Below, in pieces: positions 1-64,000 of a stretch of DNA of 64,000 nucleotides. How positions within the stretch are numbered: position 1 is the first letter of the stretch; each line of letters opens with the position of its first letter. The position numbers were made by a program, and so were the translations under genes. A model generated the notes under the pieces. The model made no database searches and was not told where the DNA came from. It worked only from the letters and a program-made list of their open reading frames with translations. Source of the stretch: Armatimonadota bacterium (GTDB lineage: Bacteria > Armatimonadota > HRBIN16); NCBI GenBank assembly GCA_963677485.1, contig OY781964.1, positions 1,280,001 through 1,344,000 of the forward strand, in the 5' to 3' direction.

Positions 1-2
1 TC

Positions 3-611
3 AGCGGCATCACCCGGAGGTCACCAAAGGATGCATCTGGTGTGATCTCGCTGCGCACCAAAAAAGCGACCACCGCGCGATACATCACAGTGGCCATCGA
101 ACCTGATATCTGGCTGATGTTATCTGAGCTGCGGGTGAAAGGCAAGCAGGGTAATGTCGCCGTGAAGAGCTACCGAGTGACGCCGCGGCCCACCGCACAA
201 CCGGGCGGACAATATGTGGACGACGGACGCAAACTAACCGATGGCGTGGATTATGAGGCCCTGAACAGCGGTTTGGTAGGCTGGACCGGCAAAAGCACGC
301 GGGAGATCACCGTCGACCTGGGAGGTGTCCGCAGCACGCAGTCGTTCAGTGTGGTTGTGTTAAGCGATTTGTATTCCAGCAGGACGATGGCCGCTCCGGC
401 GAAGGTGGAGTTTGTGGTCTCGCCTGACGGCCAGCAGTGGAGCAACCCGTTACCCGCGGCCAAACAGCCTCAGATTAACCAAAACAGCCTGTTTGAGTAT
501 TCGGAGTACCGCGCCACCTGCCCTGCCGGTGCCAGTGCCCGCTACGTCCGAGCCGTCATCACCCCCAGCGGGGAGGAGCGCACGCTGGTCTCCGAAGTCG
601 CCGTGCGGTAG
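3..611 (+). CDS. 5'-truncated protein ending in a discoidin/F5-8 type C-like (galactose-binding-like) domain
   Basis: Frame is open from the window edge; motifs 'KLTDG', 'ITVDLG', 'VSPDGQQWS' and 'ARYVRA...SEV' are typical of F5/8C domains. Confidence 0.65.
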   Translation, partial: SGITRRSPKDASGVISLRTKKATTARYITVAIEPDIWLMLSELRVKGKQGNVAVKSYRVTPRPTAQPGGQYVDDGRKLTDGVDYEALNSGLVGWTGKSTREITVDLGGVRSTQSFSVVVLSDLYSSRTMAAPAKVEFVVSPDGQQWSNPLPAAKQPQINQNSLFEYSEYRATCPAGASARYVRAVITPSGEERTLVSEVAVR

Positions 612-711
612 GGGAGCACCTGCCCGTGCTGACACCGCAGCCCAGGCTGTAACTGGTCGTATGGACGCCCCTACGACCAGTTACTTGCGAGTGGATATAT
701 CGGTCCATTCC

Positions 712-1401
712 CTATTTTCGGCGTCGAAAGATATAGTTCGGAGAACCAGCTGTCTTTTCAGATGCGTAGCCCAGGTTGGACAGGAATTCTACAACGGCTT
801 CCTGACCCGTCTCCACCAGCAGAGTTGGTGAGTGCTCGGTCAGAATGCGCGTCATACCCTTCAATGCGGTCAGCTCGTGACCTTCGATATCCATCTTGAT
901 GAACGCAATCTGATGGTCGAATGTCAAACTATCGAGTGGCATGAGGTAGATACCAACATACTCGGGGTCGAGTTCCGCCTCAGGTATCTCATGCGACTCG
1001 AGTGTAGCCCAGCACGCCCAAGACTTTGTCTTCGACCGGGGTATCCTGATCATCGCCTCGTCGCTCTTTTCCGATACCGCCGCATTGAACAAGCTGATGT
1101 TCCTGTAGGAAGCATGATGCATATTGGCGACAAGTGTTTCAAAGGTATCGGGAACCGGTTCAAATGCAAAAACCCTTCCCGTTTTACCAACAAGCGTCGA
1201 CAAGCGGGCGGTATAGCGGCCATCGTTCGCACCGATATCTATCACCCAGTCACCATCATGCACAAATTCATGAAGGCGTTGGAACTCAGGCTCGGGTGAC
1301 GCGAATGTGCCCTTCTTAATGGACCGGCCATGCCGAACCCGTGTGATGGCCCTCCGAAGTGATTCCGGTAATTGAAAGTAAAGTACCCGCAAAAAACTCA
1401 T
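712..1401 (-). CDS. FkbM-family SAM-dependent methyltransferase
   Basis: 'VIDIGANDG', 'FAFEP', 'FIKMDIEGHE' motifs; start moved to ATG 1401, which follows a GGAGG RBS. Confidence 0.85.
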   Translation of the reverse strand: MSFLRVLYFQLPESLRRAITRVRHGRSIKKGTFASPEPEFQRLHEFVHDGDWVIDIGANDGRYTARLSTLVGKTGRVFAFEPVPDTFETLVANMHHASYRNISLFNAAVSEKSDEAMIRIPRSKTKSWACWATLESHEIPEAELDPEYVGIYLMPLDSLTFDHQIAFIKMDIEGHELTALKGMTRILTEHSPTLLVETGQEAVVEFLSNLGYASEKTAGSPNYIFRRRK

Positions 1402-1633
1402 AATAATCCTCCAGCAAGAGCCGTCGTTAATCCGTATCCAATCCGTGGTATAGATTAATGACCACAGATACCATCCATGGCGGAATCCCAAATCCATTAT
1501 GCCATATACCTGATCTGGCCAAACCACGGCAGCAGTACCATCGGTATCACCCTTCTGGCGAACACGCACCCTCTTCAGATTGGTGTATTCTATAAAAAGA
1601 GCTCATACCTTCCATTCAAGGAGAACATATACT

Positions 1634-4441
1634 ATGAATCCTTTCACAGGATCGTGGATTTGGTGCCTGGATACCCGCCCGAAGGTCAACCGCTGGGCCA
1701 GATTCGCAAAACAGTTCGATTACCGCGGCGGAGACGCCGTATTACACATTACCGCTGACAGCCGTTATATCCTATGGGTCAACGGCAGCTACCTGGGCGA
1801 GGGCCCTGCCCGCTGCTGGCCATGGGACTGGAGCTACGACAGCTACGACCTGACGCCCTACCTGCGGGCGAAGAACAACCGGATCGCCGTGCTGGTACAG
1901 CATCTGGGCACCGGCACGATGCAGTACATCCACGGACCAGAGGGGCTTCTGGCACAGCTTGAAATAGACCACCAGAGCCTGCCCACGGACGCAAGCTGGC
2001 TGGCGGCACCGGAGCTGGGAATGCTTCAGAACAGCAGCCGCCACGGCATCCAGCAGGGATACGAAGAGGTGTTCGATGCGCGCCTGACAGAGCTCAAATG
2101 GAGCTGCCCAGATCACAGCCTCTCCGGCTGGCAGCCCGCGGTGGAGCTGCGTTCTGCCGAGGACGGTCACCACGAAAACTTCATCCCCCGCGACATCCCA
2201 GCCATGACTCTGCAGCCTTATCTTCCAGTCAAGCTGGAAGCCGTGGAAGCGGTGAAGAGCCAAGGTTACCGCTTCAGTCTGAACCCGAAACCGATGCTGT
2301 TCCCGGAAGACGAGGCAGCAAACGGCTACTGGCAGCACTTCTATCTCTGCACACAGCTTTACAGCCCCGTTGATGGTGAGCTGAAGCTGGCCCCCGTGAG
2401 CTATTATCCCCACGCCATCAAGGTGAATGGCGTGCTGATGGAAAACAACGTCGCCCCGCTGAAAGCCGGCTGGAATGGCTTGATGATGAAGTATCGCTGC
2501 ATGATGCATCATCCCACCCACCAGATCACCCTGACAGGACCTAATGGCCTGAAGTTCGCGGCATATGGTGATCAGGGTGGTGATGAGTTGATGCTGGTGG
2601 GCAACTTCTTCGGCAAGCCTGAAGAGATGACCGGTCCTGGCTTCCACGACTTCGCTCCGAAACCAGTCGGTCTGCCCAGCGTGGAAGAGGGCGAAGCGGT
2701 CTGGGATTCCGGCGATGCACTGGCAGCCGCTAAGAGCTCCTACGCTCAACATATCCCTGAGCACCTGATGACCCGCATCGACCCCTCCGCTCAGTTCTAT
2801 ATGGACGAGGTGCTGGGCGATACGCAGCTTGGTGACCCTGAGGGCTTCATCAACGGCAACCAGTGGGTCACCGTGCCAGCGGGCACCGATACGCGCATCA
2901 CACTGGACTTCGGCAAGGAGCTTCTGGGTCTGCTGCAGTTTGATGTCATCGCCGCCGAAGGCACCGTGCTGGATGTGATGTTCTTCGAGTATATCGCGCC
3001 CGACGGCCGCCGCGACTGGTGCGACTGGTGCAGCCATGCACTGCGATACGTGTGCGTGGACGGCCGCCAGAGTTACACCGCCACCCACCGCAAGGGGATG
3101 CGCTATGCGGCCATCACCATCCGTGGCGCCGCCAAGCCGGTGCTGCTGCGGGGAGTGAAGATGCTTTTCCAGGGCTACCCGCAGGCGCGACAAGGCAGCT
3201 TCCAGTGCGCCGACGGCAAGCTGAACGCCATCTGGGAGGCCGGCGCACACAGTCTGCGCTGCTGCGCGGAGGACACCTACACCGACTGCCCCACTTTTGA
3301 GCGCGTGCATTGGGTGGGCGATGCCCGCAATGAGGCTCTGGTGGACTACACCGTGAACGGCGACCCCCGCCTGTGGCTGCACTGCGTGAAGCAGATCGCG
3401 GGCAGTCTGCACCGCTCACCCATCGTGGAATCGCATGTGCCCAGCGACTGGTGGAACATCCTGCCGGCCTGGACGGCGCTTTGGATGCGCATGTGCGTGG
3501 AGTATTACCAGTTCACGGGCGACTCAACCGGTGCCCGCGAGCTGATGGTCAGCTTGAAGAAGAACCACGAGGGCATCGAGCAGTTCGTGCGTGAGGACGG
3601 GCTGATTGAGATCACCGGCTGGAACATGTTCGACTGGGCACCGATGGACACACCGTCTACCGGTGCGGTGGTCACGCACATCTGCTGCTTCTTCGTGCTG
3701 GCTCTGCGCGATGTGGCACATCTCGCACATCAACTGAACGACAACGCGTTTGCCGACAACTGCACGGCTCTGGCAGACCGCATCAAGCAGGCGGTCAATG
3801 CCAAACTCTGGAACGAAGAGAAGCAGGCCTACACCGACTGCCTGCGCCCCGAGGGCCAGAGCAAGGTGTTCAGCCAGCAGACCCAAACCGTGGCCGCCTC
3901 CTCAGGCGTCGCCGAGGGCGAGCGCGCGACCCGCTGCCTCAGCATCATCCACAACCCGCCGGAGGGCTTTGTGGTCAGCGGCAGCCCCTTCTACGAGTTC
4001 TTCCTGCTGGAAGCGCTGCAGAGCGAGGGCAAGGATCAGGCCTTCATCGACCGCATCCGCAACGACTGGGGCTTCATAATCGACGCCGGTGCCACCACCT
4101 TCTGGGAGATGTTCAGCGGCACGGGCTGGATCAACAACGACACCTCGCGCGTGACCCGCAGCTTCTGCCATGGATGGTCGGCGGCCCCCACCTTCTTCCT
4201 GACCAACTGGGTGCTGGGCGTGCGACCGCTGGAGCCCGGTTTCAAGAAGATGGTGATTGAGCCCCATGCCGGTGACCTGCTGTGGAGCCGCGGCACCGTG
4301 CCCACGCCGCACGGGGTGGTGAACCTGAACTGGGTGAACGAGCCCGGCAAACCGATGCGCCTCACCGCGAAGATCCCGCAGGCCATCGAGTTTGAGCTCC
4401 GCCTGCCCGAAGGCGCCACGACCGACATCAGCCGGTTTTAA
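1634..4441 (+). CDS. Alpha-L-rhamnosidase-like glycoside hydrolase (GH78)
   Basis: 'ITADSRYILWVNG', 'LDFGKE', 'TDCPTFER..WVGDA', 'GATTFWE', 'SFCHGWS' motifs; ATG 1634 follows AAGGAG. Confidence 0.88.
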   Translation: MNPFTGSWIWCLDTRPKVNRWARFAKQFDYRGGDAVLHITADSRYILWVNGSYLGEGPARCWPWDWSYDSYDLTPYLRAKNNRIAVLVQHLGTGTMQYIHGPEGLLAQLEIDHQSLPTDASWLAAPELGMLQNSSRHGIQQGYEEVFDARLTELKWSCPDHSLSGWQPAVELRSAEDGHHENFIPRDIPAMTLQPYLPVKLEAVEAVKSQGYRFSLNPKPMLFPEDEAANGYWQHFYLCTQLYSPVDGELKLAPVSYYPHAIKVNGVLMENNVAPLKAGWNGLMMKYRCMMHHPTHQITLTGPNGLKFAAYGDQGGDELMLVGNFFGKPEEMTGPGFHDFAPKPVGLPSVEEGEAVWDSGDALAAAKSSYAQHIPEHLMTRIDPSAQFYMDEVLGDTQLGDPEGFINGNQWVTVPAGTDTRITLDFGKELLGLLQFDVIAAEGTVLDVMFFEYIAPDGRRDWCDWCSHALRYVCVDGRQSYTATHRKGMRYAAITIRGAAKPVLLRGVKMLFQGYPQARQGSFQCADGKLNAIWEAGAHSLRCCAEDTYTDCPTFERVHWVGDARNEALVDYTVNGDPRLWLHCVKQIAGSLHRSPIVESHVPSDWWNILPAWTALWMRMCVEYYQFTGDSTGARELMVSLKKNHEGIEQFVREDGLIEITGWNMFDWAPMDTPSTGAVVTHICCFFVLALRDVAHLAHQLNDNAFADNCTALADRIKQAVNAKLWNEEKQAYTDCLRPEGQSKVFSQQTQTVAASSGVAEGERATRCLSIIHNPPEGFVVSGSPFYEFFLLEALQSEGKDQAFIDRIRNDWGFIIDAGATTFWEMFSGTGWINNDTSRVTRSFCHGWSAAPTFFLTNWVLGVRPLEPGFKKMVIEPHAGDLLWSRGTVPTPHGVVNLNWVNEPGKPMRLTAKIPQAIEFELRLPEGATTDISRF

Positions 4442-4485
4442 GGCTGAGATTGCCTGGGCGTCCGATGGACGTCCAGGCGTGCATG

Positions 4486-5496
4486 TTAACTGCCGGTTGT
4501 TCTCGCTGCAGATTTTGGATTTATCGGTAGCAACAAATCCAGTTGCATATCATTCGGCTCGGTTTTATCCAAATCCACACGATTGATATAGTTCAGTTGT
4601 TCCTCAAGCCAGCCCCACATATTGTGTTCGCCCCAATCGCTATTGCCACGGTAATCGTATTGGCTCTGCGCCACCCATTTGAACAACCATTCCCATTCTT
4701 CAAACGCGCCTATTGGAATCATATGAGCGGCGTAGAGTCCTCCCTCCAAATGCTTTTTTACAAGCGGCTCTGCTACAGCAAAATCTTCGGGAATGGTGAC
4801 CCACATTTCATAACCGTGGTGATTGGTTTCGTCAACTGGGTTTGGTGCGTTAAATCCAAAATGCCGCAGGTCAGGTTTTATTACGGTTAGATTGCTGTCA
4901 CGAACAAAGGCGTCCACTACTTGATGACAGCGTTCTTCCGGGTCGTCGCCTTCATACTGGTAAGCAGCTACGGCAGCAGGTGGCAGGTAGATAATCCGCA
5001 CATCGCGGTCGGTCAGTTTGTTCAGCCTCTCGCTTGCGGATTGCAAATCCGCGACTGTCTTATCCTCTTTGAGCGGCATTTTCTGCACCGTCAGTGCGTC
5101 CACCGCTTTCAGCAGAGCGGTATCGTTTAGTAGGTTTAGCTTGATATCTTGATGAATACTCTCATTCAGTCGTGTGATGAAATTGCTGATGATATTACGG
5201 ATGGTGGACAGCGCAGTTATTTCGCCATCCAATTCGGCGAGGTTTTGCCGGAAAGCGTCGATGATGGCAGACGTGTTTTCACTCTGCAAGATGACTCCGA
5301 TTTGCTTGAGCGGAATCCTCAATTTACGCAGCACAAGAATTTGCTGCAGGCGATTGACAGTAGCTTCATCAAACGTTCGGTAGGCGTAGTCATCTTTCTT
5401 GACGCTCTCGATTAACCCGATTTGCTCATAGTAGCGCAATGTTCGGGTAGAGATACAGAGTCCTTTCGAGATTTCGCTGATAGTGATTAGGTTCAT
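4486..5496 (-). CDS. MerR-family regulator with C-terminal GyrI-like effector-binding domain
   Basis: N-terminal 'TISEISK..ISTRTLRYYEQIGLI' HTH, coiled coil, C-terminal 'GYEMWVTIP...EGGLYA'. Confidence 0.85.
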   Translation of the reverse strand: MNLITISEISKGLCISTRTLRYYEQIGLIESVKKDDYAYRTFDEATVNRLQQILVLRKLRIPLKQIGVILQSENTSAIIDAFRQNLAELDGEITALSTIRNIISNFITRLNESIHQDIKLNLLNDTALLKAVDALTVQKMPLKEDKTVADLQSASERLNKLTDRDVRIIYLPPAAVAAYQYEGDDPEERCHQVVDAFVRDSNLTVIKPDLRHFGFNAPNPVDETNHHGYEMWVTIPEDFAVAEPLVKKHLEGGLYAAHMIPIGAFEEWEWLFKWVAQSQYDYRGNSDWGEHNMWGWLEEQLNYINRVDLDKTEPNDMQLDLLLPINPKSAARTTGS

Positions 5497-5541
5497 TTGG
5501 ATTCACCTCCGAATATAGTTCCGTTCACACAGACTATATTT

Positions 5542-5572
5542 AGTGTAAACTGCGACGTCGCGTCAAAGTCAA
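5542..5572 (-). promoter_or_regulatory. MerR-type sigma70 promoter with 19-bp spacer and dyad operator
   Basis: Minus strand: TTGACT (5572-5567), 19 bp, TACACT (5547-5542); spacer contains the palindrome GCGACGTCGC (5552-5561). Confidence 0.75.
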
Positions 5573-5898
5573 GGGGATTTTCTGCCCGCGATAAAAATAC
5601 AGAGCTGCCCGAAGGCAGTTGCATCCAACACGTGGTGAATATGGCCAGCTTTCTTGGAACGTCAGTTGCTATACGGATTTAGTAGATACTATAGTAGATG
5701 GGCGAATTTGACGGGGTCAGGTCACTGCGAGCGAAACGACACTGGCCGTCGACTAATGAACCACGCGATACAGAAACCAGCACATAAAGGTCGTAGTCAT
5801 CGTGGTGCAGGGGTTCTTTCTGTGCGGGTGACCATACCCATGCCCTTAGTGGCTGAGGTGTTTCGATTTCGTAATAACTCTCTTACGAGGTATATTCC

Positions 5899-7278
5899 AT
5901 GCCAACCATCCGACCCACAGACAACGGTAAGCCTTGCGTCAACCCATGCATGGGCTGGACGATGCACTTCTACAGCAATATCCCGACCAACTACGGCTCT
6001 CAGCTGGAACCCTCGGATACCGTGGCCGATTTTCCGGGCCTCAGCACCGTGTTTCTACGGATACCGTGGGCTTTCCTGGAGCCACAGGAGGGCCTTTTCA
6101 ACTGGGCGCTGCTGGATACCCCCGCTCAGCGATGGATATCTCAGGGCAAGAAGGTCGCCATAAGCCTGACCTGCAGCGAAAGCTGGCTCCGCTTTGCCAC
6201 CCCGGAGTGGGTATTCAAGGCGGGAGCCAAGTCGGTGAGCTTCAACATGGGCACAGGACCTTCGGCTGATGGCAGTTTGGTGGATCCGATTTTTGACGAC
6301 CGCATCTTTCTGAAGAAGCTGGAGGCTTTCCTGATGGCCGCCGGTGCACGCTACGACCAAAACCCGAATGTTGAGTTTGTGGATGTGGGCAGCTTTGGTC
6401 TTTGGGGCGAAGGGCACACCATGATGAGCAGCCATTTCCCGCAGAAACGCGTCATGAGCTGCCTGAAAAAGCACTTCGATCTGCACAAGAAAGCCTTCCC
6501 GAACACGCTGCTGTATATCAGCGACGACATCGCTGGACCAGAGACGCCGGGCTCTCACTTCCCAGAGACCGACCTTGCGCTAGCCATGGATATCGGCTTG
6601 CGCGACGACAGTATTCTGGTGCAGCCGCCGCCCAAAAGCTGGTTCCATGCTCAGATGGCGCAGGCCTTCTGGCCAAAGCATCCGGTGGTGCTGGAGCATG
6701 AGCACTACGGCGGTTCGCTGGCGCGCGGGGCCTGGAGTAAGCCGCTGCTGTTGAAGTCTGTAGAGGATTACCATGCCAGCTTCATAAGCATCCACTGGTG
6801 GCCGCGCATCGAGCTTGAGGGGAACAGGGATATCATCGAGCGCATCAACCTGCGGATGGGGTATCGGCTGCAACTGCGCAAGCTGAGCCTGCCCGATTCG
6901 GTAGCCATCGGAGAGTGGTTTGATGTGGAGAGCACATGGGCCAACGCTGGAGTGGCCCCCTGTTACCCGGGCGGCTTCATGGCACTGACGCTTAAGGATG
7001 AGAAGGGCGGCATCGTCTCCCTGATGGTGGATGAGGGGCTCGACATGCGCAGTCTTGCCGTGGCGGCACCTGGCCGTGCTCCCGAGACCAGCCATCAGGC
7101 ACGCTTTGCCGTGGGATTGGTTGCTCCCACCACCAAAGCTGGCACATACAGCCTGTGGGTGAGCGTGGGACAGCGTGACGGCACCCCGGTGATGGAGCTG
7201 CCACTGGATGGCTCCGATGGTGCTAAGCGTTACCGCATCGGGGAGCTGCAAGTCACCGGCACCCAAAAGGGCTGGTAA
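5899..7278 (+). CDS. DUF4832-type / beta-galactosidase-like GH-A TIM-barrel protein
   Basis: 'NPCMGW', 'LRIPWAFLEPQEG.FNW', 'GSFGLWGEGH', 'MGYRL', 'NAGVAPCY' motifs. Confidence 0.7.
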   Translation: MPTIRPTDNGKPCVNPCMGWTMHFYSNIPTNYGSQLEPSDTVADFPGLSTVFLRIPWAFLEPQEGLFNWALLDTPAQRWISQGKKVAISLTCSESWLRFATPEWVFKAGAKSVSFNMGTGPSADGSLVDPIFDDRIFLKKLEAFLMAAGARYDQNPNVEFVDVGSFGLWGEGHTMMSSHFPQKRVMSCLKKHFDLHKKAFPNTLLYISDDIAGPETPGSHFPETDLALAMDIGLRDDSILVQPPPKSWFHAQMAQAFWPKHPVVLEHEHYGGSLARGAWSKPLLLKSVEDYHASFISIHWWPRIELEGNRDIIERINLRMGYRLQLRKLSLPDSVAIGEWFDVESTWANAGVAPCYPGGFMALTLKDEKGGIVSLMVDEGLDMRSLAVAAPGRAPETSHQARFAVGLVAPTTKAGTYSLWVSVGQRDGTPVMELPLDGSDGAKRYRIGELQVTGTQKGW

Positions 7279-7296
7279 GCGAATCGACTACCTGCC

Positions 7297-7340
7297 GGGA
7301 TGGGGTGGACCAAACAATCTGTTGGGTCCGCCCCATCCCC
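7297..7340. repeat. Intergenic GC-rich palindrome (REP-like or terminator hairpin)
   Basis: GGGATGGGGTGGACCAAACA...TGTTGGGTCCGCCCCATCCC, just after the stop codon. Confidence 0.5.
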
Positions 7341-7850
7341 GCTGCCCGAAGAGGCTTCCATCGGCATATCCGGTTTTAATGCAGGATTCGCTATGGCGTT
7401 TAAAAGATGCCCCTTTTGTGGTAACCCATCGCATGTTCACTGCTCTATGCATCCGAAATTGCCCCTCAAATGACCGTCTACCCACTTCGATAGTTCCATT
7501 TCGGCGTTATCTAGACGAATTTTACGTAATTTCCGTTTTCGACCCCAAATAAATGAACTTATTCAGCCGCGCCATAGTCTGATTACCTGTAGAGTTCTAA
7601 AATGAGGTCTGGTAAGCTATACTTGAGCTTGTCAAGGTGGAGTTGTTATATTTGTTCTGGTGCTGAAAGACATCCGAAGTGTATGATGGGCATATCGGAT
7701 GAGGAGCGCACAGATGCAGGTAATCACTGACCGACGCAGTTTGCGAGTAACCTACCCCAACTGATACGAAAAGTAAACGGGAGGCGACGTCTTTTTTTAG
7801 AACAGTAGAAATATCCATTGCATCTGAGAAAAAACAATAGGAGAGATCGA

Positions 7851-8648
7851 ATGAAGCGTGCAGGTTTCACCCTTATCGAGCTGCTCGTAGTGATCGCGAT
7901 CATCGCGATCCTGGCAGCCATCCTGTTCCCTGTCTTCGCCCAGGCGCGCGAAAAAGCGAAACAGAGTGCCTGTTTAAGCAACATGAAACAGATGGGCCTG
8001 GCAATGCGGCTCTACGCTGATGACAACGATAGCGGATTTCCGGCTGTATATGATGATGAGTCCGATACTAACCAGGACGGTCGTCTTGATCGACAGGTTT
8101 GGTCAGACAAAATCTTCCCATACACCAAGTCCCGCAACATATTCGCTTGTCCCTCAATGCCGAACAAGTGCATTGACGCCGCTACAATAGCCTCATATGA
8201 GGCTGGCGGTATGACCCAGAAGTCCCTGGGCATGACCACCTACCATATGAATATGTGTCACAACTGGCATTTCCCAGAGGGCACCAACACCACCTCCGGT
8301 GCACCGGACTATATCTATCCAGTGACTGAAAATCAGGCCGCGAACCCCACTCAGACCATTGCCATCCTTGAAGGCAATACGACCATCGGTTGGTTCTGGT
8401 CACACTGGAACGGCGCCCACGCTGGATGGGAAAGAACAAGACAGAATAACGGCAAAACGGAACTGCTTAGCCAGGACGGCGGCTATGGGCTAGTCACCGC
8501 TTCACGCCACACCGACGGCATCAACATCGCTTTCATTGATGGCCATGCTGGATTTAAGAAGATGGTCGCTCTGACCTGCAACTTCGAGATGTGGAACTTC
8601 CGTGAGAAACCCGATACCTGGGGGTTCCCTGCCCCCTGCACCAACTAA
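7851..8648 (+). CDS. Prepilin-type N-terminal cleavage/methylation protein with DUF1559 and H-X9-DG motif (copy 1)
   Basis: '[32 protein letters not shown]' and '[14 protein letters not shown]'; ATG 7851 follows AGGAG. Confidence 0.9.
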
Positions 8649-8666
8649 ATAGCCACCGCCGTTTCC

Positions 8667-8699
8667 AGGCCAGCCATCCTTCGGGAGGCTGGCCTTTTT
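8667..8699 (+). terminator. Rho-independent terminator
   Basis: AGGCCAGCC...GGCTGGCCT stem followed by a T-tract. Confidence 0.75.
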
Positions 8700-8959
8700 C
8701 GTTGGGGGAGCAAAGGAAAATAGGAGAGGAGGAGTAAAGGAGGAAAAAAAGCAGGCATCGCGGCGTGTCCAACTCGTCCTACTCATCTTAGGTGTCATAC
8801 CACACGGAGTTTAACGGACTATTCGGCAGAGATGATCGCGTGTGCCAAATCCCCTCCTAATCCACACCAGGTCTGTGATATAGTGCCAATAAGCGAGCCC
8901 ATTTGGACGCCAAACGCAGGTGCTGCCTACCAATGCGCACCACAGCCTGGAGAGTATCG

Positions 8960-11866
8960 ATGGAATTGATCAAACTGCTATCCTTATGTATTCTGTGCTT
9001 GGTTAGTCTATTAGCTAACAGCAGAACCGCACACGCCCAGGTTGAGAAGGGAAAGAACCTGCTGGCCAACCCAAGCTTTGATATGCTCAGCCCGATCGGC
9101 GACAGCTTCCCCCTGAGCTGGACGCATCAAGTGGTGGGTGATGAGGCCTCGGTCAGTGTAGACAAAGACGCGGTCGATGGCGGTCTTTCCGTGCGAATGA
9201 AGGCGGCTGGAAACAGCGTCGCGGTGGTCAACTCCGAAACCGTGCCCATCAGCAGCGGCACATTAAGCTTCAAATACAAGCTCATCGCCTCAGGCAATAA
9301 GGCACAGAACATGACGGTCTATGTGATCGCGATGAACGCGGAGAGCGTGGACATCGGGCGGGTCGGCACGCAAATGCCAGAGCAATGCATCGGCGATGGG
9401 CAGTGGCATGAGATGACACTCAACTTTTCCTTCAACGCCAGTCAGTGCGTGAAGGTGCTGGTGGCGCCGCGCATCAACGAGGCGGGTGAGCGCACCGTGG
9501 GTGAGTGGCTGCTGGACGACTTCAGCGTAATGGTGAAGAAACTCGGAGCCAAACCCATGATTGAAGCGCTGTATCAGCCCAAACCCGTGCTGTTGCTGGG
9601 TAAGAAGTCGCAGCTGGTGGTGCAGATCGCCAACCAGGGCGATGAGGAGATATTGGGCTCCAGACTACTATTAAATCTGCCGGAGGGCCTGACGCTGTCC
9701 GGTGATTTCCAGAAGCTCACCCCCACCCAATACGCGGTAGATGTGCTCAAGCTGGCCCCTGCGGATTCCATCCGATACGAGCTAGAACTGCTGGCCAACA
9801 AGTTGGGTGAATATGACCTCAACCTGGAGTGGCAGACGCCATCCGGCAGTGTCACCCGGAGCCGCCACACGGTGTGTGTCAGCAAGCTCAACGAGCGGGA
9901 GCTGTATACCGGCTCTGACGGTTACTGGCGCGCCATGCCCCCAATCACGACACTTCAGCAGGGCAACAGCTCGTCCTTGAGTCAGGTGAAGCGCAAGAAG
10001 TCGGTTGACCTTCCCGACAGCTATTTCGGCATGACCGCCCACCTGCCGCGGTCCGTTGACTTTGAGAGGGTATTTGAGTCTGGCTTCCTTATTGATGGCG
10101 ACCAGGACACCAACTGGGCGGGCAGAGCTCATGCGACCCAGGTGCCCGGCTCGGTGGAGTGGGTGGAAATCAAGCTACCCAAACCTCAGCCCATCGCCGC
10201 CATCCACATCGTGCCCTACTGGCACGGCGAGGGTTTCCCGCTGGATTTTGTGATCAAACTGCGCTCCGGCGGCAAGTGGGTAGATGTATACCAGGGCAAG
10301 AACGCCACCATACCGGCATCTGATGGCACACCCGGCCAGAAGAAGCCTTATGTGATCCAGCTCGCGAAGCTCTATCAGGCCGATGCTGTCCGGTTGGAGG
10401 TGACACGTTTCGGCATGGTCTCTGGGTTCTTCTGTGACCTGGGTGCCTCCAACGGATTGAGGCTTTCGGGCATCGAAGCGATAGACCCAAGCGGGCAAAA
10501 CCTGGCGCTCAGCAGCAAAGGTGCTACGGTGACCGCATCCACCACCCACAAGGCGTATTTCAATACCGCCAAGACGGTGCGAGAGACCTACCCACAAATG
10601 TATGAGCTGGGCATGAAGTGGAACCGCGTGGGCCAATGGGGCGACTACACCGCCTGGGCGATGGTGGAGCAGCAAAAGGGCGTGTATAAAATCGACCCCG
10701 AGACCGATCAGGCGGTCACTGACAGCATCAAGAACGGCGTGAACATCCTCTACACGCTCGACTACGGCAATCCGTTGTATGAAAAGACCCGCTGGCTGTC
10801 GGACCAAGGTCCGGTGTGGCGGCACGGTCACCCCTTCACCGGCGACGGCGGCCCCACGAAGGCGGAGAGCATCCAGGGCTTCGTGAACTACGCGAAGTTC
10901 GTGGCTACGCACTTCAAGGGACGAATCACACACTACGAGATATGGAACGAGGAGAACAGTTGGGCATGGTATGGCGAACCGCCGTCGCCTGAGCACTTCG
11001 GCACCCTCATCCGAGAGACATCGAAGGCTTTGAAGCAGATCGATCCGAACATCAAGATCATGGTTGGCGGAACCGCAGCCTATTCGCCGCAGTTCACCTC
11101 AGATACCATAGATGTGGCTGGGCGCGAAAACATCGATGCGGTGGGCTTCCATCCATACGGTGCGCCGTATGCGGAGAAGGCCATGGCTTCGCTGGATGTG
11201 GTCAACGGCGTGCAGCAGGGCAAGCCGCCGTCGGAATACGGTTGCGACAGTATCGAGCAGCTTCTGGCCTTCTTCCGCACGAAGTATGGCAAGGGCAACC
11301 CTGATCTTAAGATTTGGCAAAACGAGTGGAACGCATGCCCATTCAGGGAGGACGACGTCTACCCCACCAACATGAGCGAGGTGATGGAGGCGAAGCAGAT
11401 CGCCCGCTACTACATCAGCGGGTTGATGAACGACATGCCCTCGGTGTGGTGGTCGCTCTACAACGAAAACTATATCTCCGACTGGGGTATTCTGCGGGAA
11501 GCCGATCAGAGCCGGAAGCCCGCCTTCTTCACCACTCAGGTGATCACCACCTATCTGAGCGGCGCCAAGCCGGATCCAAGCATTGTGGTGACCGCCAGTC
11601 CCATGCTGCCCGAGCTACGCTGCAATCCGGTGAGGGGGTATCAAGGGGAGCTCATGCTGATTGTATGGCAGGCCACCAGTCCCAACAATGAGTTTGAAGG
11701 CAAACCCATCACGCTGCGGGTGAAGCTCAGCGGAGTGAAGTCGGTGGAGGGCATCAGCACCCTTCGCGCAATGGTGCAGAAGCTGAACTTCCGTCAGGAT
11801 GGCGAGGAGCTGGTGATTGAGGGTCTTCTGGCCAGCGATGCACCGGTGATTGTGCGCATTCGGTAG
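8960..11866 (+). CDS. Secreted multidomain glycoside hydrolase (CBM-like + Ig-like + F5/8C + GH39/GH5-like GH-A barrel)
   Basis: Signal peptide ending AHA-Q; 'KNLLANPSFD'; 'YEIWNEEN' (acid/base), 'DAVGFHPY', 'IWQNEWN' (nucleophile), 'RKPAF'. Confidence 0.72.
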   Translation: MELIKLLSLCILCLVSLLANSRTAHAQVEKGKNLLANPSFDMLSPIGDSFPLSWTHQVVGDEASVSVDKDAVDGGLSVRMKAAGNSVAVVNSETVPISSGTLSFKYKLIASGNKAQNMTVYVIAMNAESVDIGRVGTQMPEQCIGDGQWHEMTLNFSFNASQCVKVLVAPRINEAGERTVGEWLLDDFSVMVKKLGAKPMIEALYQPKPVLLLGKKSQLVVQIANQGDEEILGSRLLLNLPEGLTLSGDFQKLTPTQYAVDVLKLAPADSIRYELELLANKLGEYDLNLEWQTPSGSVTRSRHTVCVSKLNERELYTGSDGYWRAMPPITTLQQGNSSSLSQVKRKKSVDLPDSYFGMTAHLPRSVDFERVFESGFLIDGDQDTNWAGRAHATQVPGSVEWVEIKLPKPQPIAAIHIVPYWHGEGFPLDFVIKLRSGGKWVDVYQGKNATIPASDGTPGQKKPYVIQLAKLYQADAVRLEVTRFGMVSGFFCDLGASNGLRLSGIEAIDPSGQNLALSSKGATVTASTTHKAYFNTAKTVRETYPQMYELGMKWNRVGQWGDYTAWAMVEQQKGVYKIDPETDQAVTDSIKNGVNILYTLDYGNPLYEKTRWLSDQGPVWRHGHPFTGDGGPTKAESIQGFVNYAKFVATHFKGRITHYEIWNEENSWAWYGEPPSPEHFGTLIRETSKALKQIDPNIKIMVGGTAAYSPQFTSDTIDVAGRENIDAVGFHPYGAPYAEKAMASLDVVNGVQQGKPPSEYGCDSIEQLLAFFRTKYGKGNPDLKIWQNEWNACPFREDDVYPTNMSEVMEAKQIARYYISGLMNDMPSVWWSLYNENYISDWGILREADQSRKPAFFTTQVITTYLSGAKPDPSIVVTASPMLPELRCNPVRGYQGELMLIVWQATSPNNEFEGKPITLRVKLSGVKSVEGISTLRAMVQKLNFRQDGEELVIEGLLASDAPVIVRIR

Positions 11867-11922
11867 TGATGATGCGTTGGGCAGGTGTTTTTTGCCTGCC
11901 CAGCCTGTACGTACCTTGTTGG

Positions 11923-12321
11923 CTATGTCCGGGGCGGTCTGTCAGTACGCCAGCGGAGGCCACTGTTTATTGACCAGTCTATTACCCACAAATATTGCAT
12001 GGCCAGTAGGTCACCGATTCCGCGACATAAATGTCTCGGCTATTGAACACCAAGACTGCTGAAGCAGTCTTCATTAACGTTATCTTTGTCGGCAAGGAGC
12101 TCCGCAGCCCGGTTTAGCGGGCTTATTGATCAATAGCCGAGACATTTATGTCGCGGAACATGGTCGATACGATCCCAATCTGGATTTGTGGGTGATTGGC
12201 TGGTCTATAGACCGCGCCGGTGCTTGTTCCTGACACATATCTTTCAAGGCTGTCCGCCAGACCGGCGCGGTCTCGAGCCTTCTGCAGCCGCTAACCTACG
12301 CACAGACCGCCCCGGACATAG
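11923..12321. repeat. REP-like 20-bp perfect inverted-repeat pair enclosing a MITE-like element
   Basis: CTATGTCCGGGGCGGTCTGT (11923-11942) / ACAGACCGCCCCGGACATAG (12302-12321); an extra 13-bp IR at 12209-12221 / 12261-12273. Confidence 0.7.
11972..12205. mobile_element. Putative MITE (234 bp, ~80-bp imperfect terminal inverted repeats, no ORF)
   Basis: Ends GACCAG..ACCCACAAAT / ATTTGTGGGT..CTGGTC; 29-bp perfect IR at 12018-12046 / 12130-12158. Confidence 0.6.
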
Positions 12322-12366
12322 GCAATTAGGTGCATTTTGCCTTGCCAAATTATAGACTTAAAAAGG

Positions 12367-13098
12367 CTATTTGGCCTTCTTCGGTTTGCTGATAGTCGGA
12401 ACAACCTTCTTGGCGGGTAGAGCGATCCATGGGCGTCGGCCGGCACCATAAGCGGTGGTGAATAACACTCTGGGGTTGCCGCCATCGGCATCCATGATCC
12501 ATGTCTGAGCGGTACCCCAGTTGGGATTAGGCATGCGGTTGGATTCAAACACGATACTCTTACCGTCGGGTGACCAGTTAGGATTATCGCTGTTGATGTT
12601 CTCCTGCAACTCGTGCGTCAACTGCTTCCGGTTGGTACCGTCGGCATTCATGACCCATATTTCGCCGCTGCCGCTTAGACTCGACAGGAAAACAATCTTG
12701 CTGCCGTCATAAGACCATGAGGCGAGGGTGTTGACATCGGTGCCCTGAGTGAGATACCGCTTGCCAGACCCATCTGGGTTGATCACATATATGGTTTGGG
12801 TATTCCCGCCGTATCCGGCCGAATCGCTCGCTACGATAATGCCCTTGAGTGACGAGGCAGCGGAGTACTGCTTCTTATTAGTGGATATTGCGGAGCGAGT
12901 CGGAGACTCACTGGTAAGGGTGACGGTCTTTGGCTTGTGACTCAACAAAACACCCCCAGCCGCTTTTGAGAATCTAGCTGAGGGCATTATGGAAACTATA
13001 TCGTTCGTTGCCGCGCAACAGGGAATGGCTAAGCCTACTGCTATGCAAAGCTGGGCACCTCGTATCAATGATATGAGACCCGCCCTGCGCCTGGGCAT
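12367..13098 (-). CDS. TolB-like / PD40 beta-propeller repeat protein
   Basis: Repeats 'IYVINPDGSGKRYLT', 'SWSYDGSKIVF', 'IWVMNADGTNRKQLT', 'PNWSPDGKSIVF'; likely start 13098 with a signal-like N-terminus. Confidence 0.75.
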   Translation of the reverse strand: MPRRRAGLISLIRGAQLCIAVGLAIPCCAATNDIVSIMPSARFSKAAGGVLLSHKPKTVTLTSESPTRSAISTNKKQYSAASSLKGIIVASDSAGYGGNTQTIYVINPDGSGKRYLTQGTDVNTLASWSYDGSKIVFLSSLSGSGEIWVMNADGTNRKQLTHELQENINSDNPNWSPDGKSIVFESNRMPNPNWGTAQTWIMDADGGNPRVLFTTAYGAGRRPWIALPAKKVVPTISKPKKAK

Positions 13099-13102
13099 AT
13101 CG

Positions 13103-13396
13103 CTATTTTCCGGGTGTAGGTGGCATCGCAGCCGAACCACCCATGGGCAACATCGGCCCGCCGGCTGCAGGAGCTGTTGTCCCACCAGGCGCAGACATGC
13201 CGCCAGGAGCAGACATCCCACCCACGGCAGGGGCACCTGCGGTCGGACTGCTGGTGGCTTCTGTGGTGGTTGCGGCGGGCGTTGCCACAGCCTCTAGTCG
13301 CTTGTTACCCCAGACTATGAAGACAGCAATCATCACGATGCCTAGCACCACTGAAATGATGTTCACGAGGTCAAATGGGTTAGATTTTTTCTGCAT
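13103..13396 (-). CDS. Small single-TM protein with low-complexity A/P/G/M tail
   Basis: GGAGAG RBS, hydrophobic helix, repeated GGMSAP; stop lies 4 nt before the PD40 gene. Confidence 0.6.
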   Translation of the reverse strand: MQKKSNPFDLVNIISVVLGIVMIAVFIVWGNKRLEAVATPAATTTEATSSPTAGAPAVGGMSAPGGMSAPGGTTAPAAGGPMLPMGGSAAMPPTPGK

Positions 13397-13953
13397 GGGA
13401 ACTCTCCGGTCTTACGTCATTTCGTGTGGCTAAATCTCCACACTCCTAACGCTATTATAAAACAATCCAGGTTAGTTTACACTGAATAACTAAGGATGCG
13501 TCACTATTAATTCGCAATTTGCCGATTATAGCTGAAGATACCTGTCTCGGGGCATATATAAAAATCCAGCATAGACCAATAATATGACGTCAGATAATGC
13601 AGAATGTTTCATAAATATGAGCTCATAAAGACAGAGCTTTGTGGATATCGGCACGTTATCATCCGAGTTTGTTACCACATGGTTTTGCTCAGTAACAGTC
13701 TGACAAGCGGATACTCGCCCAGCCTGTTCGTTGTGACCATTTTCGCCTAACGGTATATTAAGGTGGCATATATAGGGATATATAGCAATATATGCACTAT
13801 TACACCACTGACACCCAACACTCCCCGTCACTAGAATCACATGATGTTACGATGCACGTGGATTTTAGACCACTGTTACTAATTATAATAACAGAGGTAA
13901 GGGCTTGAATTACCAGTTTTTGCTTGAATTTCACTCAGATACACCATTGTATC

Positions 13954-13983
13954 TTGACCTGATGAACATAATAATACTATAAT
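13954..13983 (+). promoter_or_regulatory. Putative sigma70 promoter of prepilin copy 2
   Basis: TTGACC, 18 bp, TATAAT. Confidence 0.55.
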
Positions 13984-14051
13984 TGTACGTGTGGGCATGT
14001 TAAGTGCCAGATACACATCTCATCTACTCTCTACCATCATTGGAGAATCGA

Positions 14052-14840
14052 ATGAAGCGTAACGGATTCACCCTTATCGAGCTGCTCGTAGTCATCGCGA
14101 TCATCGCGATCCTGGCAGCCATCCTTTTCCCAGTTTTTGCACAAGCCCGTGAAAAGGCAAAACAGAGCGCCTGCTTGAGTAACATGAAGCAGATGGGTCT
14201 GGCTATGCGGCTCTATTGTGACGACAACGACGGCGGCTTCGCGGCTGTATACGACGATGAGTCTGATACCAACCAGGACGGTCGCTTGGACCGCCAGGTG
14301 TGGTCGGACAAAATCTTCCCTTACACCAAGTCCCGCAACATTTTCGCTTGCCCGTCAATGCGCAACCTCGTGAATGATGCTACAACCATCAATTCATACG
14401 TTGCTGGCGGTATGACTCTGAAATCATTAGGTATGACTACCTACAACATGAACATGTGCCACAACTGGCACTTCCCAGAGGGCACTAACACTGTTGCAGG
14501 CGCACCGGATTATATCTATCCTGTGACCGAGAACCAGTCCGCTAACCCCACCATGACCATCGCCATTATGGAAGGTAACACGACCATTGGCTGGTTCTGG
14601 CAGCACTGGAATGCAGCGCACAACGGCTGGGCAGCCACCCGTAAAGACGGTGACAAACTGATCCTTCACGGTGTTCTTGGTGAAGAGACAACTCAGCGCC
14701 ACACTGACGGCATCAACATTGCCTTCATTGACGGTCACGCTGGCTTCAAGAAGATGGTCGCTTTGACCTGCAACTTCGAGATGTGGAACTTCCGTGAGAA
14801 ACCCGACGTCTGGACATTCCCAGCTCCTTGCGTCAACTAG
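14052..14840 (+). CDS. Prepilin-type DUF1559 / H-X9-DG protein (copy 2, close paralog of 7851-8648)
   Basis: Same N-terminal and H-X9-DG motifs; ATG 14052 follows GGAG. Confidence 0.9.
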
Positions 14841-14856
14841 TTTAATCTAGTTCATT

Positions 14857-14892
14857 AAGGCCGGCCACCCATTAGGGTGACCGGCCTTTTTT
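14857..14892 (+). terminator. Rho-independent terminator
   Basis: AAGGCCGG..CACCC/GGGTG..CCGGCCTT followed by T-tract. Confidence 0.75.
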
Positions 14893-15048
14893 GTGTGTGC
14901 AGCCATATTTCCGAATAACCACGTCATCCACACGGCTTCGGTAGCACATACCGCCTTTTCACACGTAAATCAGTCACCAGCGCACCCATATCTGCAGTAC
15001 AATATCGCTTAGAGAACCACAAATTCCCAACACTCCGAGGAAAAGACT

Positions 15049-16539
15049 ATGCTTAATGCCCCTGATGTAAAGCTTGCGCTGGTCGGCGTCAGCCGCGACT
15101 GTTTCCCCATCGAACTCACCCGAACACGGCTAGGCAAGCTGGCCGAGGCCTGCAAAAAGATCGGTCTGGATGTTTACGTGGCCGAAACCGTGATCGAAAA
15201 TGAGGTTGATTCGAACGCTGCGCTGGACGAGGTGCTCGCGAATGGCGCCAACGCCGCCGTGGTCTACCTGGGCAACTTCGGCCCCGAAGGCCCGCTCAGC
15301 ATCTTCGCGGAGCAGTTCCCCGGCCCGGTGATGGCCTGCGCGGCCGCGGAAGAGTCCGGCAATAACTTGATACAGGGCCGCGGCGATGCTTATTGCGGCA
15401 TGTTGAATGCTAGCTATAACTTCAGCCTGCGGCAGGTCAACGTGCATATCCCCCAAATGCCCGTTGGCTTGGTGGATGAACTGGCTGAGAAGATCGCCCA
15501 TTTCGAGACGGTCGCCCGCATCGTGATCGGTGTGTGGAACCTGAAGATATTCGGATTTGGCCCACGGCCGCAGGACTTCTTTGCCTGCAATGCGCCGATC
15601 AAGCCGTTCTACGACCTGGGCGTTGAGGTGATGGAGAACAGCGAGCTCGACATGTTCGAGCAGTTCAACAAAACATCAGGCGAGGACGCTGAAGTGAAGG
15701 CCGTTCTAGCCGATATGACAAAGGAGTTGAACAACTGCTGCGGAAACAACCATCCGGGGATACTTCCCAAGCTGGCCCGTTTTGAAGTGGCACTACTCCG
15801 ATTCGCAGAGAAGAACATCGGCAGTCGTGACTTCGCCGTCTTCGCCAACAAGTGCTGGCCCGCGTTTGAAACCAGCTTCGGATTCGTGCCCTGCTTTGTC
15901 AACAGCCGCCTGAGCAGCCGCGGCATCCCGGTGGCATGCGAAGTAGACCTGTATGGCGCGCTCAGCGAGTATATGTGCTATCTGGCAAGCTGCCAGCCTG
16001 CCACCTTGCTGGATATCAACAACACTGTGCCCCGCGACATGCTGAAAGGTGCTGACCTGAAGGGTGCCGCAGTTGACGACCTCTTTATGGGATTCCACTG
16101 CGGAAACACCCCCAGTTGCTGCATGAAGAACTGCAGCATGAAGCACCAGTTGATCATGAACCGCCTGCTGGAAGACCCCACCAAGGAGCCAGACATCACC
16201 CGAGGCACACTCGAAGGCCAACTGAAGCCCGGTGACACCACCTTCTTCCGTCTGCAGGGTAATGCAGCCGGCAAGCTGGTGAGTTACGTGTGCGAGGGCA
16301 GCATCCTGGATATCGATCCGCGCAGCTTCGGCTGTATCGGCGTGTTCGCCATCCCCAACTTCGGCCGCTTCTACCGCCATGTGCTCATCGGCAAGCAGTT
16401 CCCGCACCATGGCGCCGTGGCCTTCAGCAAGGTCGGCAAGGCGCTGTATGATGCGGCCTTGATGCTGGGTGTGGAGGATATGAACGTGCCGCTACCCGCC
16501 AGCATGTGGTATCCCACCGAGAACCCGTTCGAGCTTTAG
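15049..16539 (+). CDS. L-fucose/L-arabinose isomerase family protein
   Basis: 'GNFGPE', 'RGDAYCG', 'KCWP', 'ACEVD', 'FHCGN', 'FPHHGA' motifs. Confidence 0.8.
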   Translation: MLNAPDVKLALVGVSRDCFPIELTRTRLGKLAEACKKIGLDVYVAETVIENEVDSNAALDEVLANGANAAVVYLGNFGPEGPLSIFAEQFPGPVMACAAAEESGNNLIQGRGDAYCGMLNASYNFSLRQVNVHIPQMPVGLVDELAEKIAHFETVARIVIGVWNLKIFGFGPRPQDFFACNAPIKPFYDLGVEVMENSELDMFEQFNKTSGEDAEVKAVLADMTKELNNCCGNNHPGILPKLARFEVALLRFAEKNIGSRDFAVFANKCWPAFETSFGFVPCFVNSRLSSRGIPVACEVDLYGALSEYMCYLASCQPATLLDINNTVPRDMLKGADLKGAAVDDLFMGFHCGNTPSCCMKNCSMKHQLIMNRLLEDPTKEPDITRGTLEGQLKPGDTTFFRLQGNAAGKLVSYVCEGSILDIDPRSFGCIGVFAIPNFGRFYRHVLIGKQFPHHGAVAFSKVGKALYDAALMLGVEDMNVPLPASMWYPTENPFEL

Positions 16540-16574
16540 AGCGGCGTTGGTGGGACGGGACGGGACCGGTTGAC

Positions 16575-16595
16575 GGGCGCGGAGACCGCGCCCCT
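16575..16595 (-). repeat. GTAG-family REP interrupted by IS110 (left part)
   Basis: GGGCGCGGAGACCGCGCCCCT; adding the AC found after the IS right end restores the exact reverse complement of 18396-18418. Confidence 0.85.
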
Positions 16596-16607
16596 TGTAT
16601 GCTTATA

Positions 16608-16812
16608 GATGGAGGTCCTCAGACCTTAACCCAAGACTTGAGGACCATCCTCACACCGGGACGCTGGGGTGAAAGAGAAGGGGTAGATGCCGTCGCGCCC
16701 CTTGTAGCTTTGACTACGCGACGTAGAATGGCACCCTTCTCTGCAATGACCTAACACGAACAGTATCATGGGCTAAAGCCCGCATTTACAAGGATGTCAA
16801 GGTTGATTGCTT
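16608..16812 (+). ncRNA. IS110 bridge RNA (5' hairpins, target-binding loop, donor-binding loop)
   Basis: CGCGCCCCT 16694-16702 and CGTAG 16722-16726 match the target; ACAGTATC 16760-16767 and TACAAG 16787-16792 match the donor junction; each pair lies in an internal loop closed by stems. RNA ends are approximate. Confidence 0.85.
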
Positions 16813-16845
16813 CACCTGTGTCCCTAACTAGGAGCATACCGGACT

Positions 16846-18009
16846 ATGCAAATCAATGGCAACTCGTACAGCTACTACGCTGGGATCGACATATCTAAAG
16901 ACACTTTCGACGTGTCGGTCGTTGATCAAGACGGCACCCATCTGATCCACAAGCAGTTTGTGAACAACCAGAAAGGCTTCAAAGAGCTGGTGTCACTCAC
17001 CAGGAAGCAAGGCTGGATGCCTGTGCTATTCGCAATGGAAGGCACTGGCGGATGTGAGCAAAAGCTGCTTGACTACCTGTATAAGCATAAGCAGGCAGTC
17101 TCACGGCAAGAACCCTGTCGAATACACTATCATCGCCTCTCACAAGGATCTCGGCAAAAGACAGACTATGTAGACAGCCTGATCATTGCTGACTACGCAC
17201 TAAAGAACCGCCTGCGGCTCTACATTCCTAAAGGCGAAAGCTATCGGGCGCTGCAGGAGATCGGTCGCACACGGCGCATGCTGGTCAGACACCGGAACTC
17301 CCTGCAGCAGAGGCACTCTCACGCGCAGAACCTGCATGCCAAAGCGGTTCTTCAACGCAGCATAGATCACTGCACAGAGGATATCGATCTTTTGAACTCC
17401 GCGGCTGCTGAGATTATCGCCAGCAATGACAGGCTAGCGGAAGATTATCGCCTCCTGAACAGTATTCCGGGTGTAGGTGATATCACATCCAACTACTTTC
17501 TAGGGCTCATCGGTGATATATCTTGCTTTGCGACGTCTGCGAAGATAATCCGATTTGTGGGTATGAACCCATGCCCGCACCAGTCAGGAACCAGCATCGA
17601 TTCCGAAAGCAGCATATCCAAAATGGGCGATCCCTACATGCGCTCCTTGTTATACACCAGTGCCATGGCTGTATTACATATGGTGGATCACAATTCGAAA
17701 GCACTCCATCGCATGTATCGGTTCGTGGCCAAAATGCGGGAGAGATTCGGCCCGAGTTCTAGCAGGAAGGTCGTATGCGCGGTGATGCGCAAGCTGCTGA
17801 TCTTGATGTGGGCTGTGTTGACCAGGCGTAAGGTTTACGATCCGTGCTACGGACTAGAGCCGCAGGATGCTCCGGCCAACCAGACACCGCAATCCGACGA
17901 CACTGGCCTTGTCCAGTCTCGTGCCGAAGCGGCCTCAGATTTTGCCGGCGAAGGCAATGATGCTGGGCAGGACAGTGGCGTTCCAGGATTGGGATGTCTG
18001 GATGGATAG
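16846..18009 (+). CDS. IS110-family DEDD transposase / bridge recombinase
   Basis: 'GIDISK', 'AMEGTG', 'KTDYVD' (DEDD), 'SIPGVG', 'HQSG' (catalytic Ser), 'ISKMG...RSLLY', 'AVMRKL'; AGGAG RBS. Confidence 0.95.
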   Translation: MQINGNSYSYYAGIDISKDTFDVSVVDQDGTHLIHKQFVNNQKGFKELVSLTRKQGWMPVLFAMEGTGGCEQKLLDYLYKHKQAVSRQEPCRIHYHRLSQGSRQKTDYVDSLIIADYALKNRLRLYIPKGESYRALQEIGRTRRMLVRHRNSLQQRHSHAQNLHAKAVLQRSIDHCTEDIDLLNSAAAEIIASNDRLAEDYRLLNSIPGVGDITSNYFLGLIGDISCFATSAKIIRFVGMNPCPHQSGTSIDSESSISKMGDPYMRSLLYTSAMAVLHMVDHNSKALHRMYRFVAKMRERFGPSSSRKVVCAVMRKLLILMWAVLTRRKVYDPCYGLEPQDAPANQTPQSDDTGLVQSRAEAASDFAGEGNDAGQDSGVPGLGCLDG

Positions 18010-18364
18010 CCACCGTGTGGTTCATCCTTGGCCCCAAGTGGTTGAGCAGCATTCCAGAGCCGGCGAGTCAGCGGTAGAAAGATATGATCACCACTAGCTA
18101 GCTGCTCTTGATCTAGCCGCTAAAATGAACATCATTAGAACGTTATCTTTAAAGCCTCAAAGATGCGGGGTGGGCGTTCATCACTACGGATGACGGGCAA
18201 CCCTTTGCATAACGGTGCATCTTCGCGTGGGACCGGCTTGTGCCATGAGCTTGGGTATACCTAAGGTCTATTTGCCACATTGCATAATATAAACGTTGTC
18301 CGCAGAACGTTATGGGCATAAATCTGGTATTTCGGACAAATACCAGATTTCACCCTCGGAGGCC

Positions 18365-18385
18365 TTGACAAATAACACAGTATCT
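18365..18385 (+). promoter_or_regulatory. Outward-facing -35 box in the IS right end; forms a promoter with the left-end -10 on circularisation
   Basis: TTGACA (18365-18370), 17-nt spacer across the junction, TATGCT (16598-16603). Confidence 0.8.
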
Positions 18386-18395
18386 ACGGTCAATT

Positions 18396-18524
18396 GTAGG
18401 GGCGCGGTCTCCGCGCCCAATGTATTCCGCGCCCACGGGCGACGGCCGGTCGCCCCTGTGATCATCTGTCTCCCGATTGACGTACGACCTTCCTATTCGC
18501 GTTCATTCGCGTTCATTCGCGGTT
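18396..18524. repeat. REP cluster: GTAG-REP, a second REP-like palindrome and a 10-nt tandem repeat
   Basis: GTAGGGGCGCGGTCTCCGCGCCC; GGGCGACGGCCGGTCGCCCC; (ATTCGCGTTC)x2 followed by ATTCGCGGTT. Confidence 0.7.
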
Positions 18525-18577
18525 AAACATACCCTACCGGAAAAGTGACGAGTAGGACAGGCGGCTGCCCTACCGCG

Positions 18578-20866
18578 TTATTTCGCCGGTTGGATCGTGA
18601 ACCGGTCGATTCGGATGGCTTTGATGTTCGGGTTCACTATCGGTGCCACAAACAAGTACATGCCCGGCGTGAGCTCGATCCCTTTATACACCATCTGCTG
18701 ATAGCCAGGCTTGATATCAGCCACAGTCAGCACACTGGTTGTCGTCTTTTCGGTGATTTTGTTACGTATGCCAAACTGCAGCACGCCATCGGTTGGCTGG
18801 CCGGCTTTACCTTCAGCGGGTATCACCTTCACCTCCAGGCTGACATCTACTTTGGGCCACTTCACCTCACCTTCGTAGATGTGGTGCTGCACGGCCCACT
18901 CGGTATGGCTGCACGGCATCTCCGCGGCGTAGCCGTTGCTGGCTTCTGGGTCCTTCACGATATTGACCCAGTTCCCCTCTTCAGCCAGGTTGAAGTCACC
19001 CTCTTGTGCATCCAGCCAGTCCACCCCTTGGACCCCGCTCACGCCCATCGCTGTGTCCGCTTTGGGATAGCTGGGAGGCGGTGCGATCTTGGCCTTGAGC
19101 TGAGTGCGAAAGCCCTCATCCCACTTACGGCCTTCACTGGGCCAGTTGTTTCCGGTTTGGTTGCTCAAGTCCGTGAAGTGATCCACTATGGTGTCCCAGT
19201 TGATCCCTGGCACCTCTTGATGTGCCTGTGCGAGGTTGCGTTTGGTGTTGATCAACACCAGATCCAGTGCCAGGCGTTGAATCTGCACGCGTTTCAGCAA
19301 CGTCGGGTTGTTCTTGACGGCCGCTTCGGCTTGATCGTATAGCCTCTTGAACTTCGTCAGCTCATCGATGTTGTAGTAGTCCGCATTACCGATGTAGCAC
19401 GAAAGCCGCACACCCGAACGTTTGCGGGCCGCTTCCATCGCCAGCACCGCTTCGAGCAGCGGCTTGCCAGCCGGACCGTAATACCCATCCATGAACTCCT
19501 TCATGATGGGCAGTTCGGGCTGGTAGGGGTTCCACATCAGCTTGGACAGCAGATAGACCTTCAATGGATGCATGGTGGAATCCACGTTGAAGCTGTCGCC
19601 TTGTTCAAACATGCCCACCACGTTGTTCTCAGTGAAGCTGCGCAGGTCGGACCCAAGGATGCTGAAGTTCGGGTGAGGAATGAGATAGCTTGAGAAGTCC
19701 ACGACGTAGTTCCATACATACAGCCGTTTCGCGATCTTTTTCCAGTCCGTAAGGTCCTTATAGAATGACTTATTCTCTGCGGCTGTGATAGGCTTGCCAA
19801 AGTCATTCTCGATGCTGCACAGACGCACAATCACGTTGTCGCGCGGTTTAATGTTGGTAGGCGCATGGCGAGTATACTGGTATGCCAGTGTCTCCACAAG
19901 GAAGTCGGGGTACTGCTTTTCAATTTCAACGGCCACGTCGTTGACGAAGCTGATCAGAGCACCAGATTCGGAGCCAGTCTTCTTGACCAGTTCTTTGCAC
20001 TTGTCACACTGACAAGGACTCATATCGTCATTCTGCGTGATAGAGATCATGCCGGCATCGGGCTGTTTGCGAATGGTGTCCAGCGCGACCTTCACCATCT
20101 CCCGCTTCATATCCTCATTGGTCAGGCACATCTGGGTGTAACCACCGTCACGCTTACCGTTGATCAGCGAATACCACTCAGGATGCTGCGCATAGTATTT
20201 AGCGGCAGGCAGCATTTTGTCGAAGGTATGCACAAATCCCAGCAGGTTGTAATGCCCGCCCATCTCGGGCTTGATCTGTTGATGGTGCCCATTCATGCGC
20301 ATATGCACAGGGAAAAGGTCATCCTTCTGTATCACGTTGTAGAAATAGGCCTCGCGATACATCAGCTTGGGTGTGTAACAAACATTCATGGCTGGCACAG
20401 TGATGGTCTTTAACTTGGGAATACGCTGCGCATCCGGGGCATACCAACGCACGCCCAGTTTCGTCTCCAGCAGCTCCTGCACCGCGTAGATGCTGCCCCT
20501 GGGACGATCACCAGATAGTATCAGGTCGCGGCCAGTGGTGCGGATCAGGATGCCATCACGGCGAAGCTGCTCCCAGTTGAAGCCCTTCATCAGCCGTTTG
20601 ACCACGGCGGTCTGACCCACAAATATCCGCGTGCCTGCGGAGGGTGCAATATCGGTGATTTTCAACCGGGCACCACTCATCTGCTGGATCGTGTCCGCGA
20701 GTTGTTTCGCAGCAAACCGCTCCGGCGCGGTGGCGTCCGTGCCCAGCACGATGGTGGCGGTCGGCTTTCCCGATTTCACGACAGTCAACGGCGAGGCTGC
20801 CTTGGCGGGCAGGCTGGCCAACACCAGCAACGGCAAAATGCACGGAATGAGATCACAGACATTCAT
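18578..20866 (-). CDS. Secreted DUF4838 protein with GH67/GH20-like N-terminal domain (paralog 1)
   Basis: Signal peptide; 'ERFAAKQL', 'RGSIYAV', 'QMCLTN', 'CQCDKC', 'TLAYQYT', 'KLMWNP'. Confidence 0.8.
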   Translation of the reverse strand: MNVCDLIPCILPLLVLASLPAKAASPLTVVKSGKPTATIVLGTDATAPERFAAKQLADTIQQMSGARLKITDIAPSAGTRIFVGQTAVVKRLMKGFNWEQLRRDGILIRTTGRDLILSGDRPRGSIYAVQELLETKLGVRWYAPDAQRIPKLKTITVPAMNVCYTPKLMYREAYFYNVIQKDDLFPVHMRMNGHHQQIKPEMGGHYNLLGFVHTFDKMLPAAKYYAQHPEWYSLINGKRDGGYTQMCLTNEDMKREMVKVALDTIRKQPDAGMISITQNDDMSPCQCDKCKELVKKTGSESGALISFVNDVAVEIEKQYPDFLVETLAYQYTRHAPTNIKPRDNVIVRLCSIENDFGKPITAAENKSFYKDLTDWKKIAKRLYVWNYVVDFSSYLIPHPNFSILGSDLRSFTENNVVGMFEQGDSFNVDSTMHPLKVYLLSKLMWNPYQPELPIMKEFMDGYYGPAGKPLLEAVLAMEAARKRSGVRLSCYIGNADYYNIDELTKFKRLYDQAEAAVKNNPTLLKRVQIQRLALDLVLINTKRNLAQAHQEVPGINWDTIVDHFTDLSNQTGNNWPSEGRKWDEGFRTQLKAKIAPPPSYPKADTAMGVSGVQGVDWLDAQEGDFNLAEEGNWVNIVKDPEASNGYAAEMPCSHTEWAVQHHIYEGEVKWPKVDVSLEVKVIPAEGKAGQPTDGVLQFGIRNKITEKTTTSVLTVADIKPGYQQMVYKGIELTPGMYLFVAPIVNPNIKAIRIDRFTIQPAK

Positions 20867-20965
20867 GGCGGAGTTCTCCTGACATATATCGGCGATAAAA
20901 TTATCGGACGGATGGGACGGATCCGACCTATATGCCCGATCCGTCCAAACATCCTATTTGTTGCG

Positions 20966-23260
20966 TTACTTCGAAGGCTGCGCTGCGAAGCGGTCAACGC
21001 GAACCGCTTTGATGCCGGGGTTGACCACAGGCGCGGCGTAGAGATACATCCCCACCTTCGGTGCGATGCCCTTCAACACCATACTCTGGTAACCCTGCTT
21101 GATGTCAGCCACCGTCACCGTCCTCTCCACCGCCTTCTTAGTGATGGTGTTGTACACGCCAAAACTCAACACCCCGTCCTGAGGGTTCAGTTTTGCGCCT
21201 TCCACCGGTATCACCCGGAACTCGATGCTGACGTCGGTCAAAGGCCAGCGGAGATCGGACTCTTTCCCGAAGTATTGGATAGCCCACTGGTTGTGTGTGT
21301 TCGGCATCTCCAACGCACAGCCATCACTGGCGGCTTCATCGGACACGACGCTCACCCACTTGCCCTCTTCCGCCAGATTGACCTCGTCATCCTGGATATC
21401 AATCCAGTCTTTACCCTCCACGCCGGTGACGCCCATCGCGGCGGTGGCTTTATGAACGGACGGCATCTTCTTCGTGCGTGACCTTAGCAGCGTTCGGTAA
21501 CTCTCATCCCACAGTCGGCCTTCATGAATCCAGTTGTTACCGGTGGTGTTGCTGAGGTCGACGAAGTGGTCGACCAGCTTCGGCCAATCGGTACCGGGCA
21601 CTATCTGTTGGTTTCGGGCAAATGATCGCATGGTCAACAGACAGAGATGGTCAAACGCCAGCCTCTGAACCTGCACACGCTCCAGCAGCTCCGCATCATT
21701 AGCCACGGCGGCTTCGGCTTGATCGAAACAGCTTTTCAGGGCTACCATGTCCTTCATGGTGTATATGGTGCTTGGTGCGGGCATAAAGCACGACAGCTTC
21801 GTCTTGGGCGATCGCTGCACCACCGCCTCGAACGTGGTGAGTGCTTTCAGCATCGGCTTGCCAGCCGCTCCGTAGTAACCGTTCATGAACTCTTTGATAA
21901 TCGGCTGCTCCGGCTGATTGGGGTTCCACATCAACTTAGCCAGCAGATAGGTCTTGAGCGGCTGCATAGAGGCGGCTGCGTTGAAGCTGTCGCCCTGTTC
22001 AAACATGCCGACGACGTTGTTCTCTGTGTAGGTTCGCAGGTCGGCTCCCAGGTTGGTGATGTTTGGGTGGGGTATCAAGTAGTTCGAGAAGTTGACCACA
22101 TAGTTCCAAACATATAGTCGTTTGGAAATCTTACGCCAGTCCGTCAGGTCCTTGTAGAAGTCCGCGTTTTGGGCAGCGGTAATGGGTCTGCCAAAGTCGT
22201 TCTCGATGCTGCACAAACGCACAATCACGTTGTCTCGCGGTTTGATATTAGTGGGAGCCTTGCGTGTGTACTGGTAAGCCAGCGTCTCCACCAGGAAGTC
22301 CGGATACTGCTTCTCAATCTCCGCCGCGACGTCATTGACAAAGCTGATGAAGGCACCCGATTCGCTGCCGGTCTGCTTGACCAGCCGCTTGCAGTTGTCG
22401 CACTGGCATGGGTTGAAGCTGTCGTTCTGAGAGATAGAGATCATGCCAGCATCGGGCTGCTTTTCGATCCACGCCAGCGCGTTCTTCACCAGCTCGCGCT
22501 TCATGTCGGGGTTGGTCAGGCACAACTGCGAATCCTTGTCCACACGCTTGCCGTTGTTGAGTGCATACCACTCCGGGTGTTCCGCGAAGTATTTATCCGG
22601 CGGCAGCAGCGGATAGGAGGTATGCACAAAGCCCAACAGCGTATAATGGCCGCCCATATCGGTGTTGATCTGTTGATGATGCCCGTTCATCCGCATATGC
22701 AGCGCGAACAGGCCATCTTTCCCCTGCACGCTGTGATAGTACGCCTCGCGATACATCAGCTTGGGGGTATAACAGACATCCATGTCAGGCAGCGATATTG
22801 TGCTCTTTTTAGGGATGCGTGTGGCATCGGCAGCAAACCAGCGCACACCCATCTTCGTCTCAAGCAGTTCCTGCACGGCGTAGATGCTGCCACGCGGACG
22901 GTCGCCCGCCAGCACAAGGTCACTACCCACCCTGCGGATGAGTATCCCATCGCGGCGTAGCTGCTCCCAGTTGAACCCGTTCAGCAACCGCTTGACAGAC
23001 GCTGTCTGACCAACATATATCATTGTTCCTGTCGCAGGTTCGGTATCAGTCACTGCCAGGCGTGCTCCACTGATCTGCTCGATCGTGTCCGCAAGCTGTT
23101 CGGCTGCAAATCGCTCTGGTGCGGTGGCGTCATCACCCAGCACGATGGTGGCCATGGGCATCCCATCCTTGACGAGGGTCATCGGTTGAGCAGCCCTGGC
23201 AGACACACTGGCTAACACCAGCAGTGGCAATAAAAGCGGAACCAGATCAAACGCATTCAT
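20966..23260 (-). CDS. Secreted DUF4838 protein (paralog 2)
   Basis: Same motifs, collinear with paralog 1. Confidence 0.8.
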   Translation of the reverse strand: MNAFDLVPLLLPLLVLASVSARAAQPMTLVKDGMPMATIVLGDDATAPERFAAEQLADTIEQISGARLAVTDTEPATGTMIYVGQTASVKRLLNGFNWEQLRRDGILIRRVGSDLVLAGDRPRGSIYAVQELLETKMGVRWFAADATRIPKKSTISLPDMDVCYTPKLMYREAYYHSVQGKDGLFALHMRMNGHHQQINTDMGGHYTLLGFVHTSYPLLPPDKYFAEHPEWYALNNGKRVDKDSQLCLTNPDMKRELVKNALAWIEKQPDAGMISISQNDSFNPCQCDNCKRLVKQTGSESGAFISFVNDVAAEIEKQYPDFLVETLAYQYTRKAPTNIKPRDNVIVRLCSIENDFGRPITAAQNADFYKDLTDWRKISKRLYVWNYVVNFSNYLIPHPNITNLGADLRTYTENNVVGMFEQGDSFNAAASMQPLKTYLLAKLMWNPNQPEQPIIKEFMNGYYGAAGKPMLKALTTFEAVVQRSPKTKLSCFMPAPSTIYTMKDMVALKSCFDQAEAAVANDAELLERVQVQRLAFDHLCLLTMRSFARNQQIVPGTDWPKLVDHFVDLSNTTGNNWIHEGRLWDESYRTLLRSRTKKMPSVHKATAAMGVTGVEGKDWIDIQDDEVNLAEEGKWVSVVSDEAASDGCALEMPNTHNQWAIQYFGKESDLRWPLTDVSIEFRVIPVEGAKLNPQDGVLSFGVYNTITKKAVERTVTVADIKQGYQSMVLKGIAPKVGMYLYAAPVVNPGIKAVRVDRFAAQPSK

Positions 23261-23337
23261 GCTAGATCACTCCTCATATTCAAGCACAGAAATCAGACGG
23301 ATCAACCTATTCGGGCTGACCCGTCTGACATGTCTGA

Positions 23338-25617
23338 TTACTTCGCCGGTTGCACGGTAAACCGGTCGATACGGATGGCTTTCACCGCGGAGTTGACCTC
23401 CGGTGCAGCCCAGATATACGCCTTGGAATTTATCTTTACGCCTGATATCACCAGGCGTTGGTACCCAGGCTTCACATCCGCCAGCCGAAGGATCACATTG
23501 TAATCACTGCTGTTGTTAGGGTCATACACACCCAGCCTGAGAACCGCGCTCTGAGGGTCACCCTGAACGCCATCCGCCAGGATCACGCGGTACTCCATCG
23601 ACACATCCGCCTTGGGCCACTTCACATCGCCCTGCTCAAATGCATGCTGCACGGCCCACTGGGTATGGGTGTTGGGCATCTGAGCCGCCGCGCCGTTACT
23701 CGCCAGCGGATCGCTCACCACCGAAACCCAGTCGCCCTCGTTGAAGAGCTCGAACTTATCTTCCTGGTAGTCAAACCAGTCCACGCCCTCTTTACCACTG
23801 ACGCCCATCGCTGTTTGTGCTTTACCAAAGTTGTACACAGGCGGAGGGGCGATGCTGCGCAGCAGCACATTGCGGTACTCGTCATTCCACAGACCGCCTT
23901 CGCGCACCCAGTTATTGGCGGTTTTATTGCTCAGGTCGATGAAGTGGTTGACGGTCTTCGTCCAGTCTATGCCCGCCACTTCCTGATGTTTGCGATTCAT
24001 AGAGCGTTTCGTGATGATCAACAGATGGTCGATAGCCAGCCGCTGTATCTGCACCCGTTTCAGCAGCACAGGGGTATTCTTCACGGCAGCTTCCGCCTGA
24101 TCGAAGCTGCTCTTCAGGCTGCGCAGATCATCGATGGTGTAGTAATCCGGCGAGGTCATGTAGCAGGTCAGACGGCCTTTACTGCGCTGCACTGCCGCTT
24201 CCATGGTCATCACAGCCTTCAGCATCGGCTTTCCGGCTGCACCGTAATAGCCGTCAAGGAACTCTTTGATGATGGGCATTTCGGCCTGGTTGGGGTTCCA
24301 CATCAGCTTGGTCAGCAGATAGGTCTTCAGCGGGGCCATGGCGGCGGTGGCGTTGTAGTTATCGCCTTGCTCGAAGATGCCCACCACGTTGTTCTCGGTA
24401 AAGGTGCGCAGGTCCGGTCCCAGCGGGGTGATGTTGGGATGCGGGATGGTGAAGCTAGCAAAGTTAACCACGTAGTTCCAGATGTAAAGCCTCTTGGCCA
24501 GCTTCTGCCAGTCCTTAAGGTCCTTGTAGAAGCTTGCATTCGATGCGGCGGTGATCGGGCGGCCGAAGTCGTTCTCGATGCTGCACAGCCGCACAATCAC
24601 GTTATCGCGTGGTTTGATGTTTTTCGGAGCGCTGCGAGTGTACTGATACGCCAGCGTCTCCACCAAAAAGTCGGGGTATTGCTTTTCAATGGCGGCTGCC
24701 ACATCGTTGATGGCGCTAATCAGTGCGCCAGACTGGCTGCCGGTCTGCTTCACCAACGCCTGGCACTGCGGGCATTCGCATGGCCCAAGCCAGTCATTCT
24801 GCGAAATAGAGATGATCCCCGCTTCGGGGTTCTTCTTAATCCAGCTTAGAGCTTTCTTGACCAGCTCCGCTTTCATTTCCTCATTACTCCAGCACAACTG
24901 AGACCCTTCCGCCCGTCTGGCTCCGCCTAAGAACCCGTACCACTCGGGGTGCTTACCGAAGTAGTCCTTCGGCGGCAGCAGCTCAAACGACGTGTGGCAC
25001 CAGCCCAGCAAAGAGTAATGGCCACCCATCTTCTCAGGGATGGATTGGTGATGGCCGTTCGCCCTGACATGCACCGCAAATGGCGCAACATGGGTCGCGA
25101 GCGTGAAGAACGGCTCGCGATACATTAGCTTAGGTGTGTAGCTTTTGTTGAGGGCCGGTAGTGTGATTGTGCTCTTTTTGATGATGCGTGTGGCATCGGG
25201 AGCCCAGTATCGCACACCAAGCTGGGTTTCCAGCAGTTCCTGCACCGCGTAGATGCTTCCACGAGGCCGGTCACCAGATAATACCAGGTCTTTGCCAACC
25301 GTGCGCAGCAAGATGCCATCACGCCGCAGCTTCTGCCAGTCGAAGTTTTTCACCAACTTTCGCGCATAGGCGGTCTGCCCTATGAAAATGCGGGTTCCTG
25401 AGCTGGGGGCCTTGTCAGTCACGGGCAGCTTGGCCCCGCTGATCTGCTGGATCGTCTTCGCCAGCTCCGCGGCGGCAAACCGCTCCGGTGCGGTGGCATC
25501 CTGACCCAGCACGATGGTGGCGGTGGGTTTACCAGATTGTACAATGCTCATTTGCGGTGCGGCTTGAGCCTGCATCCCGGCGATACATAACATGGGAACG
25601 AGAAGAGATATTCGCAT
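23338..25617 (-). CDS. Secreted DUF4838 protein (paralog 3)
   Basis: Same motifs; ATG 25617 follows AGGAG. Confidence 0.8.
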   Translation of the reverse strand: MRISLLVPMLCIAGMQAQAAPQMSIVQSGKPTATIVLGQDATAPERFAAAELAKTIQQISGAKLPVTDKAPSSGTRIFIGQTAYARKLVKNFDWQKLRRDGILLRTVGKDLVLSGDRPRGSIYAVQELLETQLGVRYWAPDATRIIKKSTITLPALNKSYTPKLMYREPFFTLATHVAPFAVHVRANGHHQSIPEKMGGHYSLLGWCHTSFELLPPKDYFGKHPEWYGFLGGARRAEGSQLCWSNEEMKAELVKKALSWIKKNPEAGIISISQNDWLGPCECPQCQALVKQTGSQSGALISAINDVAAAIEKQYPDFLVETLAYQYTRSAPKNIKPRDNVIVRLCSIENDFGRPITAASNASFYKDLKDWQKLAKRLYIWNYVVNFASFTIPHPNITPLGPDLRTFTENNVVGIFEQGDNYNATAAMAPLKTYLLTKLMWNPNQAEMPIIKEFLDGYYGAAGKPMLKAVMTMEAAVQRSKGRLTCYMTSPDYYTIDDLRSLKSSFDQAEAAVKNTPVLLKRVQIQRLAIDHLLIITKRSMNRKHQEVAGIDWTKTVNHFIDLSNKTANNWVREGGLWNDEYRNVLLRSIAPPPVYNFGKAQTAMGVSGKEGVDWFDYQEDKFELFNEGDWVSVVSDPLASNGAAAQMPNTHTQWAVQHAFEQGDVKWPKADVSMEYRVILADGVQGDPQSAVLRLGVYDPNNSSDYNVILRLADVKPGYQRLVISGVKINSKAYIWAAPEVNSAVKAIRIDRFTVQPAK

Positions 25618-25762
25618 TTGTGCTACTCCTATGTGCGCGAAGACTGGACATGTTAAGTTAATGATGCCATCCATCGGAAGATATTACAATGATGCTGCGT
25701 CAATAACTCCGCCATAGGCGATGATCATGCATTAGTCCATAGTCGGTAATGCTGCTGAGGCT

Positions 25763-25998
25763 TCCGGCACCCACGGAGTGGGTAAGATTCTTATAGCCAC
25801 GGGTAAGCGCCAGCGCAACCCGTGGAACGCAACCAAAAACCTTCTACCCCGAAGTGGGTCGTCTTCGGTGACTTGACAAAACGGCTACCACGAATAGGTG
25901 CGACCCACTTCGGGGTAGGAATGATGCGCCGATTCCAGGGGTATCGCTTCGCTCACCACTGGCTATAAGAACTGCTACCCACTTCGTGGGTGCCCGGA
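25763..25998. repeat. ~235-bp palindromic REPIN/MITE-like element
   Basis: Outer arms CACCCACGGAGTGGGTA..TTATAGCCA / TGGCTATAA..TACCCACTTCGTGGGTG; inner arms TACCCCGAAGTGGGTCG / CGACCCACTTCGGGGTA; a half-copy lies at 52628-52730. Confidence 0.7.
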
Positions 25999-26274
25999 GG
26001 GATGCATGAAGGCGTTACGCATATGCTGAACAGAAATTGGCAGTATAATCTGATGGCTGAGTAGTTACGACATGGAAGTAAAGTCGGCCTGATGGGCGTT
26101 GGCCCGTGATCATCAAACTGCCACCCAATCGGCATCACCATAAACTGCTCACCCACAAAAGCCCCATCATCCCTCGTAAAAATACTTAAGGAGTTGTCAG
26201 TTAGGGCGGGGATGGTGTAAACTACTATTTGCGTATATCGTCTTAGTGCTACCACAGCAGGAGCGATTCACAAG

Positions 26275-26676
26275 ATGTTTCCGTTTTCAGGCTTAGGAAC
26301 CCCAGAAATCATCAGCATCATGTTATTGGCGTTGCTGGTGTTTGGCCCCAAGAAACTACCCGAAGTGGGGCGGTCGGTAGGTAAAGCGATTCGTGAGTTT
26401 CGTAAGAACTCACAGGAAATCGCTGAATCCTTCAAGGTGGATGTGGATTTAGATACTACGACCAATAGCCAAAACGAATATGTCTCACAATATGGCAGTT
26501 ATTACGGCACAGGTGCTGACAGTTCCGAATCGGGCGGCGGTGATTTCACACAACCATCCAGCCCGGAGCCAGAGCCCCAGACTGTGTCCGATCCAGCACC
26601 AGATCGAACGAATACCTATCGAGCAATCGCCCGCGGACGAACCTCTAAAGGCAGCTCATCTCGGAGGAGAGTATAA
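26275..26676 (+). CDS. tatA: Twin-arginine translocase TatA/TatB-family subunit
   Basis: 'GLGTPE...ALLVFGPKKLPEVGRSVGKAIREFRK'. Confidence 0.85.
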   Translation: MFPFSGLGTPEIISIMLLALLVFGPKKLPEVGRSVGKAIREFRKNSQEIAESFKVDVDLDTTTNSQNEYVSQYGSYYGTGADSSESGGGDFTQPSSPEPEPQTVSDPAPDRTNTYRAIARGRTSKGSSSRRRV

Positions 26677-26907
26677 ATGTTTCTTAATGCACTTATTGGG
26701 TTACAGGTCATCACCGCTGTCTTTCTTATAGTGGTCGTCGCACTGCAGACCTCTAAAAATGAAGGATTGGGCGGGGCGATCAGCGGCCAAACCAGCAGCT
26801 CATTCCGCGGCAAACTCGGCCGTGAAGAACAGTTGGGCATGGTCACTAAGTATGTGGCTGTAAGCTTTTTCGTACTCAGCATCATTGTGGCTGTGATTGC
26901 CAAGTAG
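26677..26907 (+). CDS. secG: Preprotein translocase subunit SecG
   Basis: Two TM helices with 'LQTSKNEGLGGAISG'. Confidence 0.88.
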   Translation: MFLNALIGLQVITAVFLIVVVALQTSKNEGLGGAISGQTSSSFRGKLGREEQLGMVTKYVAVSFFVLSIIVAVIAK

Positions 26908-26939
26908 GTTTTCGACAGCGCATTGTATTCATTTTGTAA

Positions 26940-27020
26940 GTAGGGGCGTCCCTTGTGGGCTCCCAAAACAAGAACTACCGATTGAACAACGATTAAGGCG
27001 CCCACAAGGGACGCCCCTAC
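26940..27020. repeat. GTAG-REP doublet (REPIN-like)
   Basis: 20-bp perfect IR GTAGGGGCGTCCCTTGTGGG / CCCACAAGGGACGCCCCTAC. Confidence 0.8.
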
Positions 27021-27028
27021 GACAGTAT

Positions 27029-27089
27029 CTCAGCATCATCGTAGCCGTGATTGCCAAGTAGATCTCCGACAATGTATTGTGTTCATTCT
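27029..27089 (+). repeat. Diverged direct repeat of the secG 3' end and downstream sequence (copy of 26875-26935)
   Basis: 50/61 identity; still encodes LSIIVAVIAK-stop. Confidence 0.85.
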
Positions 27090-27120
27090 AACCACCTGAA
27101 GTACATTTCAGGTGGTTTTT
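27090..27120 (+). terminator. Rho-independent terminator
   Basis: AACCACCTGAA..TTCAGGTGGTT followed by T-tract. Confidence 0.75.
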
Positions 27121-27245
27121 GTCATTAGTGCCCGCAACTCGTGCATCCTCTCGCACATCATTGTACAATCTTCAGATAGAGCAGATATGCTAATTACCGT
27201 CTATAAACGGCGCGCGTTCCTATACAGATGGAGGAATTCACTATT

Positions 27246-28511
27246 ATGAAACCGAGCTCGGAAACAATCCGGCGAAACTACGAAGTAGCCAAAGAGGCCT
27301 ATGCTGGTTTGGGCGTAGACACCGAAAAGGCCATGGCTATCCTTGATGAGCTTCAAGTATCACTTCACTGCTGGCAGGGCGACGACGTCGGTGGATTTGA
27401 AAACCCCGAGGGTAGCCTCTCTGGCGGAATTCAAGCCACTGGCAACTACCCTGGCAAGGCATCCACCCCGGCGGAGTTGCGTGCAGACATCGAAAAGGTG
27501 ATGAGCCTGCTTCCCGGCAAGCAGAGGCTGAATATCCACGCCCTCTACATTGATTACCCGGAAAAGATCGAGCGCAACGTCATGAAGCCTGCTCATTTCC
27601 AGAGCTGGATCGACTGGGCGAAAAAGAACGGCATTGCACTGGATTTCAACAGCTCCTTCTTCAGCCATCCATTGTCTGAAGACGGCTACACCCTGGCCAG
27701 TGCCGATGAAAAGACCCGTCAATTCTGGATTGACCACCTCATCGCCAGCCGACAGATCGCTGCCGAAATCGGCAAGCAGTTGGGCTCCCCTTGCTGCCAC
27801 AACATCTGGATTCCTGATGGCGAAAAAGATCAGCCAGCAGACCGCTGGTCACCACGCGCCCGCCTGATGGACAGCCTGGACAAAGCGATGGCTGTTGATG
27901 TAGACAGGAACCACTGCAAGGACTTCGTAGAGAGCAAGCTGTTCGGTATCGGCGCAGAGAGCTATACCGTTGGTTCCCAGGAGTTCTACCTGGCATACGC
28001 CATGAGCCGAGGCGTGGGCCTGACCATGGATATGGGCCACTATCACCCCACCGAGGTTGTGTCCGAGAAGATCTCCGCAGTGCTGACCTTCATGGACGAA
28101 GTACTGCTTCACGTCAGCCGTGGCGTGCGCTGGGACAGCGACCATGTGGTCACCCTGAGCGATGAACTGCTGGCTCTGTGCCAGGAAGTCGTCCGTGGAG
28201 ATGCCATGAAACGCGTCCACTTCGGTCTGGACTTCTTCGATGCCAGCATCAACCGCATCGCCGCCTGGGTCATCGGAACCCGCGCCATGCAGAAGGCTAT
28301 GCTGATTGCTCTGCTTGAACCCAGCGATTGCCTGAAGAAGATGGAAAGCACTGGCGACAAGGCCGGTCGTCTGGCACTGATGGAAGACCTGAAGGACATG
28401 CCTTGGGGCCTGGTTTGGGACTTCTATTGCGATCAGAACGGCGTCCCCGCAGGTAACGCATGGATGGATGATGTTCGTGCTTACGAGAAGAGCGTTCTAA
28501 ATAACCGCTAA
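27246..28511 (+). CDS. rhaA: L-rhamnose isomerase
   Basis: 'SLHCWQGDDV.GFE', 'ATGNYPGKA', 'ESKLFGIG.ESY', 'HVSRGVRWDSDHV', 'LDFFDASINR'; alternative start 27228. Confidence 0.95.
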   Translation: MKPSSETIRRNYEVAKEAYAGLGVDTEKAMAILDELQVSLHCWQGDDVGGFENPEGSLSGGIQATGNYPGKASTPAELRADIEKVMSLLPGKQRLNIHALYIDYPEKIERNVMKPAHFQSWIDWAKKNGIALDFNSSFFSHPLSEDGYTLASADEKTRQFWIDHLIASRQIAAEIGKQLGSPCCHNIWIPDGEKDQPADRWSPRARLMDSLDKAMAVDVDRNHCKDFVESKLFGIGAESYTVGSQEFYLAYAMSRGVGLTMDMGHYHPTEVVSEKISAVLTFMDEVLLHVSRGVRWDSDHVVTLSDELLALCQEVVRGDAMKRVHFGLDFFDASINRIAAWVIGTRAMQKAMLIALLEPSDCLKKMESTGDKAGRLALMEDLKDMPWGLVWDFYCDQNGVPAGNAWMDDVRAYEKSVLNNR

Positions 28512-28532
28512 CCATCGCAATCTGTATCCTTT

Positions 28533-28558
28533 ACAGACCGGCAATCCTGCCGGTCTGT
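28533..28558 (+). terminator. Probable terminator hairpin
   Basis: ACAGACCGGCA-ATCC-TGCCGGTCTGT. Confidence 0.55.
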
Positions 28559-28691
28559 TCTAGTTTTAGGGATCTGCCCGAATTGCCCTTCGCATATCGC
28601 CCATTGTTAGGGTATGATTCAATTGTATACAAGTGTACTTAGTCTTGAGAACATCGCATATTACGGTAAGCCAGGATAGAAAGAACAATCG

Positions 28692-30584
28692 ATGAGAATT
28701 CTCGTAGCTGAAGATACAGCCACGATGCAATGCCTCCTCACCAATGCCCTTACAGAGTGGGGTTACGAGGTGGTTTCCGCTACAGATGGTAAAGCAGCCT
28801 GGAAAATCCTAAAGTCACCAAATCCCCCGCCAATCGCCATCCTGGACTGGATGATGCCAGGGCTAGATGGCGTTGACATCTGCCGACTCGCTAGACAGCA
28901 ACTCACCACTCCGCTCTACATAATATTACTTACCGGACGGGGTAAAACCGAAGATATTGTGGTTGGTTTAGATGCGGGTGCTGATGACTATGTAACCAAG
29001 CCTTTTGAGCTAGAAGAGCTTCACGCTCGGGTCAAATCCGGCGAGCGGTTTGTCGGGCTGCAGCACGCCTTACGTGATCACATACGCCGGTTGGACGAGA
29101 GCCAAAACCTGCTACGTAAAAGTGAGCAGCACTACCGCACACTGGTTGAAGGTGCCCCCTACGCCATCGGACTGCTTGACATATCAGGCCGCGTGCTCAG
29201 CATGAACACCAGTGGCTTGCACGGCATGCAAATGCAGGCCGATGAGGTGCTGGGAGCCTCGTTCAATGACATCTGGGTTCGCGAAACACAGCCCGCGGTC
29301 AGTTACGCCTTCGCCCATGCAATCGCTGGTGAACGATCCTCTTTCATAGCCGATCACAAGCTATTAGATGGATCCATCGCAACCTGGGAAGTGGCGTTGA
29401 ACCCCCTTTTTGACGACCAGACCGGCAGTGTGACCGGGTTAGTCGTGATCGGCGGTGACATCACCCAGCGTAAGCGTACCGAGGACGCCCTTCGGGAAAG
29501 CGAACGATGGTTCCACACCATCGGTGATGCGGCCATGGACGGCATCATGGCTCTGAACTCCCAAGGCAAAATCATCTATTGTAATAGAGCTGGCGAACAG
29601 ATTCTGGGCTGTGAAACATACGAAGCATTAGGGATTGAAGCAGCCTCTCTGCTGTCAGAAGGTCCTGGGCAAGATGAGTTCCTGGCCGTTTTGAATTCTA
29701 TCAGCGACCCAGACGAAACGACGATGTCTTCGCACACCATAGAGTCCGAATTGGTGAGGCGTGACGGCGGCATCATTCCTGTGGAGATTCCCCTAAGCGT
29801 GGCCAAAATGCGTGGTGAATGGCATTTAATAGCCATCATTCGCGACATTACAGAACGCCGAAGCAGGGAGGAACAAAACCAGTTGCTCATGAACCGGCTG
29901 GCGGATGCCAACACCGAGTTGCGCGACTTCGCATTTGTGGTATCCCACGACCTGAAGGCCCCGTTGAGGGCGATCGGCAGCCTGGCCACATGGATTGTGC
30001 AGGACTACTCAGACAAGCTGGATGAAGACGGCATTAGTCAACTGGATCTGCTCGTACAACGCGTAGGACGCATGGGCAAACTGATAGACGGTATTTTGGA
30101 GTACAGCCGTATCGGTCGCCTTTCCGAGAAGTTTGAAGAGGTGAACCTCCAGACGATCATCACTGACATCGTGGATATTCTCGCTCCTCCAGCCAATATG
30201 CTCATCACGATACAGCCGGATTTACCCACCATCATCGCCGAACCAACACGCATCAACCAACTGTTTCAAAATCTGATCAGTAACGCCATTAAATACAACG
30301 ACAAACCTCAAGGGCAAATATCGGTCACCTGTAGTAATCAAGGGCAATACTGGTTATTTGAGGTCACCGACAACGGACCGGGCATCGCCGAAAAAGACTT
30401 CGATCGGGTTTTTCAGATTTTCCAAACCCTCAAGTCTCATGATGAAGTGGATAGCACCGGAGTCGGCCTTACGGTGGTCAAGAAAATCATAGATATTTAC
30501 CGGGGCAAAATATGGATCACCAGCAAGCTGGGTGAGTTCACAACTTTCTCCTTTACCTTGCCAAAGAACTTGATGTCAGCCTAA
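28692..30584 (+). CDS. Hybrid sensor histidine kinase REC-PAS-PAS-HisKA-HATPase_c
   Basis: 'ILDWMMPGLDG', two 'DITxRK/R' PAS ends, 'SHDLKAPL', 'NLISNAIKY', 'DNGPG', 'TGVGL'. Confidence 0.9.
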   Translation: MRILVAEDTATMQCLLTNALTEWGYEVVSATDGKAAWKILKSPNPPPIAILDWMMPGLDGVDICRLARQQLTTPLYIILLTGRGKTEDIVVGLDAGADDYVTKPFELEELHARVKSGERFVGLQHALRDHIRRLDESQNLLRKSEQHYRTLVEGAPYAIGLLDISGRVLSMNTSGLHGMQMQADEVLGASFNDIWVRETQPAVSYAFAHAIAGERSSFIADHKLLDGSIATWEVALNPLFDDQTGSVTGLVVIGGDITQRKRTEDALRESERWFHTIGDAAMDGIMALNSQGKIIYCNRAGEQILGCETYEALGIEAASLLSEGPGQDEFLAVLNSISDPDETTMSSHTIESELVRRDGGIIPVEIPLSVAKMRGEWHLIAIIRDITERRSREEQNQLLMNRLADANTELRDFAFVVSHDLKAPLRAIGSLATWIVQDYSDKLDEDGISQLDLLVQRVGRMGKLIDGILEYSRIGRLSEKFEEVNLQTIITDIVDILAPPANMLITIQPDLPTIIAEPTRINQLFQNLISNAIKYNDKPQGQISVTCSNQGQYWLFEVTDNGPGIAEKDFDRVFQIFQTLKSHDEVDSTGVGLTVVKKIIDIYRGKIWITSKLGEFTTFSFTLPKNLMSA

Positions 30585-30610
30585 ATTCATCGATATAGAG
30601 GAGTGCATCT

Positions 30611-32905
30611 ATGCGACTAAACTCAATCAGCGTGGGCAAAAGGCTCGCTATCGCATTTATCATCATCACGGCCATCACCGCCATCATCGGCTGGCGAGGG
30701 GCGTATGGTATGAGGCATATTCAAACACTCGCACGCACCCTGGTCGATGTCGATAATGCGGCTATCGAGCACTGCCTTTCCGTAAACCTTGCATTGACTG
30801 ACCTCTCCCGTGTTGAGAGGACGCTGATACTTCCCAGCCTAACTGACGAACAGCGTCAACAGCAGGAGGGTTCCCTTGCCGGCTTATATTCAGTACTGAA
30901 TAAAAACATTGATGCATTTGACAACCTGGAGTTAAGTGGGCAGAACGAAAAGCTTTGGGGAAAATTCGTCACCACGAAAAACCAATGGATGAGCGTGCAT
31001 AAGCGCGTGGTCGGCCTCTGCCAGCAGAATAAGCTGCAGGAAGCCGCTGCGTTGTCGATGGGTGAAGGCCTGACATTGCATGAACAGCTAGATGCTGCCG
31101 CTGATGTGCTGACATCGTCCGTCGAAAAACAGAGCAATGATGCGTTACTTCAAATCGAAGCTGTTTACGGATCCATGCATGTTTTCGTCATCATTTTGAC
31201 GACACTAGGATGTCTTCTTGCGGTCATTCTAGGATGGATCATGACCAATTCGATCACACGTCCTTTGCAGAAGCTGACTGAGGCCAGCGCACGCCTGGCT
31301 GAGGGTGATGCGACCACACAGGTAAAGGTAGAAGGCTCAGATGAGGTTTCCTTACTGGCAAGCTCTGTAAAAGCCGCACTGGCCAACATCCGCAGTCAGA
31401 CCGAAGTCGCGCAGCAGATTGCGAAAGGCGACCTCAGTGTGACCGTCTCTGCCGCGTCGGACCGTGACACACTGGCACAGTCGATGCAAGCGATGGTTGA
31501 TACACTACGGGGTCTGGTTCAGGAGTCCACCACTTTAACATCAGCGGCCGCCGTCGGGCAGGTACGCGTCCGTGGTAACTACCAGGCATTTCAAGGGGCC
31601 TACCGTGATATCGTAGTGGGCGTTAACAACACGCTGGATGCCATCATGGATGCTTTTGATGCGGTGATCGCAGTCAGCGGATCCCTTAGCCAAAAGGACC
31701 TAACAGCACGGATGTCCATCAATTACCAGGGTGAGTTCCTTGAGTTAGCCCAGGCACTGAACACGGCGATGGCCGCCCTTGAGGCAGCCTTCGGCCAAAC
31801 TGACCAGGCCGCTGAACGCGTATTACGTGCCACGAAAATGGTGGCAGCGACCAGCGGCGAAGTGGGCCGGGCCAGCAGTTCCATAGCACAGACTATCTCG
31901 CAGGTCGCCCAGGGCAGCTCTGAACAGAGCCGCACCATTACCAGTGCCTCCGCCAGTATGGAGCAGTTGAGCCGTGCCATAGAAGATGTGGCCCGCGGGG
32001 CTCAGAGCCAAGCGAATATCGTGCAAGACACTGTGGTGATCGTCCAACAGATCAGCGATGACATCAATACGGTAGCAGCCACCGCACAACAGGCTACAGC
32101 AGCATCGATGCAGGTTTCAGATGTCGCCCAGATTGGTGGTGTCAGTGTGAAACAGACCGTAGAGGGTATGCTTCACATCAGCGAAACCAGTGGCCGCATG
32201 GCAGAAGCCATCAAGCAGCTAGGTGCCCAGAGCCGACAGATTGGCATGATTGTGGAAGCAATAGATGATATAGCCGACCAGACCAACCTGCTGGCCCTAA
32301 ATGCCACCATAGAAGCGGCAAGGGCCGGCGAACATGGTAAAGGCTTTGCCGTAGTTGCGGATGAGATTCGCAAACTAGCAGAGCGATCCAGTAATGCCAC
32401 CCGCGAGATCGCCGAGTTGATACGCGGCATACAAGAAGGTACCGATAACGCCGTATCAGCCATGAACGAGAACGGTAAGGATGTGGCAACAGGCATGGAA
32501 CTCGCTCGAAAAGCAGGCGAGTCCCTGAGCGATATCCAATCAGCGGTCAACAGCATCGTCGGTCAGATCAAGGAAATGGCCACCAGCGCCCACAAGATGA
32601 ACGTCAGTAGTAATGATGTGGTGCGTGCTGTGGAAAGCCTGAGCGCGGTCTCTGAGGAAAGCAGTGCCGCCACTGAAGAGATGGCTGCGGTCAGTACCGA
32701 AGTGAACCGCTCTATCGAACAGGTTGTCACCGTCAGCGAACAGAATGCTGCAGCCGCTGAAGAGGTGTCGGCAGCCGCTGAAGAGCAGAGTGCCGCAGCC
32801 CAGGAGATGGTGGCAGGCGCAGAAGACGCTACTCAGATCGTTGAGAAGCTTCAGCAAATGATAGGCGATTTCAAAATCACCAAAACCGGACAGAGCAGTA
32901 AGTAA
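30611..32905 (+). CDS. Methyl-accepting chemotaxis protein (4HB sensor, multiple HAMP domains)
   Basis: Two TM helices; '[38 protein letters not shown]'. Confidence 0.95.
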
Positions 32906-33417
32906 TGGACGCAGCAGCGAAGCTGACCGCGATGGAAGGTATACGGCACCTTGTGCTGTGTGACATCTCAGGGGAAACATACGGGATAGACATCGAGCTG
33001 GTGGATACCGTCATCCGTAACCAGCCTGTCACCTCTGTGCCTTGTATGCCGCACTTCGTCGAGGGGGTTGTCAACCTGAGGGGCAGCATCATTCCCGTCG
33101 TCGATCTTCGCAAGAGATTTAACTTGGTGATCAAGCCCACCCAGCGCGACAGTCGCATTGTTGTCGTGCGGGTGAAACAGCAGTGGGTGGGACTGGTGGT
33201 CGATGCGGTCACTCGAACCTGTCATCTGCCCATCGATCAGATTGAAGCAGCCAGCTCTCTGGTGGTGAATGTCAAACACCGCTACATTGAGGGCGTGGCC
33301 CAACTGGACGAGCAAATCATCATCATGTTGAACCTTGAGCAGAGTTTGTCAAGCGACGAGGCGGCTGATATGGATGAGGCGAGTGAGTTCCTGCAGAAAG
33401 AGGGCATCGAACAATGA
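32905..33417 (+). CDS. cheW: Chemotaxis coupling protein CheW
   Basis: 'EGVVNLRGSIIPVVDLR', 'GLVVDAV'. Confidence 0.93.
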   Translation: MDAAAKLTAMEGIRHLVLCDISGETYGIDIELVDTVIRNQPVTSVPCMPHFVEGVVNLRGSIIPVVDLRKRFNLVIKPTQRDSRIVVVRVKQQWVGLVVDAVTRTCHLPIDQIEAASSLVVNVKHRYIEGVAQLDEQIIIMLNLEQSLSSDEAADMDEASEFLQKEGIEQ

Positions 33418-35468
33418 GTGACTTTCGCGATGACCCCGCCCTGCTGGAAGTGTTCTGGCAAGAGGCCGAAGAACAGTTGATGTGGCTTGAACAAGGCCTG
33501 ATGAAGATTGAACGAGATGGGCAGAGCTCCGAAGTACTGAACGATGTGTTCCGGGCGGCCCACACCCTGAAAGGCTCAAGCGGCATGATGGGCTTTACGG
33601 CCCTGACCGAGCTGACACACGCTATGGAAGAACTGCTTGACCTGCTGCGTCAAGGCAAGCGTTCCGTAGATTCCGATGTGGTGAATGCTCTGCTCTCCAG
33701 CAACGACTGCCTCAGGGCTATGCTGGAAGCACTCAAAACGGGTAATGAACACCAGCCTGACACGGCACCGGCGATTTTGGCACTCCAACAGGTCAGCATC
33801 AGCGATAACACCGACACACCATCTGGCAACACGCCTTCGGCACCCGCTTCTTTACCTCCGTTGATGGACGGGGCCGTACGCATCTCTGTCACCATCGCAG
33901 AAGACTGCCTGACGCCCACCATCCGGGCATTTATGGTGTTCAATGCTCTGAAGGACAAGTCGGTCATCATCGCCAGTCTACCGGACGAATCCGCCACCGA
34001 GTCGGTATATGCAGGGCAGACGATCACCGTCGATATCTTGCCACAAACAAGCATTGATGAGCTGTTGCATTCACTGAACTTTAGCGAAGTCAGGGTCACG
34101 CTAGTTGAAGACCGTCGGCAAGCTGAAGAGGCGGATATATCCACGCCCGAAATCATACAGCATGATGAAGCGAGAGATACGGATCAAGCTGTCGTAGAAA
34201 CCACGACTGTGCGTGAGGCAAGCCAGACAGAGTCAACCCATTTCCGAGGACTGCAAACCGTCAGGGTGGCTGTAGAACGGCTGGATACCCTGATGAACCT
34301 GGTGGGTGAACTGGTGGTTGGCCGCAGCCGTATAGAGCAACTTGTGAATGAGCTCAAACAATCGGTCGGCGAATCCAGTGTGATCAACGAAATCCGCGAC
34401 ACCAGCGTCTCCTTGGGGCAGTTCACGGCCGACCTGCAGGAGCAGATCATGCGTATCCGCATGTTGCCTGTGGAGCAGGTATTCAACCGCTTCCCCAGAA
34501 TGGTGCGCGACCTTTCGCATCACGCAGGCAAAAGGGTCAACTTCGTCATTACGGGCCAGGATACCGAGCTAGATCGATCGCTGATGGAAGACATCATTGA
34601 CCCGATCACCCATCTGCTGCGAAACGCTATAGACCATGGTGTGGAGATGCCAAACCAGCGTGTCGCCAAAGGGAAAAACCCGGAAGCGACGGTCACTCTG
34701 AGTGCAAAACACGAGGAAAACCACATACTCATATCGGTGAGTGATGACGGGAATGGGATATCCGTTGAGCATGTGCGTCAGGCGGCTGTGAGTCGAGGGA
34801 TCATCACTCTCGAAGCCGCAGACCGCTTAACGGAATCCGAAGCGATGTCCCTCATTTTCCTGCCCTCAGTCACCACAGCCACCGAGGTCACCGATATATC
34901 GGGGCGTGGCGTTGGCATGGATGTTGTGAAAAACAACATTGAACGGCTCGGTGGCTCAGTCGATGTGCAGAGCCAACCTGGGAATGGATCAACAATCACC
35001 ATCCGGCTGCCCCTCACTCTGGCCATCGTGCAAGCACTGCTGGTCCAAGTTGGGAATACCATATTTGCGATACCCCTCAGTGCCATCGTGGAAACAAGTC
35101 GGTGCGGCACAGGCATGTTAACTACGATCGAAGGCCGATCGGTATTGCCCTTCCGGGGCAATGTGCTACCTGTGGCACGATTAGGCGAGCTGCTGCATAT
35201 CCCTGCCGCCATCAACACTCGTAACCATTCCCTGCTGGTGATAGTGAAAACATCAGGACAACAACTCGGTTTGATTGTAGACGGCCTGCTTGGCAGTCAC
35301 GAAATTGTGATCAAGCCGCTAGGTAGTTTCTTCCATAGCTTGAACAGCATTTCGGGTGCCACACTGCTCGGTGATGGGCGTATCGCGCTCGTATTGGATA
35401 TGGGCACGCTGCATCAACTAGTCGAGTCATCCTTTGAAGCATATTCCGCCAGTACGAGGCAAGGATGA
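33414..35468 (+). CDS. cheA: Chemotaxis histidine kinase CheA
   Basis: 'FRAAHTLKG', 'LMNLVGEL', 'RNAIDHG', 'SGRGVGMDVV', C-terminal CheW domain. Confidence 0.96.
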   Translation: MSDFRDDPALLEVFWQEAEEQLMWLEQGLMKIERDGQSSEVLNDVFRAAHTLKGSSGMMGFTALTELTHAMEELLDLLRQGKRSVDSDVVNALLSSNDCLRAMLEALKTGNEHQPDTAPAILALQQVSISDNTDTPSGNTPSAPASLPPLMDGAVRISVTIAEDCLTPTIRAFMVFNALKDKSVIIASLPDESATESVYAGQTITVDILPQTSIDELLHSLNFSEVRVTLVEDRRQAEEADISTPEIIQHDEARDTDQAVVETTTVREASQTESTHFRGLQTVRVAVERLDTLMNLVGELVVGRSRIEQLVNELKQSVGESSVINEIRDTSVSLGQFTADLQEQIMRIRMLPVEQVFNRFPRMVRDLSHHAGKRVNFVITGQDTELDRSLMEDIIDPITHLLRNAIDHGVEMPNQRVAKGKNPEATVTLSAKHEENHILISVSDDGNGISVEHVRQAAVSRGIITLEAADRLTESEAMSLIFLPSVTTATEVTDISGRGVGMDVVKNNIERLGGSVDVQSQPGNGSTITIRLPLTLAIVQALLVQVGNTIFAIPLSAIVETSRCGTGMLTTIEGRSVLPFRGNVLPVARLGELLHIPAAINTRNHSLLVIVKTSGQQLGLIVDGLLGSHEIVIKPLGSFFHSLNSISGATLLGDGRIALVLDMGTLHQLVESSFEAYSASTRQG

Positions 35469-36277
35469 CCGAAGCACCGGACCTTGATTACAAGCAGTTC
35501 AAACGAAAGGTTCTGACCCTTACCGGACTGGATCTAGATGTGTACAAGCAGAACCAAATGGAACGACGGTTGCGATACCTGCTGGAGCGACACCATTGTC
35601 AGAGCTTTCACAGCTATTTCAAGATGATCGAGGCGGATCCAGAGACTCGACAAAGCTTCATGGACTACATTACCATCAATGTGTCGGAGTTTTTTCGCAA
35701 CCCAGAGTATTTTGAAACACTTGGCACAGTGATACTGCCGGAGTTGTTAAAGCGTAAGCGAGTCTTGCGGATATGGAGTGCCGCTTGCAGTTACGGGCAG
35801 GAACCCTACAGTTTGGCTATACTGTTAAGCGAGCTGGCTCCATTTCGAGTTCACACCATCATCGCTACAGATATTGATGCGCGCAGCCTTGAAAACACCA
35901 AGGCAGGGCAGTATAGCGAATTAGATGTGAAGAATGTATCGGCGGAAAGGCTGTCACGCTGGTTTACCCAGGCTGATGGCACATATACTATCGATGACCG
36001 GCTTCGGTCGATGTTGACGGTAGAACGACACGACCTGCTGAAGGATCCTTACCCGGCAAATATCGACCTGATCGTCTGCCGCAATGTGGCCATCTACTTC
36101 ACCGATGAAGCGAAGAAGCATCTGTTCAAAAGCATGTATCAATCACTGGTACCAGGTGGCTACTTGTTTGTCGGTGGAACAGAACGGATACAAAATGCCG
36201 CCAGCGTGGGATTTGTAAGCCACCACACGCTTTTTTACCAGCACCCGTTCCAATCAGTAACCGAGGAGAGAACCTGA
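35465..36277 (+). CDS. cheR: Chemotaxis methyltransferase CheR
   Basis: 'TINVSEFFRN', 'IWSAACSYGQEPYS', 'CRNVAIYF'. Confidence 0.95.
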   Translation: MTEAPDLDYKQFKRKVLTLTGLDLDVYKQNQMERRLRYLLERHHCQSFHSYFKMIEADPETRQSFMDYITINVSEFFRNPEYFETLGTVILPELLKRKRVLRIWSAACSYGQEPYSLAILLSELAPFRVHTIIATDIDARSLENTKAGQYSELDVKNVSAERLSRWFTQADGTYTIDDRLRSMLTVERHDLLKDPYPANIDLIVCRNVAIYFTDEAKKHLFKSMYQSLVPGGYLFVGGTERIQNAASVGFVSHHTLFYQHPFQSVTEERT

Positions 36278-36639
36278 TGCCGAATAAGGTGATGATCGTT
36301 GATGATGCGCTATTCATGCGCGTCTCCATTCGCAAAATTATAACAGGGGCGGGTTATGATGTCGTTGCTGAAGCGGGTGACGGTAACGAAGCAATACGGC
36401 TCTACGAAGCCAGCCAACCAGACGCAGTATTAATGGATATCACTATGCCTGGCAAAGATGGGCTTACGGCTGCCAAAGAGATACTTCAACACTATCCAGA
36501 CGCCAAAATAATCATGTGTACAGCGTTGGGGCAACAGAATATGCTGGCAGAGGCCATAAAAGCAGGTGTGCGAGACTACATCGTAAAGCCATTTCAACCG
36601 GAGCGTGTCATCGAAAGCCTAGCAAAGGTGCTGGAGTAG
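36277..36639 (+). CDS. cheY: Response regulator CheY
   Basis: Single REC domain: 'VDDA.FMR', 'MDITMP', 'VKPF'. Confidence 0.9.
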   Translation: MPNKVMIVDDALFMRVSIRKIITGAGYDVVAEAGDGNEAIRLYEASQPDAVLMDITMPGKDGLTAAKEILQHYPDAKIIMCTALGQQNMLAEAIKAGVRDYIVKPFQPERVIESLAKVLE

Positions 36640-36646
36640 TGCGTTA

Positions 36647-37123
36647 ATGAGAGTTGAATTCATCGAGCCATTTGTGAAGGCAGGACTTCAGGTGATCACA
36701 ACGTACATTGGTGCGCCTCTCAGCAGAGGACCCCTTAGTGTGCGCCGTTCGTCATTCGCTTCCGCTGACGTCAACATCGTAGCCGGAGTGAGTGGTGATG
36801 TCTCTGGTTCCGCCATCTACGCCATGCCGCTTGAAACCGCACTGAACCTGGCGTCATCGATGATGGGTGAGATCGTGCATACAATGGATGAACTGTCCTG
36901 GAGTGCCATTGCTGAGCTCGGAAACATCATCACAGGACACGCCACTCGTCTTCTATATGAAGCAGGCCTGAACTGCCACATGACGCCCCCTACGGTGTTG
37001 CGTGGTGCCAATATAGAGATATCTACCGAGGTTCATGCGCTTGTGGTACCGCTTGATACACCTTCGGGACGGTTTGAAATCAATGTGGCGATCGAGGAAG
37101 CGACTACGAAAGTGAGCGTCTAG
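36647..37123 (+). CDS. cheX: Chemotaxis phosphatase CheX
   Basis: 'FIEPFV', 'SAIAELGNIITG', 'TPPTV'. Confidence 0.88.
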   Translation: MRVEFIEPFVKAGLQVITTYIGAPLSRGPLSVRRSSFASADVNIVAGVSGDVSGSAIYAMPLETALNLASSMMGEIVHTMDELSWSAIAELGNIITGHATRLLYEAGLNCHMTPPTVLRGANIEISTEVHALVVPLDTPSGRFEINVAIEEATTKVSV

Positions 37124-37152
37124 CTGACCTCATCTTTATTTCAGGAGAAGCC

Positions 37153-37728
37153 ATGCAAGGATTTGATGTAATCGCCCGTTTAGCTGTTGATACAGCCTCC
37201 GACGCAGTCTACATACTGACAGGCGCTGTGCGTATGGAAGTGCGTTGGGCCGAGGTCATCCCTACACTGCGCATCGCCAGCCGCATCCAACATCCTGAAG
37301 CCCCTGCAACTGCCGCATATGTGAACATCACCGGTGATATCCCAGGACACGGTTTGTTGCTGTTCGAACTAGCGGATGCCTTGTTACTGTGTGACTTATT
37401 ATTAGGGCAGACTGAGGGTTGCGCAAAGGAAATGGGCGAGTTAGAGACGAGTGCTCTTCTTGAACTCGCGAACATTGTGACATCGAGCTACATCAACGCC
37501 ATTGCTGACTATGAAGGTTGCTCGCTGTATCCCAGCCCTCCAGCCTTTGCATTCGATATGGCTGGAGCCATATTACAGCAGACGCTGTGCGCATGCGCGC
37601 ATTTGCAGACACAGACATACAGTATCGCCACCAGATTCATCTACCACCACCGATGCATGGACGGGTTATTCCTATATATACCGGATGATGGCTTCTCAGG
37701 CCATTCCAACTCAATCGCCGATGCGTGA
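37153..37728 (+). CDS. cheC: Chemotaxis phosphatase CheC
   Basis: 'SALLELANIVTSSY', 'PSPP...DMAGAIL'; the first ExxN motif is not evident. Confidence 0.8.
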   Translation: MQGFDVIARLAVDTASDAVYILTGAVRMEVRWAEVIPTLRIASRIQHPEAPATAAYVNITGDIPGHGLLLFELADALLLCDLLLGQTEGCAKEMGELETSALLELANIVTSSYINAIADYEGCSLYPSPPAFAFDMAGAILQQTLCACAHLQTQTYSIATRFIYHHRCMDGLFLYIPDDGFSGHSNSIADA

Positions 37729-38251
37729 TATTTTAGTTGGTATGGGTGAAACGGTGGCCTCTCAAGACCGCGATGTGGTGCTGACTGCTCTCGGTTTAGG
37801 AAGCTGCATCGGGATATTTGCATATGACTACCGGGCGATGGTGGGCGGATGCGCCCACGTAGTATTGCCCCATGCTACCGGTGCATATGACCCGTTATAT
37901 CCAGCGAAATGCATGAATACTGCCTTTGACAGCCTGATCCAATCTATACAAGATATTACCAAGAGCTCACGCTACCTTAGCTGGGCCCTTGTTGGCGGAG
38001 CCCAGCTGTTCAAGGGGCTGACGCAAATAGGCCTGATGGATATCGGCGCGAGAAACATCAAGGCCGCACAGGAGCAAATGATTATCCGTGATATTAACCC
38101 CATATACACCGATTTTGGCGGCGACAAGGGGCGAACCGCCAAGCTGTATATAACCGATGGACTACTCTACATGAGGGTTCTTGGGCAGCAGGATCAGCCA
38201 TTAGCTGACATGCGGCTAAATAAACGGATCAAGGGTCAAGGCCAATCATGA
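37721..38251 (+). CDS. cheD: Chemoreceptor glutamine deamidase CheD
   Basis: 'GLGSCIG', 'AHVVLP', 'VGGAQLF', 'IGARN', 'GGDKGR'; ATG 37721 overlaps the cheC end. Confidence 0.9.
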   Translation: MRDILVGMGETVASQDRDVVLTALGLGSCIGIFAYDYRAMVGGCAHVVLPHATGAYDPLYPAKCMNTAFDSLIQSIQDITKSSRYLSWALVGGAQLFKGLTQIGLMDIGARNIKAAQEQMIIRDINPIYTDFGGDKGRTAKLYITDGLLYMRVLGQQDQPLADMRLNKRIKGQGQS

Positions 38252-39318
38252 AACGGATAATGGTTGTCGATGATAGCGCATTTGCTCGTAAGGTGATCAG
38301 CTCCGTCATTAATAAGGCCTCCGATTTAGAGGTGGTGGTGACAGCCGCCTCTGGTGAAGACGCACTCTCTCGGATCCCGAAGGTGATGCCTGATGTGGTC
38401 ACGATGGATATCGAGATGCCGGGGATGGGTGGAGTGAATGCACTTCAACAGATTGTGGAGCAGTATCACATTCCCGTTGTCGTCCTGAGTGCGGTCGGGT
38501 TCGCGGGTGCTGAGGTAAGCCTTAAGTGCCTGGAGCTGGGTGCCGTGGATGTGGTGTTGAAGCCCATGAGCAAGGGGTTGCCCGACTTAAGCGACGTCTC
38601 TGCTCAGATTGTCAATGCCGTTAGGCAGGCGGCCAGTATCAGCCCTGAACGCCTTCAGCGTCTTAACATCATTGCGGCTCAAAAGAAAGTGCCGGGTCAG
38701 CCCAAGGTCAATCCGCAAGCTAGCAGCGGCGCGTTTCCGATCGTGGTCATCGCAACAAGCACGGGTGGTCCTCGCGCGCTGCGGTATCTACTGCCCAGAT
38801 TGAACCGCTCGCAAGATGCCAGTTACATCGTGGTGCAACACCTTCCTGTCGGTTTCAGCGAAATCCTGGCCCGCGACCTTGACCAGATGTGCTCCCTCTC
38901 CGTCCGCGAAGCACGGCCCAAGGATGTGCCTCAACTACGGGAGATTCTGGTCGCTCCTTCCGGGTTCCATATGGTGATGTCACGTACGGGGCATGTGGAG
39001 CTTAACGAAGATCCTACCGTATGGGGAGTTCGGCCTAGTGCTGATGTCACAATGGCCAGCGTCGCCGCACGGTATCCTGGCCGAGTGATTGGCGTCATCT
39101 TAACGGGGATGGGGCGTGATGGCTCTGAGGGCGCCAGTTTGATACAACAAAGCGGCGGACTTGTGTTGGCTGAGGCTGAGAGCAGTTGTGTGATTTTCGG
39201 AATGCCGCGTGCCGCTATCGAGAAGGGTGCCGTAAACGAGATAGTTGACCTGGAGGCGATGCCAGAGGCGATCGAACGGACAGTAAACCGGATGAGCAAT
39301 GGTGATCTGCATCAGTAA
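38248..39318 (+). CDS. cheB: Chemotaxis methylesterase CheB
   Basis: REC domain plus 'STGGP', 'VQHLP', 'LTGMGRDG'. Confidence 0.95.
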   Translation: MKRIMVVDDSAFARKVISSVINKASDLEVVVTAASGEDALSRIPKVMPDVVTMDIEMPGMGGVNALQQIVEQYHIPVVVLSAVGFAGAEVSLKCLELGAVDVVLKPMSKGLPDLSDVSAQIVNAVRQAASISPERLQRLNIIAAQKKVPGQPKVNPQASSGAFPIVVIATSTGGPRALRYLLPRLNRSQDASYIVVQHLPVGFSEILARDLDQMCSLSVREARPKDVPQLREILVAPSGFHMVMSRTGHVELNEDPTVWGVRPSADVTMASVAARYPGRVIGVILTGMGRDGSEGASLIQQSGGLVLAEAESSCVIFGMPRAAIEKGAVNEIVDLEAMPEAIERTVNRMSNGDLHQ

Positions 39319-39322
39319 ATGT

Positions 39323-39355
39323 AAAACACCACCGACTGTTTTCAGTCGGTGGTGT
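39323..39355. terminator. Terminator hairpin between convergent genes
   Basis: ACACCACCGACTG-TTTT-CAGTCGGTGGTGT. Confidence 0.7.
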
Positions 39356-39424
39356 CTGAATTGATATTACTGCATGTACGCCTCTTACAACATCATGAGC
39401 ACATCAGTAATGTAAAGACAGGGC

Positions 39425-41311
39425 TCAGATAGTTCTGGCCTTGACGTTCTCGCTCCTGGGAGCAACGGATGAGAACTTCACAGCAGGGGCACTAGCCAGA
39501 TCAGCCAGCAAGCATCGTGCCTCTGCCACATTATGGCCCATTGCCAGTTTCAGCAGCTCTTCAATCTTGGCACTAGTCTGTTCCACATCCAGACCATTAC
39601 CCATCACCATGCGTATACTGGGATGCTCTGTGCCACACATTGTTTCGGCATCATACCAAAGCTCTTCGTGCAGCTTTTCGCCCTCACGTATACCCACATA
39701 GGTAATCTGGATATCTTGCCCAGGCACAAATCCACTCAACCGTATCAATTCCTCTGCAAGGAATGATATCTTGACCGGTTCGCCCATATCCAGCACGTAT
39801 ATCTCACCGTTCGATCCGAACACGCCTGCCTGTAATACCAATCGGCATGCTTCAGGTATCGTCATGAAATAGCGGGTCATGTCAGGATGTGTCACCGTAA
39901 CAGGCCCACCGGCAGCTATCTGGCGCTTCATCATAGGCACCACAGAACCCCTGCTGCCCAGCACATTGCCAAATCTCACTATCGCGAAGCGCGTATTTTT
40001 ACTGCGGTGAGCGGCACACTGAATCATCAGTTCAGAAACTCGTTTGGTAGCGCCCATCACACTGGAGGGGTTGACAGCCTTATCGGTAGAAATGCACACG
40101 CAACGTCTGACATCATATTTCATGCACATATTAATCACGTTACGGGTACCCATCACATTATTCAGTATCGCCTCCATTGAGTTGTTTTCCATTAGAGGCA
40201 CATGTTTATGAGCCGCAGCGTGGAAAACTACCGTCGGGTGACACTGCTCAAACACAAATTCCAGCCTGTCAATTTGCTTGATGCTGGCGATATAGCACGT
40301 CGTATTGAGGTCGCGGAAGTTATTACGCAGCTCCTGTTGGATCTCGAATATACTATTTTCACCATGGCCCAAAAGGATAAGCTCCGCTGGCCCCATAGCG
40401 GCGATTTGCCGACAAAGCTCACCGCCGATTGATCCGCCGCCGCCAGTGATCAGAACACGCTGCCCTTTGATGTAGGCGTTGATGCTAGCCTGGTCAATTT
40501 GAACAGGAGCCCGGCGCAGAAGGTCTTCTATCTGCACTTCACGCAGGAATGGACGAATTCCCATCTGCTGAAGCATCTGTGGCAAACCCGGCAGGATACG
40601 TACAGCAGCTTTGGTCTGATTGCAGATGTTCAGGATTCTGCGTATATCATCACCACTCGCGGACGGAATGGCTAGAAGAATGTCATCTACTTTTTGGTCG
40701 GTCACTATACTAGGAATAGAATGGCAATCGCCGATCACTTTCGATCCATGGATGTTGAGGCCATGCTTTTCGGGGTCATCGTCGATATAACCAACGACAT
40801 CGTATCCAGGCACGCGATGGAAATCTCGGCCCATCATTTCGCCAGCATCCCCGGCACCTACGATCAATATCCGACGATTGATCTCTTGTTTTTCAGGGTC
40901 ATTGAGCTTATATGAGGTTCGGTGCATGTTGAAGTCCCACACTCTTAAGATCGCGCGGACACCATATATGCCGAGAAGAGTAATCAGACTCTGTATAATG
41001 GCTACACCGATGGGAAATCCATGACACAGACCCGATAGGCGGAAAATAATACTCATAATCAACGCAGACAAACAGGCCAGGCCGAGGTAAAAGGCATCGC
41101 GTAACCCAGAATAGCGCCATTCAATGCGATAGATTCTAAATGCGATAAACGCCACTAAATAGGCGATCGGCGTAAACACAAACGCCTTCTCGCCGTCAGC
41201 TATCGGCTTGATATCACCCTCGAACCTTATTATATATGCCACGAACAACGCAACTAATACTACAGCCCAGTCTGCGACGACTAAGCCGAGAGTTCTACGC
41301 GTTATCTTCAT
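39425..41311 (-). CDS. CapD/PglF-like membrane nucleoside-diphosphate sugar dehydratase (polysaccharide biosynthesis)
   Basis: N-terminal TM helices; 'IVGAGDAG', 'ITGGGGSIG', 'HAAAHKHVP', 'STDKAV', 'RFGNVLGSRGSV', 'MTRYFMT'. Confidence 0.92.
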   Translation of the reverse strand: MKITRRTLGLVVADWAVVLVALFVAYIIRFEGDIKPIADGEKAFVFTPIAYLVAFIAFRIYRIEWRYSGLRDAFYLGLACLSALIMSIIFRLSGLCHGFPIGVAIIQSLITLLGIYGVRAILRVWDFNMHRTSYKLNDPEKQEINRRILIVGAGDAGEMMGRDFHRVPGYDVVGYIDDDPEKHGLNIHGSKVIGDCHSIPSIVTDQKVDDILLAIPSASGDDIRRILNICNQTKAAVRILPGLPQMLQQMGIRPFLREVQIEDLLRRAPVQIDQASINAYIKGQRVLITGGGGSIGGELCRQIAAMGPAELILLGHGENSIFEIQQELRNNFRDLNTTCYIASIKQIDRLEFVFEQCHPTVVFHAAAHKHVPLMENNSMEAILNNVMGTRNVINMCMKYDVRRCVCISTDKAVNPSSVMGATKRVSELMIQCAAHRSKNTRFAIVRFGNVLGSRGSVVPMMKRQIAAGGPVTVTHPDMTRYFMTIPEACRLVLQAGVFGSNGEIYVLDMGEPVKISFLAEELIRLSGFVPGQDIQITYVGIREGEKLHEELWYDAETMCGTEHPSIRMVMGNGLDVEQTSAKIEELLKLAMGHNVAEARCLLADLASAPAVKFSSVAPRSENVKARTI

Positions 41312-41698
41312 GCTTGAATACCTCACCTGCTATGCTTCTTACTTTAAATCCGAAATCAGTTACTACACATGCATTGTACCTGACCAGTGCGCAGGTACTA
41401 CATATTTGACACACACATATGCACCCAGGTTCCTGTAAATTTCCGCAATTTCCGGATATCTATCCATTTGATATGACGACACAGCCATACAGATTGTTCG
41501 TATTTGCTATCATTAGCATATTATGTGATTCTCGTGCGATTAGGTGAAGCAGTATGCACATACCCACATACCCATTTCAACCGTGTACCGGCTCAAGTTA
41601 AGGTTGCAAGGTTCAGCTCATAGCGCAAGCAACCATAAAACGGGTAAACTCTATACACTTGCATACCGCAGCTTACAGTACCACATGGAGGTTTCGCT

Positions 41699-42028
41699 AT
41701 GAAACTCGTGATTACCATTGTCCACGACCGGGATAAAAACCGCATCACAGAAAAACTGCTGCGTAACGGTTACAAGTTTACCAAAGTGGCCTCGACAGGC
41801 GGATTCCTTCGCGAGGGGAATGTCACTCTATTTATTGGTGTCGAAGATGATGACCTTGATAGGCTCATGGAGTTGGTCGACGAAAGCTGCAAAACCCGAG
41901 AACAGTTCGTCAATGTGCTGCCGCCAGATGCATCACCTGTCGGAGCATTTATGCCCAATCCTGTGAAGGTACAAGTCGGTGGTGCCGTTGTTTTCGTGAT
42001 GGATGTCAGCCGGTTTGAGCGCTACTAA
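41699..42028 (+). CDS. darA: Cyclic-di-AMP receptor, PII-like (DarA/YaaQ/PstA family)
   Basis: 'TKVASTGGFLREGNVT', 'C.TRE', 'V.VGGA.VFV'. Confidence 0.9.
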   Translation: MKLVITIVHDRDKNRITEKLLRNGYKFTKVASTGGFLREGNVTLFIGVEDDDLDRLMELVDESCKTREQFVNVLPPDASPVGAFMPNPVKVQVGGAVVFVMDVSRFERY

Positions 42029-42049
42029 CTATTAAGGGTATCTTCGATT

Positions 42050-43138
42050 TTGATTTTACAACCTGACCAACTGATTGGCCACGAGCGGGCGATCCTGCAG
42101 CTTCAAAACGCCATGGCCGCAGATCAGTGTTCTCAATCTCTCCTTATTACCGGGCCGCCTCAGGTAGGAAAGCAGAGCCTCGCACTATGGCTTGCGGCTT
42201 CGTTGATGTGCCTGGAGCCGGTCAGCACCGGTGCCTGCGGTAAATGCGCAAGCTGTCTTCGGCTACAAAACGACCAGCACCCCGAGCTTCATATCATCGA
42301 GCCGCATACAGAACAGACCCTCATCTGGCAGCTATGGGAAGGCCACACCATCCCTCGCGGGGTAGATCCCGCCTCTGTCGGGATCATTGAGAGAGCGATC
42401 AGCTATTCACCCACCTTCGGACGGCGCACCGTATTCATCATCCCACGGGCCGAAACCCTCACCGATTCGGCGGCTAACAGCCTCTTAAAGACACTTGAGG
42501 AACCACCTGCCCATGCGGTACTGATACTACTGGCTACCTCTGCCGAGGATGTGCTGCAGACAATCCGCAGCCGATGTGCATTGATACCGCTGAGCCGCGT
42601 GCCTGTGCCGGATGTAGTCGAATGGCTTGTTCATAAACACCAGATATCTCCAGAGATCGCCGTCCGGTGTGCGGAGATCAGCCAGGGATGCCCCGGCCGT
42701 GCTTTGAGCATCAGCACAGACCAGGACGCGATGAACCTATGGAACCAAGCTGCGGAGTTAGCCCATGACATCTGCATGAAAACCAGCGTCACTTCATCCT
42801 TAGCCCTCGCAGATCGCCTGCGCCAGATGTCTACTGTGCAGATTGGAAAAAAGGTCCCCACCGTCAATAGGGCAGCCCTGTTAAGTGCCCTGGATAGTGT
42901 GATGGTCTGGCTGCGCGACGCGATGGTCTGCGCGGCCACCAGTGGCGAAGGCCGCGTAGTGTTCCATGGCGACGAGCATCACCTCTCGCAAGCCGCCGAC
43001 AAACTGGGAGCCTCGAGGCTAGCCAACATGTTGGAAACCAGCCTGGAACTCAGACGCGCCATCGACGGGAATGCGAACATTAAGCTGGTCACCGATTTAC
43101 TGTTGATGCGGCTGTTGGAGTGTACTCGACAGTCATGA
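42050..43138 (+). CDS. holB: DNA polymerase III delta' subunit
   Basis: 'GPPQVGK', 'CGKCASC', 'HPE', 'AANSLLKTLEEP', 'TIRSRC'. Confidence 0.88.
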   Translation: MILQPDQLIGHERAILQLQNAMAADQCSQSLLITGPPQVGKQSLALWLAASLMCLEPVSTGACGKCASCLRLQNDQHPELHIIEPHTEQTLIWQLWEGHTIPRGVDPASVGIIERAISYSPTFGRRTVFIIPRAETLTDSAANSLLKTLEEPPAHAVLILLATSAEDVLQTIRSRCALIPLSRVPVPDVVEWLVHKHQISPEIAVRCAEISQGCPGRALSISTDQDAMNLWNQAAELAHDICMKTSVTSSLALADRLRQMSTVQIGKKVPTVNRAALLSALDSVMVWLRDAMVCAATSGEGRVVFHGDEHHLSQAADKLGASRLANMLETSLELRRAIDGNANIKLVTDLLLMRLLECTRQS

Positions 43139-43701
43139 ACCTCGATGTACAGATACTGAAATGGTGTAATACCGTCGCCGTCAGCCCCTGGGCTGACAAC
43201 CTGATGTTGTTCTTGACCAACCAGCGTAACACCTGGCCGTTCATTCTGTGTGCGTTGATATGGCTGGTATGGAAGGGTGGTAAAACTGGGCGGCGTGTGG
43301 CCCTCATGCTGCCTCTGTGTATACTGCTCACGGACCAGATCAGTGCTCATTTATTAAAGGACCTGATTGGGCGTGACCGTCCCTGCAGCCAACATGATTT
43401 ACAGTCATGGATGCGGTTGCTTGATGGTTGCAGAGATTCACACGGAATGCCGAGTTCCCACGCCACGAACATGTTTGGAGTGGCGACGCTGCTTACCCGC
43501 TATTATCGCAAGTGGTGGCCGGTGTTTTTTGCCATAGCCGCCATCATCAGTTATACCCGTATGTATCTGGGATTGCATTTTCCCTCAGACGTTTTGGTTG
43601 GAGCGATTTTAGGTAGTCTGATTGTTTTAGGGTTTGACGCTATATGGCGAGCGGTAGCTACCAAGCGGTTAACACGTCGAATCACAGATCCCGAATCATA
43701 A
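43135..43701 (+). CDS. PAP2-family membrane phosphatase
   Basis: 'KDLIGRDRP', 'PSSH', 'TRMYLGLHFPSD'. Confidence 0.88.
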   Translation: MNLDVQILKWCNTVAVSPWADNLMLFLTNQRNTWPFILCALIWLVWKGGKTGRRVALMLPLCILLTDQISAHLLKDLIGRDRPCSQHDLQSWMRLLDGCRDSHGMPSSHATNMFGVATLLTRYYRKWWPVFFAIAAIISYTRMYLGLHFPSDVLVGAILGSLIVLGFDAIWRAVATKRLTRRITDPES

Positions 43702-43755
43702 ACCAGTAACCTTAGGTACGAGCCATGAACACCCATTCGCCGAACATTTCCACAC

Positions 43756-44481
43756 TTACCCGGACAACCGTCGGTAGCGTAGAAATAGCTCGCTTTCGTG
43801 CTGATACACCGACACCAGCTCCATATGCCTGGCGGTTTCGCGGTCAAACCCCTCTCCCTCAACCGGTGTGCGGATGTGCTCACCGCCTTTAACCCAGGGA
43901 GCCAGTGTGAGGAACATCTCGTCGATCAGCTCCGCACGAAACATCTCGAAGTTCATGCCCCCACCGCCCTCGCACAACAGCAGCTTAACCCCCCGCTGCT
44001 CTGTCATAATCCGCACAGCTTGCTCCAGTTCCACCCGATTCTCACCTAACAGGTGTAACTCGGCGACGGCTTGAATGGCTTGCTGCTGCGGCAAAGGAAG
44101 GTTTTTAGGAGCAAATACAAGCGCAGGCCGCTGAACGTTGGTGAAGAAGCTGGAGTGCAACGGTAGATCACCGCTGGCGGTAACCACTGCGCGGGCAAGT
44201 GATGGCAGGTATGCGATTTTCCCGGCGCGAAGCGTGCTGGCCCCTATTATCACCCCATCGGCTTGCCGCTGCAGGCGGTGCATCAGCATCTGATCTATCG
44301 AGCTGCCCAACCCTTTGCTGCTGTCACCCAATCCACCTAGCGTGATTTTGCCGTCCAGGCTCATCACCATATTGAGATAGATGTAAGGTCGATCAGTGTG
44401 GGCGGTGGTGGGTACGACCGGGGTATACAAGGTATGCATATCACGGGGTTCACCCGATTTGTCAAACAGGCATTGCATCAA
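43756..44481 (-). CDS. RibD C-terminal-like reductase (DHFR fold)
   Basis: 'MVMSLDGKI', 'IGASTLR', 'LLCEGGG', 'IDEMFLTLAP'. Confidence 0.85.
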   Translation of the reverse strand: MMQCLFDKSGEPRDMHTLYTPVVPTTAHTDRPYIYLNMVMSLDGKITLGGLGDSSKGLGSSIDQMLMHRLQRQADGVIIGASTLRAGKIAYLPSLARAVVTASGDLPLHSSFFTNVQRPALVFAPKNLPLPQQQAIQAVAELHLLGENRVELEQAVRIMTEQRGVKLLLCEGGGGMNFEMFRAELIDEMFLTLAPWVKGGEHIRTPVEGEGFDRETARHMELVSVYQHESELFLRYRRLSG

Positions 44482-44504
44482 ACTCCTCCTGCCAAAAGCG
44501 TATC

Positions 44505-44728
44505 ATGGGCAACCACCGGGAGTCACCCCCCGGGCACGCCAATCTCCCGATTGGCATTCCCTCTCCATCCGACCGGTCCGGTTTTCCCTTTCCGGGCCGG
44601 TCTCTTCCCAAGGTGTTTTCCGAAGGGCGGATTCCGACGGATGAGACGGATTCGACCGATAACAATAGTGGGCAACCACGGGAGACCGTGTCGCATGCAT
44701 GAAGGGAGGTTCGCGTACCGCCCCTACG
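44505..44728. repeat. Composite intergenic repeat island
   Basis: GCCAATCTCCCGATTGGC palindrome (44538-44555), CGGAT-periodic tract, GTAG-REP end CGCCCCTACG (44719-44728). Confidence 0.6.
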
Positions 44729-44746
44729 AATCACATCATACAACGC

Positions 44747-44777
44747 AAAAAGCCCCTTGATTTCATCAAGGGGCTTT
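44747..44777 (-). terminator. atp operon terminator
   Basis: AAAGCCCCTTGAT / ATCAAGGGGCTTT stem with a U-tract on the minus strand. Confidence 0.75.
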
Positions 44778-44782
44778 ATCAA

Positions 44783-45193
44783 TTAATGGGGCAGTTCCTG
44801 CCCAGCCGCATGCATTCGTGCCATCGCCTTATCCAGCGACCGGCGCGCTTCGGCTCGGTTGTAATTCGGATCGTCCAGGTGTTCTCGAGCCCGTTCATAG
44901 GCTTCCATCGCACGTTGAACGTCGATGTCCTTCTCGCGTTCTGCACTGTCGGCTAGAATGACCACATGGTTATCCGCCACCTGCAGGAACCCGCCGCCTA
45001 TCGCCACGAGCTCATCGCTCAGGTCAGGATAAGTCACCGTCACCACTCCAGGCGCCAGTTCCGCCATCAACGGTGCATGGTCGTTGAGTATCCCAAATGA
45101 ACCCATCACACCAGGTGCGACCACACTACATGGTTCTTCCACCAGTACGGTATGGTCGGGCACCACGATTTCCAATTTGAAGCTCTTGGCCAT
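44783..45193 (-). CDS. atpC: ATP synthase epsilon subunit
   Basis: 'GSFGILNDHAP', 'GGFLQV', 'ILADSAE'. Confidence 0.93.
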   Translation of the reverse strand: MAKSFKLEIVVPDHTVLVEEPCSVVAPGVMGSFGILNDHAPLMAELAPGVVTVTYPDLSDELVAIGGGFLQVADNHVVILADSAEREKDIDVQRAMEAYERAREHLDDPNYNRAEARRSLDKAMARMHAAGQELPH

Positions 45194-45207
45194 CAGTTAG
45201 TTACCCA

Positions 45208-46653
<1,446 letters not shown>

Positions 46654-46656
46654 CTA

Positions 46657-47517
46657 CTATTCGTTCAGAGCTTCGGCCCCGCTCACCACTTCCGTAATTT
46701 CGGTAGTAATGGCGGACTGCCGTATGCGGTTGAGCTGCAGCGAAAGAGTAGAGATCATCTTTCCTGCGTTTTCGGTTGCACTGCTCATGGCTGTCATGCG
46801 CGCGCCATGCTCACTGGCGTTGCATTCCAACAGAGTTTGAAACACACTGTTGAGAAGGTATCGTGGAAGCAGGTTACCCAGAAGCTGGTCGCGATTGGGC
46901 TCCATGAGAAAGTCCAAATGCTCCTGGCCTATCTCGCTTTTGGGCTGTTCTACCGGTAATAAGCGAACTACTGTGGGTATTTGAACCAGCGCACTTCGGA
47001 AGCGGTTATACACCACGTAGAACTCATCGACTTGACCACTCATGAACATCTCAACAGCCTGATTCGCTATCTTGGTGGCCATGCTGACGTCTGGGCCGCT
47101 ATTGGGAATACTGTATTCCTGTAACGGTCTTAAGCCCCGCTTAGTGAAGTATTTACCGGAACGTAAGCCTACCGAGACTAACTTCACGCTGCCGGCGGGT
47201 TTTGACGCCACAAAAGCCTGCGCTTTACGCAACACGCTAGCGTTGTAACCACCGCACATGCCGCGGTCACTTGCCATGACCACCACACCTGTGTTGCTCA
47301 CTTTTTTCCGTTCTTGCAGCAGCGGATAATCACCCAATCCCGTGCCAGCCAGAAGAGCAATGACGTCACGCATTTTCGTGGCGTAAGGCCTGGCAGCTAA
47401 AGCCCGGTCCTGTGCGCGTTTGAATCGTGCAGCAGCGACCAGCTTCATAGCGCGGGTTATCTGTTGTATATTTCTGGCGATCCGGATTCTCTGCCGAATC
47501 TGCTTGGTTGATGCCAT
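46657..47517 (-). CDS. atpG: ATP synthase gamma subunit
   Basis: 'ITRAMKLVAA', 'SDRGMCG', 'SEHGARM', 'RQSAITTEI'. Confidence 0.97.
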   Translation of the reverse strand: MASTKQIRQRIRIARNIQQITRAMKLVAAARFKRAQDRALAARPYATKMRDVIALLAGTGLGDYPLLQERKKVSNTGVVVMASDRGMCGGYNASVLRKAQAFVASKPAGSVKLVSVGLRSGKYFTKRGLRPLQEYSIPNSGPDVSMATKIANQAVEMFMSGQVDEFYVVYNRFRSALVQIPTVVRLLPVEQPKSEIGQEHLDFLMEPNRDQLLGNLLPRYLLNSVFQTLLECNASEHGARMTAMSSATENAGKMISTLSLQLNRIRQSAITTEITEVVSGAEALNE

Positions 47518-47575
47518 TCTGGTTTCCCGTCTTTTTTGTCAGGCCGGAGTATAACCACCCCGGCCAGATGGGCTA

Positions 47576-49102
47576 TTATTTACTGGCGGATTGCGCCTTG
47601 TATTCCTTCAACGCCTTTTCAAGGGCGGTGCGGGTGTTGTCGTCAATCTGCTGGTTACGCTTGATGAACTCAGGGATCTCTGCATATTTTTCATACACAA
47701 AGCTCAAGAAGTTCGCCTCAAAAACTCGCACATCATCGAGGGATAACTCGTCGATATGCCCGTTCGTGGCTGCAAAGAAGATCATGGTTTGATCCACTAC
47801 ATCCATCGGACGGTATTGAGGCTGCTTCAGAAGTTCCATCATCCGCTGACCACGGGCCAGTTGCTGCTGGGTGACTTTGTCAAGGTCGCTGGCAAACTGC
47901 GCGAAGGCTTGCACTTCACGATATTGCGCCAGGTCACCCTTCAAACGTCCGGCTACCTGCTTCATCGCTTTGATCTGCGCCTTGCCGCCTACGCGGGAGA
48001 CCGAGATACCCACGTTCAACGCCGGCCGGAAACCAGCAAAGAACAGGTCGCTCTCCAGATATATCTGTCCGTCGGTGATGGAAATCACGTTCGTCGGGAT
48101 ATAAGCTGAGACGTCACCAGCTTGAGTCTCGATGACTGGCAGTGCGGTTAAGCTTCCACTACCCAGAGCGTCGTTCAGCTTAGCTGCGCGCTCCAGCAGT
48201 CGGCTGTGAAGGTAGAACACGTCTCCAGGATACGCCTCACGCCCCGGGGGACGACGAAGCAGCAAGGATACCTGTCGGTAGGCCACAGCGTGTTTCGACA
48301 GATCATCGTAGACCACAAGTGCATGCATCTTGTTGTCACGGAAATACTCACCCATCGCGGCACCAGCATACGGTGCGATGTACTGCATAGCGGCTGGGTC
48401 AGAGGCTCCTGCGCACACGATGATGGTGTACTGTAGGGCTCCGGCATCTTCCAGCGTCTTCGCGATACGCGCGACCGTGCTTTGGCGCTGGCCAATGGCC
48501 ACGTAAATGCTGAAAATCGGCTTGTTGGTTTCATGGGTGCGTGACTGGTTGATGATCGTATCGATCGCAATTGCCGTTTTACCGGTCTGTCGGTCGCCAA
48601 TTATCAACTCACGCTGTCCCAGACCGATGGGGATCATACTGTCGATGGCTTTGATGCCAGTCTGCAGCGGCTCAGTCACAGGCTGTCGATCGACAACACC
48701 TGGTGCATTACTTTCCAGAAGGCCGAACTCATCCGTAAGAATGGGTCCCTTACCGTCCAGAGGCTGGCCAAGAGGGTTCACAACGCGCCCCAGTAAAGCT
48801 TTACCCACAGGAACCTGCAGGATACGCTCGGTGCGTTTGACTTCGTCACCCTCTTTGATGCCCACATCATTGCCTAAAATGATGACGCCCACGTTGTCCT
48901 CTTCCAGGTTCAGTGCCATTCCATAAACACCGTTTTGGAACTGGACGAGTTCGCTGACCATCACGTCTTTAAGACCGTACACGCGGGCAATACCATCACC
49001 CACCTGCAGTACTCGGCCGACACTCACCTCTTCAAGGTTGCGTCCGTAGTTGAGCAGTTGCTGCTCAATGATCGATGTTATCTCTTCGGGTCGGATAGCC
49101 AA
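47576..49102 (-). CDS. atpA: ATP synthase alpha subunit
   Basis: 'GDRQTGKT', '[13 protein letters not shown]'. Confidence 0.98.
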
Positions 49103-49167
49103 TTGTATCTATACCCTCCTGCCCCGACATGCTGTATTGCCTTTGCGGGTGCCAGTTGTTTGTGTTC

Positions 49168-49710
49168 TCAGGTGGCGGCTAACAGCCCACGCAGATGCGC
49201 AAGCCGACCGCGGATGCTGCCATCAATGACCGTATCACCGATATTCACGATGATGCCGCCCATAAGTGAAGGCTCTACTTCTGTTGTGAGCTTAATATTT
49301 CGCCCTGTACGTTGTGCCAGGCTGTCAATAAGCTGTTGTTTTTGCTGCTCATCTAATGGCCGGGCTGATTTGGCGGTGACCCGCACTTCGCCAAGTTCCG
49401 CGTCGAAGAGTGCTTCGAACTCTTGCAGCACGGCTTGGATCAGCGTCTCTCGCCTTTTGCGGATCAGCAGAATGGTCAGTGCTTTTACAAGCTCTGGCAT
49501 CTCCGCATGTTCCAGTGCACTCAGAACCGCCGTCTCCTTGACGTCAACCGGTATCATCGGGTTGTGGATGAGCTGCAGGAGCCTGGGATACTGCGCCATC
49601 ATCTCTGCCATCTGAGTCAGTGATTGGTCTACCTCAGACAACAGGTTCTGATGGTGAGCGGCATTGAATATGGCCCTTGCATAACGACGGGCGATTCTTT
49701 CATCCTGCAT
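49168..49710 (-). CDS. atpH: ATP synthase delta subunit
   Basis: 'IARRYARA', 'LMGG...GDTVIDGS'. Confidence 0.93.
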   Translation of the reverse strand: MQDERIARRYARAIFNAAHHQNLLSEVDQSLTQMAEMMAQYPRLLQLIHNPMIPVDVKETAVLSALEHAEMPELVKALTILLIRKRRETLIQAVLQEFEALFDAELGEVRVTAKSARPLDEQQKQQLIDSLAQRTGRNIKLTTEVEPSLMGGIIVNIGDTVIDGSIRGRLAHLRGLLAAT

Positions 49711-49712
49711 GA

Positions 49713-50234
49713 CTAGTTCTTTGCCACCTGCTCAATGAAATCGGCGACCAGCTCACGGTCCGACGCATCATCAACTTTGTGGTTCAGCAGCTTCTCAGTA
49801 GCCTGAATAGTGATGTCCACTACTTGCGCTTTTAACTGAGCCATCATCTGTTCGCGATCGAATTGTAATGTCTGGCGGGTATCACTCAGGATTTTCTCCG
49901 CCTGCTGTCTGGCCTCGGCAAGGATGGTTTCGCGCATGGCCTGAGCCTCTTGCACGGCGGCTTGTGTTTGCGCACGTGCCTCCGCCTCGATGTTAGTCAG
50001 CCGCTGCTCGTAGTCAGCCTTGAGGCTTTCCATGTTTCTGCGGGTTTCATCCACCTTGTCATACGTCTGCTGAATATCCTCTTTACGGGAATCCAGAAAC
50101 GCAGCTAATGGCAGCCATAAGAACTTCTTGAGCAACAGGAAAAGCAGCAAGAAGCCTACAATCGTCACCAGGATCGTCTTCGGGACGATCTCCAGTGCTT
50201 CCATAATGCTTCCGCCGGACGCTAGAATGAACAA
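49713..50234 (-). CDS. atpF: ATP synthase Fo subunit b
   Basis: TM helix, 'KKFLWLP', long coiled coil, operon position. Confidence 0.9.
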   Translation of the reverse strand: MFILASGGSIMEALEIVPKTILVTIVGFLLLFLLLKKFLWLPLAAFLDSRKEDIQQTYDKVDETRRNMESLKADYEQRLTNIEAEARAQTQAAVQEAQAMRETILAEARQQAEKILSDTRQTLQFDREQMMAQLKAQVVDITIQATEKLLNHKVDDASDRELVADFIEQVAKN

Positions 50235-50335
50235 GTTGCTCCTCCTATTTGCACGGGGGGAATGCGACAGATTTAGTAGTATTGAGTACTCTCATCCGCC
50301 AAACGCCCCTCTGTGAGTTGGTTTTCGTGTGGAGC

Positions 50336-50611
50336 CTACTTAACTTGCGACTTCAGCAGATCAACGATGGCTGCGGTGTCTGGAAGTTTGCTCTGCAGCA
50401 TGAAGAACATAACCAATGCGTAAATGACCAGTGATTCGATCAGAGCCAAAGCGATGATCATACCGGTCTGGATTTTGCCGGCAGCTTCTGGCTGGCGGCC
50501 CATGGCCTCAAGAGCACTTGCTGCGGCCTTACCCTGGCCGAGACCAGCACCGATGACTGCGATAGGCAGGCCTAAGCCTACGGCGATAGCTAAACCAAAC
50601 AAGTAAAGCAT
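50336..50611 (-). CDS. atpE: ATP synthase Fo subunit c
   Basis: 'GAGLGQG', 'RQPE', 'IESLVIY'. Confidence 0.96.
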   Translation of the reverse strand: MLYLFGLAIAVGLGLPIAVIGAGLGQGKAAASALEAMGRQPEAAGKIQTGMIIALALIESLVIYALVMFFMLQSKLPDTAAIVDLLKSQVK

Positions 50612-50661
50612 AGAGGTAACCTCCTGATAGTTGTTATACGGGTGTCTGTAATGTGTGCCGT

Positions 50662-51342
50662 TTAGTGTTCTTCACCGTGCGGCAGAACAAGCGAAATGTA
50701 GATGGCAGCCAGGGTGATGAACACCAAAGACTGCACAAAACCAGTGAACATACCGAACAGAAGCATTGGAAACTGGAACGGAACGGGAAAGAATGGGATA
50801 ACAGTCGCGGCCAACAGAGTCAGCATGGCGATTGAAGTTTCGTCTCCCATCATGTTTCCGTAAAGACGTATGGCAAGGCTTAAAGGCTTAGCAAGCGTGC
50901 CTATGATCTCCAAGGGGACCATCAGCCAGATGAGCCACCAGGGGGCCCCTCCTGTGAAGTGCTTGCAATACTTTACCAGCCCATTCTCCTTGATGCCCAC
51001 ATACTGAACATAGAAGAAAGTGATGATGGCTAAGGCAATGGTGATATTCAAGTTCGATGTTGCCGTTTTCCCGATTACCGGAAACAGCCCCATCCAGTTG
51101 TTGACAAGAATGAACATAAAGAGAGTGGCCAGGAATGGGAAGTGCTTTTCGCCGGCCGGGCCAAGAATGTTGGTGGAGTATGAACGGAAGGCTTCCGTCA
51201 GCAGTTCTGTCATGTTCTGCCAAAAACCCGTAGGGACGCGCTGCATGTTGCGGGTGCCGGCACGAGCCATGAGCAACAGCAGCAACACAGAGATACCCGC
51301 ATAGGCTACCATGACCCAGGGGCTTACGTGATGCACTTCCAA
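50662..51342 (-). CDS. atpB: ATP synthase Fo subunit a
   Basis: 'KPLSLAIRLYGNM', 'VQSLVF..L..IY'. Confidence 0.95.
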   Translation of the reverse strand: MEVHHVSPWVMVAYAGISVLLLLLMARAGTRNMQRVPTGFWQNMTELLTEAFRSYSTNILGPAGEKHFPFLATLFMFILVNNWMGLFPVIGKTATSNLNITIALAIITFFYVQYVGIKENGLVKYCKHFTGGAPWWLIWLMVPLEIIGTLAKPLSLAIRLYGNMMGDETSIAMLTLLAATVIPFFPVPFQFPMLLFGMFTGFVQSLVFITLAAIYISLVLPHGEEH

Positions 51343-51354
51343 ACTGATATCTCC

Positions 51355-51837
51355 CTAAGTGGCTTTCTCTTCACGATTCTGTTCGGTATCTTCGTCCGGC
51401 GGGTCACCGATCAAGCGGTCGTGCCAAGCCCGCCTGACTGCCAACGCAGTCATGAGCCATGGAACCATGCTGATGCCGATGATAAACGCCACCCTGTCGG
51501 GCAGATCATAGCGGCACACCCAAGCGACTAAAATTGCAGCCAGCGGGTAGCGCCACCAAACCTTGAACCAAAGAAACTTAGCGGCAGAACTGGTATGGCC
51601 TGGATGCAGGGCACGCACGGCCTGAGTGAGGCTATGAAGCAGCCACCAGGCGAATGCCGAACCTACTACATAGAATGCGATTAGCCTCCAACTGGTAACC
51701 AGTGCGACTATGACCGCAATCACAAGGCAGACGCGGAGGTATATCCGCTTCAATTCGGTCAGGATATCTTGTTCCACCTTATTCGGTATACCAAAAGATG
51801 AGCCGACATGCCATACACATAATGATATCTGTACCAC
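51355..51837 (-). CDS. Putative ATP synthase subunit I-like membrane protein (start uncertain)
   Basis: About four hydrophobic segments, 'WRY' motif, position directly upstream of atpB. Confidence 0.55.
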   Translation of the reverse strand: MVQISLCVWHVGSSFGIPNKVEQDILTELKRIYLRVCLVIAVIVALVTSWRLIAFYVVGSAFAWWLLHSLTQAVRALHPGHTSSAAKFLWFKVWWRYPLAAILVAWVCRYDLPDRVAFIIGISMVPWLMTALAVRRAWHDRLIGDPPDEDTEQNREEKAT

Positions 51838-51922
51838 GGATTGGTATAAATCAGCCCAATAGGCCTCATTATCGGGCTGTTCCTGCCGATCACTCCCAAA
51901 CCATGAGGTTTATCGTGCCGAC

Positions 51923-52360
51923 CTAGGATGCTGTGCTGATAATCCTCCAAGTGGGGTGTACTTCCACATTACCCTTGATCATCGCCCATACAGGACAGAG
52001 AGTCGATTCGGTGATCTTCAACGCCTGCTCCACATGCGTGTCGGTGGCGTCAGGCGATTGAAACTCCATATTAACTTCGATTCGTTCAAAACAGGTCGGG
52101 TGCTCTTCTCGCCTTGTGCCTTGCGCCATGATGCTGCAGCCGGTGATGGTGAGCTGTTGTTTGCGCAGCATCAACAGCATTGAGGTTCCCATACACGAGG
52201 CCAGACTCAGCAAAAACAGCTCCAGGGAGGTGTATCCTTGCCCATCACCCACCGGCGGGGTGTAGTCGATGCTGACAGGCGCGTTAGTGCCTGCGGTGCC
52301 GGAAAAGAATACTTTGTCGTTGATGAGATCAACGCTCACGTTCAAGGGTTCGAATTTCAT
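51923..52360 (-). CDS. OsmC/Ohr-family protein
   Basis: 'ELFLLSLASC', 'CPV'; AGGAGG RBS. Confidence 0.88.
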   Translation of the reverse strand: MKFEPLNVSVDLINDKVFFSGTAGTNAPVSIDYTPPVGDGQGYTSLELFLLSLASCMGTSMLLMLRKQQLTITGCSIMAQGTRREEHPTCFERIEVNMEFQSPDATDTHVEQALKITESTLCPVWAMIKGNVEVHPTWRIISTAS

Positions 52361-52392
52361 GGGTTATCCTCCTAATGATAAGGTTTCGGTTA

Positions 52393-52814
52393 TGTCTGAA
52401 CCACGGATACCACGGATGGGTTCGGATGGAGAGGGATGCCAATCGGGAGATTAGCATATTGTCCTACTCATCCTACCCATCCTCTTGGGGTTCATATAAA
52501 CCGCGGATGAACGCAGATGAACGCAGATGGGGACTGGGCGGTAGAGGCGACCGGCGATCGCCCTTGTCGGGGGCACGGCACGCCATGCCCCTACGGTTCC
52601 AACAACAAACCCGGACGTTCGCAAGTACTCCGGACACCCACGAAGTGGGTAAGATTCATTATAGCCAGGGGTAAGCGAAGCGCAACCCCTGGAAAAGATG
52701 CAAAAGAACCTTACCCCGAAGTGGGTCGTCCGCCACCGCATGCACAGGCAACCACGGGGACTGCACTACGCCTTCACCGGAAATTCATCTGCGTCATCTG
52801 TGTAATCTGTGGAT
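52393..52814. repeat. Composite intergenic repeat island
   Basis: AACCACGGAT-type periodic repeats, GCCAATCGGGAGATT, GTAG-like REPs, half-copy of the 25.8-kb element, inverted ATCTG-periodic tract. Confidence 0.7.
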
Positions 52815-52846
52815 GCTCCCTTCTTTCGCGTGAGGGTGTGCTACTG

Positions 52847-55027
52847 CTACTCCACGCGCAGCAACACCGTGTCCTTTTCCTTCACATTAAGCTTGAGCCT
52901 TTTTGTGTTCGTCGCAATCCTCTCACCGGTCAGCAGATCGAACACGTCGCAGGTTTTGGGCAAATCAATCAGCTTCCAACCACCCTTCGCGGCATGAAGA
53001 CATATGATGCCGCGGTCGGCGAAGAAGCAGTCATTCGATGAGCTGTAGATATGAACGCCAGCATAATCGGCGACCGCCCGAAGTGCCTCAGGAGTGATCA
53101 TGGAGGATGCGTAGTAGACTGACCTCCATCCGTCCATTTGCTTGATCACAAATCCCGGTTTGTGGAGAGGCTCCACCAGGCCCAGCACCTCCGTGCGGGG
53201 ATCATCCGCGTAGAACACCGGACCGGTGCCAATCCCATCACCGTCAGCGCCTTTGACACCGGTTGGGTCCTTTAAACCGCGAAACACTGCCCGCTTTTGT
53301 GAGCCATTCATTTTGATCGTGGATGCTTGCACTTGAGGTATGCACACCAGATTAATGCCGGTGAGTGTTTTCATCCGCTCGGTAGACAGGCCGGTCTCGG
53401 ACACATAACCCGGCGCATACATCCACAGAGCCGTGGCGTGGTCCTTCTTCAGACGTGCATGTATTGCCCTGATTTCGCCGTCAGTAAGCGAGTAGGCGTT
53501 CATGAAAACATAAAGCTTATGCCTGGGAAGCTTCGGATTGGCTATATCCGATAGTAAATAGTAGCTCTGTGATGCTCCCAGACGAGGCCAGTCTGTTTTA
53601 CCGTCCACCTCTACACCGACCCCAGGACGGCACACAGTCCAGCTCTTGTCATCTAGAATGACCGCAATTTCGGCACTACCCAGGCGTGAGCGCAGCATAC
53701 TTTGGTCGCCGGCTGTTTTCAACTGCTTGATGAGGGCCAAGACATCAGGATCATCATACGTGCCGAAGCTCATATCAGCCCACCAGAACGATTGCCCGCG
53801 TGACAGGATATTCCCTAACTCCCGCTTGAGCACCCCTGCCGTTTCAGCCGGAGTGGTGCAGCGGCCGATCGGATCCTGCGTGACATGGGTTCGGATATCC
53901 GACTCGTTGATGTTCATTTTGCCGTGGAGCAGGATCGACTCCACCATGGTCATCGAAACACTAGTTCCACCTGGGCCGCGTCCTCCGTAGTGCGAGGGGC
54001 TGCCCATGAAGTCAAGATCGGGGCATCTCAACAACCGCGTGACAGCATTGTGCTGGCTCTCAAGCTGGTATGGGCCAAACACATTGAGGTAACCGTAAAA
54101 AGAGCCCACCAGCATATTTCCATCGGAAGCCTGCTTCACGATGCGCGCAAAATGGGCAATCGCATCCGCGTTGACTTCGGAGTAGTAAAGATACCAGTCC
54201 GTGATCCGCGTTCCGAGCTTGGCTGGATCACGGAACCGAATTCGGTCTTCGCCGACCTTGCGTTCCTCAACCGTGGGCACGGTGACCCTCGAAAAAGTGA
54301 CCGACGGGTCTTTCCAGGCTCTACGCAACGCAGCCTCAGTCTTATATTTGGCCCGGAGCCACTGGCGGAACGCTTCGGTTGACGCCTCGCTGAAGTCACC
54401 CACCCCACCTTCCCAAAGCAGGGGTCCAAACCATTCGCAGGCCTGCACGTCGCAGACAAACAGGCCCAGCACTCTATCGGCATATGGACCTGACCGGATA
54501 TGTTTCACAAACACCGTCAAGTCTGTAGAGGCATCTTTCAACCACGGCTTTGATGAGCGACTGATGGGCAGCCAGCCTTTGGTATCGAGCGGACCTGTTG
54601 TGCCATCTGCCCACTTGATGACATCCTTCGGGTGTTTCACCAGCCACTTGTTCATACCTTCGACCTCGGTACCGAGCCGTATGACGAAGTAAGCCTGAGG
54701 ATCAACGGCTGTGACCTTCTGAAGCAGGTCATCGCAGTCAGAGTAGTCATACTTTTCTTCAGTCCTGTGTCCGAGTGAGACGCTGTGATCGTATATATGC
54801 ACCCCTGCGTCTGCCATCCCCTTGTTGATTTTGGGGTTCAGGCAATCAATGGCCACAAAGCCGTTGAAAAAGATCGGCTTGCCATTGACAAACACGGCCG
54901 GACTGCCGTTGTGCATCTTCACCTCGGCTCGGACGGGTTTCACCTGCTGGCACGCCGCGGTCGAGCTGAACAGAGCTGCTATTACTGCGCATCCCAGAAC
55001 CCATGCGATTGTTTGCAAAGCTATCAT
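52847..55027 (-). CDS. Secreted GH42-like beta-galactosidase / GH-A family protein
   Basis: Signal peptide; 'VFVNGKP', 'CEW', 'AFRQWLRAKY...L..AW', 'NESDIRT', 'GVHIY'. Confidence 0.65.
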   Translation of the reverse strand: MIALQTIAWVLGCAVIAALFSSTAACQQVKPVRAEVKMHNGSPAVFVNGKPIFFNGFVAIDCLNPKINKGMADAGVHIYDHSVSLGHRTEEKYDYSDCDDLLQKVTAVDPQAYFVIRLGTEVEGMNKWLVKHPKDVIKWADGTTGPLDTKGWLPISRSSKPWLKDASTDLTVFVKHIRSGPYADRVLGLFVCDVQACEWFGPLLWEGGVGDFSEASTEAFRQWLRAKYKTEAALRRAWKDPSVTFSRVTVPTVEERKVGEDRIRFRDPAKLGTRITDWYLYYSEVNADAIAHFARIVKQASDGNMLVGSFYGYLNVFGPYQLESQHNAVTRLLRCPDLDFMGSPSHYGGRGPGGTSVSMTMVESILLHGKMNINESDIRTHVTQDPIGRCTTPAETAGVLKRELGNILSRGQSFWWADMSFGTYDDPDVLALIKQLKTAGDQSMLRSRLGSAEIAVILDDKSWTVCRPGVGVEVDGKTDWPRLGASQSYYLLSDIANPKLPRHKLYVFMNAYSLTDGEIRAIHARLKKDHATALWMYAPGYVSETGLSTERMKTLTGINLVCIPQVQASTIKMNGSQKRAVFRGLKDPTGVKGADGDGIGTGPVFYADDPRTEVLGLVEPLHKPGFVIKQMDGWRSVYYASSMITPEALRAVADYAGVHIYSSSNDCFFADRGIICLHAAKGGWKLIDLPKTCDVFDLLTGERIATNTKRLKLNVKEKDTVLLRVE

Positions 55028-55154
55028 TTGGCTGTATCCCCTTCTGGTCGGTTGAACGAAGCACCGGTGTTGGCCTAGTGCATGCTGACACCCATATACT
55101 ACTCTGTCTTACGGTGATATTCCTGGTCGACCTGCGAATCACAAGAGTCCAGAT

Positions 55155-55264
55155 TGTCTGAACCACGGATTACGCGGATGACACGGATGGGAAGGGATGG
55201 AGAGGGAGCCAATCGGGAGATTGGCGTTCCCAGGGGTGGCGTTCCCAGGGGTGGCGTTGCCAGG
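55155..55264. repeat. Direct copy of the 52393 repeat unit plus a 15-bp tandem repeat
   Basis: TGTCTGAACCACGGAT...GGATGGAGAGGGA(T)GCCAATCGGGAGATT; (TGGCGTTCCCAGGGG)x2 followed by TGGCGTTGCCAGG. Confidence 0.7.
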
Positions 55265-55360
55265 CGCGCATGGTCAACGAATGCCAGTGTGAAATGCATC
55301 TGCGAGTAAAATGAAAGTGAGCAATGAATCATCTCCAGTCAGGAACAAAAACACACCAAA

Positions 55361-58300
55361 ATGACTCCTAAACTTATGAAAACAGCACTCGTATACGCCC
55401 CTTTAGCACTCACGCTGGCTCACTGTCGATGCTTGTGTGCTGCGCCCACCGTCACCGCCGCATCGGCCACCACTGGCCAGATACAGCTTGTGCTGAGCGG
55501 ACCGTCGCAGCAGGTGAAACTGGTGGAAATGCGCCCCTACGAGCAGCCAGATGCCACCGCGGGCTGGAGCATTTCAGCTGCCAGCCTCGCCGCAGCCAAC
55601 GGCTGGCTGAGCGTCACACCCGCCAGCACTGCCAGCCTGGCGGAACCTGACCGTGTGCGTGCGGAGATGGTGCCTTATTTTGCAGCCAGGGTTCGTAACA
55701 CTGGGGCCAGCAGCGTGAATATGTATGTCCAGTTTGTGTTCGGCGGCGTCACCAAACAGGCCACCATCACCGTGCCCGCAGGCGGATGGCAGATTGTGCG
55801 CACCACTCTGTCCTCGTTCGGCACCGATTGGTCGGGCTGGCGCAACCTGAAGATCGTGCTGCCCTTCGGAAGCAAGATCGACTTAAACTGGCTGGCGGTG
55901 ACCGACAACCCCGGCTTCGCCGGCACCGGCAACCGCGGTTATGACCGTCTGTGGAAGTTTGGATGGCCTGACAAAGTCATCTGGGAAGGGCTGAGCCAGC
56001 AGACCGTTGAGGTGCCCCGCTTCAACGGCCAGCAGGACCGCATCTACAACAAGTTCCAGCTGCTTGATGCCGTCACCGGAGCACCGCTTGAGACACCTCA
56101 TTATGTGACCGACTTCTCGCAAGCCGGTGAGGTGGCTGATGACGTAGAGGACGGCTGGTATACCGAGGGCAACGGCAGCAGCTATACCATCAGCGGCGGT
56201 GTGATGAACATCAGCTTCAGCAACCCGACTAATGGACAACCTTTCGACCCCATCATACGCAACGAACGCTATTACGTTCAGGCCAGCAAGGTGAAGTATC
56301 TCACGATGCGCTACCGCATGAGCGCGGAAGTTTCCGGCGGCATGACCCTTGGAGTTTTCGCATGGCCACTCGATGGCGGCAACTACGGCTACACCAGCCT
56401 GAACATCCCGACCACCACCACCTGGCAAACCATCAGGATTCCTCTGACCAATATGGGCGCCAACTGGACCGGCCGGCGCAGTTTTCGGATAGATCCTGTG
56501 GATGGTGAGGTCAACGCCAACAGGTTCCTGAACAGCATCATGATGATCGACTGGATCGCCCTCACCGCCGACAACACCTACACTGGTGGTGACGTGAAGC
56601 CCGGTGAGATAGTATGGGATTTCGCACAGCTGTCTCACCGCGATAAGCAGTTTATCAAGAACACCAATCCTAAGGGTCTGGGGCCGGTCATCGACTACGA
56701 TGATGCTCAGGCGCTGGGAGTTCAGACGATCTCATACCCCTTCCTTTTGAACGGAGTGCTGGCCGATCCGAGCAACAACAAAACCACTTGGACGGTCGAC
56801 GGTGTGAAAGTGCCCATCAACATGGGCTATGTCTACGCCATCGACGACAATGTACAGAAGGCCACCGACCGTGGTATGCGCATATTTCTGTTGCCAATCA
56901 ATGGCATGCCGAGTTCACCCAGCAACGACTGGCCGCTGCTGCACCCCCTCAGCGATGTGGAGAACGCACCGAATCACCTGGGGGCATTCAACACCGGTGA
57001 TGAGCGGTCATTGCTCAGTTTCCGCGCGGCGATGGAGTTCCTGACTCACCGTTACAGCGACCCGCGGGTGACCGTGGGCACCTGCGGCGATATCGTGTTG
57101 GGTAACGAAATACAAAGCCACTGGTGGTGGCACAACATCGGCAATGTCAACCCGGACGTGGTGATTGAAGACTACTATCGGTCGCTGCGGGTCAGCGATA
57201 TCGCCATGCGACGCACCAACCCAAACACCAACCTGTACGTCTGTCTCGACCACTTCTGGGCAGCCAAAATGATGGCCGACACTACCGTCAACATGACCGG
57301 TAAATACCTGCTGGACGGCATCAACGACTGGTGCAAGAACGAGGGTGATCTGCCTTGGGGGATGGCGGCACACCCGTATCCTGCAAATCTGCTGGAGCCA
57401 CGCTTCTGGACCGATGGGGCCGAATCAACCTTCGACCTAAATACTGCGAAGATCAGCGCGAATAACCTCGAGATGTGGCCAGCTGTGCTCAGTCAGCCTC
57501 AGTTGCTGTATAACGGCCGACGGCGGAAGCTTGCGTTTACGGAGCAGGGGATGCACACGCCCAACCAGTCCGATGGGCAGACGATCCAGAGCGCCTGCGT
57601 AGCCCTGGGATACTACAAAGTGGACAGGATCCCCGGTCTGGAGGCGTTCAACTACTTCGCACAAGGTGACTACCTCGACCCCAGCGGGCTGCGCATCGGT
57701 CTGTGGACACACAAAGACGGCAGCAGTGCCACCTTCGACCTGGGCGTGAAGAAACCAAGCTGGACATCTTACCAGATGGGAAGCACAGCCGGTTTCAAGA
57801 GCTACGCCAACTTCGCGCTGGGCCTCGCGGGCTACGGCTCGTGGCTGGATGCGGAGCCCAGACGTACCGAGCTGGCCTTCAAGTTCACCACCGATACCGA
57901 TCTGTGGGCCGCCACCCACGATGTCGGCAACCTACGGGTAGAGGCGGGCATCCTGCGCGGCTCATCGTTAAGCGCTGACCCCTTCATGGAGCGGCCCAAG
58001 ATGTGGCTGCTGCCCAACCTGTTCTCCAAAGTCGTGATCCGCATGAGGGTCAACGGGGGCACGAAAGGGCAGGTCTACTACACCACCACGACAGAACCTG
58101 CTTATTCCGAGGATAAGTCACTGCAGTTTGATATTACAGCCGACGGGATGTGGCACGACTACGTGCAGGACATGGCCAGCCAGCCCAAATGGGCAGGGAA
58201 AACCATCAACGGCCTCCGGCTAGATCCCACAAATGTGAATGGTGCCTCGTTTGACATCGCGTTGATCTCGAGCAGCATCCCCGAGCCGATACCTTCAGCC

Positions 58301-58729
58301 ACCATCGCCGGCGTGATCGGCCTGCTGGACTACAACTATACCAACCCGGCCGTGGTGTCGGGCACTATCGAGCTTCATGATGTCAGCACCAACGCGCTGG
58401 TGGAGACCATCCCGGTGGCTTTGAGCAACTCAGGCACTATCAGCCTGAGCACCCAACAAACAGGCAACTTCAGTGCTGTGGTTAAGGCCCCGCATTTCAT
58501 CAGCATACGGAAGCCGATCACGCTGGCTATTGGGCAGACCAGCTCGCTGTTTGCCAACCTTCCCAACGGCGATGCGAACGGCGACGGAAAAGTGAACCTG
58601 TTCGACATCGTGGCGCTGGACAGGTATTTCGGCACTGCCAACACGATGAGCGACCTAGACGGTGATGGCAAGGTGAACCTATTCGATTATGTGGTGATTG
58701 ACCGCTATTTCGGGCAGCAGTCGCAGTGA
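55361..58729 (+). CDS. Large secreted DUF5722-like GH-A protein with repeated CBM-like modules and C-terminal dockerin/EF-hand-like domain
   Basis: 'DRIYNKF', 'LGNEI', 'LDHFW', 'AHPYP', 'FTEQG'; 'RIDP'/'RLDP' modules; 'GDANGDGKVNLFD...DLDGDGKVNLFD'. Confidence 0.72.
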   Translation: MTPKLMKTALVYAPLALTLAHCRCLCAAPTVTAASATTGQIQLVLSGPSQQVKLVEMRPYEQPDATAGWSISAASLAAANGWLSVTPASTASLAEPDRVRAEMVPYFAARVRNTGASSVNMYVQFVFGGVTKQATITVPAGGWQIVRTTLSSFGTDWSGWRNLKIVLPFGSKIDLNWLAVTDNPGFAGTGNRGYDRLWKFGWPDKVIWEGLSQQTVEVPRFNGQQDRIYNKFQLLDAVTGAPLETPHYVTDFSQAGEVADDVEDGWYTEGNGSSYTISGGVMNISFSNPTNGQPFDPIIRNERYYVQASKVKYLTMRYRMSAEVSGGMTLGVFAWPLDGGNYGYTSLNIPTTTTWQTIRIPLTNMGANWTGRRSFRIDPVDGEVNANRFLNSIMMIDWIALTADNTYTGGDVKPGEIVWDFAQLSHRDKQFIKNTNPKGLGPVIDYDDAQALGVQTISYPFLLNGVLADPSNNKTTWTVDGVKVPINMGYVYAIDDNVQKATDRGMRIFLLPINGMPSSPSNDWPLLHPLSDVENAPNHLGAFNTGDERSLLSFRAAMEFLTHRYSDPRVTVGTCGDIVLGNEIQSHWWWHNIGNVNPDVVIEDYYRSLRVSDIAMRRTNPNTNLYVCLDHFWAAKMMADTTVNMTGKYLLDGINDWCKNEGDLPWGMAAHPYPANLLEPRFWTDGAESTFDLNTAKISANNLEMWPAVLSQPQLLYNGRRRKLAFTEQGMHTPNQSDGQTIQSACVALGYYKVDRIPGLEAFNYFAQGDYLDPSGLRIGLWTHKDGSSATFDLGVKKPSWTSYQMGSTAGFKSYANFALGLAGYGSWLDAEPRRTELAFKFTTDTDLWAATHDVGNLRVEAGILRGSSLSADPFMERPKMWLLPNLFSKVVIRMRVNGGTKGQVYYTTTTEPAYSEDKSLQFDITADGMWHDYVQDMASQPKWAGKTINGLRLDPTNVNGASFDIALISSSIPEPIPSATIAGVIGLLDYNYTNPAVVSGTIELHDVSTNALVETIPVALSNSGTISLSTQQTGNFSAVVKAPHFISIRKPITLAIGQTSSLFANLPNGDANGDGKVNLFDIVALDRYFGTANTMSDLDGDGKVNLFDYVVIDRYFGQQSQ

Positions 58730-58739
58730 GCCGCCGGAT

Positions 58740-58839
58740 GTAAGGGGCATGACGTGCCGTGCCCGTATTGTCATCGGTCCGATCCGCCTAATCCGTCTGA
58801 TGGAATCGGCGGTAGGGGCGGGGTTTCCCCGCCCCTACG
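58740..58839. repeat. REP cluster including a perfect GTAG palindrome
   Basis: GTAGGGGCGGGG-TTT-CCCCGCCCCTAC (58812-58838). Confidence 0.7.
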
Positions 58840-58904
58840 GTCGCATTACAAACGGGTATAGGGCGCGGGGGCGAGGACGACAATTTCAACCAGGAGATCA
58901 TATC

Positions 58905-59924
58905 ATGAGCACCCGCATATACCCTGTAGAACCAAGGCAGTACGTCGATGGACGGCCTGGGGCCGGTTATCGGCTTGACTTGAAAGATGAAGGCATCGTG
59001 TTCGAACACGGCTCAGGTCCAGAACGCTGTGACTACCTGGGCGCCCGCGAAGCCTCCGCCTTTGAATACAAAGGCAAATATTACCTTCACTACGATGGGG
59101 CTGGTCCCAATGGCTGGGTCGCCTGCCTGGCCACCAGCACGGACCTGCGCCATTGGGAGCGCCGCGGTCCAGTGTTGCCGCTCGGTGATAAGGGAACCAT
59201 CGACAGCGGAAGTGCCTCATCGCCATGGGTCTACAATGATGGCAAGAAGTGGCACATGTTCTATGTAGCCACCCCTACCACCTCGCCTGGGCCGGACTTC
59301 GTTCCAGCGTTGCCATACTACACTTGTAAGGCCGAAGCCAGCACGTCCTCAGGGCCCTGGCACAAACGCTACGACATCATACCATTCCGCACCGTAGCGG
59401 GCACATACTACAGCATCACCGCCTCGCCGGGTCCTGTCATCAAGCACAACGGCGAGTATATGATGTTCTTCAGCACCACCTGTGGCACCGAACGAACCCC
59501 CTATGTGCGCACCCTGTCGATCGCCCGCACCAAGAATCTGGACGGTGCCTGGGCGGTGGATCCAAACCCGATGGTGCCCATCGCAGAACAGGTGGAGAAC
59601 GCATCGGTCTACTTCGAGAGGAAGAGCAGCACCTGGTTCCTGTTCACCAACCATATCGGGATCGATGAGCAAGGCGGCGAATACACCGACGCCATCTGGG
59701 TTTACTGGACGAAGGACATCAACCACTGGGACGCCAGTCATAAGGCGATCGTGCTGGACGGAGCAAACTGCCAGTGGGCGAAAGAGTGCGTTGGTATGCC
59801 CTCCGTGCTGGTAGTCAAAAACAAACTGGCACTGCTGTATGATGCCGCGCCTGGCCGCAGCAAAAGCCATATGCGGCGTAATATCGGCCTCGCCTGGCTG
59901 GAGCTGCCACTGATCACGCCATAA
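58905..59924 (+). CDS. Five-bladed beta-propeller glycoside hydrolase-like protein (GH32/43/130 superfamily)
   Basis: 'YYLHYDG', 'LATSTDLRHW', 'WHMFY', 'IGLAW'; ATG 58905 follows AGGAG. Confidence 0.7.
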   Translation: MSTRIYPVEPRQYVDGRPGAGYRLDLKDEGIVFEHGSGPERCDYLGAREASAFEYKGKYYLHYDGAGPNGWVACLATSTDLRHWERRGPVLPLGDKGTIDSGSASSPWVYNDGKKWHMFYVATPTTSPGPDFVPALPYYTCKAEASTSSGPWHKRYDIIPFRTVAGTYYSITASPGPVIKHNGEYMMFFSTTCGTERTPYVRTLSIARTKNLDGAWAVDPNPMVPIAEQVENASVYFERKSSTWFLFTNHIGIDEQGGEYTDAIWVYWTKDINHWDASHKAIVLDGANCQWAKECVGMPSVLVVKNKLALLYDAAPGRSKSHMRRNIGLAWLELPLITP

Positions 59925-60024
59925 GGCCAAGCGATGATACAGCCGTTGATCGGCGCTGATTGTATATTTCTGCACAGAAACTGATATATTGTGTGTATAT
60001 CAGTTTCTGAAGAGGCTTACTGTC

Positions 60025-61092
60025 ATGCCAGAACCAATTAGCAGGGAACGTAGTCAGCAGATTCGCAATGTTGGTTTTTTGACAGCACTCCTCGTCGTGC
60101 TTCTGCACTCAAACAATGTGCAAAGTTACAGCCTGCTACGTTTCGATACAACATGGACCAGGGCGGTAGCCTTGTTCGAGACCATCGTCTCGGAAGGACT
60201 CGCGCTATGTGCTGTGCCGTTTTTCCTGGCGATCGCGGCTTTCCTGTTTTTCCGGGATTATACCCAGACACTCCAATGCATTAAGCAAAAGTACGCACGC
60301 CGCATCCACTCACTTTTGATCCCTTATCTATTCTGGAATGGCTTTCACTACTTGGTGCAGATGGCGGTGGTCAGTATCCCCGCCATACGGGCTCGGATGG
60401 ATGCCAGCACGGAGCCGATCCTGGCCAGCCGGCCAGGGCTTAAAGAGATTGCGCAAGTTCTGCTGTTACACAAATATAACATCCCTTTCTGGTTCATACA
60501 GGCCTTGATAGTGTTTGTGGTGCTCACTCCCATGGTATATGTAGTGATGAAGCACAAGATAGTCGCGATTAGCATACTAGCTATCACAGCCATTGCGGCA
60601 CTTGCAGAGGTGCAGCTGCCCATCATCACAACCGACACCTGGTTCTATCTATTGTTGGGTAGTTTTGTAGCCATACATCCGCAAAGTATACGCAGGTTGT
60701 TGCGCGCTCTGGAGAGCTCCAAACTGGCGTGGGTTTTCATCGGTACATGGCTTCTAGCATCTGTATTTCTTGTGTATTCCAACAACGTCTATACGCAAAA
60801 TGCAGCCATCATGACCGGCATGGCTGCCATTTGGTTTGGATATCCGATCTACAAGCACCTGCTGCCGATTTCCTTTTGGGGACGACACACTTTTCTGATT
60901 TATGCTATTCACCCCACCTTACTGGGAGGCATCAAGATGATTTTGGCATTCGTCGCGGGCAAGTCTGCGATGATGGCACTGGTGAGCTATCTGCTAGCTC
61001 CGGCCATGACGGTGGGTATTATCATATGGTTCTGTAACTTTTGCGGGTTGCGATTACCCAAGGTATACCGCTTTATCTCGGGCGGACGATAG
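60025..61092 (+). CDS. Acyltransferase-3 (OafA-like) membrane O-acyltransferase
   Basis: 'LVVLLHS', 'AVPFF', 'RIHSLLIPYLFWN', 'FWFI', 'IYAIH'. Confidence 0.82.
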   Translation: MPEPISRERSQQIRNVGFLTALLVVLLHSNNVQSYSLLRFDTTWTRAVALFETIVSEGLALCAVPFFLAIAAFLFFRDYTQTLQCIKQKYARRIHSLLIPYLFWNGFHYLVQMAVVSIPAIRARMDASTEPILASRPGLKEIAQVLLLHKYNIPFWFIQALIVFVVLTPMVYVVMKHKIVAISILAITAIAALAEVQLPIITTDTWFYLLLGSFVAIHPQSIRRLLRALESSKLAWVFIGTWLLASVFLVYSNNVYTQNAAIMTGMAAIWFGYPIYKHLLPISFWGRHTFLIYAIHPTLLGGIKMILAFVAGKSAMMALVSYLLAPAMTVGIIIWFCNFCGLRLPKVYRFISGGR

Positions 61093-61224
61093 TCGCTATC
61101 AAGCATCCTTGCTCTCGATACAGACGAATCGATGCAAAACCAAGGCAGGTATCAGGGCCAATGCCGGTGTATCTAGCCATGCGTCACCCAATCTTGATTG
61201 ATCTGTCCGCTTAGGAGGCTTTGT

Positions 61225-62112
61225 ATGAAATCACCCGTGTTCCGTATAGGTAATATCGTGCTTTGGACACTCATGGTTGTGCTCATAACCTGTATATCAT
61301 ATGCAGCACCTGCGAATGATACAAATGGTTGGACAAAAGGGGTTTACAGCTCCGTCGTTCAGGTGAAAGCGACGAAACCGACCCTGAAGCTAACACTCGA
61401 AGCAGCCAAAAAGCAAGCCATCACCAGCATCATGACCGCCTTTGGGAAAACTCCGATCAACAGCTTCGTGAGCGGTCAGGACTTACTGAAATATGCGAAA
61501 CTGCGCACTTTGCTGGAGAAGACCATCAGCGAAAATGGGCGATTCAAAAGCGTGTCACTCAAAGTGGCTGGTGTGCCCTACATCAAGATGAGTGCCGAGA
61601 TACCTACGATGAAGTTATTATTACCTGCACTGGATTTTTACCGTAAGCTGGGATCATCGGATGGGAATGCCAAATCGCTGATCATGAAGATCACTTCCCG
61701 GGGCAATGACAGGATCATGGCTGAAAAGTCGATGGATGATAAGTCGATAGAAGAAGAGACCCCTGTCGGCCCTTTTTCATCCTTGATAATAGACGCCTCG
61801 GGGTTGGGTTTGAAAAGAGCCATGAGCCCCAAAATCCGGCGTGAAGATAAATCGGAAGTCTGGGGAACCGTAGAGGTTGACCCCGACTTCGTGCTGGAAA
61901 CAGGCATCGTCTCCTATACGGCGTCGATGGCTGAGGCCGTGCGTGACCCCCGTAGGGGTGATAATCCGCTGGTGATCAAGGCGATCGGCATTTCCGGCGG
62001 GAAGTTCCTCTGCGACCCTGTGATCAGCGATGGGGACGCGATAACCGTGCTGAATGAAGAGAAGAACACGCACTTTTTGGAGAAGTTCAACGTCATCTTC
62101 ATCGCGAACTAG
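61225..62112 (+). CDS. Secreted hypothetical protein with LPP20-associated C-terminal domain
   Basis: Signal peptide; 'SLIIDASGLGLKRAMSPKI', 'RRGDNPLVIKA'; AGGAGG RBS. Confidence 0.6.
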   Translation: MKSPVFRIGNIVLWTLMVVLITCISYAAPANDTNGWTKGVYSSVVQVKATKPTLKLTLEAAKKQAITSIMTAFGKTPINSFVSGQDLLKYAKLRTLLEKTISENGRFKSVSLKVAGVPYIKMSAEIPTMKLLLPALDFYRKLGSSDGNAKSLIMKITSRGNDRIMAEKSMDDKSIEEETPVGPFSSLIIDASGLGLKRAMSPKIRREDKSEVWGTVEVDPDFVLETGIVSYTASMAEAVRDPRRGDNPLVIKAIGISGGKFLCDPVISDGDAITVLNEEKNTHFLEKFNVIFIAN

Positions 62113-62314
62113 GCACAGGTTTTGGTATCAAGGAGGCGGGGGAGTGAGGAGAGTAGGAGGCTCGAGAACGGGCCGGTCTGGCGGAGTTTCTCTCGGGTTT
62201 GGGTTCGAAAACCAGACCTGACACAGGCAACCAAGTTCATTACAGGCAGCACGATTACTGATACTTTGCTAGCTCACCGCTCTCGGCTTACCAACAATCG
62301 CCTGTGTGATCCCC

Positions 62315-63595
62315 TCACTCAGGGCCGGGGAAGGCCTCGCCATAGTCCTTGGTGCTGGCTTGCCAGTCGTGCAGACGTCTGCGCATGGTGTCAAGCACCT
62401 GACGCAGTTTGGGCTCCTGGGCCAGGTTACTCACCTCCCATGGGTCGGTACGCAGGTCATACAGCTCCTCTACAGGCCGCGTGTCAGACATCCAGGCAAG
62501 CTGTTGCTTATTCAGCTTGCCTTCGGCTCTCAACCGTTTGAGTTCGCCCAGTACTGGATACAACGAGATGATATACTGGTTATCCTGTGTGTACGGCCTG
62601 TCCGGGCAGTAGTTCCGTATGTATTTATATCTGTGATCCACTACGGCGCGGATGTGGTCCAGCGTCTCATCGCATCGGTCACGGGCCGCCACACAGTAGT
62701 CGCGCCCCTGGCTGCCGGGCAGCAAAAGCGGTCGGCCTTCCATGTAGGCAGGGGGTGTCACCCCCGCCAGTGCCAAAACGCTGGCGGACACATCGATGGA
62801 GGAGATCAGCCGTTTATCCACCTGACCACCTCGCCACAGCCTGGGGCAATGCACTATCAGCGGTACGCTGACTCCGCCTTCGTATAGCCACTGCTTGCCG
62901 CGCGTGTTACATGAGCCGTTGTCGCCCTGCAGAATGAGAATGGTATTGTCCAGCACACCGTCGGCTTCCAGCCGCTTCATCAAGATGCCAAACTCAATAT
63001 CAAGCAGGTTGCACATATCCATATAACAGGCGTAGTCGTCCCTGGCCACAGGTGTATCCGGGTAATAGGGCGGCAGCTTCAACCGATTGGGATCAACACG
63101 GTAGCCTAGCCGCTTGCGCTCCTCCGGCCACAATCCTCGGTGAACCTGCCAGAAATTCATCTGCTGGAAGAACGGCTGACCAGTTCTGCGCTGGCTGTAG
63201 TGAGTGCCGTCCCACACCTCGTTTCGGTTCGCGAAGTTGAAGTCACTCTTGCCAGGTTCATCAATCGGGTGGTTGGCATTGCCGTTCGCGCAGAAATAGC
63301 CTGCATCCCGTAGATAGCTGGTGATGGGCTTCACAGGGGCCGGCAGACGCCATCCATCGGTCGCGTGGCTGCGATGGTTCTGGCAGTTTATTGAGGTTTG
63401 GTACATACCGGTGATCATGGCGGAACGTGAAGGGGAACAGACAGGTGCCGTGCAGTAGGCGTGATCAAAGCGCACTCCCTGACTGGCAAAGCGGTCGATG
63501 TTCGGCGTGCGGAGTTGCGGTGTTCCGTAACAGCCCAGATGCTTCCCCTGATCTTCGGTCAGCATCCAAATGATGTTTGGTTTATTACCGTCCAT
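62315..63595 (-). CDS. Formylglycine-dependent sulfatase (S1)
   Basis: 'KPNII', 'CSPSRSAMITG' (CxPxR), 'GDNG', 'EELYDL..DP.E'. Confidence 0.93.
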   Translation of the reverse strand: MDGNKPNIIWMLTEDQGKHLGCYGTPQLRTPNIDRFASQGVRFDHAYCTAPVCSPSRSAMITGMYQTSINCQNHRSHATDGWRLPAPVKPITSYLRDAGYFCANGNANHPIDEPGKSDFNFANRNEVWDGTHYSQRRTGQPFFQQMNFWQVHRGLWPEERKRLGYRVDPNRLKLPPYYPDTPVARDDYACYMDMCNLLDIEFGILMKRLEADGVLDNTILILQGDNGSCNTRGKQWLYEGGVSVPLIVHCPRLWRGGQVDKRLISSIDVSASVLALAGVTPPAYMEGRPLLLPGSQGRDYCVAARDRCDETLDHIRAVVDHRYKYIRNYCPDRPYTQDNQYIISLYPVLGELKRLRAEGKLNKQQLAWMSDTRPVEELYDLRTDPWEVSNLAQEPKLRQVLDTMRRRLHDWQASTKDYGEAFPGPE

Positions 63596-63660
63596 GGCAG
63601 AAACTATCCCTCAGGTTTGATGATCGATGTATTGCTTACAAATCCCGGTATGAAGGGTGC

Positions 63661-63999
63661 TTATTTCCCCCAGATGCCCTCGATTTTACCCGTTTTCGGC
63701 AGGGCGAACCATATGGTGGTCCCCTCCTCTACCTCACTGTCGATGCCCACACGTCCGCCATGGGCGTGAATCACGCGGCGCACCAGAGCCAGGCCGACGC
63801 CAGTGCGATCTAGCTGGTCGCTAACTTGAGCTCTGCGGAAACCTTGAAACACTTGCTTATGATATTTCGGGTCAATACCGGGGCCATTATCAATCACTTT
63901 CACAATACAGTCAACATCAGTTTCGCTGCCCTCAATCCGAATCTTGCCATCAACCTTATCCATAAAGGTGATACTATTGATCAGTATATTGGTCAGGGC
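63661..63999 (-). CDS. C-terminal HATPase_c domain of a sensor histidine kinase (5' end outside the window)
   Basis: N box 'NILINSITF', 'DNGPGI', 'TGVGLA', 'HGG'. Confidence 0.85.
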   Translation of the reverse strand, partial: ALTNILINSITFMDKVDGKIRIEGSETDVDCIVKVIDNGPGIDPKYHKQVFQGFRRAQVSDQLDRTGVGLALVRRVIHAHGGRVGIDSEVEEGTTIWFALPKTGKIEGIWGK

Positions 64000-64000
64000 A

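What the first reader, a model, noticed from the sequence alone, without database searches (positions are those of the whole stretch)
16594..16845. Fully readable IS110 bridge RNA guiding insertion into this genome's REP family
Seen: the 250-nt non-coding left end folds into 5' hairpins (16608-16649, 16651-16672) and two large stem-loops. Loop 1 is closed by AGAGAAGGG/CCCTTCTCT and TGCCGT/ATGGCA. It carries CGCGCCCCT (16694-16702), identical to the 9 nt of left target flank including the CT core (16587-16595), and CGTAG (16722-16726), the reverse complement of CT-ACG at the right flank. Loop 2 is closed by GCAATGACCT/AGGTTGATTGC. It carries ACAGTATC (16760-16767), identical to the right end up to the core C, and TACAAG (16787-16792), the reverse complement of CT-TGTA at the left end. 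Established: this is the target-binding/donor-binding loop layout of IS621-type bridge recombinases. From recall, the donor junction ACAGTATCTTGTAT and the loop context (ATGCCGT-guide-TG; ACAGTATCATGG...ATTTACAAGG) closely resemble IS621, but the target guide is different. Inference: a naturally reprogrammed bridge recombinase from a distant lineage. The class is known, but this ortholog and target specificity may be new and usable as a tool.
Basis: partly seen in the sequence, partly recalled or inferred. Interest (0 to 1): 0.93.

Follow-up and report, generated by a model that had tools for sequence, protein, structure and literature searches.

The report
IS110 insertion sequence with bridge RNA
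This is an intact mobile element of the known IS110 type whose own small RNA carries readable guides for its insertion site and for its own ends, so it is a well-read new example of a known system, not a new kind of system.

Summary
Window 16596-18385 is a 1790-bp IS110-group insertion sequence. It has a 250-nt left end, a 387-aa DEDD/Ser recombinase gene (16846-18009) and a 376-nt right end, with CT cores on both sides.

The left end folds into a 5' stem-loop plus two stem-loops with internal loops.
- Loop 1 carries CGCGCCCCT, identical to the left flank, which is the 3' arm of a REP hairpin plus the CT core. It also carries CGUAG, complementary to CT-ACG on the right.
- Loop 2 carries ACAGUAUC, matching the right end, and AUUUACAAG. 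The latter pairs with CT-TGTAT of the left end in the discontinuous scheme solved for IS621.

Relatives give the strongest evidence. Four lineages at 84-87% recombinase identity keep the RNA backbone but differ in the first guide, and each sits beside a matching hairpin. A 46%-identical family with 12 copies in the same genome shows compensating guide/target and guide/donor changes. A covariance model built from these RNAs finds the same structure upstream of 33 of 77 distant IS110 genes.

No RNA, circle or empty site was observed. Verdict: a genuine new member of a known kind, of moderate to low interest.

The parts
16575..16593 (+). REP-type hairpin of the target: GGGCGCGG / AGA / CCGCGCCC. 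Its 3' arm is the left target.
   Evidence: Read; folds as an 8-bp hairpin. The same geometry holds in all five lineages compared.
16587..16595 (+). Left target plus core CT (CGCGCCC+CT), identical to the left target guide.
16596..18385 (+). The insertion sequence (1790 bp counting one CT core, at 18384-18385).
   Evidence: The second copy in the genome shares window 16590-18388. Boundaries are the same in 8 copies of the sister genome and in 2 metagenome contigs with both ends; a third contig shows the same left boundary only.
16598..16603 (+). Candidate -10 hexamer TATGCT of a promoter that forms only when right end and left end are joined.
   Evidence: In-script junction check: TTGACA, 17 nt, TATGCT. 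No sigma-70-like site on the + strand in the integrated left end. Inferred, not shown.
16608..16652 (+). 5' stem-loop of the RNA.
   Evidence: 4 pairs with compensating changes in the 46%-identical family.
16668..16816 (+). Core of the bridge RNA: closing helix, target-binding loop and donor-binding loop (model R1).
   Evidence: 94.5% of cells paired against 34-44% for slid controls; 8 pairs with compensating changes among 5 sequences.
16674..16742 (+). Target-binding stem-loop.
16694..16702 (+). Left target guide CGCGCCCCU.
   Evidence: Identical to 16587-16595. This position differs between lineages in step with their flanks.
16720..16726 (+). Right target guide CGUAG (16722-16726), with a possible extension GA (16720-16721).
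   Evidence: Complementary to CT-ACG at copy 1. The 7-nt form matches CT-ACGTC at copy 2. ACG follows the core in 7 of 8 copies in the sister genome.
16727..16728 (+). Dinucleotide at the position of the target-loop handshake guide (AA).
   Evidence: Position by analogy with IS621 A81/U82. The first A can pair with donor T7, the second cannot pair with A6. Inferred.
16743..16810 (+). Donor-binding stem-loop.
16760..16767 (+). Left donor guide ACAGUAUC.
   Evidence: Identical to the right end at 18377-18384. Same 8-nt length, and followed by A-U, as described for IS621 A123-C130 and A131-U132.
16784..16792 (+). Right donor guide AUUUACAAG (discontinuous).
   Evidence: Pairs with CT-TGTAT (16594-16600) in the IS621 scheme. 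The 12-copy family has G and U at two guide positions, matching C and A in its own left end.
16830..16834 (+). Ribosome-binding site AGGAG, 11 nt before the ATG.
   Evidence: Read.
16846..18009 (+). Recombinase gene (387 aa). Catalytic D15, E65, D107, D110 and S247; a clade-specific tail from about residue 330.
18010..18385 (+). Non-coding right end: hairpins conserved in relatives, -35 TTGACA at 18365-18370, left donor ACAGTATCT at 18377-18385.
18386..18390 (+). Right target ACGGT.
18399..18418 (-). Inverted second copy of the REP hairpin on the right flank; on the minus strand it is itself a near-target (CGCGCCCCT|ACA).

Best explanation
Window 16596-18385 is an intact insertion sequence of the IS110 group that works like IS621.

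Inferred cycle: the element excises as a circle. Joining right end to left end brings a -35 (TTGACA) and a -10 (TATGCT) 17 nt apart. From that promoter, a roughly 200-nt bridge RNA is made from the left end. The DEDD/Ser recombinase binds this RNA.

Guides shown by sequence and by comparison:
- The other loop pairs with the circle junction ACAGTAT-CT-TGTAT.

Strand exchange at the CT core would then insert the element just 3' of a GC-rich REP hairpin whose 3' arm is the left target.

Shown here: element boundaries, protein family and catalytic residues, RNA fold with covariation, and guide/target and guide/donor matches that change together in relatives. Inferred only: transcription, circle formation and activity.
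For: Protein
- Pfam PF01548 (E 1e-26) and PF02371 (E 4e-21). NCBIfam NF033542 scores 189.6 bits against a cut-off of 140.
- The IS621 and ISCro4 recombinases are the only PDB matches.
- D15, E65, D107, D110 and S247 align with the residues that PMC11208158 names as catalytic (D11, E60, D102, D105, S241).

RNA
- Fold z-score -4.7.
- The consensus of 5 lineages has 69 pairs, 13 of them with compensating changes.
- A hand-set 44-pair structure is 94.5% paired, against 34-44% when slid.
- Model R1 hits exactly 14 places in the 5.2-Mb genome, all in left ends of the two IS families.
- R1 hits 33 of 77 distant IS110 loci (27 at E < 0.01). Every hit is on the gene strand and ends 0-122 nt before the protein match. 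On that alignment, which is fitted to the model, 42 of 44 pairs have compensating changes and 87.8% of cells are paired, against 39-47% when slid.

Guide versus left flank, identities of 9
- This element: 9 at copy 1, 7 at copy 2.
- L062: 8, and the mismatch is G.T-compatible.
- L063: 8.
- Sister-genome family: 9 in 6 of 8 copies, 8 in 2 of 8.
- 12-copy family: 9 in 6 of 12, 8 in 5 of 12, 6 in 1 of 12.
- The cognate flank is the best match in 4 of 5 guide rows and tied in 1.

Donor side
- The 12-copy family's left end is CT-AGTAC instead of CT-TGTAT, and its guide changes A to U and A to G at the two partner positions.
- The junction 14-mer equals the IS621 donor printed in PMC13396178.

Copies
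- Two copies differ by 4 substitutions and one 3-nt insertion, so they duplicated recently.
Against: - No transcript, circle junction or empty site was seen.
- Only one of the two copies is intact. The other is split by a 2.56-kb insertion.
- In the naked-RNA minimum-energy fold, 4 of the 9 left-target-guide bases are paired.
- Rfam 15 gave no match at E <= 1, so there is no curated model to confirm membership.
- I could not align the real IS621 RNA. A blastn search of 5,426 E. coli genomes found nothing. The nucleotide-by-nucleotide comparison therefore rests on the text of PMC11208158.
- The left donor guide of the sister-genome family has one mismatch to its own right end (ACAGTAAC against ACAGTATC).
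- The -10 hexamer is only 4 of 6.
Confidence: 0.9

Rival explanations
1. The element is a true IS110/bridge-RNA element but is no longer mobile in this genome. The guides are readable relics.
For: Only 2 copies exist, one of them disrupted. By contrast, the co-resident family has 12 copies. Only 1 perfect free 12-mer site is left in the genome.
Against: The reading frame is open and all five catalytic residues are kept. A ribosome-binding site is present. The RNA loops of the two copies are identical, and the copies differ at only 5 places in 1790 bp. Close relatives have 8-9 copies in the sister genome.
Confidence: 0.2
2. The loop/flank identities exist because the left end captured a piece of a REP, or because REP-rich DNA makes such matches easy. 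The loop would then not be a guide.
For: The 9-mer is part of a repeated family. CGCGCCCCT occurs 39 times in the genome, and base composition alone predicts about 70. The guide is GC-rich and partly self-complementary.
Against: Only the 9 loop positions differ between lineages whose backbone is otherwise almost invariant, and each version equals its own flank, including a quite different hairpin family (GTCATCCCT). The donor loop shows the same logic, with compensating changes. In distant loci, the predicted guide best matches the point where a conserved element start begins in 13 of 25 evaluable loci (14 if L136, offset by 1 nt, is counted).
Confidence: 0.03
3. It is an IS1111-type element that uses a seekRNA encoded in the long right end, and the left-end structure is incidental.
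For: The right end is long for the IS110 group (376 nt) and has blocks and hairpins conserved between the 46%-identical families.
Against: Both guide loops lie in the left end. The model of the left-end RNA finds homologues upstream of distant IS110 genes. The end layout and the donor 14-mer are those of IS621. I found no guide-like match to the flanks in the right end, but I only read the alignment and ran no systematic search.
Confidence: 0.02

Closest known systems
IS621 of Escherichia coli (bridge recombinase and bridge RNA; PDB 8wt6; PMC11208160, PMC11208158)
   Same: Same two protein domains and the same five catalytic residues. RNA in the left end with a 5' stem-loop, a target loop and a donor loop. 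CT core. Guide lengths and order match: 9-nt left target guide preceded by C-G-U and followed by U; GUAG right target guide; 8-nt left donor guide followed by A-U; 9-nt discontinuous right donor guide ending ..CAAG, then G. Donor junction ACAGTAT-CT-TGTAT is identical. It inserts into REP sequences (title of Choi et al. 2003 as cited; the paper itself was not held).
   Different: The recombinase shares only about 30% identity (my estimate from the alignment) and is 387 aa against 326 aa, with a conserved C-terminal tail. The target guide differs. The apical stem-loop of the donor loop is shorter (about 12 nt against 22 nt, from the numbering). The guide has A where IS621 has G161, giving a canonical pair with donor T12. 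The second handshake position is A instead of U. The right end is 376 nt.
ISPpu10 of Pseudomonas putida (preprint 10.64898/2026.03.19.712850; abstract and section 7 read)
   Same: The target is a REP whose left target forms the 3' arm of a GC-rich stem-loop. REP targets often occur as convergent pairs, as they do here (16575-16593 and 18399-18418).
   Different: A role for the hairpin in recognition was tested there and not here. The host and the guide sequence differ.
The co-resident 12-copy family in the same genome (1818 bp, e.g. G000 2863785-2865602)
   Same: Same RNA architecture (hit by R1 at 132 bits), same right end ACAGTATCT, same C-terminal tail.
   Different: 46% protein identity. 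Guide ACCGCCCCU for a different REP (GGGCGGTTCGCGAACCGCCC). Left end CT-AGTAC with matching guide changes.

Membership tests
IS110 family, IS110 group (bridge recombinase elements) | Recombinase with an N-terminal DEDD RuvC-like domain and a C-terminal Tnp domain. | tested here: met
   PF01548 at residues 12-156 and PF02371 at 202-287. NF033542 scores above its cut-off.
IS110 family, IS110 group (bridge recombinase elements) | Catalytic D, E, D, D and Ser conserved. | tested here: met
   D15, E65, D107, D110 and S247 align with IS621 chain residues 13, 62, 104, 107 and 243. These equal the native D11, E60, D102, D105 and S241 named in PMC11208158, assuming a 2-residue tag offset.
IS110 family, IS110 group (bridge recombinase elements) | No terminal inverted repeats; a short core dinucleotide (CT) present at both junctions. 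| tested here: met
   CT at 16594-16595 and at 18384-18385. The boundaries are fixed by independent copies.
IS110 family, IS110 group (bridge recombinase elements) | Long left end, short right end. | tested here: inconclusive
   The left end is 250 nt (met). The right end is 376 nt, long for the group as described in the Extended Data Fig. 10 legend of PMC11208160.
Bridge RNA (IS621 type) | Left-end RNA with a 5' stem-loop and two stem-loops that each carry an internal loop. | tested here: met
Bridge RNA (IS621 type) | [quoted passage not shown] | tested here: met
   9 of 9 and 5 of 5 at copy 1. The pairing changes in step across 5 lineages.
Bridge RNA (IS621 type) | The second loop pairs with the right-end/left-end junction of the circle. 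| tested here: met
   8 of 8 for the left donor and 7 of 7 for the right donor in the discontinuous scheme. Two compensating changes occur in the 12-copy family.
Bridge RNA (IS621 type) | The RNA is expressed from a promoter rebuilt at the circle junction and binds the recombinase. | not testable with these tools
   Only the hexamers and the 17-nt spacing can be read. The runs found are kept as contigs, which cannot show RNA ends.
Bridge RNA (IS621 type) | Recombination depends on the guides. | not testable with these tools
   Needs the plasmid assay.
Bridge RNA (IS621 type) | Match to a curated RNA family model. | tested here: not met
   Rfam 15 gave 0 matches at E <= 1 over 16300-18600. I do not know whether Rfam holds a bridge RNA family, so this says little.
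IS1111 group (seekRNA) | Guide RNA encoded in the right end, short left end, long subterminal inverted repeats. | tested here: not met
   The guides are in the 250-nt left end.

The most novel reading that the evidence does not exclude
The element and its relatives form a separate, deep-branching subfamily of bridge recombinases. They share at most 35% identity with anything else found among 5.8 billion proteins. They have a conserved 55-100-aa C-terminal extension and a long right end with conserved hairpins. In this reading, these additions give an extra function, for example recognition of the REP hairpin itself or of a host factor. The two co-resident families would then be naturally orthogonal systems that divide the genome's REP variants between them.
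Probability: 0.15. Interest if true: 0.55.

Novelty: new member of a known kind. Interest (0 to 1): 0.3.

Why it matters
It is a clean natural illustration of how bridge RNAs are reprogrammed. Recombinases 84-87% identical carry four different first guides, each matching the hairpin repeat of its own insertion site.

Two diverged systems with different target and donor guides also coexist in one genome. Such a pair could be tried as orthogonal tools.

The principle, the architecture and the REP-hairpin targeting are all already published. The finding therefore adds an orthologue and does not open a new question.

Tried and rejected
- Rfam scan of 16300-18600 at E <= 1: no match.
- blastn (distant mode) of the whole element against the E. 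coli genomes, to fetch IS621: no match. No direct RNA alignment with IS621 was therefore made, and I did not type IS621 from memory.
- P0007 (326 aa) was checked as a possible IS621. It is only a relative (E 6e-52).
- Phylum-wide search: of the 400 other genomes searched, only the sister genome G003 has a close relative at E <= 1e-50 (order-level search).
- Laying contigs of runs X1, X2, X3 and X5:
  - Contigs cover both junctions of the inserted element.
  - No contig joins the right end to the left end.
  - The one joint across the element (16594 to 18399, with 14 other letters between) looks like another REP locus, not an empty site.
  - The 'other letters' at 17026, 18127, 18244 and the CCA after 17710 are the differences of the second genomic copy, not strain variation.
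  - These are contigs, so they say nothing about RNA.
- Orthologous locus in the sister genome G003: both flanking genes are present with a 226-bp spacer and no element. The spacer is not alignable and has no matching REP, so it is not a usable empty site.
- Tail of the recombinase against Pfam at E <= 10: nothing for this element, and one weak chance-level hit (Grg1, E 0.15) for the 12-copy family.
- IS-free 'REP + CT + first 7 nt of the left end' sites were followed up and found weak.
- Guide/flank test in distant loci. Of 33 model hits, 5 were dropped for lack of an aligned first loop (L065, L076, L098, L099, L137) and 3 had under 60 nt upstream. Of the 25 left, 13 had their best match directly abutting a conserved element start (14 if L136, offset by 1 nt, is counted). 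In the other 11 the best match lay elsewhere or was no better than shuffled guides.
- Supplementary files of the papers were closed. The lists of predicted orthologues in PMC11208160 may already contain this element or its relatives.
- I ran no literature search for this particular element. I make no claim that it is unpublished beyond.

Full report
**What is in the sequence**

Between a gene ending at 16539 and a minus-strand gene ending at 18578 lies a 1790-bp element, 16596-18385, bounded by CT at 16594-16595 and 18384-18385.

Its parts are:
- a 250-nt non-coding left end;
- an open frame at 16846-18009 (387 aa), preceded by AGGAG;
- a 376-nt non-coding right end.

The boundaries do not rest on this one copy.
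- A second copy in the same genome shares window 16590-18388 and sits in different flanks. Its gene is split by a 2.56-kb insertion. It differs from the window copy at only 5 places, none of them in the two guide loops.
- Eight copies of an 84%-identical relative in a sister genome, and two metagenome contigs with both ends, start and end at the same bases. A third contig (L064) shows the same left boundary only.

**The protein**

- Pfam finds DEDD_Tnp_IS110 and Transposase_20.
- NCBIfam's 'IS110 family RNA-guided transposase' model scores 189.6 bits against a cut-off of 140, over residues 11-329.
- The only solved relatives are the IS621 and ISCro4 recombinases (E 1e-24 and 9e-23).
- In that alignment, D15, E65, D107, D110 and S247 fall on the residues that PMC11208158 names as catalytic: D11, E60, D102, D105 and S241 (passages seen). 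The offset of 2 between PDB chain and native numbering is consistent for all five.

**The RNA**

The left end folds much better than shuffles (z -4.7). Its elements are a 5' stem-loop (16608-16652), a small hairpin, and two long stem-loops closed by a common helix (16668-16673 with 16811-16816).

A consensus fold of five lineages gives the same picture, with 13 of 69 pairs showing compensating changes. For a 44-pair structure that I set by hand, without pairs inside the guide loops, 94.5% of cells pair against 34-44% when partners are slid. Eight pairs change on both sides. That test has only five sequences, four of them close.

A covariance model built from them (R1) gives two further results.
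- In the 5.2-Mb genome it finds 14 places at E <= 0.01. These are the two copies of this element and the 12 copies of a second family, and nothing else.
- I gave it 77 of the 80 fetched metagenome loci, leaving out the three close relatives. These loci encode IS110 proteins only 23-34% identical to this one. R1 finds a match in 33 of the 77 (27 at E < 0.01). Every match is on the gene's strand and ends 0-122 nt before the protein match.

On that alignment, 42 of 44 pairs have compensating changes and 87.8% of cells pair, against 39-47% when slid. The alignment is fitted to the model, which favours the structure.

So the RNA belongs to a widespread structured family in IS110 left ends. This is what PMC11208160 describes.

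**The guides**

Loop 1 holds CGCGCCCCU (16694-16702), identical to the 9 nt of flank ending in the core (16587-16595). It also holds CGUAG (16722-16726), complementary to CT-ACG on the right.

Loop 2 holds ACAGUAUC (16760-16767), identical to the right end, and AUUUACAAG (16784-16792).

PMC11208158 gives the IS621 layout nucleotide by nucleotide:
- a C-G-U linker, then a 9-nt left target guide, then U;
- a GUAG right target guide followed by a two-base handshake guide;
- an 8-nt left donor guide followed by A-U;
- a right donor guide in which A-U, two flipped U, then five bases pair with CT-TGTAT.

The sequence here fits each of these points. At the position where IS621 has a G.T wobble with donor T12, it has an A.

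The junction of right and left ends, ACAGTAT-CT-TGTAT, equals the donor sequence printed for IS621 in the methods of PMC13396178.

**Evidence from relatives**

Four lineages with recombinases 84-87% identical keep an almost invariant RNA backbone but differ in the first guide. Each sits next to its own version of the sequence:

| Lineage | Guide | Left flank |
|---|---|---|
| This element | CGCGCCCCU | CGCGCCCCT |
| L062 | CGUGCCCCU | CATGCCCCT (the mismatch is G.T-compatible) |
| L063 | GUGGCCCCU | GTTGCCCCT |
| Sister genome | GUCAUCCCU | GTCATCCCT (9 of 9 in 6 of 8 copies, 8 of 9 in 2) |

A fifth lineage is a 12-copy family in the same genome with a 46%-identical recombinase.
- Its guide ACCGCCCCU lies beside ..ACCGCCCCT: 9 of 9 in 6 copies, 8 in 5 copies, 6 in 1 copy.
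- Its left end begins CT-AGTAC instead of CT-TGTAT.
- Its right donor guide carries U and G where this element has A and A, which restores both pairs.

In a guide-by-flank table, the cognate flank is the best match in 4 of 5 rows and tied in one. The close guides of this element and L062 do not discriminate between each other's sites.

In all five lineages the left target is the 3' arm of a GC-rich hairpin.

The second copy of this element sits in a site with 7 of 9 left matches and a 7-nt right match. That fits the tolerance for distal mismatches reported for natural elements.

**The REP claim**

The flank is a hairpin, GGGCGCGG-AGA-CCGCGCCC, with an inverted second copy 13 nt to the right of the element.

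Genome-wide counts:
- one free perfect 12-mer site;
- 10 sites with a perfect left half and one right mismatch;
- 46 sites with one left mismatch and a perfect ACG. Of these, 26 are CCCGCCCCT|ACG from the commonest variant, and 37 of the 46 have the hairpin.

The guide thus addresses a REP superfamily, but exactly matches only a minor variant.

**Expression and activity are inferred only**

- Joining the ends puts TTGACA (18365-18370) 17 nt from TATGCT (16598-16603).
- The integrated left end has no sigma-70-like site on the plus strand.
- Public runs that hold the sequence are kept as contigs. They show both junctions but no circle and no empty site.
- The orthologous spacer of the sister genome is too diverged to serve as an empty site.
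- In the naked-RNA fold, four bases of the left target guide are paired. The pairing is not conserved.

**Comparison with what is known**

Everything tested places the element in the IS110 group with an IS621-type bridge RNA. REP-hairpin targeting is also described for ISPpu10.

PMC11208160 reports covariation over 2,201 donor pairs and 5,511 target pairs, and concordant target motifs for natural guides. Natural reprogramming is therefore already established.

What is particular here:
- a small clade with at most 35% identity to other proteins found;
- a conserved C-terminal tail;
- a long right end with conserved blocks;
- two diverged families sharing one genome.

**Verdict**

- The element is a new member of a known kind.
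- Interest is 0.3.

Noticed in passing
window 17833-18006 (residues about 330-387); L055 2509-2778: The recombinases of this element, of the 84-87% relatives and of the 46%-identical 12-copy family share a conserved C-terminal extension (ANQ..D..G.VQ.RA.AA..AG.GN..G..GC.DG). It lies beyond the end of the NCBIfam IS110 model and beyond IS621's length. It has no Pfam family.
   Followed up: partly
G000 721k-3304k (12 places, e.g. L055 1243-3060): A second bridge-RNA insertion sequence family has 12 copies (10 of 1818 bp; 2 of 1802 bp with a split frame). It targets a different, perfectly palindromic REP (GGGCGGTTCGCGAACCGCCC). Its right end is the same as this element's, but its left end and right donor guide differ.
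   Followed up: yes
G000 3495660(+), 2307949(-), 1378727(+), 1083739(-), 1658457(+); 264922(+), 1990840(+), 2010709(+), 3436709(-), 2869711(-), 2382961(-): These sites have no insertion sequence, yet ..CCCT is followed by exactly the first 7 nt of the left end of one of the two families (TGTATGC or AGTACGC). In most of them (at least 8 of 11) a recognisable REP-type hairpin precedes the CT. The control is weak: 3 and 5 occurrences after [GC]CCCT against a mean of about 1 per heptamer, and two of the sites are copies of one repeat. Footprint, mimicry and chance are not resolved.
   Followed up: partly
G000 2668304-2670866 (inside the second copy of the element): A 2.56-kb insertion splits the recombinase gene of the second copy. 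CTCTA is present on both sides, which suggests a 5-bp target duplication by another mobile element.
   Followed up: no
window 18010-18385: The right end has blocks conserved even in the 46%-identical family: a hairpin ATCTTT..AAAGAT (about 18145-18170), GGTCTATTTGCCA, and a hairpin AAATCTGGTATTT..AAATACCAGATTT (18320-18350) just before the -35. Their function is unknown.
   Followed up: partly
G000 137803-138987(-), 1100948-1102132(+), 3874741-3875925(+); 2573923-2575029(-): Two further IS110-family lineages are present, with three copies (two carrying an in-frame TAA) and one copy. They score above the NCBIfam cut-off but are not hit by the bridge-RNA model R1.
   Followed up: no
window 18488-18531: A short tandem repeat of a TTCGCGTTCA-like unit has 10-25 times the contig depth of its surroundings in all four runs laid. 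Similar units appear next to other REPs in the genome. It is probably another dispersed repeat family.
   Followed up: no

What the first reader, a model, noticed from the sequence alone, without database searches (positions are those of the whole stretch)
16575..18418. IS110 inserted exactly at a CT inside one arm of a REP doublet
Seen: deleting 16596-18385 gives GGGCGCGGAGACCGCGCCCCTAC-GGTCAATT-GTAGGGGCGCGGTCTCCGCGCCC, a perfect 23-bp inverted pair. This fixes both ends and the 2-bp core, with no target duplication beyond CT. Established: IS621 also targets REPs. Inference: IS110 elements repeatedly exploit abundant, neutral intergenic GTAG-REP sites.
Basis: partly seen in the sequence, partly recalled or inferred. 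Interest (0 to 1): 0.7.

Follow-up and report, generated by a model that had tools for sequence, protein, structure and literature searches.

The report
Bridge-RNA IS110 element inside a REP pair
A 1.8-kb IS110-type jumping gene, which carries its own guide RNA, sits exactly at a CT inside the GTAG tail of one of two inverted REP repeats; this behaviour is already well documented for relatives such as IS621, so the case is clear but ordinary.

Summary
Removing window 16596-18385 restores GGGCGCGGAGACCGCGCCCCTAC-GGTCAATT-GTAGGGGCGCGGTCTCCGCGCCC, with 23/23 complementary arms.

- **Ends.** They are fixed independently of the palindrome by a second copy (99.6% identical, broken by an IS21-family element) in a different REP. 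That copy has the same termini and the same CCCCT|ACG junction.
- **Element.** It is 1790 bp and encodes a 387-aa DEDD + Tnp recombinase (PF01548, PF02371, NF033542). All IS621 catalytic residues are aligned.
- **Bridge RNA.** The left end folds into a 5' stem-loop plus two internal-loop stem-loops. The target loop carries CGCGCCCCU (the left flank plus CT, 9/9) and GACGUAG (pairs with CTACG..). The donor loop matches the element's own ends.
- **Covariation.** Four relatives with other left target guides each sit beside the REP arm that their guide spells. Across all five variants, 24/24 sites are at CCCT|A and 23/24 are beside a hairpin.
- **Not found.** No empty allele, circle junction or RNA was seen.

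REP targeting by IS110 elements is in print (IS621, ISPa11, ISPpu9, ISPpu10). This is a new member of a known kind.

The parts
16575..16595 (.). Left REP unit of the doublet, cut 2 nt before its end. It is a GGGCGCGG-AGA-CCGCGCCC hairpin followed by CT; the missing AC is at 18386-18387. Its last 9 nt (CGCGCCCCT) are the left target plus core.
16594..16595 (+). Core dinucleotide CT, target-side copy. The second copy is at 18384-18385.
   Evidence: The same CT is present at all 24 sites tabulated.
16596..18385 (+). IS110-group insertion sequence ('IS-A', 1790 bp). It has no terminal inverted repeats. Its termini are TGTATGC... and ...CACAGTATCT.
16598..16603 (+). TATGCT, a candidate -10 box. In a circular form it would lie 17 nt downstream of the TTGACA at 18365-18370.
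   Evidence: consensus match only, no expression data
16608..16652 (+). Predicted 5' stem-loop of the bridge RNA.
   Evidence: The relative B has a hairpin of different sequence at the same place.
16674..16742 (+). Predicted target-binding loop. It has a lower stem, a 10 x 10 internal loop and an upper hairpin (UGUAG/CUACG).
16694..16702 (+). Left target guide CGCGCCCCU. It is identical to the top strand of the left flank plus CT (9/9), so it would pair with the bottom strand.
   Evidence: It covaries with the flank in A', B, L119 and L120.
16720..16726 (+). Right target guide GACGUAG, the reverse complement of CTACGTC. It matches 5/7 at this site and 7/7 at copy 2.
16743..16812 (+). Predicted donor-binding loop.
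16759..16767 (+). Left donor guide AACAGUAUC. ACAGUAUC equals the right-end terminus ACAGTATC(T).
16782..16792 (+). Right donor guide GCAUUUACAAG. It pairs with CT + TGTATGC with a 2-nt bulge: 9 RNA nt on 7 donor nt, the discontiguous pattern reported for IS621.
   Evidence: PMC11208160 passage
16846..18009 (+). Recombinase gene, 387 aa. The DEDD RuvC-like domain spans residues 12-156 and the Tnp domain 202-287. D15, E65, D107, D110 and S247 align with the IS621 catalytic residues.
18010..18385 (+). Right non-coding end (376 bp) with conserved hairpins. It contains a perfect 13-bp hairpin at 18320-18350 and TTGACA at 18365-18370. The last 9 nt are the left donor plus core.
18386..18395 (.). 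AC (the end of the left REP's CTAC tail, forming the right target ACG...) followed by the 8-nt spacer GGTCAATT.
18396..18418 (.). Right REP unit, intact: a GTAG tail followed by the GGGCGCGG-TCT-CCGCGCCC hairpin.

Best explanation
Window 16596-18385 is an intact member of the IS110 group of the IS110 family, that is, a bridge-RNA-guided recombinase element.

**Proposed mechanism (inferred from homology to IS621).** The left end encodes an RNA of about 200 nt with a 5' stem-loop, a target-binding loop and a donor-binding loop.
- The 3' side of that loop (GACGUAG) pairs with the top strand at CT+ACG...
- The donor loop pairs in the same way with the joined right-end/left-end junction of an excised circle (ACAGTAT-CT-TGTATGC).
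- The DEDD/Ser recombinase would then exchange strands just after CT, inserting the circle without any duplication other than the shared CT.

**Why REPs are hit.** In this clade the core plus the first right-target bases (CT|AC) are the complement of the invariant GTAG tail of the host's REPs. The left guide spells the variable REP stem. Each guide variant therefore lands in one REP family, always in the same orientation.

**What happened here.** The hit REP was the left unit of a tail-to-tail REP doublet, so the element now separates the two units.

**Shown:** anatomy, ends, core, guide-target and guide-donor complementarity, and covariation across relatives. **Inferred:** RNA expression, a circular intermediate and current activity.
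For: **1. Protein.**
- PF01548 1.1e-26, PF02371 4.1e-21.
- NF033542 'IS110 family RNA-guided transposase' 189.6 bits against a cut-off of 140.
- IS621 chain 8wt6_A at E 1.1e-24 over residues 10-325.
- D15, E65, D107, D110 and S247-G248 stand opposite IS621 D11, E60, D102, D105 and S241-G242, which are named as catalytic in PMC11208158.

**2. Ends and core.**
- Two copies in this genome have identical termini in different flanks and only CT is shared.
- The copies differ by 4 substitutions and one 3-nt insertion in 1790 bp.

**3. Guide position.** An unbiased scan of both non-coding ends for exact matches to the insertion site put the longest match at the homologous left-end position in all three elements examined: 9 nt in A, 11 nt in A', 11 nt in B. 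Each has top-strand sense and ends in CT. The right end gave only 6-8 nt matches.

**4. Covariation of the left guide with the flank**.
- A: CGCGCCCCU with flank CGCGCCCCT.
- A': GGGUCAUCCCU with flank GGGTCATCCCT. 8 copies match 9-11 of 11.
- B: GAACCGCCCCU with flank GAACCGCCCCT. 12 copies: eleven match 8-11 of 11 and one matches 6 of 11.
- L120: CGUGCCCCU with flank CATGCCCCT.
- L119: GUGGCCCCU with flank GTTGCCCCT.
- A and A' differ at 6 of 8 positions in the distal guide but at roughly 8% of positions elsewhere in the left end (my count from the alignment).

**5. One non-REP site.** A' copy L031 still matches the guide: GTCATCCCT, 9 contiguous (9/11 in the table).

**6. Donor loop.**
- ACAGUAUC equals the right-end terminus.
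- In the right donor guide, the base opposite the first left-end base changes A to U where the element's first base changes T to A, comparing A with B.

**7. Fold.**
- z = -4.7 for the left end.
- With the guides held unpaired, the fold is a 5' stem-loop plus two internal-loop stem-loops, as described for 103 orthologues in PMC11208160.
- On 4 sequences, 89.3% of cells pair against 36-46% when partners are slid, and 8 pairs change on both sides against 0-3.

**8. Promoter.** TTGACA-17 nt-TATGCT forms only across the joined ends. The integrated copy has GGGCGC at the -35 place.
Against: - No RNA, circle junction or empty site was observed. The runs found are assembled contigs, which only show the occupied allele.
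- The same-genus genome has a different intergenic region at this locus.
- A metagenome scan with the right flank found nothing.
- No Rfam family matched (0 hits at E <= 1), so the RNA assignment rests on my own alignment, on folds derived from sequence A (which biases), and on only 3-5 effectively independent sequences.
- Guide matches are imperfect at real sites: 5/7 for the right guide here, 7/9 for the left guide at copy 2, and 6/11 at one B site.
- The genome has no site with 0-1 mismatch to the full 14-nt guide-specified target; 36 sites have 2 mismatches. Specificity is therefore looser than the guides alone suggest, or something else contributes.
- The right end (376 bp) is longer than the left end (250 bp), which is unlike IS621, and its function is unknown.
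Confidence: 0.9

Rival explanations
1. The REP hairpin is itself a required second recognition signal, read as structure by the recombinase in addition to RNA pairing. This is the 'dual-match' logic proposed for ISPpu10. Under it the element is confined to REPs for reasons beyond the guide sequence. It complements the best explanation rather than excluding it.
For: - 23 of 24 sites in five guide variants have a GC-rich hairpin whose 3' arm abuts the core.
- The hairpins at the B sites differ by compensatory changes (GGTTCGCGAACC, GATTCGCGAATC, GTTTCGCGAAAC), so the stem is kept while distal guide matches are lost.
- One B site has only 6/11 guide matches but still has a hairpin.
- The abstract of preprint 10.64898/2026.03.19.712850 reports such a gate experimentally for ISPpu10.
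Against: - A' copy L031 sits in a non-REP site with no hairpin at the core but a 9-nt guide match.
- Hairpin and guide match are confounded. The guide spells a palindrome arm, so any good guide match in this genome is nearly always in a REP.
- No experiment was done here.
Confidence: 0.35
2. The two 23-bp inverted arms are the terminal inverted repeats of a larger transposon (16575-18418), not a pre-existing target.
For: Perfect 21-23 bp inverted repeats flank the element.
Against: - Copy 2 has the same inner element with unrelated flanks.
- The arm sequence occurs 73 times (<=4 mismatches) without the element, including empty doublets.
- Relatives sit beside other REP families.
Confidence: 0.01
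3. The element is of the IS1111 type: the guide (seekRNA) is encoded in the long right end, and subterminal inverted repeats mark the ends.
For: The right end (376 bp) is longer than the left end (250 bp) and has conserved hairpins.
Against: - The right end holds no match longer than 6-8 nt to any insertion site, while the left end holds 9-11 nt matches at one homologous position in three elements.
- NCBIfam places the protein in NF033542.
- I did not run a dedicated search for subterminal inverted repeats.
Confidence: 0.02

Closest known systems
IS621 of Escherichia coli (IS110 group; bridge RNA; PDB 8WT6)
   Same: - Same two-domain recombinase with all five catalytic residues aligned.
- CT core, and no duplication other than the core.
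- Left-end RNA with a 5' stem-loop plus a target loop and a donor loop. The left guide has top-strand sense and the right guide pairs with the top strand.
- The right donor guide pairs discontiguously, 9 nt on 7.
- IS621 inserts in REPs at ...GGCCT|AC, the same CT|AC point of a CTAC-ending REP.
- A promoter is rebuilt across the joined ends (for IS621; here).
   Different: - About 29% protein identity (my count from the alignment).
- No DNA similarity to any E. coli genome searched.
- About 60 extra C-terminal residues.
- A right end of 376 bp.
- A different left guide and a different REP family.
- Nothing has been tested experimentally for this element.
ISPpu9, ISPpu10, ISPa11 and ISRm19 (IS110-family elements with 'type 1' REP association)
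   Same: [quoted passage not shown]
- ISPpu10 targets carry a GC-rich 5' stem-loop (abstract read).
   Different: - I did not compare sequences with these elements.
- Here several guide variants within one clade each use a different REP family.
- ISPpu9 carries a downstream small-RNA gene (abstract listings). Whether the conserved right-end hairpins here are analogous is unknown.
GTAG-tagged REPs and their tail-to-tail (TT) dimers
   Same: The target is a GC-rich palindrome with a terminal GTAG. It is dispersed and often in inverted pairs. The pair here has its GTAG ends inside, the TT arrangement defined in PMC3733652 (passages read).
   Different: No REP-associated tyrosine transposase was recognised. 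The three Y1 transposase genes score as IS200-like or below every curated cut-off, and all lie below the RAYT cut-off.

Membership tests
IS110 family, IS110 group (bridge-RNA-guided recombinase elements) | Recombinase with an N-terminal DEDD RuvC-like domain and a C-terminal Tnp domain | tested here: met
   PF01548 (residues 12-156) and PF02371 (202-287). NF033542 scores 189.6 bits, above its cut-off of 140.
IS110 family, IS110 group (bridge-RNA-guided recombinase elements) | Catalytic D, E, D, D and Ser residues present | tested here: met
   D15, E65, D107, D110 and S247 align with IS621 D11, E60, D102, D105 and S241 (alignment; residues named in PMC11208158). They are also invariant between A and B.
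IS110 family, IS110 group (bridge-RNA-guided recombinase elements) | No terminal inverted repeats, and no target duplication other than a shared core dinucleotide | tested here: met
   The termini TGTATGC... and ...CAGTATCT are not inverted repeats. Only CT is shared at the junctions in 2 copies of A, 8 of A', 12 of B, plus L119 and L120.
IS110 family, IS110 group (bridge-RNA-guided recombinase elements) | Left-end non-coding RNA with a 5' stem-loop and two stem-loops that have large internal loops | tested here: met
   This rests on prediction only: with pair counts (89.3% paired against 36-46% when slid; 8 pairs changed on both sides; 4 sequences; structure derived from A). No Rfam model exists or matched.
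IS110 family, IS110 group (bridge-RNA-guided recombinase elements) | The loop sides are complementary to target and donor. The 5' side pairs with the bottom strand including the core, and the 3' side pairs with the top strand including the core. | tested here: met
   with covariation in five guide variants.
IS110 family, IS110 group (bridge-RNA-guided recombinase elements) | [quoted passage not shown] | tested here: inconclusive
   TTGACA-17-TATGCT in A and TTGACA-17-TACGCT in B. This is a consensus match only.
IS110 family, IS110 group (bridge-RNA-guided recombinase elements) | Excision to a double-stranded circle, and RNA-dependent insertion | not testable with these tools
   Only assembled contigs were available and they show the occupied allele.
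IS1111 group (seekRNA in the right end, subterminal inverted repeats) | Guide encoded downstream of the recombinase gene | tested here: not met
   The right end holds only 6-8 nt matches to the sites, while the left end holds 9-11 nt matches.
GTAG-tagged REP, tail-to-tail dimer | A short GC-rich palindrome with a terminal GTAG, in many dispersed copies and often in inverted pairs | tested here: met
   73 hits at <=4 mismatches. GTAGGGGCG occurs 228 times against about 60 expected on both strands.
GTAG-tagged REP, tail-to-tail dimer | A cognate REP-associated tyrosine transposase in the genome | tested here: not met
   There are 3 Y1_Tnp genes. Against the RAYT model NF047646 they score 24.7-31.3 bits, below its cut-off of 80. 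Two pass the IS200 cut-off. Two of the three loci have no GTAGGG or CCCTAC in 3.3 kb.

The most novel reading that the evidence does not exclude
**Reading.** The left guide of this clade is renewed in blocks by copying a left junction (flank-CT-first bases of the element) into the target loop, rather than by point mutation. An element that lands off-target could then adopt the new REP family as its cognate target.

**Hints.**
- In A and A', the identity between the left junction and the target loop runs past the guide into the next four bases (UGUA, the element's first TGTA). That gives 13-nt and 15-nt direct repeats about 100 bp apart.
- A and A' differ at 6 of 8 distal guide positions while the surrounding RNA is about 92% identical.

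**Against.**
- B shows no such extension.
- A and A' are not independent.
- L120 differs from A by a single guide base, which fits ordinary mutation.
Probability: 0.05. Interest if true: 0.7.

Novelty: new member of a known kind. Interest (0 to 1): 0.28.

Why it matters
The case adds nothing to the mechanism, which is established for IS621.

Its value is as a clean natural series. Five closely related bridge RNAs share the same scaffold, core, right guide and donor loop. Their left guides spell five different REP stems, and 24 mapped insertion sites go with them. This shows in nature what was shown by engineering: the left guide is the retargeting module. It also gives a simple reason why CT-core IS110 elements and GTAG-tagged REPs go together, since CT|AC is the complement of the REP tail.

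For annotation, it fixes the element's ends and flags the left-end RNA, which no Rfam model recognises. The 23/24 hairpin association is usable field evidence for or against the recently proposed structural gate at IS110 targets.

Tried and rejected
**Empty allele in relatives.** I searched the 696 nt upstream of the element in 31 genomes and 6 had a match, counting the window's own. I read only the best match, the same-genus genome G001. Its intergenic region (about 250 bp) holds other REPs and no homologous doublet.

**Empty allele or circle in reads.**
- 23 runs were listed, all kept as contigs, and I laid 4 of them.
- Contigs bridge both junctions in all four runs, which belong to 2 studies and may include the source sample.
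- The one 'skip' (16594 to 18399, with 14 letters between and a side of 20) is a paralogous, degenerate doublet at genome 2713120-2713173, not an empty site.
- The letter differences and the CCA insertion seen in X3 and X5 are the copy-2 variants, not strain variation.
- Nothing is concluded from depth.

**Other searches that led nowhere.**
- The metagenome scan with a 44-nt right-flank stretch gave 0 matches.
- Rfam gave 0 matches at E <= 1.
- The E. coli genomes, searched in distant DNA mode with the whole element, gave no match, so IS621 DNA could not be aligned directly.

**Controls and scope.**
- My control for the genome-wide guide-site count used the reversed genome. It is invalid because reversed palindromic REPs still resemble the motif, so no enrichment figure is claimed from it.
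- The antisense ORF (17759-18052) was considered as the cause of the high nucleotide conservation of the gene's 3' end. The sense frame is at least as well conserved. This is left open.
- Of the 79 loci returned, I analysed only the 8 at 84% identity. The other 71 (<=34%) were not examined.
- I did not build a covariance model.
- Supplementary files of the papers were not consulted. Supplementary tables of PMC11208160 and PMC1525189 may already list elements of this clade.
Full report
**1. What is in the sequence**

Window 16575-16595 reads GGGCGCGGAGACCGCGCCCCT. From 16596 a different sequence begins (TGTATGCTTATAGATGG...). It ends ...CACAGTATCT at 18385 and is followed by ACGGTCAATT and GTAGGGGCGCGGTCTCCGCGCCC at 18396-18418.

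Because CT stands at both 16594-5 and 18384-5, the cut can equally be placed two bases to the left. Each arm is itself a small hairpin (GGGCGCGG-AGA-CCGCGCCC) with a GTAG/CTAC end. The structure is therefore two REP units in inverted orientation with their GTAG ends inside. This is the 'tail-to-tail' dimer of Di Nocera et al. (PMC3733652, passages read).

The site lies between the ends of two convergent ORFs, 15049-16539 (+) and 18578-20866 (-).

**2. Are the arms a real repeat family?**

The genome is one contig of 5,220,040 bp with 54.4% G+C.
- GTAGGGGCG occurs 110 + 118 times against 29.9 expected per strand.
- There are 728 GTAGGGG/CCCCTAC sites, falling into several stem families.
- The 23-nt arm has 73 hits at <=4 mismatches. 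These include unoccupied tail-to-tail pairs, for example at 14357-14410, also with an 8-nt spacer.

I found no REP-associated tyrosine transposase. Two of the three Y1 transposase genes pass the IS200 cut-off, and all three are far below the RAYT cut-off.

**3. Ends**

The palindrome alone is a weak ruler, since 21 of the 23 left-arm bases are there regardless of the boundaries. The ends are fixed by other copies.
- A second copy lies at genome 2667677-2672038. It has the same first and last bases, in a different REP: GTAGGGGCAGGCACAGGGGCCTGCCCCT|...|ACGTCATGCG.
- That copy differs by 4 substitutions and a 3-nt insertion.
- Its recombinase gene is split by a 2.56-kb IS21-family element carrying IstA and IstB, 29-nt inverted ends and a 6-bp duplication.

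**4. The protein**

ORF 16846-18009 encodes 387 aa.
- It has PF01548 and PF02371.
- It passes NCBIfam NF033542 'IS110 family RNA-guided transposase'.
- It matches the solved IS621 recombinase at E 1.1e-24.
- D15, E65, D107, D110 and S247-G248 stand opposite the residues that Hiraizumi et al. show to be catalytic (PMC11208158, passages read).

**5. Relatives**

- *In this genome.* There are 12 copies of a 1812-bp relative, 'B', with 46% protein identity. Ten copies are full length and differ from the reference copy by 0-2 bases. Two carry a 16-bp deletion.
- *In another genome.* A scan of species-representative genomes returned 79 loci. Eight of them, all in one 5.3-Mb metagenome-assembled chromosome, are 84% identical in protein ('A'). 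The remaining 71 loci are <=34% identical and I did not examine them.
- *In metagenomes.* A motif scan gave three more contigs. Two carry full elements with new guides (L119, L120), and one is a fragment of A'.

**6. The RNA**

[quoted passage not shown] The right donor guide pairs 9 nt on 7 (PMC11208160, passages read).

The left end here fits this description.
- It folds well (z = -4.7).
- With the guide stretches held open, it gives a 5' stem-loop (16608-16652).
- It then gives a stem with a 10 x 10 internal loop and a small upper hairpin (16674-16742).
- A second such stem follows (16743-16812).

The four guide stretches read as follows.
- The 5' side of the first loop is CGCGCCCCU, identical to the left flank plus CT.
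- The 3' side of the first loop holds GACGUAG, the complement of CTACGTC. The site here is CTACGGT and copy 2 is CTACGTC.
- The 5' side of the second loop holds ACAGUAUC, the right terminus.
- The 3' side of the second loop holds GCAUUUACAAG, which pairs with CT + TGTATGC with two bases bulged.

An unbiased scan of both non-coding ends found the longest site match at this same left-end position in A, A' and B (9, 11 and 11 nt). Nothing longer than 8 nt was found in the right ends.

Pair counts on four sequences support the stems: 89.3% paired against 36-46% when slid, and 8 pairs changed on both sides against 0-3. The structure was derived from one of the sequences, and the sample is tiny.

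Rfam has no matching family.

**7. Guide and flank change together**

| Variant | Left guide | Left flank | Copies |
|---|---|---|---|
| A | CGCGCCCCU | CGCGCCCCT / CCTGCCCCT | 2 |
| L120 | CGUGCCCCU | CATGCCCCT | 1 |
| L119 | GUGGCCCCU | GTTGCCCCT | 1 |
| A' | GGGUCAUCCCU | GGGTCATCCCT | 8 |
| B | GAACCGCCCCU | GAACCGCCCCT and variants | 12 |

- For L119, the regular arm of that REP would be GTGGCCCCT.
- A' copies match their guide at 9-11 of 11 positions.
- Eleven B copies match at 8-11 of 11 and one at 6 of 11.
- All 24 sites end in CCCT. In 22 of the 24 the right flank starts AC, and in the other 2 it starts AT.
- 23 of the 24 sites have a hairpin whose 3' arm is the left half-site.
- The exception, A' copy L031, lies outside a REP yet keeps nine contiguous guide matches. 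This argues that pairing, not the REP as such, is the primary selector.

The right guide (G/A)ACGUAG is nearly constant, matching the constant CTAC(G) of the REP tail. Between A and B, the first base of the element changes T to A and the facing base of the right donor guide changes A to U.

**8. Promoter**

Joining the right end to the left end gives TTGACA-17 nt-TATGCT in A and TTGACA-17 nt-TACGCT in B. In the integrated copy the -35 place reads GGGCGC. This parallels the published junction promoter and the weak expression from integrated IS621 (PMC11208160; abstract of PMC13626964). Here it is only a consensus match.

**9. What was not found**

No empty allele, circle junction or transcript was found. 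Activity is inferred only from three things: intact parts, two near-identical copies of A, and ten near-identical full-length copies of B.

**10. Comparison with what is known**

Site-specific insertion of IS110-family elements at one position of a REP, with the REP rebuilt by joining the flanks, was described for ISPa11, ISPpu9, ISPpu10 and ISRm19, and experimentally for IS621 (PMC1525189, passages and table read).

IS621 inserts at ATCAGGCCT|AC in E. coli REPs, that is, at the same CT|AC of a CTAC-ending REP.

A 2026 preprint reports that the GC-rich stem-loop 5' of the ISPpu10 target is an additional specificity signal (abstract read). The 23/24 hairpin association here fits that idea but cannot separate it from guide matching.

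A search for papers linking RAYT, IS110 and GTAG listed none that makes the 'CT|AC equals the complement of the GTAG tail' point in its title or abstract (listing only). I do not claim that the point is unpublished.

**11. Verdict**

The element is an ordinary, apparently intact, bridge-RNA IS110 member. The added value is the five-variant guide series and the precise RNA annotation.

Noticed in passing
genome 2668304-2670866 (L118 about 705-3267), inside copy 2 of the element: An IS21-family element splits the recombinase gene of the second IS-A copy. It has a 519-aa IstA (rve plus Mu transposase C-terminal domain), a 255-aa IstB, 29-nt imperfect inverted ends and a 6-bp duplication (GCTCTA). 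The bridge-RNA region and both ends of that copy are intact, so it might still be mobilised in trans.
   Followed up: partly
window 17880-18010 (3' end of the recombinase gene) and minus-strand ORF 17759-18052: The last ~40 codons are the most conserved stretch at the nucleotide level between A and B: 71-80% against 46-60% elsewhere. IS621 has no counterpart to this tail. An antisense frame is open in A, A' and B, with conserved HP..P(I/V)LER..PAQ and PLRH motifs. The cause could be dual coding, an RNA element, or simply a conserved Gly/Ala/Asp-rich tail.
   Followed up: partly
window 18010-18385 (right non-coding end): The right end is long (376 bp) and has blocks conserved in A, A' and B. 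These include an invariant hairpin (TATCTTT...AAAGATG, about 18146-18168) and, in A, a perfect 13-bp hairpin at 18320-18350 just upstream of the TTGACA. The function is unknown. It may be a terminator that insulates the junction promoter, or a small RNA like the one downstream of the ISPpu9 transposase gene.
   Followed up: partly
genome-wide: 12 copies of element B, e.g. L004 304-2115: Element B (1812 bp) is the expanding member of the clade. Ten full-length copies differ from the reference copy by 0-2 bases. Nearly all sit beside GGGCG(G/A/T)TTCGCGAA(C/T/A)CGCCC hairpins. Only one intact GTAGGGGCGGTTCGCGAACCGCCC remains unoccupied in the genome, while 14 GTAGGGGCGATTCGCG sites remain.
   Followed up: partly
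genome 138550-138987 (-), 1100948-1101385 (+), 3874741-3875178 (+), 2574553-2575029 (-): Four further PF01548 hits belong to other IS110-family lineages. The two-copy lineage (a common block of 1867 bp) has no GTAG-REP at its ends. REP targeting is therefore a property of the A/B clade, not of all IS110-family elements in this genome.
   Followed up: partly
window 18428-18460 and 18490-18530: Just right of the doublet lies a degenerate REP of another family (GGGCGACGGCCGGTCGCCCCTGTG). Next to it is a short tandem repeat (CGTTCATTCG x3). That repeat is highly multicopy in the laid runs, with a depth spike at 18462-18548 and many loose ends.
   Followed up: no
genome 3495643-3495700: A REP arm ending ...GCGCCCCT is followed by TGTATGCTGCTGGTAGATAT. 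This shares the first 8 bases of the IS-A left end and may be a remnant or an unrelated element. A similar ...TGCTGGTAGATAT lies near 3499470.
   Followed up: no
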